A DNA stretch of 1,099 bases from Escherichia coli (GTDB lineage Bacteria > Pseudomonadota > Gammaproteobacteria > Enterobacterales > Enterobacteriaceae). The stretch lies in assembly GCF_003334255.1 (NCBI RefSeq), contig NZ_QOWU01000175.1. One strand, written 5' to 3'. The notes under the pieces are model-generated. The model saw only the letters and a program-made list of their open reading frames with translations, did no database searches and had not been told where the DNA came from. Of the stretch, positions 1 through 1,099 are shown piece by piece. A program made the position numbers and the translations under genes. How positions within the stretch are numbered: position 1 is the stretch's first letter; every line of letters starts with the position of its first letter.

Positions 1-68
1 CCACCACTCATCACCAGAAGCCCGGCCAGAGAAGATGACAGGAGTGTCATTGTAAACTTTTTACTCAT
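1..68 (-). CDS. 5' end of a gene continuing beyond the window start; N-terminus resembles a signal peptide or membrane anchor (product unknown)
   Basis: ATG at 68..66 (minus) preceded by CAGGAT with an 8-nt spacer; translation [23 protein letters not shown] has a basic n-region (KK) followed by a hydrophobic stretch; codons are typical enterobacterial (CTG, GCC, GGG). Only 22 complete codons are visible, so the call is weak. Confidence 0.4.
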   Translation of the reverse strand, partial: [22 protein letters not shown]

Positions 69-76
69 TATGGATA

Positions 77-80
77 TCCT
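77..80 (-). promoter_or_regulatory. Shine-Dalgarno-like AGGA for the gene starting at 68
   Basis: Minus strand reads CAGGATATCCATA-ATG; AGGA at 80..77 lies 8 nt from the ATG at 68..66. Confidence 0.35.
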
Positions 81-103
81 GTTAAATTATCTGTATACAA
101 ATC

Positions 104-144
104 AGCCGTAACACACTCATAAAAAAGTCTGATTAATTACGGCT
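104..144. repeat. Perfect 8-bp inverted repeat AGCCGTAA (104-111) / TTACGGCT (137-144) with 25-bp spacer
   Basis: Read directly from the sequence; lies 36-76 bp upstream of the minus-strand ATG at 68. Function (operator or RNA stem) unknown. Confidence 0.5.
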
Positions 145-164
145 TTATTCAGGATATTCCGAAA

Positions 165-194
165 ATAAATTTAAAAATTAATTTTATAAATTTA
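165..194. repeat. 9-bp direct repeats ATAAATTTA (165-173 and 186-194) flanking a perfect 12-bp A/T palindrome AAAATTAATTTT (174-185)
   Basis: Read directly from the sequence; repeat spacing is 21 bp (about two helical turns) in a stretch that is almost pure A/T. Confidence 0.4.
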
Positions 195-258
195 GGATTT
201 GTCTTACATTATTCTGGGCATACCTGCTCACGCATACGACCACACCGCCGGAACAGAT

Positions 259-345
259 ATCAGAAAAAACTTACCCCAGTCAGACTTGCTGTTTCACATC
301 TGCTTACACTGTAATTTGTGAACAAAATTACAACATCAGAAAAAA
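259..345. repeat. Exact 11-bp direct repeat ATCAGAAAAAA at 259-269 and 335-345
   Basis: Read directly from the sequence; on the minus strand both copies read TTTTTTCTGAT, and the 335-345 copy follows the hairpin at 346-361. Confidence 0.4.
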
Positions 346-361
346 TTAACTATTCAGTTAA
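340..361 (-). terminator. Weak terminator-like hairpin plus T-run downstream of the 427..1008 CDS
   Basis: On the minus strand, TTAACT-GAAT-AGTTAA (plus 346-361) is followed immediately by TTTTTT (plus 340-345). The stem is only 6 bp with a single G:C pair, so predicted stability is low. Confidence 0.2.
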
Positions 362-426
362 CATGAAATATTTACAGGAGGAATAGTTCATGAGGGAAAG
401 AAATGTTTCCCCCATATTTTTATCTG

Positions 427-1008
427 TTATTCCTGTGCCCAGCCAACCCTGTATGCCAGTATCTCATCCGCACTGGTCAGCTTTTCCAGCTCTTTCTTCA
501 TGGTGCGCTGCCGGACGTGGATTTCCATCCCTTTGGTAAACATCGCCTGCTCTGCAGCAGCACTCAGAGCAATCAGTGTTTCAGCGTCCATCGGTACGTC
601 ATTATTGTCCGCATCCGTCCAGAAAAACTGCTCCGGCAGTTTCCCCGCTTTCGCTGCCGCCACCGACGGCTCAAGACGCGTCTGCGTTGACTTCCCGTAG
701 TCCCATTTACGCCCATTGTGCTCAAACGTGTAGTTCGCCGCTTCCATCGCATTACGCCAGGCGTTGATCCCGGCGGTTTTGAGTTCTCTGGCTTTTTCCG
801 GGCTGATGGATGGCTGTACATATTCTGCAATTTCACCGGCCTCTCCTCTCAGACAAGCGGCATAAATATCCCGCCCGTATGCTTCGGTATCGCTGGCTGT
901 TGCAGTGAAAGGAACCGCCTGCTCAATGTGCTCAAACTTCACCATGCAATTGACAGCAGTGTGCTCTTTATCTGCCCATTGCGGATTGCTTATTTTTTCC
1001 ACATTCAT
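427..1008 (-). CDS. Phage tail-associated protein, tail-fibre-assembly/chaperone-type (possibly DUF4376-like C-terminal region); 193 aa from the SD-supported start
   Basis: Only long ORF with protein-like composition (six-frame track 427..1083, stop TAA at 427-429). Minus strand reads ACAGGAG-ATG-AAC-ATG: AGGAG at 1015-1019, ATG at 1012-1014 (0-nt spacer) and ATG at 1006-1008 (6-nt spacer), so 1008 is the best-supported start, giving MNVEKISNPQWADKEH... A further in-frame ATG at 1081-1083 overlaps an upstream stop (TAATG) and is an alternative start. Family call rests on remembered similarity of the C-terminal stretch (FFWTDADNNDVPMDAETLIALSAAAEQAMF...EILAYRVGW) to small prophage tail-fibre-adjacent proteins; no search was run. 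Confidence 0.78.
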   Translation of the reverse strand: MNVEKISNPQWADKEHTAVNCMVKFEHIEQAVPFTATASDTEAYGRDIYAACLRGEAGEIAEYVQPSISPEKARELKTAGINAWRNAMEAANYTFEHNGRKWDYGKSTQTRLEPSVAAAKAGKLPEQFFWTDADNNDVPMDAETLIALSAAAEQAMFTKGMEIHVRQRTMKKELEKLTSADEILAYRVGWAQE

Positions 1009-1014
1009 GTTCAT

Positions 1015-1019
1015 CTCCT
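1015..1019 (-). promoter_or_regulatory. Shine-Dalgarno (AGGAG) for the 427..1008 CDS
   Basis: Plus-strand CTCCT at 1015-1019 is AGGAG on the minus strand, 6 nt upstream of the ATG at 1008..1006. Confidence 0.55.
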
Positions 1020-1099
1020 GTCTGTCAGTATGCGCGCTGGAACAGCCCGATGCCTTCATTGTCATTTGTCGACGTAATTTCATTACACACCATCCATGA

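Follow-up and report, generated by a model that had tools for sequence, protein, structure and literature searches.

The window analysed here, a stretch of 1099 nucleotides of Escherichia coli DNA, begins inside a minus-strand reading frame of which only the start is present, and this raises the question of what protein the gene encodes and whether it belongs to a system that is new. The original prediction, which was made from the letters alone, described a truncated minus-strand gene with a signal-peptide-like N-terminus and treated it as candidate cargo, possibly the visible edge of a novel system. In what follows we argue that window 1-68, on the minus strand, is almost certainly the 5′-terminal part of an eib gene (eibC or eibE), and hence of the gene for an immunoglobulin-binding trimeric autotransporter adhesin. 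The start of eibC/eibE is already known and no novelty is borne out, and the window is accordingly assigned to a published virulence-associated prophage locus and struck from the candidate novel systems. The window holds no more than 68 nt of the gene, and for whatever is said below about the protein past residue 23 we rely on other records in which the flanks are identical.

The gene start and its identification

Read on the minus strand from position 68 to position 1, the window gives ATG AGT AAA AAG TTT ACA ATG ACA ..., with the start ATG at 68-66 and a frame that runs past the window edge after 22 residues and two bases of a Gly codon. The features of this part of the window are as follows.

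1-68, minus strand: almost certainly the 5′ end of an eib gene (eibC/eibE type; 22 codons and 2 nt), from the translation and from 100.0% identity to AF151676 and AF151674
77-80, minus strand: AGGA, Shine-Dalgarno-like, 8 nt 5′ of the ATG, read from the sequence

The sequence around the AGGA does not vary among five of the six eib upstream regions that were aligned. By a rough estimate the chance of meeting 22 open codons in random sequence is about 0.35, so that an edge frame of this length is not in itself beyond chance, and the case for a gene therefore rests on external comparison, which we regard as decisive. In the GenBank records of E. coli ECOR-9, eibE, eibC and eibD are all annotated as beginning at this ATG, and the first 23 residues are identical in 108 of the 120 closest database proteins (best 120). 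The truncated minus-strand gene of the original prediction is thus confirmed as an annotated eib start in GenBank and as a 487-codon coding sequence (CDS) in complete genomes, and the 23-residue N-terminus, as it was then written, agrees with the translation of window 1-68. It was also correct that most of the gene lies outside the window, since the reference loci have 487 (EibE) or 504 (EibC) codons, and a search for early closure of the frame found it open over that whole length. The statement that the N-terminus resembled no specific known protein did not survive, as it is identical to that of EibC, EibD and EibE of ECOR-9.

The plus strand offers a competing frame, a frame-1 open reading frame that extends from window position 1 to the TAA at 109-111 and is open across 1-108 in the window, and which the original prediction had named as the possible true gene. 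Followed into the flanking sequence of an identical locus (L001 7935-8111) it amounts to only 58 codons, with a product beginning VFPHLPSPMAYGTVYFSS... that has no homology support; it is annotated in none of the RefSeq/GenBank records opened and lies on the strand opposite a CDS for which the homology evidence is overwhelming. That the true gene lies on the plus strand is extremely improbable, and we continue with the minus-strand eib frame.

The identification of that frame rests on matches to phage records and to complete genomes. By megablast against the phage records, window 1-1037 has 100.0% identity to both AF151676.1 (P-EibE) and AF151674.1 (P-EibC), and a base-by-base check counted 0 mismatches in 1037 nt to either, while AF151675.1 (P-EibD) has 99.0% identity to the window. 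The source of all three records is E. coli ECOR-9, and they have a common coding-strand layout in which orf-191 is followed by an annotated stem-loop and then by an eib CDS starting at the equivalent of window position 68. The remaining part of the window, 1038-1099, lies past the end of AF151676 and AF151674. The set of 5,426 complete E. coli genomes contains nine in which at least 99% of the window is covered, and each of these has a YadA-like family protein annotated over this gene start; the best four complete genomes show 99.8% identity, with two mismatches at 1054 and 1061. In NZ_AP022815 the frame is a 487-codon CDS annotated "YadA-like family protein", the product of which is identical at 486/487 residues to the database protein named EIBE_ECOLX in UniRef (Immunoglobulin-binding protein EibE, Swiss-Prot).

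The choice between eibC and eibE lies beyond the reach of the window, because both records match it perfectly and the two proteins diverge only after approximately residue 170: the gene start, the whole upstream region, orf-191 and the first 23 residues are the same in EibE and EibC of ECOR-9, with no difference over 1-1037, and it is only past about residue 170 that the sequences of EibC (504 aa) and EibE (487 aa) part. This is a property of any short window that holds only the start, which cannot separate eib paralogues as their leader and promoter region are exactly common to them. The nearest complete genomes carry the EibE type. EibD (AF151675; 2XQH and 2XZR) has the same signal peptide through residue 27 and an upstream region that is 99.0% identical, with a length of 511 aa and an overall identity to EibE of 76%. 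ECOR-9 carries eibA, eibC, eibD and eibE (PMC5450701).

The eib genes are mosaic, and in the source genome the gene could be another mosaic allele or a decayed copy in place of the reference eibC or eibE, the intact start being the part for which the window itself vouches. In favour of this are the mosaicism itself (EibC and EibE common to about residue 170, EibC and EibD similar over the C-terminal half), the occurrence in STEC genomes of 332- and 414-aa 'YadA C-terminal domain-containing' variants after related upstream regions, and the two mismatches (1054 and 1061) that separate the window from the best complete genomes. Against it stand the 100% identity that the window shows, across the full 1037 bases in common, with both ECOR-9 records (eibC and eibE), the YadA-like annotation in every one of the nine genomes covering at least 99% of the window and the intact CDSs, of 487 and 485 aa, in the two loci that were opened (H1 and H5). 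We consider an altered or decayed allele quite unlikely, and take the reference type, eibC or eibE, as the gene that starts in the window.

The encoded adhesin and its signal peptide

Domain and structure searches on the full protein, which had been proposed at the outset as a check, were run on the 487-aa product of a locus 99.8% identical to the window. In Pfam a YadA_anchor domain (PF03895) is found at 429-487 (E 2.3e-15) and YadA_head repeats (PF05658) at 149-257. The PDB sequence search matched 2xqh, the EibD head-neck-stalk, over residues 151-396 (E 3.9e-92), as well as the YadA anchor 2lme (E 1.1e-17) and the EibD stalk fragment 2xzr. The NCBIfam model YadA_autotrans scored 116.7 bits against a cut-off of 750, and as this is far under the cut-off the protein is filed as YadA-like and not as YadA; NCBIfam is without an Eib model, and its matches were restricted to the YadA, Ata and EmaA 'exception' models, all far under their cut-offs. 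From its sequence the protein is classified as a trimeric autotransporter adhesin (TAA) of the Eib group, type Vc. The Eib family was described in 2000, and for EibD there is a crystal structure (2XQH). The architecture is the same as that of YadA of Yersinia, namely a signal peptide, head repeats, a coiled-coil stalk and a C-terminal 4-strand anchor; the two differ in that YadA is plasmid-borne and collagen-binding whereas the Eibs are prophage-borne and bind the Fc region of immunoglobulin (PMC7247748).

From what is established for this family, the Eib pre-protein would be taken through SecYEG by its signal peptide, after which signal peptidase I would be expected to cut it following VSA26. 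The YadA-type C-terminal anchors of three chains would then build one 12-stranded barrel in the outer membrane, and the head, neck and coiled-coil stalk would be exported via this barrel to form a surface 'lollipop'. The surface structure formed by Eibs drives aggregation and chain formation. All six Eibs described (A, C, D, E, F and G) are TAAs, they bind IgG Fc, and some also IgA, in a non-immunological manner, and they confer both serum resistance and adherence (PMC7247748). The multimers that Eibs form are heat-stable and run at >120 kDa (PMC5450701). The eibC/eibE locus is that of an antibody-Fc-binding, serum-resistance adhesin of commensal E. coli and LEE-negative STEC. A preprint places IgG-binding residues at 'EibE D378-Y388'; residues 378 and 388 of EibE are R and Q, and this numbering was not used.

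The part of the protein that is encoded in the window is most of its leader. The n-region, MSKK, is basic through K3 and K4, and is followed by a hydrophobic h-region at approximately residues 7-20 (Kyte-Doolittle 11-residue means of 1.4-2.0, falling to <0 from residue 19 on) and by a c-region that begins SGG inside the window, which agrees with the basic n-region and hydrophobic core read originally. A VSA cleavage motif (V24-S25-A26), with small residues at -3 and -1, is found 1-3 codons past the window edge, and the absence of a visible cleavage site in the window is explained by this position. No difference separates EibC, EibD and EibE up to and including residue 27, and the passenger N-terminal domain of EibD diverges directly after Q27, which is an independent pointer to the signal peptide ending there. 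On the basis of the -3/-1 rule and this point of divergence between paralogues, a Sec signal peptide of 26 residues is predicted, with the cut at A26/Q27. This length, together with the lack of a match to the extended signal peptide region model ESPR (PF13018) in the Pfam scan of the full protein, indicates an ordinary signal peptide and not the extended signal peptide of some autotransporters. More distant eib-like genes retain the leader pattern with conservative changes, for example MSKKFTKTLLSSSLVGLLFVSA.

With the cleavage site not visible in the window itself, the N-terminus might be read as a lipoprotein signal or as an uncleaved membrane anchor instead of a signal peptidase I signal peptide. 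A lipoprotein is excluded because the first 40 residues of the full-length protein contain no Cys and so no lipobox (L-x-x-C), in keeping with the original observation that none was yet visible. Against an uncleaved anchor, VSA|Q comes after the hydrophobic core, and the outer-membrane anchor of the full protein is C-terminal. The literature likewise treats the Eib leader as a removable Sec signal peptide: Eib signal peptides were removed with SignalP before modelling (bioRxiv 10.64898/2025.12.25.695649), the native EibD signal peptide has been used for surface display and export of EibD and EibA, and TAA signal peptides drive Sec translocation (PMC12511318). There is next to no likelihood in either of these readings, and a cleaved Sec signal peptide is the one that we retain.

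The prophage setting and the boundary of the module

The rest of the window consists of phage genes and of the region that separates them from eib, with the following features.

69-384, minus strand: AT-rich stretch (GC 0.24-0.47) that precedes eib, travels with it and forms the left part of its moron, from comparison with an eib-less prophage
389-416, minus strand: hairpin directly 3′ of the stop of the tail-fibre-assembly (DUF4376) gene, fold -13.2 kcal/mol, z -3.1
427-1008, minus strand: DUF4376 protein of 193 aa (ORF-191 of Sandt & Hill; tail-fibre-assembly-like), from RefSeq and from GenBank orf-191E/C/D
1025-1099, minus strand: 3′ end of a side tail-fibre gene, last 25 codons (lambda ORF-401-like), from RefSeq annotation

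The DUF4376 gene matches the PHROG family phrog_1141, 'tail fiber protein' (E 2e-79), and the gene before it is annotated in RefSeq as a 'prophage tail fiber N-terminal domain-containing protein', which ends at L001 9025; in P-EibA this place is taken by orf-401. In complete genomes the genes run in the order J, (lom), tail fibre, DUF4376, eib, orf-156, a YkgJ remnant, tRNA-Ser and the hya operon, which puts eib at the extreme end of a lambdoid prophage integrated at a tRNA-Ser gene. At the start of the DUF4376 gene (1006-1014) there are two in-frame ATGs (MNMNVEK), the first being the GenBank start of orf-191 (195 aa) and the second the RefSeq start (193 aa); an AGGAG lies directly against the first ATG, and its spacing is more suitable for the second.

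The extent of the eib insertion is defined by an eib-less prophage at the same serT/hya (tRNA-Ser/hya) site, in which homology to the window ends exactly at 385 and is followed by the YkgJ remnant. From this jump the inserted module is made up of window 1-384, the rest of eib and orf-156, and it spans approximately 2.7 kb (L001 5663-8384). The eib signal peptide and the 316-nt upstream region thus make up a single portable module, the edge of which is sharp and lies at window 385. Window 1-384 is present in 40 of the 5426 complete E. coli genomes, always beside a YadA-type CDS. The boundary at 385 lies just past the hairpin at 389-416, at the edge of the shared phage backbone, and forms a sharp moron junction. 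The hairpin has no U-tract on the minus strand, and the terminator scan lists it for the plus strand only, so that it is not a canonical terminator for minus-strand transcription. In many genomes the match to the window is confined to 1-768/800 or to 439-922, which suggests recombination break-points inside the DUF4376 gene (765-800 and 922), the 3′ part of which often travels with eib.

Behind eibE there is a strong terminator hairpin with a U-tract (-24.3 kcal/mol, z -3.2), and eibE is on this ground probably its own transcription unit. eib is therefore a lambdoid-prophage moron placed after the tail-fibre genes, with its own AT-rich upstream region and terminator, and to this extent the candidate cargo of the original prediction has been upheld. 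The novel system to which that cargo was thought possibly to belong finds no support, the gene start being identical to that of eibC/eibE, a published family. Nor is there a multi-gene secretion system, as the protein is a self-contained type Vc autotransporter with a strong terminator after its gene. Among the closest parallels are the lambda-type morons lom and bor at the tail-fibre end of lambdoid prophages, which like eib code for accessory surface proteins, are inserted within or behind the late tail genes and have an upstream region and a terminator to themselves. Eib appears together with Lom and Bor in a list of phage-borne virulence cargo (PMC8065619), and an Ail/Lom gene is present in the same prophage as eib. 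In contrast to lom and bor, eib belongs to a different protein family and has a different site, after the tail-fibre-assembly gene at the prophage end, at attR/tRNA-Ser.

The upstream region, orf-156 and possible regulation

An AT-rich spacer of 358 nt separates the DUF4376 gene from the eib start. Two features of this spacer, and one gene outside the window, are considered here.

84-102, minus strand: 19-nt block ATTTGTATACAGATAATTT, invariant in six diverged eib upstream regions (alignment A3, columns 329-347)
166-194, minus strand: A+T-only inverted repeat, GenBank 'stem_loop' (L004 2584-2612)
L001 6045-6518, minus strand: orf-156, outside the window, about 90 nt 3′ of eibE; also present as orf-156C/D/E/A in L004-L006 and L010

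The 19-nt block sits 18-36 nt 5′ of every eib start examined (n=6), that of the otherwise-diverged eibA included. It holds a perfect palindrome, TGTATACA (99-92), and a -10-like GATAAT (91-86), the latter being listed, with a poor -35, in a loose promoter scan. From this conservation we infer that the block at 84-102 is a putative regulatory or promoter element. A further palindrome, GGATATCC, at 72-79, extends into the ribosome-binding site in five of the six eib upstream regions. Strict minus-strand scans for a sigma-70 promoter 5′ of eib returned none, and a looser scan gave only matches of 8/12; the lack of a convincing sigma-70 promoter is compatible with activator dependence, and does not show it. 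PMC7649339, in a passage that cites Sandt et al. 2002, states that eib expression is activated or enhanced by ibrAB, and static growth enhances Eib expression (PMC5450701). The annotated 'stem_loop' at 166-194 was rejected as a structured element, as its fold reaches only -2.5 kcal/mol (z -0.84) and is not stable as RNA. An Rfam scan of the whole window returned two chance-level matches (E 0.7-0.8), far under the gathering scores, and no known RNA element is claimed for the 358-nt spacer.

The gene orf-156 is linked to eib in all eight of the loci that were opened, and its family is confined to E. coli. Searches with the orf-156 protein found no significant match in Pfam, NCBIfam or the PDB sequences. 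Its AlphaFold model (pLDDT 85.6) was compared by Foldseek, and the top 44 ranks are all NarL/FixJ-type response regulators, the best matches being RcsB, EvgA, LiaR and VpsT, with a best E of 1.7e-3 (marginal), a probability of up to 1.0 and TM values of 0.33-0.48. A conserved C-terminal motif, LTMSEMVVMFGY..P..LA.EMG...KTV..FLY, resembles a LuxR-type helix-turn-helix, and the receiver-like half is truncated and is without the acidic pair after strand 1. On the modelled fold, orf-156 is possibly a truncated RcsB/NarL-like receiver joined to a LuxR-type helix-turn-helix, and it may act as a dedicated regulator; with marginal Foldseek E-values, the regulator reading is a lead only. Some novelty could still come from a local circuit in which orf-156 acts on the ATTTGTATACAGATAATTT block (102-84), or alternatively from a new mosaic eib allele past the window edge, and we hold this to be rather unlikely.

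The eib and orf-156 module appears to be portable and to cluster with other autotransporter cargo. In other elements an eib-like gene with orf-156 is also found behind giant (~8.3 kb) genes with LPD38/LPD5 domains, which replace the tail-fibre-assembly genes, and the coordinates of the module in such and related loci are L007 2925-5361, L009 2914-5327 and L005 2366-6373. The gene that frequently follows next after the eib and orf-156 module encodes a serine-protease autotransporter of the S6 family (Eaa; EaaA/EaaC).

Follow-up and report, generated by a model that had tools for sequence, protein, structure and literature searches.

The eib locus and its upstream region

The window, by which we mean the whole stretch of 1,099 nucleotides of Escherichia coli DNA analysed here, belongs to the end of a lambdoid prophage, for which the RefSeq context gives the gene order gpJ, lom, tail fibre, DUF4376 and YadA-like gene. 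The last of these, annotated as a 'YadA-like family protein' with its start at window position 68, begins within a segment (positions 40-340) that is 100% identical to the sequence upstream of eibC and eibE in the GenBank records P-EibC and P-EibE, and 97.7% identical to P-EibD. Because of its identity to the former two records, the downstream gene can be assigned to the eibC/eibE type (Table 1). Both the identity to deposited eib loci and the position of a YadA-like gene after prophage tail-fibre genes place it among the eib cassettes. The Eib proteins bind the Fc portions of IgG and IgA, with a reported contribution to serum resistance, and drive the chain-like adherence of LEE-negative Shiga-toxin-producing E. 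coli.

About 300 nt 5' of the ATG are kept together with eib-like genes whichever gene lies upstream, be it the DUF4376 gene, a giant gene with LPD38/LPD5 domains or an IS element. Since this segment is conserved behind differing upstream genes, the leader is part of the eib cassette. The upstream contexts observed are of at least three unrelated kinds, namely the DUF4376 tail-fibre-assembly gene, ~2,790-aa LPD38/LPD5-domain genes and IS66/IS21 elements (loci L002-L008 and L037), and, wherever the fetched stretch was long enough, the leader and adhesin gene are followed by a gene for a 157-aa hypothetical protein. Sequence comparison suggests a mobile 'moron' cassette with its left boundary near window position 375. 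This type of leader is found in ~1% of complete E. coli genomes, with up to 6 copies in each.

Table 1. Coordinates of the genes, structural elements and candidate regulatory sites in the window
Feature	Position	Strand	Remarks
5' end of eib, eibC/eibE-type immunoglobulin-binding trimeric autotransporter	1..68	-	ATG at 68..66; gene runs off the window
P1 3' arm, CAGGAUAU	74..81	-	includes the Shine-Dalgarno sequence (SD); 89% of cells paired on the unfitted alignment A3
SD, AGGA	77..80	-	8 nt 5' of the ATG; GG core kept in all clades
-10-like hexamer GATAAT	86..91	-	no -35 in the window; T6 is A in clades D, E and G
P3, short hairpin AUUUG-UAUA-CAGAU	89..102	-	near-palindrome in DNA, TTTGTATACA(A/G)A; kept in six of seven clades
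P2, long hairpin	104..144	-	lower stem AGCCGUAA (144..137)/UUACGGCU (111..104); upper stem 131-125/118-112; U-rich apical loop
P1 5' arm, AUAUCCUG (anti-SD)	150..157	-	preceded by conserved CGGA
P0, AT-rich hairpin (UAAAUUUA...UAAAUUUA; palindrome UAAAUUUAUAAAAUUAAUUUUUAAAUUUA)	166..194	-	'stem_loop' of GenBank AF151674-6
Putative -10, TAATGT	206..211	-	~140 nt 5' of the ATG; read from the sequence, not called by the consensus scan
CRP-like site TGTAA-N6-TCACA	317..332	-	1 mismatch; 0.06 matches expected by chance
DUF4376 gene (tail-fibre-assembly-like, ORF-191)	427..1008	-	outside the eib cassette

Nested inverted repeats and the predicted fold

On the minus strand, which reads 5'-...CGGAAUAUCCUGAAUAAAGCCGUAAUUAAUCAGACUUUUUUAUGAGUGUGUUACGGCUGAUUUGUAUACAGAUAAUUUAACAGGAUAUCCAUAAUG-3', the repeat finder recovered two perfectly complementary 8-bp inverted repeats, the outer one joining AUAUCCUG (157..150) to CAGGAUAU (81..74) with 68 nt between the arms, and the inner one joining AGCCGUAA (144..137) to UUACGGCU (111..104) with 25 nt between them. 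Both lie exactly where a preliminary description of this DNA had placed them (74-81 with 150-157, and 104-111 with 137-144). The SD that it had located within the outer repeat is likewise read directly from the sequence, as AGGA at 80..77, separated by 8 nt from the ATG at 68..66, the RefSeq start.

Perfect 8-bp inverted repeats are frequent in sequence of this composition, at 1.5 per spacer in 2000 dinucleotide shuffles with the SD held fixed, and the earlier estimate of their chance rate was about right in this respect. The same estimate underrated how unlikely the arrangement is, given that among the 2000 shuffles an 8-bp repeat spanning the whole of AGGA arose in 1.9%, and such a repeat enclosing another of 8 bp in 0.1%. 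The repeats are real and lie beyond chance expectation.

The preliminary description had further proposed that the two repeats would fold the minus-strand RNA, and both stems are indeed present in the minimum free energy (MFE) and centroid structures, along with a third, small hairpin at 102..89. The predicted structure is a three-way junction in which the outer helix, P1, encloses P2 (144..104) and P3 (102..89). In the MFE structure P1 consists of UAUCCUG/CAGGAUA together with GGA (160..158) paired to UCC (74..72), with A157 bulged, amounting to ~10 bp, and the P2 hairpin has an energy of -14.5 kcal/mol. The minus-strand RNA from 175 to 55 (121 nt) folds at -30.4 kcal/mol against -17.3 +/- 3.3 kcal/mol for dinucleotide shuffles (z = -4.0; 0 of 200). 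The junction persists in a 422-nt fold that extends over the spacer into the first part of the eib coding sequence, and the antisense strand folds ~10 kcal/mol worse. As a separate observation, the minus strand in this clade only has an additional perfect 8-bp complementarity between AAGUCUGA (287..280) and UCAGACUU (132..125, the 5' arm of upper P2), a pairing that would compete with P2 only in transcripts begun upstream of 287.

Structural diversity of the leader

The leaders collected from E. coli genomes and viral contigs, comprising 30 unique sequences and the leader of locus L008, fall into seven clades, A to G, with identities down to ~70%; the window belongs to clade A and L008 to clade G. 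In clades E and G the adhesins that follow have unrelated signal peptides. Separate folding of the 30 unique leaders yields z-scores between -1.1 and -7.2, only one of which is not below -2.3. Later scans extended this set only slightly: viral contigs searched with a 15-nt loop pattern gave >120 matches, mostly random, with one true leader, and contributed one clade E variant, and metagenomes yielded only further clade C and D variants and one hybrid. In the hybrid (L166:1593-1734, from a metagenome contig) a clade D body is joined to a clade A initiation region (ACAGGAUAUCCAUAAUGAGU), and recombination inside the leader is therefore indicated. A scan of one genome per species with TTTGTATACANATNATTTNAYAGG found no homologue outside E. 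coli, its two matches, in Chitinophaga-type MAGs, being attributable to chance.

Clades A, B, F and E share the same three-way junction, with P1 around P2 and P3. In each of these clades P1 masks the SD, through AUAUCCUG / CAGGAUAU in clade A, through AUACCCU / AGGGUAU and AUGAAA / UUUCAU in clades B and F, where a U-A pair has become C-G, and through UCCUCAUG / CAUGAGGA in clade E, in which P2 is a perfect 16-bp helix. Clade G, whose sequence was read by eye rather than folded, would mask the SD with UCCUCAU / AUGAGGA and keeps P2, with P3 and the U-rich tract gone. In clade C the helix is formed by GCUCAUG / CAUGAGC and AAUUUCUU / AAGAAAUU and covers the start codon and codons 3-5, and in clade D AUCCUG / CAGGAU at a shifted site pairs weakly. 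Masking of the initiation region, which the earlier description had suggested for the SD, recurs at the SD in A, B, F, E and G and at the AUG in C.

Several clades also contain an upstream AUG (L009:1541-1672, L010:1415-1546, L038:648-779, L040:625-755, L008:1693-1822), which in clades B, C and F is situated within or beside the 5' arm of P1. In these three clades it opens a uORF of 25 codons that runs through P2 and P3 and ends with a UAG stop inside the main SD (AUAGGG). The uORF has 22 codons in clade E and 17 in clade G, its peptide sequences are poorly conserved, and in clade C the upstream AUG has AGGAG 7 nt 5' of it. Clades A and D have neither upstream AUG nor uORF, the window having CCUGAAUAAAG at the site of the (C/U)AUG found in B, C, E, F and G.

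No block of the leader is more conserved than TTTGTATACAAA (window 89-102). As DNA it forms a perfect palindrome of 12 bp in clades B, D, E and F, has one G-T position in A and C, and is gone in clade G (L008). Besides forming the P3 hairpin, this block might serve as an operator for a protein.

Covariation and conservation of the helices

Conservation of pairing was assessed on an unfitted MAFFT alignment, A3, of 15 sequences from clades A, B, F, E and G, and on a model-fitted alignment of 28 distinct sequences from all clades, which leans towards the model. All the sequences compared are related E. coli prophage copies, whose shared ancestry inflates the counts that follow. On A3, RNAalifold predicts P2 and P3 unaided, with five pairs changed on both sides, three in the lower P2 stem and two in the upper. 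With P1 added, 91.6% of the cells are paired, as against no more than 47.5% after sliding the partners by 1-3 columns, and the covariation score is 0.296 as against 0.188 +/- 0.015, a value reached in none of 500 shuffles, with six pairs changed on both sides. P1 itself has 89% of its cells paired on this alignment and one compensatory pair, the change from U-A to C-G in four sequences of clades B and F. The model-fitted alignment gives 84.8% pairing, compared with at most 49.3% after sliding. G-U and U-G combinations occupy 83 cells compared with 14 for A-C and C-A, an excess that favours a helix in the sense-strand RNA over a DNA palindrome or an antisense RNA, and the AU, GU and UG variants seen in P3 retain its pairing.

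P2 thus shows several compensatory changes, and P1, which is weak in clade D, one clean compensatory pair. The case for P1 is made mainly by two conserved motifs and one compensatory event. On all-clade alignments, both MAFFT and model-fitted, RNAalifold returned P3 only and recovered neither P1 nor P2, because the register of the helices varies from clade to clade; on this result, one column-wise consensus to cover P1 and P2 over all seven clades was rejected. What is conserved across the clades is the architecture rather than the register.

Putative start of the transcript and upstream elements

The only good -10-like hexamer near the ATG, GATAAT (91..86), had already been doubted in the preliminary description as the promoter of the gene, and the doubt is upheld by the lack of a -35 element in the window and by the loss of T6 in clades D, E and G; only clade C has a -35-like element in the arrangement TTGAGC-17-GATAAT. 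A promoter scan of the minus strand of the window called no promoter, and GATAAT was judged unlikely to be the promoter of this window on account of that result and of the poor conservation of T6. A start at this hexamer would leave both 5' arms out of the transcript.

The same description had placed the real promoter further upstream, and a hexamer ~140 nt 5' of the ATG, present in all seven clades as TAATGT, TATAGT, TACAGT, TACACT, TATTAT or TAGGGT, fits this proposal. Its T1, A2 and T6 are invariant (TAnnnT) and positions 3-5 vary, as a -10 element would be expected to do; no recognisable -35 element was found for TAATGT. If this hexamer is the -10 element, the putative start would lie near 199 and the leader would measure ~131 nt. 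Read-through from the co-oriented tail-fibre genes would also carry both stems.

The leader so delimited would probably begin with P0 as its 5'-terminal hairpin. P0 differs in sequence in other clades and again forms a hairpin (AAAUUCCGAA/UUCGGAAUUU in clade C and UUCCUAAAAAU/AUUUUUUAGGAA in clade E), and its base consists of conserved AUUCC and GGAAU. Further upstream, the CRP-like site is conserved in the aligned upstream regions, being perfect in clade C (TGTGACTAACTTCACA; TGTGA-N6-TCACA) and near-perfect in clades A and B. At ~125 nt 5' of the putative start it is too far away for a classical class I/II arrangement. In a preprint, an eibG deletion was complemented by the gene with 168 bp of upstream sequence on pGEM (bioRxiv 10.64898/2025.12.25.695649), an insert that just spans the leader element in a vector that also supplies promoters.

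Masking of the initiation region and conditional Eib expression

Eib protein expression is strongly conditional, depending on 37 °C, static culture, stationary phase and the IbrAB island. With or without agitation, growth at 23 °C brings EibG protein down to the detection limit, a temperature effect reported at the protein level only (PMC4352079, PMC5450701); between static and shaken growth the mRNA rises only 3.2-fold (PMC4352079), Eib proteins are reported to rise in stationary phase (PMC5450701), and the need for IbrAB is attributed to Sandt et al. 2002, as cited in PMC7649339. The literature searched describes no molecular mechanism for this conditional expression.

The helices described above exist and are thermodynamically exceptional; changes of the compensatory and G-U kinds have preserved them across diverged leaders, and in most clades the initiation region is masked by them. 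We lean towards the view that the repeats are two helices of a conserved ~130-nt 5' leader on the eib mRNA, which would hold translation low by pairing the SD. From the above observations we infer that the transcript starts upstream of 157 and that the masking limits translation. In such a leader P0 would come first and the three-way junction downstream of it, with P1 joining the UCCU segment (157..150) to the SD region (81..74), and P2 (144..104) and P3 (102..89) inside the junction would keep the P1 arms together. A closed P1 would bar the 30S subunit from the SD and keep adhesin translation low until the junction opens, for which higher temperature, translation of the uORF (in other clades, not in the window) or a trans-acting RNA or protein are candidates.

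The SD of clades A and B is predicted to be unpaired with a probability of ~0.1 at all temperatures from 23 to 42 °C, and the mean unpaired probability over the SD-containing stretch from -14 to -5 is likewise ~0.1. Opening the 30-nt initiation region of the window is predicted to cost 6.5 kcal/mol at 37 °C and 9.1 kcal/mol at 23 °C, a drop of ~2.6 kcal/mol, with the reservation that such values depend strongly on the flanks included (6.5 versus 11.2 kcal/mol for the window). In other leaders the cost is 6-15 kcal/mol at 37 °C and falls by 1-5 kcal/mol from 23 to 37 °C. Relative to controls in which only the upstream leader was shuffled, this cost stands out in clades A, B, C and E (z 2.0-4.0, 1/60 each), and is only slightly raised in clade G (z 0.65) and not raised in clade D (z -0.2).

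Alternative interpretations

These energies bear directly on the possibility that the leader is an RNA thermometer, with P1 shut at ambient temperature and open at 37 °C, which would account for the loss of Eib protein at 23 °C. In common with RNA thermometers the leader sequesters its SD by intramolecular pairing (81..74 with 157..150), the predicted cost of opening in the window is lower at 37 °C (6.5 kcal/mol) than at 23 °C (9.1 kcal/mol), and EibG protein is at the detection limit at 23 °C under any agitation, as observed at the protein level (PMC4352079, PMC5450701). Yet no melting in the physiological range is seen in silico: the SD, with an unpaired probability near 0.1 from 23 to 42 °C, is ~90% paired at 23, 30, 37 and 42 °C alike, and the thermosensor version of the preliminary description finds no backing in these predictions. 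Moreover, P1 is a perfect Watson-Crick UCCU/AGGA pairing under a stable junction rather than the weak, mismatch-rich helix of known thermometers, no Rfam thermometer family matches, and silencing of the AT-rich DNA by H-NS could produce the same phenotype without an RNA element. Horizontally acquired, AT-rich DNA is classically subject to H-NS silencing that depends on temperature. We regard a thermometer as rather unlikely; masking of translation is the best reading of these predictions, with the thermosensor as a candidate only.

A different role for P2 would be that of an intrinsic terminator or attenuator formed with the U-rich stretch, insulating eib from phage late transcription or acting through leader-peptide attenuation, in which case P1 would be incidental. 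U-rich sequences do follow P2 in clades D (UUUUUUUU), E (UUUGUUUGU) and F (UUAUUUGU), uORFs cross P2 in clades B, C, E, F and G, and an approximate d'Aubenton-Carafa score is positive only in D (+8) and borderline in E (-0.5). In the window, however, the tail is GAUUUGUA, with 4 U among 8 positions and neither of the first two a U, and it scores approximately -63; strongly negative scores are obtained for clades B, C and G as well, and a terminator scan of the window and of clades C, D and E made no call at P2. Clade G, which is devoid of the U-tract, nevertheless retains P1 and P2, the hairpin of 41-59 nt with internal loops is unlike typical terminators, and the window's clade has no upstream AUG from which a leader peptide could be read. 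The scan found no terminator on the minus strand of the window, and the candidacy of P2 as one was set aside as unlikely. Termination is improbable as an explanation of the repeats, and more plausible for clades D and E than for the window's clade. Similarly improbable is a structure that is real but serves the stability or processing of the mRNA, by protecting it from RNase E or as a substrate of RNase III, rather than its translation. The 5'-proximal P0 and the long hairpins found in all clades, and the perfect 16-bp P2 of clade E, would be in keeping with such a role, but it leaves unexplained why the closing helix is always at the SD or the AUG, even in clade C, where it has been re-registered.

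Finally, the repeats might act in the DNA, as protein-binding palindromes or promoter architecture; an operator at TTTGTATACAAA would be one example, and IbrAB, H-NS or CRP sites would be others. The near invariance of TTTGTATACAAA and its perfect 12-bp palindrome in clades B, D, E and F would be expected of an operator, the region has only 26% G+C, a CRP-like site lies upstream, and eib expression needs the IbrAB island according to the citation of Sandt et al. 2002 in PMC7649339. The arms of P1 and P2, separated by 68 and 25 bp, are however unsuited to dimeric operators, the G-U pairs that have been retained (83 versus 14 cells) are mismatches in DNA and on the other strand, and the sequence of P2 differs wholly between clades with its pairing kept. 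As an account of the repeats we hold this very improbable; an operator fits P3 only, where it could coexist with the RNA model.

Relationship to known systems and significance

Because leaders that mask the SD are well known, the eib leader is not surprising in kind. A search of Rfam with the whole window at E <= 10 gave only chance-level matches, the best being STnc540 (E 0.71) and Mu-gpT-DE (E 0.78), with none on the leader, and no paper on the eib untranslated region or on an eib RNA thermometer was found in the literature searched. The leader resembles the Listeria prfA thermosensor and Yersinia lcrF in being a 5' UTR of at least ~100 nt on a virulence-associated gene whose fold pairs the SD, and in a product that is found at 37 °C and missing at ambient temperature (for Eib, PMC4352079). 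It differs from both in having no similarity of sequence or Rfam model, and in its three-way junction, whose UCCU/AGGA pairing is perfect and is not predicted to melt from 23 to 42 °C. An anti-SD segment that pairs AGGA is shared with the FourU and ROSE elements. The eib anti-SD is, however, UCCU rather than the UUUU of FourU (RF01795), no U(U/C)GCU with a bulged G stands opposite the eib SD as in ROSE (RF00435), neither family matched at E <= 10, and the eib helix stands at the base of a multi-branch junction, not in a short terminal hairpin.

The mRNA leader of rpoS contains an inhibitory stem that is opened by the Hfq-dependent small RNAs DsrA, RprA and ArcZ. By analogy, the eib leader may be likened to it in its length, in the occlusion of the ribosome-binding site by an upstream arm and in the rise in stationary phase (for Eib, PMC5450701), but the two are unrelated in sequence. 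The GenBank 'stem_loop' annotated 5' of eibC, eibD and eibE (AF151674-6, Sandt & Hill) concerns the same region and genes; it corresponds to P0 at 166..194 and is distinct from the SD-masking P1 and the nested P2.

More broadly, and only tentatively, the eib leader may represent an undescribed family of cis-acting translational switches on prophage 'moron' cassettes for trimeric autotransporter adhesins. In such a family the junction would mask the initiation region through a helix that has been repeatedly re-registered (to the SD in A, B, E, F and G, and to the AUG in C), in some clades coupled to a leader ORF that stops inside the main SD, and would provide the post-transcriptional layer behind the expression of Eib at 37 °C, in static culture and in stationary phase. 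A conserved SD-masking leader offers a concrete target with specific bases to mutate, and would explain why the ~300-nt upstream region moves with the eib gene. Promoter-swapped or upstream-trimmed eib constructs would be expected to alter regulation.

Two further observations were made at these loci. In L008 (E. coli strain 48) RefSeq begins the YadA-like CDS at 2153, 341 nt downstream of an in-frame ATG at 1812, which follows a typical eib-type leader and opens a signal peptide (MGNRLLRRAVSVAISGTLLGLGVGVSA), so the annotated start looks truncated. In the window, the plus strand at 394-411 carries a hairpin, GGGAAAGAAATGTTTCCC, followed by CCATATTTTT, with a terminator-like score and no evident plus-strand gene; read on the minus strand, this hairpin lies directly 3' of the DUF4376 stop codon and has no U-tract.

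Follow-up and report, generated by a model that had tools for sequence, protein, structure and literature searches.

A possible folded leader RNA and conserved non-coding blocks ahead of eib in an accessory module of Escherichia coli prophages

Phage morons, such as lom and bor of phage lambda, are extra genes that stand between conserved phage genes and carry their own promoter and terminator. H-NS silences the AT-rich promoters of horizontally acquired surface-protein genes. At the RNA level, the rpoS leader sequesters the ribosome-binding site and is opened by a trans-acting factor, the ompA leader contains a stabilising 5' stem-loop, and the thermometer elements ROSE and fourU typically contain mismatches.

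The Eib proteins bind immunoglobulins in a non-immunological manner and drive LEE-negative Shiga-toxin-producing E. coli to adhere in a chain-like pattern. A contribution to complement resistance has also been proposed, and Eib expression switches strongly with growth conditions. Eib is made by lysogens without induction (PMC4352079, PMC5450701). In static culture the mRNA rises 3.16-fold and the protein far more, and expression is higher at 37 °C than at 23 °C (PMC4352079; PMC5450701). Here we analyse the AT-rich spacer that precedes one such gene.

The eib locus and its composite spacer

The window, which is the whole stretch of 1,099 nt analysed here, is 100% identical over positions 1-1037 to GenBank AF151674 and AF151676, the prophages P-EibC and P-EibE of E. 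coli ECOR-9, and AF151675 (P-EibD) is 99.0% identical to it. These accessions are given as the ECOR-9 P-EibC, P-EibD and P-EibE eib loci of Sandt and Hill (2000), as cited in PMC4352079. The gene order orf-191, stem-loop, eib and the annotated features are the same in these records as in the window. No difference from the window is found in this comparison, and the only annotation of the spacer there is an AT stem-loop. To judge from its sequence, the window is the eib locus of ECOR-9 or of a strain with the same prophage segment. The spacer is likely this already catalogued non-coding stretch preceding eibC/eibE, and what is new about it is likely a folded RNA leader over the ribosome-binding site. 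The features are collected in Table 1.

Table 1. Features of the window, in order of position, with the basis of each assignment
Feature	Positions	Strand	Basis
eibC/eibE 5' end, signal peptide of YadA-like trimeric autotransporter	1-68	minus	GenBank CDS eibC and eibE start at 68
Non-coding 5' region moving with eib-type genes	69-377	minus	recurs behind different upstream genes
Structured leader (predicted), about 90 nt: P1 (150-160 with 72-81), P2 (104-144), P3 (89-102)	72-160	minus	RNAalifold consensus of 12 distinct leaders
eib Shine-Dalgarno AGGA in the 3' arm of P1	77-80	minus	sequence
A+T-only palindrome, the GenBank 'stem_loop' (L001 8818-8846)	166-194	minus	GenBank feature and inverted repeats
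Conserved block AGAATAATGTAAGAC with -10-like hexamer TAnnnT (206-211)	201-215	minus	alignment of types A, B and C
Variable linker of constant length, core of the GC island	216-293	minus	identity comparison
Invariant 24-mer AAATTACAGTGTAAGCAGATGTGA, operator-like	294-317	minus	identical in all type A and B lineages
CRP-like palindrome TGTAA-N6-TCACA	317-332	.	one mismatch to TGTGA-N6-TCACA
Conserved palindrome TTAACTGAATAGTTAA (AACTGAACAGTT in other lineages)	346-361	minus	alignments
Junction of tail-module and eib-module homology	378-384	.	tail homology stops at 385; eib-linked homology starts at about 377
Tail-gene trailer, 42 nt, moving with the tail gene	385-426	minus	homology to the eib-less prophage L020 covers the tail gene and ends at 385
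10-bp hairpin AUGGGGGAAA/UUUCCCUCAU in the trailer	390-415	minus	inverted repeat and folds
orf-191, DUF4376 tail-fibre-associated (assembly-like) gene	427-1014	minus	GenBank CDS orf-191C/E
Prophage tail fibre gene, 3' end	1025-1099	minus	RefSeq CDS in the 99.8%-identical genome JE86-ST05 (L176 15025-16461), maps to window 1025 onwards

The gene upstream of the spacer had been taken for a tail-fibre-associated one in the earlier note, which was made from the letters alone. Its product matches Pfam DUF4376 at 2.5e-19 and PHROG 1141 ('tail fiber protein') at 1.5e-79, and both matches bear this assignment out. In phage PhiR5_2 the annotation of this gene is 'tail fiber assembly protein'. RefSeq places the start of orf-191 two codons later, at 1008.

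Downstream of the spacer, the portion of eib inside the window amounts to 22 codons only. The signal-peptide-like N-terminus suspected here is the annotated start of EibC/EibE. The RefSeq product is 'YadA-like family protein' and the GenBank note agrees on YadA-like; the full EibC matches PHROG 10464 at 4.5e-207 and its C-terminal part matches the 'adhesin' PHROG 17426. A surface or exported cargo protein had been guessed, correctly: the gene is eibC/eibE, a prophage-borne YadA-like immunoglobulin-binding autotransporter.

The edges of the spacer are exact. Its 358 nt (69-426) lie between the stop codon of orf-191 (427-429) and the ATG of eib (66-68), both on the minus strand. Its G+C content is 32.4%, against 47.1% in window 1-68 and 52.6% in 427-1014, so the AT-rich spacer between coding flanks of about 50% is confirmed. 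In the 9.7-kb P-EibC record it is the sole 358-nt stretch with a G+C content of at most 36%, and it falls about 7 binomial standard deviations under the record mean of 51.6%. Inside the spacer the G+C content is 24.6% in 69-210, 48.9% in 211-300 and 29.4% in 301-426; the GC-richer island reported at about 211-300 is real.

From the extent of homology on either side, the spacer is a composite of the tail trailer, the short junction and about 309 bp linked with eib. In loci with other upstream genes the eib-linked homology starts at about 377, at GTAAATAT. In the minus-strand RNA a single G-U pair makes the stem of the trailer hairpin perfect. Read on the plus strand, the hairpin has a terminator-like score and is followed by CCATATTTTT. 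On the minus strand the stem is followed by GAACUAUUCC and by no U-run, and the hairpin does not qualify as an intrinsic terminator of the tail gene. Because no minus-strand terminator stands between them, late read-through from the tail genes into eib may be possible in the lytic cycle, which we put forward as a proposal.

A predicted leader over the ribosome-binding site

We tentatively propose that the prophage-borne Eib-group trimeric autotransporter genes may share an undescribed cis-regulatory unit, made up of an occluding leader of about 90 nt that would need a host factor and an invariant, operator-like 24-bp block about 250 nt upstream of the ATG. As part of the same tentative proposal, the closing helix of the leader would occlude the Shine-Dalgarno sequence in types A and B, or the start codon in the eibA type.

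The predicted architecture is the same in all single-sequence folds of leader types A, B and C, which share 60-73% identity. The MFE z-scores of the leaders are -3.65, -5.21 and -2.47, and the fold of the whole spacer has a z-score of -3.46 on the minus strand versus -1.67 on the plus strand. The Shine-Dalgarno sequence is predicted to pair with a probability of about 1.0 in all 12 leaders. P1 is formed by 10 pairs, five of them G-C, and its arms differ by type: UCCUG/CAGGA in type A, UCCUCAUG/CAUGAGGA in type B and GCUCAUG/CAUGAGC in type C.

In an alignment that was fitted to the structure and built from related sequences, 91% of the cells pair versus 86.1 +/- 0.7% after shuffling, and double changes are found at 8 pairs versus 3.3; neither value is reached by any of 500 shuffles, and slid controls on this alignment give 33-49% pairing. 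Covariation is weak on the unbiased MAFFT alignment, with double changes at 2 pairs versus 0.9 (100 of 500 shuffles reach this) and a covariation score of 0.146 versus 0.128 (23 of 500). On the sense strand 91% of the cells are paired versus 76% on the antisense strand, and the 76 G-U cells versus 11 A-C cells favour the sense RNA. Within the ribosome-binding window defined a priori (-14 to +3), pairing is not above that of shuffled leaders (p = 0.27, 0.14 and 0.55); the P1 arm stands out against the shuffles as a post-hoc choice only. No family of Rfam 15 reaches its gathering score, the best being STnc540 with 16.9 bits versus 38, and nothing matches over 69-300. We consider these predictions suggestive of a folded leader. 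Short upstream ORFs in the leader were also considered and rejected; they have no Shine-Dalgarno sequence and their frames are unlike between types.

The conserved leader region could instead act as DNA, as a promoter or operator near the start codon. Weak -10/-35 candidates lie within the leader, for example GATAAT on the 3' side of P3 and TTGCGG-16-TAATTT, and the block TTTGTATACAGATAATTT, which is conserved in all types, contains a DNA palindrome. However, transcription from promoters at these places would begin no earlier than the Shine-Dalgarno sequence, the G-U pairs make the helices strand-specific, and the pairing partners change together across types A, B and C. We regard this explanation as unlikely.

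It is very unlikely, in our view, that the spacer is inert AT-rich filler or the scar of inter-module recombination, with blocks and helices that reflect recent common descent only. The sequences are indeed related and come from one species, the double changes are not significant on the unbiased alignment, and a strong promoter was not found. Yet the conservation is strongly patterned: the 24-mer has an identity of 1.0 and the leader arms have 0.8-0.9, versus 0.55 for the linker and 0.48 for the first eib codons. The spacing is constant in spite of 40% divergence, one fold is formed in three sequence types via different pairings, and the G-U pairs are asymmetric between the strands.

Acting as a zipper-type RNA thermometer, the leader would melt at 37 °C and so explain why Eib is less abundant at 23 °C than at 37 °C. 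In favour are the predicted fold, in which the Shine-Dalgarno sequence is paired, and the published drop of EibG levels at 23 °C (PMC4352079). But the pairing probability predicted for the Shine-Dalgarno sequence never falls below 0.98 between 23 and 50 °C, whether the short leader or a 290-nt context is folded. P1, with its 10 pairs and five G-C, is also free of mismatches of the ROSE or fourU type, and we give the thermometer very little credence.

Conserved blocks and candidate promoter sites

Beyond the leader, the 24-mer is a candidate operator-like element. Its invariance holds by construction for the loci that were collected by exact search; it also extends to L004-L008, which a BLAST search with the complete spacer brought up. 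All lineages keep the block 252-258 nt from the ATG, and the recombinant L148 changes lineage at it. No codon position of the 24-mer varies, and this is not the signature of a coding sequence. A 20-mer of the invariant block has no match in species-representative genomes, and a 19-mer of P3 has 20 matches there, all in unrelated AT-rich taxa; thus we see no sign of the element beyond E. coli prophages. A loose gapped pattern scan over viral contigs returned random matches only.

Next to the 24-mer, the CRP-like palindrome is a lead only. In the window 0.06 matches are expected, and at least one match is found in 11 of 200 shuffles (p about 0.055, before correction for the several motifs tried). 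Other lineages have TGTGA-N6-TCAGA or TGAGA-N6-TCATA at this position. In the window, a T6 run (340-345) comes after the palindrome farther upstream. By eye, no convincing match to LexA, Fur, FNR or OmpR motifs is found in the window. Two further candidates were rejected. For a CpxR-like reading of the 24-mer, the tandem GTAAG-N5-GTGAA has 2 matches versus 1.16 expected, about what chance would give. For an RfaH ops/JUMPStart element, the window has GGCGGTGT at 238-249, which is not the consensus GGCGGTAG, and the segment is not conserved, being CCTACGTTGC in L007 and CCTCCGTTGC in L008.

The linker has a mean pairwise identity of 0.55-0.69, versus 0.8-1.0 in the flanking blocks. Its length is 78-81 nt in seven lineages and its G+C content 38-51%. 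No conserved or significant fold is found in it (z from +0.96 to -2.17, with different folds per lineage). The island had been read as a hint of mosaic origin. It is no separate insert: it is the least conserved segment upstream of eib, it keeps its length, and conserved blocks lie on either side. It is also highly improbable that the island came into the spacer as a small independent gene encoding a small RNA or a micro-protein. A 40-codon ORF on the plus strand (199-321), a 21-codon ORF on the minus strand (260-325) and a local hairpin at 219-261 in the fold of the window could be quoted for it, but one- and two-nucleotide indels in the homologues break both frames, and this least conserved segment has no conserved or significant structure, terminator or Rfam match.

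Consensus scans of the minus strand gave no good sigma-70 promoter and weak promoter-like sites only. The -10-like position reads TAATGT, TAACGT, TATAGT, TAGGGT or TACACT among types A, B and C, with a conserved AAG next to it; no convincing -35 for this hexamer is found. The A+T-only palindrome between this block and the leader is poorly conserved in sequence (0.61). A deletion is complemented by a plasmid that carries eibG together with the 168 bp before it, and the -10-like block falls within this upstream fragment (bioRxiv 10.64898/2025.12.25.695649); the vector was the high-copy pGEM, so read-through from it is possible. In the literature, we found no paper that maps an eib promoter or leader and none that links eib and H-NS.

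The eib module, its proposed control and known systems

The spacer is very probably the non-coding front end of an eib accessory module, or moron, which stands after the tail-fibre genes in some lambdoid E. coli prophages. Presence and absence can be compared between two close relatives, the lambdoid prophages L176 (JE86-ST05) and L020 (S1-CAM-02-A), which occupy the same tRNA-Ser/hya site. They have hya, tRNA-Ser, ykgJ and the tail gene in common, and their tail-gene copies are closely related. From window position 385 onwards, L176 has 2,722 bp and L020 has 128 bp. An accessory insertion point had been suspected here, rightly: a 2.7-kb eib-orf156 module and 128 bp alternate at one site in related prophages. 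The spacer is absent from some related phages and the downstream gene is no structural tail gene, so this reading also survives the objection that the spacer might belong to a contiguous tail module.

Among 5,426 complete E. coli genomes, 41 have the eib-linked spacer region, every time beside a YadA-like gene. Where a giant LPD38/LPD5 gene stands upstream instead of the DUF4376 gene, the common part is only window ~60-375, with 72-87% identity. Like the spacer, eib has a lower G+C content (47.2-47.6%) than the tail genes (52.7-61.6%). A hairpin, GCAGGACTCTGGTCTGC, followed by CGTTTTT, is found on the coding strand 34 nt past the stop codon of eibC; it coincides with a GenBank stem_loop and would be the module's own terminator, as a consensus match only. 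Terminal repeats flanking the module were looked for, and none was found.

That the spacer is instead the att-proximal end of the prophage and the downstream gene a host envelope gene, as the earlier note had also allowed, has next to no chance: in the eib-less L020 the tail gene is the last prophage gene, with the host tRNA-Ser/hya within a few hundred bases, but in the window context eib and orf156 precede ykgJ/tRNA-Ser, in P-EibC eib is followed by orf156, orf60 and eaaC, and in PhiR12_3, an induced phage, more tail genes and lom follow. These three contexts refute it for this window. The downstream gene, eibC/eibE, is seen in prophage contexts only (the same 41 of 5,426 genomes).

For the control of the module we propose the following. 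In the lysogen, a weak promoter within the AT-rich tract would drive eib; the conserved TAnnnT hexamer is its best candidate and would imply a leader about 130 nt long. Host regulators may bind at the AT-rich DNA, the invariant 24-mer and the CRP-like palindrome, and these sites could produce the published pattern, which is high in static, stationary, 37 °C and mildly alkaline culture and low in shaken culture or at 23 °C. The last ~90 nt of the leader would adopt the three-helix fold. Its closing helix would pair the Shine-Dalgarno sequence (the AUG in eibA-type leaders) with a conserved segment containing UCCU about 70 nt upstream. Until a factor opened this helix, it might keep translation down or protect the mRNA. 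If this is true, the leader and the 24-mer together would explain why the Eib protein is near-absent in shaken culture and abundant in static or stationary culture with an mRNA change of only about threefold.

Taken by itself, the locus is a textbook case of mosaic prophage biology and brings nothing new. The value of the analysis is a precise border between the tail and eib modules and a short list of conserved non-coding blocks. The leader structure is testable and could account for the gap between mRNA and protein; it is a modest new lead.

Compared with the lambda morons lom and bor, the eib module is alike in its presence and absence among prophages, its surface protein, its lower G+C content, its terminator-like hairpin and its expression in the lysogen (PMC4352079, PMC5450701). 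It differs in that it comprises several genes (eib-orf156, in some cases also orf60 and eaa) and in that the conserved region upstream, in which the promoter is putative, is unusually long at about 310 bp. With H-NS-silenced promoters it would share the tract of 24-32% G+C directly upstream of an acquired adhesin-like gene, as well as low expression in shaken culture and temperature dependence, a likeness drawn from general principle.

The RNA thermometers ROSE and fourU are alike in their paired Shine-Dalgarno sequence, virulence-associated gene and temperature-dependent expression; unlike them, the eib leader has a helix that is predicted to stay closed from 23 to 50 °C, and it matches no family. 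Leaders of the rpoS and ompA type show no sequence similarity to the eib leader, and the predicted eib fold matches no Rfam family. The two are alike in the rise in stationary phase and in a change of protein that exceeds the change of mRNA, and in both a long-range helix between an anti-Shine-Dalgarno and the Shine-Dalgarno sequence, predicted in eib, encloses hairpins.

The locus and its accessory module

Two minus-strand genes are found in the window, with 358 non-coding bases between them. In a megablast search against phage records, AF151674 (prophage P-EibC) and AF151676 (P-EibE) show 100% identity over window 1-1037, and AF151675 (P-EibD) shows 99.0% identity to the window; the source strain of all three is E. 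coli ECOR-9. The locus is already known, being in GenBank since 2000, and is standard prophage cargo after tail-fibre genes. The product of orf-191 matches Pfam DUF4376 at 2.5e-19 and PHROG 1141 'tail fiber protein' at 1.5e-79. The whole window is present in 9 of 5,426 complete E. coli genomes and the spacer (69-426) in 41, every time with a YadA-like gene adjoining. In E. coli strain 48 (L008, 2428-3993) the frame of this gene, IM34_RS11620, is open from an ATG aligned with the eib start; translated from there, the protein has about 506 aa vs 392 aa in RefSeq. The RefSeq start looks too far downstream on this alignment, and the 'long spacer' of that locus is therefore coding sequence.

Our recount agrees with the earlier note on the coordinates of the AT-rich spacer and its contrast with the flanks (32.4% G+C vs 47.1% in the left 68 coding bases and 52.6% in the right-hand gene), on a GC-richer island at 211-300 (48.9%; 24.6% at 69-210 and 29.4% at 301-426) and on a signal-peptide-like N-terminus downstream, which is the start of EibC/EibE. 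In the 9.7-kb P-EibC record the spacer is the sole 358-nt stretch with G+C of 36% or less.

A locus 99.8% identical to the window, in strain JE86-ST05 (L176), has the gene order J, lom, tail fibre, DUF4376, spacer, eib, orf156, ykgJ, tRNA-Ser, hyaA. Strain S1-CAM-02-A (L020) lacks eib, shares the ykgJ/tRNA-Ser/hyaA flank and carries a close relative of the window's DUF4376 gene, at about 95-98% identity. BLAST homology between the two extends across the tail genes as far as window 385; beyond this point 2,722 bp in JE86-ST05 correspond to 128 bp in S1-CAM-02-A, and homology then resumes at ykgJ. This presence-or-absence comparison, as asked for in the earlier note, shows that an accessory module starts inside the spacer, as its suggestion of a moron or accessory insertion point had foreseen. 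The other suggestion, a prophage end, fails in the window's own context, where P-EibC continues downstream of eib with orf156, orf60 and eaaC, an autotransporter gene, and the induced phage PhiR12_3 with further tail genes and lom. A terminator-like hairpin with a T-run lies just after the eibC stop codon, the G+C of eib is 47.6% vs 53-62% for tail genes, and Eib is made by lysogens without induction (PMC4352079, PMC5450701). Together with presence in one relative and absence from the other, these features therefore fit a moron, save a mapped promoter. Some genomes match window 1-768 or 1-800 only, others 385-1099 or 439-1099 only. From the split near 765-800, the DUF4376 gene can thus divide, its 3' half accompanying the spacer and eib and its 5' part the tail fibre gene, which implies recombination inside the DUF4376 gene.

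The module junction and the eib-linked region

Features of the window; identity is the mean pairwise identity among seven lineages
Feature	Position	Strand	Identity	Basis or remark
Tail fibre gene, terminal part	1025-1099	minus		Gene order in JE86-ST05
orf-191	427-1014	minus		GenBank annotation of P-Eib records
10-bp hairpin	390-415	minus		Perfect in minus-strand RNA with one G-U pair counted
Junction, tail module/eib module	378-384			Ends of homology
Distal block, with palindrome 346-361	334-377	minus	0.78
CRP-like TGTAA-N6-TCACA	317-332		0.82
24-mer AAATTACAGTGTAAGCAGATGTGA	294-317	minus	1.0
Linker, with GC island	216-293	minus	0.55-0.69
Block AGAATAATGTAAGAC...	195-215	minus	0.83
AT palindrome	166-194	minus	0.61
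stem_loop (the AT palindrome)	166-194	minus		GenBank annotation of P-Eib records
Leader	72-160	minus	0.6-0.9
P1, closing helix	150-160 with 72-81	minus		RNAalifold; 3' arm holds Shine-Dalgarno AGGA 77-80
P2, long hairpin	104-144	minus		RNAalifold
P3, small hairpin	89-102	minus		RNAalifold
eibC/eibE	start at 68	minus		GenBank annotation of P-Eib records
First codons of eib gene	43-65	minus	0.48

What this analysis adds is the exact module junction, a map of the blocks upstream of eib, and the structured leader predicted below. The trailer at 385-426 belongs to the tail gene and is kept in the eib-less S1-CAM-02-A. Its hairpin has no U-run on the minus strand and is therefore no canonical tail-gene terminator; scored on the plus strand it is terminator-like. 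A sub-threshold match to the enterobacterial sRNA STnc540 of Rfam (345-466, minus strand; 16.9 bits, E 0.71, with the gathering score at 38) covers the tail gene 3' end and the trailer hairpin, and may hint that such trailers yield 3'-end-derived small RNAs. A 49-codon plus-strand ORF (390-539), antisense to the tail gene 3' end (region 376-539), has a strong AGGAGG 8 nt ahead of its ATG, exactly on the junction; it is probably spurious. At the orf-191 ribosome-binding region (1006-1030, minus strand) a sub-threshold match to Rfam Mu-gpT-DE (16.6 bits vs a gathering score of 49) is probably a mere Shine-Dalgarno-plus-ATG resemblance.

Region 69-377 travels with eib-type genes. In loci with a giant LPD38/LPD5-domain gene upstream, not DUF4376, window ~60-375 alone is shared, at 72-87% identity. 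Metagenome and viral-contig scans bring the total to 19 distinct variants. Among seven lineages, conservation is strongly patterned. The 24-mer lies 252-258 nt from the ATG in every lineage, and the linker measures 78-81 nt in every lineage despite ~45% divergence. No conserved ORF is found in the GC island among homologues, where indels interrupt the frames, and no significant fold across lineages. This makes the island a linker of variable sequence but constrained length rather than a separate insert. By exact-word scan of species-representative genomes, the invariant block has 0 matches and the P3 word matches in unrelated AT-rich taxa only; as far as our tools show, the element is confined to E. 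coli prophages.

Among the variants, metagenome contig OLXK01011964.1 (L148), aligned to window 259-392, follows the window type between the invariant 24-mer and the tail gene and the L005 type towards eib; it is a natural recombinant with its crossover within the 24-mer. At eibG-type loci (L004, L006, L007, L008; ~3369-6320) the place of a tail-fibre assembly gene is taken by a gene whose protein of ~2,790 aa carries an LPD38 or LPD5 domain; this upstream gene ends in a strong hairpin, GCCCCGTACGGAAGTGCGGGGC, right before the shared 5' region. The eibA/PhiR5_2-type loci (L021, L022, L154, L155) have a different spacer of ~680-800 bp with the last ~130 nt alone in common with the window type, and a 13-bp hairpin (GGAAAUUCCGAA...UUCGGAAUUUCU) just 5' of the leader, where the window has the AT palindrome.

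Promoter candidates and the predicted leader

Consensus scans find no good sigma-70 promoter on the minus strand. Comparison points best to a -10-like TAnnnT at 206-211, where TAATGT, TAACGT, TATAGT, TAGGGT and TACACT stand at one position across all three leader types; no -35 is found for it. It lies inside the 168-bp upstream fragment which, in pGEM, expressed eibG and heterologous adhesin genes in a JNEC-KY208 deletion mutant, with vector read-through possible (bioRxiv 10.64898/2025.12.25.695649). The JNEC-KY208 spacer is 96.5% identical to that of the window. Chance statistics leave the CRP-like site borderline (0.06 matches expected; 11/200 shuffles reach it). A CpxR-like reading of the 24-mer stays at chance level, and an ops-like GGCGGTGT differs from consensus and is not conserved.

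The minus-strand RNA of the spacer folds better than its shuffles (z -3.46, 0/100; plus strand z -1.67). For the leader, comparison with shuffles gives MFE z-scores of -3.65, -5.21 and -2.47. Three helices are predicted by RNAalifold from 12 distinct leaders, and this architecture recurs in each single-sequence fold, including type B leaders (L013, L008; 60-65% identical) and the eibA/PhiR5_2 type C leaders. The P1 partners are AUAUCCUG with CAGGAUAU in type A, UCCUCAUG with CAUGAGGA in type B and GCUCAUG with CAUGAGC in type C, where the start codon is inside the helix. P2 changes stepwise and in a compensatory manner (U-A to U-G to C-G; G-C to A-U), and in L013 it is a 13-bp perfect stem. 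In an unbiased MAFFT alignment 94.8% of cells are paired vs 93.4 +/- 0.4 in shuffles (1/500), with 2 vs 0.9 pairs carrying double changes (100/500), a covariation score of 0.146 vs 0.128 (23/500) and 32-49% pairing in slid controls. A model-fitted alignment with type C, biased to structure by construction, gives 91.0% vs 86.1 +/- 0.7, 8 vs 3.3 and 0.236 vs 0.166 (0/500 each), with slid controls at 33-49%. G-U cells number 76 vs 11 A-C cells, which favours RNA of the sense strand rather than DNA or an antisense RNA. Rfam has no family matching the leader.

Pairing in the a-priori ribosome-binding window is not unusual vs shuffles (p 0.27, 0.14, 0.55); the P1 arm alone, chosen post hoc, stands out at p about 0.003-0.007. 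Predicted pairing of the Shine-Dalgarno shows no loosening from 23 to 50 C, so a simple RNA thermometer is unlikely. On these predictions the existence of a folded leader is somewhat probable. Its action as a translational gate, rather than as an mRNA-stabilising 5' structure, is put forward tentatively, with slightly less than even confidence. In the window's own leader (ECOR-9 eibC/eibE), GTGAG at ~113-117 in the apical part of P2, which 18/18 other variants have, is missing. P2 is shorter as a result, and an upstream ATG comes into frame with a 12-codon uORF (MSVLRLICIQII) ending just ahead of the Shine-Dalgarno region.

Relation to published Eib physiology

A literature search without the original 2000, 2001 and 2006 descriptions found no paper mapping an eib promoter or leader, or linking eib with H-NS. 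The structured leader is plausible but unproven, and is a modest, testable regulatory lead. Levels of EibG protein are very low when cultures are shaken and high when they are static, with mRNA up just 3.16-fold; expression is higher at 37 C than at 23 C and at mildly alkaline than at acid pH, and falls from microaerobic through aerobic to anaerobic growth (PMC4352079). EibA, C, D and E of ECOR-9 respond likewise (PMC5450701). A protein change exceeding the mRNA change is the pattern expected of a post-transcriptional element. High protein stability is reported as well and could add to the gap between protein and mRNA.

What the first reader, a model, noticed from the sequence alone, without database searches (positions are those of the whole stretch)
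165..194. Helically phased ATAAATTTA repeats around a 12-bp A/T palindrome
Two identical 9-mers 21 bp apart flank AAAATTAATTTT in a segment that is almost pure A/T. Such phased A/T elements typically create intrinsically curved DNA and high-affinity sites for nucleoid proteins (H-NS, Fis, IHF) or act as UP elements, which would fit silencing or regulation of a horizontally acquired downstream gene. The palindrome could also be a dimeric regulator site.
Basis: partly seen in the sequence, partly recalled or inferred. Interest (0 to 1): 0.3.

Follow-up and report, generated by a model that had tools for sequence, protein, structure and literature searches.

The report
A/T-rich dyad upstream of eibC
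The repeat and palindrome are real, but they are a 33-bp pure A/T stretch in the control region of the phage-borne antibody-binding gene eibC, already annotated in GenBank in 2000. Its symmetry is not conserved in related genes, so it is most likely ordinary promoter DNA that a silencing protein may bind.

Summary
ATAAATTTA occurs at 165-173 and 186-194, and AAAATTAATTTT at 174-185 is a perfect palindrome. Both sit in a 33-nt pure A/T run (162-194).

The window is 100% identical over 1-1037 to GenBank AF151674 (prophage P-EibC of E. coli ECOR-9). The depositors annotated 166-194 as 'stem_loop'. It lies on the minus strand, 98-126 nt upstream of the eibC start codon, inside a gene cassette inserted after the tail-fibre assembly gene.

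- **Hairpin:** negligible (-2.5 kcal/mol, z -0.8), so it is not a terminator.
- **Curvature:** the wedge model predicts average curvature.
- **Protein sites:** no IHF consensus was found. Fis-like and H-NS-motif matches are at chance level for the window.
- **Conservation:** across eight sequence types of eib-family upstream regions, the arms carrying the 9-mers are the least conserved columns. Only A/T-richness and the centre persist. That centre reads TAAAAT on the gene strand, which resembles a -10 promoter element.

Directly downstream begins a conserved, covarying RNA leader of about 100 nt that sequesters the ribosome-binding site.

My best reading is the A/T-rich core promoter region of eibC and a likely H-NS target. 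The repeat and dyad symmetry are lineage-specific and probably incidental. Interest is low. The leader is the more interesting by-product.

The parts
162..194 (.). 33-nt uninterrupted A/T tract, the actual unusual feature
   Evidence: longest A/T run is 33 nt and the next is 10 nt; only such stretch in 11 kb; 6 TpA steps.
165..173 (.). ATAAATTTA, copy 1. On the gene strand this is the right-hand, ATG-proximal arm.
   Evidence: Arm columns are only 0.61-0.66 conserved across 8 sequence types.
186..194 (.). ATAAATTTA, copy 2. On the gene strand this is the left-hand arm.
174..185 (.). Perfect 12-bp palindrome AAAATTAATTTT, the centre of the dyad
   Evidence: Centre columns are 0.85 conserved.
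166..194 (-). 29-nt imperfect palindrome, equal to the 'stem_loop' feature of GenBank AF151674/AF151675/AF151676 (record positions 844-872)
   Evidence: RNA fold -2.5 kcal/mol, z -0.84; DNA fold -4.2 kcal/mol, z -0.69.
181..186 (-). TAAAAT, candidate -10 hexamer (inferred). It is the only conserved part of the palindrome. Predicted transcription start is near window 174.
   Evidence: PWM score 7.7, second best in the 345-nt upstream region. A -10-like hexamer (TAAAAT or TAAATT) was listed at -118 to -124 from the ATG in 7 of the 8 upstream regions scanned (not among those listed for L012). Searches show the conservation.
204..209 (-). ATGTAA at the -35 position for the TAAAAT candidate. It is a poor match to TTGACA but overlaps the invariant motif GTAAG.
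   Evidence: T2 A3 A4 G5 invariant in 25 sequences.
162..167 (-). TATTTT, alternative candidate -10, paired with TTTATA at 185-190. Predicted transcription start is near window 155.
   Evidence: best PWM score, 8.1. However, 25% of shuffled A/T tracts score as high.
61..165 (-). Conserved structured leader RNA. The outer helix pairs 157-150 (AUAUCCUG) with the Shine-Dalgarno region 81-74 (CAGGAUAU). The inner hairpin pairs 144-137 with 111-104. There is also a short hairpin.
   Evidence: z -4.2. (covariance model hit at window 61-165, 116.7 bits). (90.8% paired, 12 of 31 pairs changed on both sides, 0/500 shuffles reach this). (RNAalifold recovers the inner helices).
1..68 (-). 5' end of eibC (immunoglobulin-binding trimeric autotransporter). 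ATG at 68-66, product begins [22 protein letters not shown].
427..1014 (-). orf-191C, a DUF4376 tail-fibre assembly gene and the last structural gene before the eib cassette
   Evidence: eib-less prophages share only window 385-1099.

Best explanation
The element is a DNA-level feature: the A/T-rich core promoter region of the eibC gene cassette.

Inferred mechanism:
- RNA polymerase opens the easily melted 33-bp A/T tract.
- The most likely -10 is the conserved central TAAAAT on the minus strand (window 186-181), with a poor -35. That implies an activator-dependent promoter.
- Transcription would start near window 174 (alternatively near 155) and run leftwards.
- The transcript runs straight into a conserved leader of about 100 nt that locks the ribosome-binding site, and then into eibC.
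- An uninterrupted A/T tract with TpA steps in foreign DNA is also the most probable H-NS binding or nucleation site of the locus. H-NS would then occlude the promoter at low temperature, and an activator such as IbrAB would relieve it.

The two ATAAATTTA copies and the dyad symmetry are peculiarities of the eibC/D/E lineage of this low-complexity tract, not the functional unit.

Shown here: identity, position and strand; weakness of the hairpin; lack of predicted curvature; the conservation pattern; the structured leader.

Inferred: promoter location, transcription start, H-NS binding.
For: - **Identity and position:** 100% match to AF151674/AF151676. The feature is 98-126 nt upstream of the eibC ATG on the gene strand.
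- **Cassette membership:** a collinear eib-less prophage at the same site lacks everything left of window 385. The roughly 320-bp upstream region travels with eib behind different neighbours: DUF4376, LPD38/LPD5 and IS66.
- **Conservation footprint in 25 distinct sequences / 8 types:** flanks 0.89-0.90, centre 0.85, arms 0.61-0.66. A/T content stays at 0.79-1.00. This fits conserved -35-region and -10 blocks separated by free spacer and start-site sequence.
- **PWM scan:** the two best sigma-70-like matches in the 345-nt upstream region both have their -10 inside the tract. The TAAAAT/TAAATT candidate recurs at the same distance in 7 of the 8 upstream regions scanned.
- **Structured RNA begins 5 nt or less after the tract:** z is -4 to -6 in most types and covariation is supported. 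The 136 nt upstream of the tract show no consistent structure (z -0.25, -2.0, +1.2, -2.3).
- **Composition:** intergenic GC is 32%, against 47.6% for eibC and 52.6% for the tail-fibre assembly gene.
- **H-NS motif:** 5 of the 12 matches to tCGATAAATT with 3 or fewer mismatches fall in 162-192, the best being 8/10 at 183-192.
- **Published expression:** Eib is nearly undetectable at 23 C and high at 37 C in static culture, with mRNA up about 3-fold (PMC4352079). Activation by ibrB is cited in PMC7649339.
Against: - No transcription start site data exist in anything I could reach. The primary papers (Sandt & Hill 2000; Sandt et al. 2002) are not held.
- The tract's promoter score is what composition alone gives: 25% of shuffled A/T tracts score at least 8.1.
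- The built-in stricter promoter scan found nothing on the minus strand.
- Two natural variants hit the proposed -10. L004 has TAAAAC (loss of T at -7) in a complete genome with an intact eib. L057 has TGAAAT, but from a low-coverage metagenome contig.
- The -35 match is poor.
- An ATG-proximal candidate exists: GTGTTA-17-GATAAT here, and TTGAAC-17-GATAAT in eibA with score 10.4.
- The H-NS motif count in the window equals chance (12 observed, 11.1 expected). eibC itself is not markedly A/T-rich.
Confidence: 0.5

Rival explanations
1. The element is a far-upstream nucleoid-protein site (H-NS, Fis or IHF, possibly on curved DNA). It silences or modulates a promoter that lies close to the ATG (-10 GATAAT at window 91-86, start near 79), placing the element at about -87 to -115.
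For: - The A/T tract and the clustering of H-NS-motif matches.
- The proximal GATAAT with a 17-bp spacer is present in all types and is strong in eibA (TTGAAC-17-GATAAT, score 10.4).
- The expression phenotype is typical of H-NS targets.
Against: - No predicted curvature at the element.
- No IHF site and no clearly enriched Fis-like matches.
- The phased 9-mers are not conserved.
- A start site near window 79 would leave out the whole covarying leader. The GATAAT sequence is part of the conserved short hairpin of that leader, so its conservation is explained otherwise.
Confidence: 0.17
2. The dyad is the operator of a sequence-specific dimeric regulator. One example would be the IbrB component of the IbrAB activator. 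From memory, IbrB is annotated as ParB-like, so it might work like the Shigella anti-silencer VirB.
For: - Dyad symmetry of 166-194 in the eibC/D/E lineage (4.8% of shuffles).
- eibA-type loci carry a different but strong dyad, GAAATTCCGAA-N16-TTCGGAATTTC, at the equivalent place (-13.8 kcal/mol, z -3.3). The annotated stem arms are invariant and the loop varies in 8 distinct eibA-type sequences.
- Eib expression needs a trans-activator.
Against: - The dyad decays in the intermediate types. L006, L010, L011, L012 and L066 are no better than shuffles (p 0.13-1.0), yet the rest of the region is conserved.
- The eibC and eibA dyads share no arm sequence, and their centres differ by about 3.5 bp.
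- eibA-type copies are nearly identical overall, so arm invariance is uninformative.
- No binding data exist.
Confidence: 0.1
3. The depositors' annotation taken literally: an RNA stem-loop, either a terminator or insulator that separates eib from the phage late operon, or a 5'-UTR hairpin.
For: - It is annotated as stem_loop in AF151674-6, with a counterpart in AF151091.
- It is followed by UUUU on the gene strand.
- The eibA counterpart is a stable hairpin.
Against: - RNA hairpin of -2.5 kcal/mol, z -0.84, with 41 of 200 shuffles folding as well.
- It contains no G-C pair.
- The real terminator after eibC is -20.4 kcal/mol plus a U5 run.
- There is no covariation and pairing is lost in homologues.
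- No Rfam family matches it.
Confidence: 0.04
4. There is no specific function. The element is a neutral low-complexity A/T spacer between two functional blocks, and its repeats arose by slippage or duplication in one lineage.
For: - The arms are the most variable columns.
- The repeat and palindrome pattern is only marginally beyond chance for the composition.
- Promoter-likeness equals composition.
Against: - A/T richness (0.79-1.0), length and the central TAAAATTAA core are kept in all eight types, despite 70-85% overall divergence.
- Spacing from GTAAG to the ATG is nearly constant at 147-156 nt.
Confidence: 0.19

Closest known systems
'stem_loop' features upstream of eibC, eibD and eibE in GenBank AF151674/AF151675/AF151676 (ECOR-9 prophages; Sandt & Hill, Infect Immun 2000)
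   Same: It is the same sequence at the same coordinates: record 844-872 equals window 166-194.
   Different: The annotation implies an RNA or DNA hairpin. Here the hairpin is thermodynamically negligible and not conserved. No function is attached to the annotation.
H-NS nucleation sites in A/T-rich promoters of horizontally acquired genes (10-bp motif tCGATAAATT, Lang et al. 2007; xenogeneic silencing, Navarre/Lucchini 2006; from my own knowledge)
   Same: A pure A/T tract with TpA steps in foreign DNA. There is an 8/10 motif match and clustered weaker matches. The expression phenotype is temperature-dependent.
   Different: No occupancy data exist. The motif count is at chance for the window. 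No curvature is predicted. The surrounding gene is only mildly A/T-rich.
Phage 'morons' with their own promoter and terminator, such as lambda bor and lom or HK97/HK022 morons (Juhala et al. 2000; from my own knowledge)
   Same: A self-contained cassette inserted after the tail-fibre genes, with a strong terminator after eibC. Published work describes Eib production by lysogenic strains.
   Different: The promoter is not mapped. The cassette also carries a long leader that sequesters the ribosome-binding site, which is not part of the classical moron description.
Anti-silencing by ParB-like VirB at distant sites in Shigella (from my own knowledge; a lead only)
   Same: Eib needs the IbrAB activator. 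The eibA dyad arms contain GGAAAT/ATTTC, which resemble VirB-box half-sites (read directly from L013).
   Different: No test was possible. The eibC dyad has no such half-sites. The fold and DNA binding of IbrB were not examined here.

Membership tests
H-NS nucleation / silencing site | A/T content well above the genome average, in horizontally acquired DNA | tested here: met
   33-nt pure A/T run. Intergenic GC is 32%, against 47.6-52.6% for the flanking genes. The cassette is absent from a collinear prophage.
H-NS nucleation / silencing site | Match to the high-affinity 10-bp motif tCGATAAATT | tested here: inconclusive
   The best match is 8/10 at 183-192. Five of 12 matches with 3 or fewer mismatches fall in 162-192, but the window total is 12 against 11.1 expected.
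H-NS nucleation / silencing site | Intrinsic curvature (often but not always present) | tested here: not met
   Wedge model: mean 10.0 and maximum 15.1 deg/turn at 165-194, against a window mean of 10.6. Phased A-tract controls give 26-30. The parameters were recalled from memory, so the result is qualitative.
H-NS nucleation / silencing site | H-NS occupancy, and derepression in an hns mutant | not testable with these tools
   No ChIP or genetic data were found.
Rho-independent terminator / stable RNA stem-loop | A stable stem, usually G+C-rich, more stable than shuffled sequence | tested here: not met
   -2.5 kcal/mol, z -0.84, no G-C pair. Not reported by the terminator scan.
Rho-independent terminator / stable RNA stem-loop | Pairing maintained in homologues | tested here: not met
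   The dyad decays to chance level in L006, L010, L011, L012 and L066.
Operator of a dimeric regulator | Dyad symmetry conserved across regulated homologues | tested here: not met
   The dyad is present only in the eibC lineage (p 0.048). A different dyad is present in eibA. None is present in the intermediate types.
Sigma-70 core promoter | A -10 hexamer with A at -11 and T at -7, and a -35 element 16-18 bp upstream | tested here: inconclusive
   TAAAAT (5/6) with a poor -35 (ATGTAA), or TATTTT (4/6) with TTTATA (4/6). The score is not above composition-matched shuffles. There was no hit in the stricter scan.
Sigma-70 core promoter | A mapped transcription start | not testable with these tools
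   No start-site data were available. It is inferred only from the start of the conserved leader structure.
UP element | An A/T-rich block at -40 to -60 of a defined promoter | tested here: not met
   Relative to the ATG-proximal candidate (start near 79), the element is at -87 to -115. Relative to candidates inside the tract, it covers -7 to -36 (and coordinates).
IHF / Fis site | Consensus WATCAANNNNTTR (IHF) or GNNNAWWWWWTNNNC (Fis) | tested here: not met
   IHF: 0 matches with 1 or fewer mismatches. Fis-like: 8 matches against 4.3 expected (20 of 200 shuffles reach 8), and the one overlapping the tract (161-175) has a mismatch at the conserved C.

The most novel reading that the evidence does not exclude
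The A/T dyad is the protein-recognised heart of a two-tier switch. It would be the operator and core promoter where the IbrAB activator displaces H-NS. IbrB is a ParB-like protein by my recollection, so this would be VirB-style anti-silencing. The promoter would feed a previously undescribed leader RNA that keeps the eib ribosome-binding site locked at 23-42 C until a second signal opens it. Together these would explain why Eib adhesins are almost silent in most hosts.
Probability: 0.1. Interest if true: 0.5.

Novelty: already known. Interest (0 to 1): 0.2.

Why it matters
Eib proteins are phage-borne trimeric autotransporters. They bind IgG/IgA Fc and have been proposed to contribute to serum resistance. 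They also drive chain-like aggregation in commensal and Shiga-toxin-producing E. coli, and their expression is tightly and unusually controlled. Knowing where the promoter is and what silences it would explain strain-to-strain differences in expression.

The element itself adds little. It is an annotated, low-complexity A/T tract of a kind common in promoters of foreign genes. The practical value of this check is twofold:
- It corrects the strand and target gene, and it removes the 'curved DNA / phased sites' and 'stem-loop' readings.
- It points to the conserved leader that sequesters the ribosome-binding site, immediately downstream, as the more promising regulatory element.

Tried and rejected
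- **Terminator or RNA hairpin:** rejected on energy and z-score, against the real eibC terminator.
- **Cruciform:** the DNA hairpin is -4.2 kcal/mol, z -0.7, with short arms. Rejected.
- **Intrinsic curvature:** my own wedge-model implementation with positive and negative controls finds none at the element.
- **IHF and Fis consensus scans:** negative or not clearly enriched.
- **Rfam:** nothing near the gathering score anywhere in the window.
- **RNAalifold on the raw MAFFT alignment (A1):** no consensus structure beyond 5 pairs. This came from register shifts between types. It was resolved with a covariance model and a structural alignment.
- **RNA thermometer reading of the leader:** the AGGA bases stay paired (P unpaired 0.00, at most 0.11 for one base in L066) from 23 to 42 C, so a simple equilibrium thermometer is unlikely.
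- **Literature:** the primary papers (PMC97405, PMC135156, PMC98814) are not held. Searches for the eib promoter, H-NS or an RNA thermometer found nothing specific.
- **Metagenome scan with CAGTGTAAGCAGATGTG:** 75 loci, of which 14 carried the eib-type flank and only one was a new sequence type (L066).
- **Viral contig scan:** added variants of known types only.
- **Promoter PWM:** not informative on its own, because shuffled A/T tracts score equally well.

Full report
**What the window is.** megablast places the window in E. coli prophages. It is 100% identical over 1-1037 to GenBank AF151674 (P-EibC) and AF151676 (P-EibE) of strain ECOR-9, and 99.8% identical over its full length to several complete genomes. 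All three genes lie on the minus strand:
- the 3' end of a tail-fibre gene (1025 onwards);
- orf-191C, a DUF4376 tail-fibre assembly gene (427-1014);
- the start of eibC, an immunoglobulin-binding YadA-like trimeric autotransporter, after a 358-nt spacer. The ATG is at 68-66 and the product begins [22 protein letters not shown].

A collinear prophage at the same tRNA-Ser/hya site lacks eib and shares only window 385-1099. Everything left of about 385, including the finding, therefore belongs to an inserted gene cassette (a phage 'moron'). The same upstream region of about 320 bp accompanies eib-family genes behind quite different neighbours: DUF4376, giant LPD38/LPD5 proteins, and an IS66 element.

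**The observation.** It is exact. ATAAATTTA occurs at 165-173 and 186-194, 21 bp apart. AAAATTAATTTT at 174-185 is a perfect palindrome, and the segment is 100% A/T.

Two additions matter. First, TAAATTTA is its own reverse complement, so the repeats are also inverted repeats and 166-194 is one 29-nt imperfect palindrome. Second, exactly this span is already annotated as 'stem_loop' in AF151674, AF151675 and AF151676.

The statistics separate composition from pattern. A 33-nt pure A/T run (162-194) is unique in the window and in the 11-kb locus. Given that composition, a 9-mer repeat appears in 11% of shuffles, a 12-bp palindrome in 27% and both in 3%. The dyad score is reached by 4.8% of shuffles.

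**What it is not.**
- **Not a stable hairpin.** As RNA the hairpin is worth -2.5 kcal/mol (z -0.84, and 41 of 200 shuffles fold as well). As DNA it is worth -4.2 kcal/mol (z -0.7). The terminator after eibC is -20.4 kcal/mol with a U-run. The depositors' 'stem_loop' is a symmetry, not a stable structure.
- **Not curved.** The A-tracts are 6-7 bp apart, which is out of helical phase. A wedge-model calculation gives a mean of 10 and a maximum of 15 deg/turn at 165-194, the same as the window mean of 10.6. Phased A-tract controls give 26-30 and out-of-phase controls give 8-11. The parameters were recalled from memory, so this result is qualitative.
- **No clear nucleoid-protein consensus.** There is no IHF consensus. 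Fis-like matches are not clearly enriched (8 against 4.3 expected, reached by 20 of 200 shuffles) and the one overlapping the tract has a mismatch. Matches to the H-NS motif tCGATAAATT cluster in the tract (5 of 12, best 8/10 at 183-192), but the window total is at chance.
- **No Rfam family** matches it.

**Comparative evidence.** I collected 28 distinct eib-family upstream sequences from complete genomes, phage records, viral contigs and metagenomes, and aligned 25 of them. They fall into eight sequence types at about 70-100% identity.

The distance from an invariant GTAAG to the ATG is almost constant at 147-156 nt. Within this frame the palindrome block is the most variable part of the proximal region:
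- flanks: 0.89-0.90 majority identity;
- centre: 0.85;
- the two arms that carry the 9-mers: 0.61-0.66.

The dyad is present only in the eibC/D/E lineage. It is at chance level in L006, L010, L011, L012 and L066. What persists is A/T richness (0.79-1.00) and the central core, which reads TAAAAT (or TAAATT, shifted by one) on the gene strand. eibA-type loci carry a different, strong dyad (GAAATTCCGAA-N16-TTCGGAATTTC; -13.8 kcal/mol, z -3.3) at the equivalent place, also annotated as stem_loop. Those copies are nearly identical to each other, so they give no covariation information.

**The neighbour that constrains the interpretation.** The roughly 100 nt between the tract and the ATG are almost invariant among eib types. 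They fold into the same three-way structure in every type:
- eibC: -28.1 kcal/mol, z -4.2;
- eibD type: -34.6 kcal/mol, z -5.9;
- L066: -35.5 kcal/mol, z -5.2;
- the other types: z -1.5 to -4.0.

An outer helix pairs window 157-150 (AUAUCCUG) with the Shine-Dalgarno region 81-74 (CAGGAUAU). In L012 and L066 both arms change together (UCCUCAU(G) with (C)AUGAGGA). In eibA the outer helix instead covers the start codon (GCUCAUG with CAUGAGC). The long inner hairpin has a different sequence in each type.

On a covariance-model alignment, 90.8% of cells pair and 12 of 31 pairs show changes on both sides. No shuffle out of 500 reaches this, and slid controls give 32-48%. The alignment is fitted to the model, which favours the structure. 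RNAalifold run on that same model-fitted alignment predicts the inner helices on its own, with 9 of 15 pairs compensated. It does not recover the outer helix.

The 136 nt upstream of the tract show no consistent structure (z -0.25, -2.0, +1.2, -2.3). The functional RNA therefore appears to begin within a few nucleotides of the tract's edge (window 160). This makes the tract either the core promoter or the extreme 5' end of the transcript.

**Promoter reading and its limits.** A simple sigma-70 PWM puts the two best matches of the 345-nt upstream region inside the tract:
- TTTATA-17-TATTTT (-10 at 167-162, score 8.1);
- ATGTAA-17-TAAAAT (-10 at 186-181, score 7.7).

The second recurs at the same distance from the ATG in 7 of the 8 upstream regions scanned (not among the candidates listed for L012). 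It also fits the conservation footprint: conserved -35-region block, variable spacer, conserved -10, variable start region.

The evidence is weak in several respects:
- 25% of shuffled A/T tracts score as well.
- The stricter built-in scan finds nothing on the minus strand.
- The -35 is poor.
- Two natural variants alter key -10 positions: L004 has TAAAAC and L057 has TGAAAT.
- An ATG-proximal candidate (GATAAT at 91-86) exists, though it lies inside the conserved short hairpin of the leader.

**Best explanation.** The element is the A/T-rich core promoter region of eibC and a probable H-NS target. The repeat and dyad are incidental to one lineage (confidence 0.5). The rivals are:
- a far-upstream nucleoid-protein site for the proximal promoter (0.17);
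- a neutral low-complexity spacer (0.19);
- an operator for a specific regulator such as IbrB (0.10);
- an RNA stem-loop or terminator (0.04).

Published physiology is compatible with silencing plus activation but does not discriminate between these readings. EibG is at the detection limit at 23 C and high at 37 C in static culture, with about 3-fold more mRNA (PMC4352079). Eib expression is enhanced by ibrAB (Sandt et al. 2002, as cited in PMC7649339).

**Verdict.**
- the regulatory A/T tract of a foreign gene and the plausibility of H-NS binding hold up;
- curvature, phased sites, an UP element and the 'downstream gene' do not.

The feature is already annotated and is of an ordinary kind, so interest is low (0.2). 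The conserved leader that sequesters the ribosome-binding site, next to the tract, is the more interesting item. I found no description of it in Rfam or in the searchable literature.

Noticed in passing
window 61-165, minus strand (also L003-L012, L066, L118 and eibA-type loci): A conserved leader RNA of about 100 nt with a three-way junction. Its outer helix sequesters the Shine-Dalgarno sequence (the start codon in eibA types). z is -4 to -6 in most types. 12 of 31 pairs change on both sides, with 0/500 shuffles reaching this. The ribosome-binding site is predicted to stay paired from 23 to 42 C. There is no Rfam family and no paper in the library describing it.
   Followed up: partly
window 104-144 plus 95-103, minus strand; same place in L066 and L013: The inner hairpin of the leader is followed by a U-rich stretch: GAUUUGUAU here, UUUGUUUGUAU in L066, and UUUUAUUUGUAU in eibA. 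This looks like a possible transcription attenuator inside the leader.
   Followed up: no
L013 3777-3814 (eibA) and L016, L022, L024, L029, L030, L042, L119-L121: eibA-type loci have a different, strong dyad at the position equivalent to the finding: GAAATTCCGAA-N16-TTCGGAATTTC (-13.8 kcal/mol, z -3.3). The annotated stem arms are invariant, the loop has three variants, and the loop contains TAAAAT. The arms contain GGAAAT/ATTTC.
   Followed up: partly
window 394-411, plus strand: A terminator-like hairpin (GGGAAAGAAATGTTTCCC followed by CCATATTTTT) oriented for plus-strand transcription, antisense to both genes. It lies between the cassette boundary (about 385) and the stop codon of the tail-fibre assembly gene.
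   Followed up: no
window 291-317 (minus strand AAATTACAGTGTAAGCAGATGTGAAAC): A block that is nearly invariant in all non-eibA types, about 225-250 nt upstream of the ATG, with unknown function. TGTAAG occurs here (308-303) and again exactly 100 bp downstream at the -35 position of the TAAAAT candidate (208-203).
   Followed up: no
window about 112-116, minus strand: eibC and eibE lack 5 nt (GAGGT or equivalent) that eibD and most other types have in the 3' arm of the inner leader hairpin. The hairpin still forms but is shorter: -28.1 against -34.6 kcal/mol.
   Followed up: partly
L006, L010, L011, L012 (LPD38/LPD5 genes), L008 (IS66), L003-L005, L007, L009, L118 (DUF4376): The eib-family gene and its upstream region of about 320 bp sit behind unrelated upstream genes in different prophages, and the region itself is mosaic. 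For example, L085 switches from eibC-like to L007-like sequence after the conserved block.
   Followed up: partly
window 120-135: The strongest predicted curvature near the finding (about 25 deg/turn at position 128) lies inside the leader-coding DNA, not in the A/T palindrome.
   Followed up: no

Follow-up and report, generated by a model that had tools for sequence, protein, structure and literature searches.

The junction of a side tail-fibre gene and a DUF4376 gene in an Escherichia coli prophage, with a most likely start codon at ATG 1008

Genes and features of the window

The window (here, the whole stretch of 1,099 nt of Escherichia coli DNA that was analysed) is found over its full length, at 99.8% nucleotide identity, in several complete E. 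coli chromosomes, and over 1037 nt it is 100% identical to P-EibC and P-EibE (Enterobacteria phages, strain ECOR-9; megablast). The corresponding locus in NZ_AP022815 (hereafter L001, 99.8% identical to the window) was used as a reference through its RefSeq annotation. Gene order in L001 is gpJ tail tip, Ail/Lom, “prophage tail fiber N-terminal domain-containing protein,” “DUF4376 domain-containing protein” and “YadA-like family protein” (i.e., eib). All features of the window lie on the minus strand, and are listed here with the evidence on which each is based:

1025..1099, minus strand: 3′ end of the side tail-fibre gene, i.e., its last 75 nt, made of 24 codons (SWMVCNEITSTNDNEGIGLFQRAY) and the TGA stop at 1027-1025; RefSeq CDS 4639-6075 of L001 ends here
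1009..1024, minus strand: intergenic spacer of 16 nt from the fibre stop to the chaperone start, containing the Shine-Dalgarno sequence (from the sequence)
1015..1019, minus strand: Shine-Dalgarno sequence AGGAG, 6 nt 5′ of ATG 1008 (duplex with the 16S rRNA 3′ end, −7.4 kcal/mol)
1006..1008, minus strand: ATG, most likely initiation codon of the DUF4376 gene (RefSeq start; N-terminal column of the homologues)
427..1008, minus strand: DUF4376 protein gene, 193 aa and a TAA stop at 429-427 (orf-191C/E of P-EibC/P-EibE), predicted tail-fibre assembly chaperone (Pfam, PHROG 1141, synteny, AlphaFold)
1012..1014, minus strand: alternative in-frame ATG at 0-nt spacing to the Shine-Dalgarno sequence (start of the 195-aa products in GenBank AAF63034.1 and AAF63044.1)
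1081..1085, minus strand: TAATG pentamer, off-frame triplets inside the fibre coding sequence (frame analysis)
69..426, minus strand: AT-rich spacer of 358 nt, 32% G+C, from the chaperone gene to eib (sequence; depositors' stem-loop annotation)
1..68, minus strand: 5′ end (68 nt) of eibC/eibE, a gene for a YadA-like immunoglobulin-binding protein (adhesin) (RefSeq and GenBank annotation)

The spacer at 69-426 is far poorer in G+C than the chaperone gene (32% vs. 53%), and resembles a regulatory region for the eib cargo gene. The depositors annotated an AT-only stem-loop within it (~166-194), and a GGGAAA...TTTCCC hairpin (394-411) directly follows the chaperone stop. The Rfam scan of the window returned only two sub-threshold matches (E ~0.7-0.8, well under the gathering scores), and the counts from a promoter and terminator scan of the window were near the shuffle expectation. 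A literature search on “ORF-191” and “eibA” retrieved irrelevant papers only, the original description of the Eib prophages lying outside the searched material.

The frame that is translated upstream of the DUF4376 gene is the third one of the minus strand, which reads SWMVCNEITSTNDNEGIGLFQRAY-TGA and ends in ...GIGLFQRAY at the stop 1027-1025. In L001, this fibre open reading frame is continuous over 478 aa, carries collagen-like Gly-X-Y repeats, stops exactly at the position corresponding to window 1025, and matches PHROG 366 (“tail fiber protein”) across residues 1-469. RefSeq annotates the fibre CDS at 4639-6075 and the DUF4376 CDS at 6092-6673 of this locus, which corresponds to a stop at 1025 and a start at 1008 in the window. 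Because this fibre 3′ end is almost invariant (2 substitutions in the last 75 nt of the gene among close relatives), a codon-position test has no power and within-clade substitution patterns cannot tell the frames apart; the frame of 1025-1099 was judged by protein-level conservation in distant fibre tips. The tips of L004-L007, just 22-31% identical, share an invariant Trp (the W of SWMV, 1096-1094) and the ending L-(F/C)-Q-R-(I/A)-x-stop, and many of the distinct junctions in a census of IMG/VR loci likewise close with ...LFQR(I/A)x-stop. The upstream gene is hence a predicted side tail-fibre gene, in the third frame and separate from the DUF4376 gene.

Start codon of the DUF4376 gene

Six in-frame codons could start the DUF4376 gene, i.e., the ATGs at 1083, 1065, 1059, 1014 and 1008 and a GTG at 1002. 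An earlier note on this DNA, made from the sequence, had counted three in-frame ATGs (1083, 1014 and 1008), which are all present and do share one frame, and had missed those at 1065 and 1059 along with the GTG. RefSeq places the start at ATG 1008 (193 aa) and GenBank AF151674 at ATG 1014 (195 aa). The same note proposed an alignment of homologues as a check of the N-terminus, and this proved clear: all but one of the 28 aligned homologues (54-98% identity) begin in the ATG 1008 column or at most 2 residues off, with MNVEKIS, MNIETIT, MKIEKII and MKVDKIT among these N-termini. The sole exception is a singleton from a 933-nt contig (P0002), which carries MKLRRQ. Likewise, a search for the exact products among ~15 billion predicted proteins found the 193-aa form on 107 contigs and the 195-aa form on 6, the 218-aa form that would start at ATG 1083 being absent. 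Finally, an in-frame stop lies directly before the ATG in an indel variant of the locus (L003), in L004 and L005 (59% identity) and in L006 (71%), and an N-terminal extension is therefore impossible in these relatives.

The predicted ribosome-binding sites rank the candidates similarly. ATG 1008 has the best Shine-Dalgarno duplex of all candidate starts (−7.4 kcal/mol, at a spacing of 5-6 nt), ATG 1014 directly adjoins the same AGGAG (0-nt spacing), and ATGs 1065 and 1059 have none (~ +0.4 kcal/mol). ATG 1083 is preceded by a weak, bulged Shine-Dalgarno-like GGAUGG (−6.8 kcal/mol), and low-level initiation may occur there. The protein models also begin where a 1008 start would place them: residues 1-192 of the 193-aa protein align to positions 4-193 of PHROG 1141 (194 positions), and an AlphaFold model (43 sequences, mean pLDDT 93.3) is confident from residue 3, where the first beta-strand begins. 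The earlier suggestion that AGGAG at 6-nt spacing favours an independent start at 1008 is thus borne out by the RefSeq start, the homologue column, PHROG 1141 and the AlphaFold model. Taken together, the DUF4376 gene most likely starts at ATG 1008, with (M)NVEKISNPQWADK as the N-terminal peptide of the product, the stretch particular to a start at ATG 1083 being MKLRRQMTMKASGCSSAHTDR. Both the gene and its 1008 start are already annotated in RefSeq, and the boundary is an ordinary, known one.

The bases around this start vary among close relatives. Eighteen close loci carry four start-region alleles, in which ATGAAC or ATGAC after the Shine-Dalgarno sequence is combined with an A6 or an A7 run; the polymorphic region corresponds to window 992-1014 (minus strand), and is also seen in L003, L009, L013, L014, L017-L019 and L021. 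Every allele has a productive ATG 5-10 nt after AGGAG, and in one of them (L014) ATG 1008 is the sole productive ATG. The frame of ATGs 1083, 1065 and 1059, for its part, is cut off from the protein body in each of the three indel alleles, being open for 0-5 codons and lacking an in-frame start upstream. In the window, the two ATGs of ATGAATG (1008-1002) overlap and belong to different frames, and an A6 run prone to slippage (~997-992) comes after them. Close relatives have A7 and/or a 1-nt deletion upstream, and all four alleles still encode a full-length protein, read from the ATG that is in frame in each, with either MNVEKIS or MWKKIS as its N-terminus. It is tempting to speculate that having an ATG in each of two frames has been selected, as a buffer or a switch that protects a fibre-chaperone gene from homopolymer slippage; we consider this quite improbable, and the dual ATG and A6/A7 variation is most simply a neutral polymorphism. 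The associated protein clusters have 857 members (P0001) and 236 members (P0005).

In the direction of transcription, the junction consists of the fibre TGA (1027-1025), CAGAC, AGGAG, ATGAAC and ATG (1008). Across 58 related IMG/VR loci, with 34 distinct junctions, LFQR-type fibres are all followed by the same arrangement of a stop, a gap of 9-20 nt with a Shine-Dalgarno sequence, and an ATG. In other subfamilies of this census the gap measures 41 or 68 nt and the Shine-Dalgarno sequences are strong, so dependence on upstream termination is not a trait of the family. A purine-rich Shine-Dalgarno sequence is found at the same place in distant relatives, and the conserved feature of the junction in the family is the gene's own predicted Shine-Dalgarno sequence. 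RNA folding of 960-1099 (minus strand) gave no structure that would hide this sequence or enforce coupling (z = +0.83). Termination-reinitiation is a general mechanism that makes a contribution of upstream ribosomes plausible, and the 16-nt gap has a geometry compatible with short-gap coupling of this type, for which stop and start lie no more than ~20 nt apart.

Overall, the stretch 1006-1099 (minus strand) is very probably an ordinary junction between two separate lambdoid prophage late genes, namely the fibre gene and the DUF4376 gene from ATG 1008. Fibre translation would end at the TGA 1027-1025, and ribosomes would initiate at ATG 1008 through ordinary Shine-Dalgarno pairing with AGGAG (1019-1015), possibly helped by ribosomes that terminate on the fibre gene 16 nt upstream. 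As part of the same explanation, and with the same high probability, ATGs 1083, 1065 and 1059 and the TAATG at 1085-1081 would be functionless triplets in non-coding frames within the fibre coding sequence.

Overlap, fusion and alternative-start readings

Translation could instead start two codons earlier, at ATG 1014, giving a 195-aa protein beginning MNMNVEK..., the form deposited in GenBank for orf-191C and orf-191E (AF151674 and AF151676; AAF63034.1 and AAF63044.1). These entries share identical DNA with the window over 1037 nt and have the same neighbours (fibre upstream, eib downstream). The 193-aa protein of the window is in turn identical to the RefSeq product of L001 (WP_114322251.1), and the choice of start codon (1014 vs. 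1008, 195 vs. 193 aa) is the sole difference between the two annotations, with no difference in biology. The original depositors chose ATG 1014, the ATG that comes first 3′ of the fibre stop. In the window-type allele (10 of the 18 close loci), 1008 and 1014 are both in frame, and the difference amounts to two extra residues (MN). However, the 0-nt spacing of ATG 1014 to AGGAG, its absence from the more distant aligned homologues and the RefSeq start all speak against it, as do the remaining alleles (8 of 18 close loci), which still encode the protein although their counterpart of ATG 1014 leads to a stop or lies in the wrong frame. Initiation at ATG 1014 is thus unlikely, a minor alternative that is possible in the window-type allele only, and the GenBank start is probably two codons too long.

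The overlap and fusion proposed in the earlier note arose because the wrong frames were read at the fibre 3′ end, the third frame being left unread. The overlap takes the TAATG at 1085-1081 as a stop/start junction at which an upstream gene ending in MDGV-TAA would be coupled to a 218-aa gene starting at ATG 1083. The pentamer, the M-D-G-V-TAA and the open frame do exist, the GGAUGG mentioned above lies 5′ of ATG 1083, and a true TAATG overlap of chaperone and fibre genes is used by two distant loci of the 58-locus census, and by these two only (L089 and L091). However, the real upstream gene is the fibre gene, which is read in the third frame and terminates at 1025, and both the TAA (1085-1083) and the ATG (1083-1081) are off-frame inside its conserved C-terminal tip. 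The MDGV-TAA frame is open for 13 codons only (L001), and the pentamer is at chance frequency, with 5 occurrences in the window against 3.0 ± 1.9 expected (at least 5 in 35 of 200 shuffles). In coupled TAATG or ATGA operons the TAA is a genuine CDS stop and the ATG a genuine start, whereas neither triplet of the window pentamer is in a translated frame and the real junction is non-overlapping. The 25-aa extension is confined to the singleton among the aligned homologues, the 218-aa product is missing from the large protein collection, and the frame is interrupted by the indels of the variant alleles and by stops in relatives. The TAATG at 1085-1081 is no more than a chance occurrence, not a gene junction, and the “classic translational-coupling junction” of the earlier note is effectively refuted, leaving it a very small residual probability. 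More generally, a TAATG seen in raw sequence counts as evidence of coupling only where its TAA and its ATG both lie in translated frames.

Even less probable, to the point of being negligible, is a fusion in which the DUF4376 body forms the C-terminal part of a longer fibre protein, as a continuous open reading frame or through a programmed +1 frameshift, and acts in the manner of an intramolecular chaperone. The CDS frame was correctly described as open to the window edge (HGWCV-MKLRRQ...); it overlaps the fibre 3′ end and stays open for 46 codons 5′ of ATG 1008. Other fibres do carry intramolecular chaperone domains, to which the DUF4376 chaperones are structurally similar according to the Alteromonas work (PMC10579305). 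Extension past the window edge, suggested earlier as a check, nevertheless closes the frame: a TGA lies 46 codons 5′ of ATG 1008, i.e., 16 codons past the edge (L001), and there is therefore no fusion in this frame. The fibre is encoded completely in another frame, where it has a conserved C-terminus and a stop of its own, and a single frame leading from a fibre shaft into the chaperone body was not found at this locus. Moreover, the overlap frame has 0 open codons in L003, L004, L005 and L006, where the stop sits right before the ATG, and no gene caller produced a fused product. The homologues show neither in-frame conservation 5′ of 1083, as a fusion would predict, nor a conserved MKLRRQ segment, as a consistent start at 1083 would, this segment occurring in P0002 only.

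The boundary set out above, with two separate genes and a start at ATG 1008, is of little importance beyond annotation hygiene. An exact N-terminus does matter for the co-expression of E. coli prophage fibres, e.g., in the retargeting of phages or tailocins, and it is of some practical relevance because the N-terminal ~70 aa of the protein appear to be fibre-tip-specific (see below). As a side observation on the pentamer, the eib ATG (68-66) is likewise preceded by TAATG, which illustrates how common this string is.

The predicted chaperone and its fibre tip

The DUF4376 profile (Pfam PF14301) matches the C-terminal half of the protein (E = 3.4e-19, residues 98-206 of the 218-aa open reading frame, i.e., 73-181 of the 193-aa protein), and PHROG 1141 matches over the full length (E = 2e-79). 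The gene is co-oriented with the fibre gene and lies directly 3′ of it, as is also the case in L003-L007 and in the 58 IMG/VR loci. Classical Tfa/Caudo_TAP proteins (lambda Tfa, Mu U, P2 G; PF02413) have the same genomic position and presumed role, but the Pfam search gave no Caudo_TAP match for the window protein; one relative (P0064) has a weak one (E = 0.02). The window protein also differs from them in structural matches, with none at E ≤ 1 in a PDB sequence search with the family profile and none at E ≤ 0.001 with Foldseek against the PDB. No NCBIfam model matches the protein.

Co-expression assays with the fibre are available for three DUF4376 proteins encoded just 3′ of fibre genes, from Alteromonas phages V22 and A5 and from Campylobacter CJIE1. 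In these reports, V22 gp27 is described as essential for a functional receptor-binding fibre and the CJIE1 protein as required, and A5 as yielding functional fibres with or without its chaperone, which is dispensable (PMC7289586, PMC10579305, PMC7882524). Like the window protein, these chaperones have a C-terminal DUF4376 domain, span ~190-240 aa, and are encoded immediately 3′ of a receptor-binding fibre gene on the same strand. They differ from it in their N-terminal domains and fibre types, the window fibre being a lambdoid side tail fibre that is collagen-like and has a tip of the LFQR type, and in having been assayed by co-expression. The window protein is most probably a tail-fibre assembly chaperone, and its 193-aa product would act as an intermolecular one. 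We infer this role, along with the domain matching described next, from synteny, domain co-variation and the published DUF4376 chaperones.

In the census of loci, the type of N-terminal domain in the chaperone tracks the type of fibre tip, as follows:

LFQR-type fibre tip: chaperone N-terminus MN(V/I)E...
Fibre tip ...EYF(S/P)L: chaperone N-terminus MHIKNF... (PHROG 136, “tail fiber assembly protein”)
Fibre tip ...QWVTVEHE: chaperone N-terminus MNLKNL...
Fibre tip ...NIAFNYIVRLA: chaperone N-terminus MTFTM...

The DUF4376 half is by comparison ~80% identical across the four tip types. In the relative P0064, a Tfa-like N-terminal domain is fused to DUF4376 (PHROG 136, E = 7e-30). This co-variation suggests that the N-terminal domain of ~70 aa is the fibre-tip-specific part of the chaperone; it would be matched to the fibre tip, and the C-terminal DUF4376 domain would be common to many fibre types. 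The megablast matches of the window break at query ~332-335, i.e., window ~765-768 (minus strand), near the start of the DUF4376 domain, and the C-terminal half (with eib) is found in 153 genomes vs. 29 for the N-terminal half with the fibre tip. These matches suggest that recombination has joined the protein's two modules at ~765-768.

Several further observations concern the exchange and loss of these modules. L089 and L091 (2126-2887) encode a different N-terminal domain fused to DUF4376, behind an ...NIAFNYIVRLA tip, and this domain and tip presumably resemble lambda Tfa and Stf. Elsewhere, the same 220-nt junction (fibre tip and chaperone N-terminus) is found behind fibre genes to which RefSeq gives different names across genomes (“tail-collar fiber domain,” “prophage tail fiber N-terminal domain” and “phage tail protein”), with up to 8 matching places per genome, and the tip-plus-chaperone module thus appears to be shuffled among different fibre shafts.

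In PhiR12_1, PhiR12_2, PhiR12_2_star and PhiR12_4, it is just the segment of the gene from about codon 29 onward that matches at one place. In the one such locus inspected (PhiR12_2; L011, 1202-2082), the first 41 codons are followed by an opposite-strand gene for an “ATP-binding transposition helper protein,” and the fibre tip lies ~3 kb from the remainder of the chaperone gene, which suggests that an insertion element splits the chaperone gene in this phage. The host given in the PhiR12 records is E. coli C or K-12 MG1655, and the chaperone, perhaps together with the side fibre, may be dispensable on these hosts.
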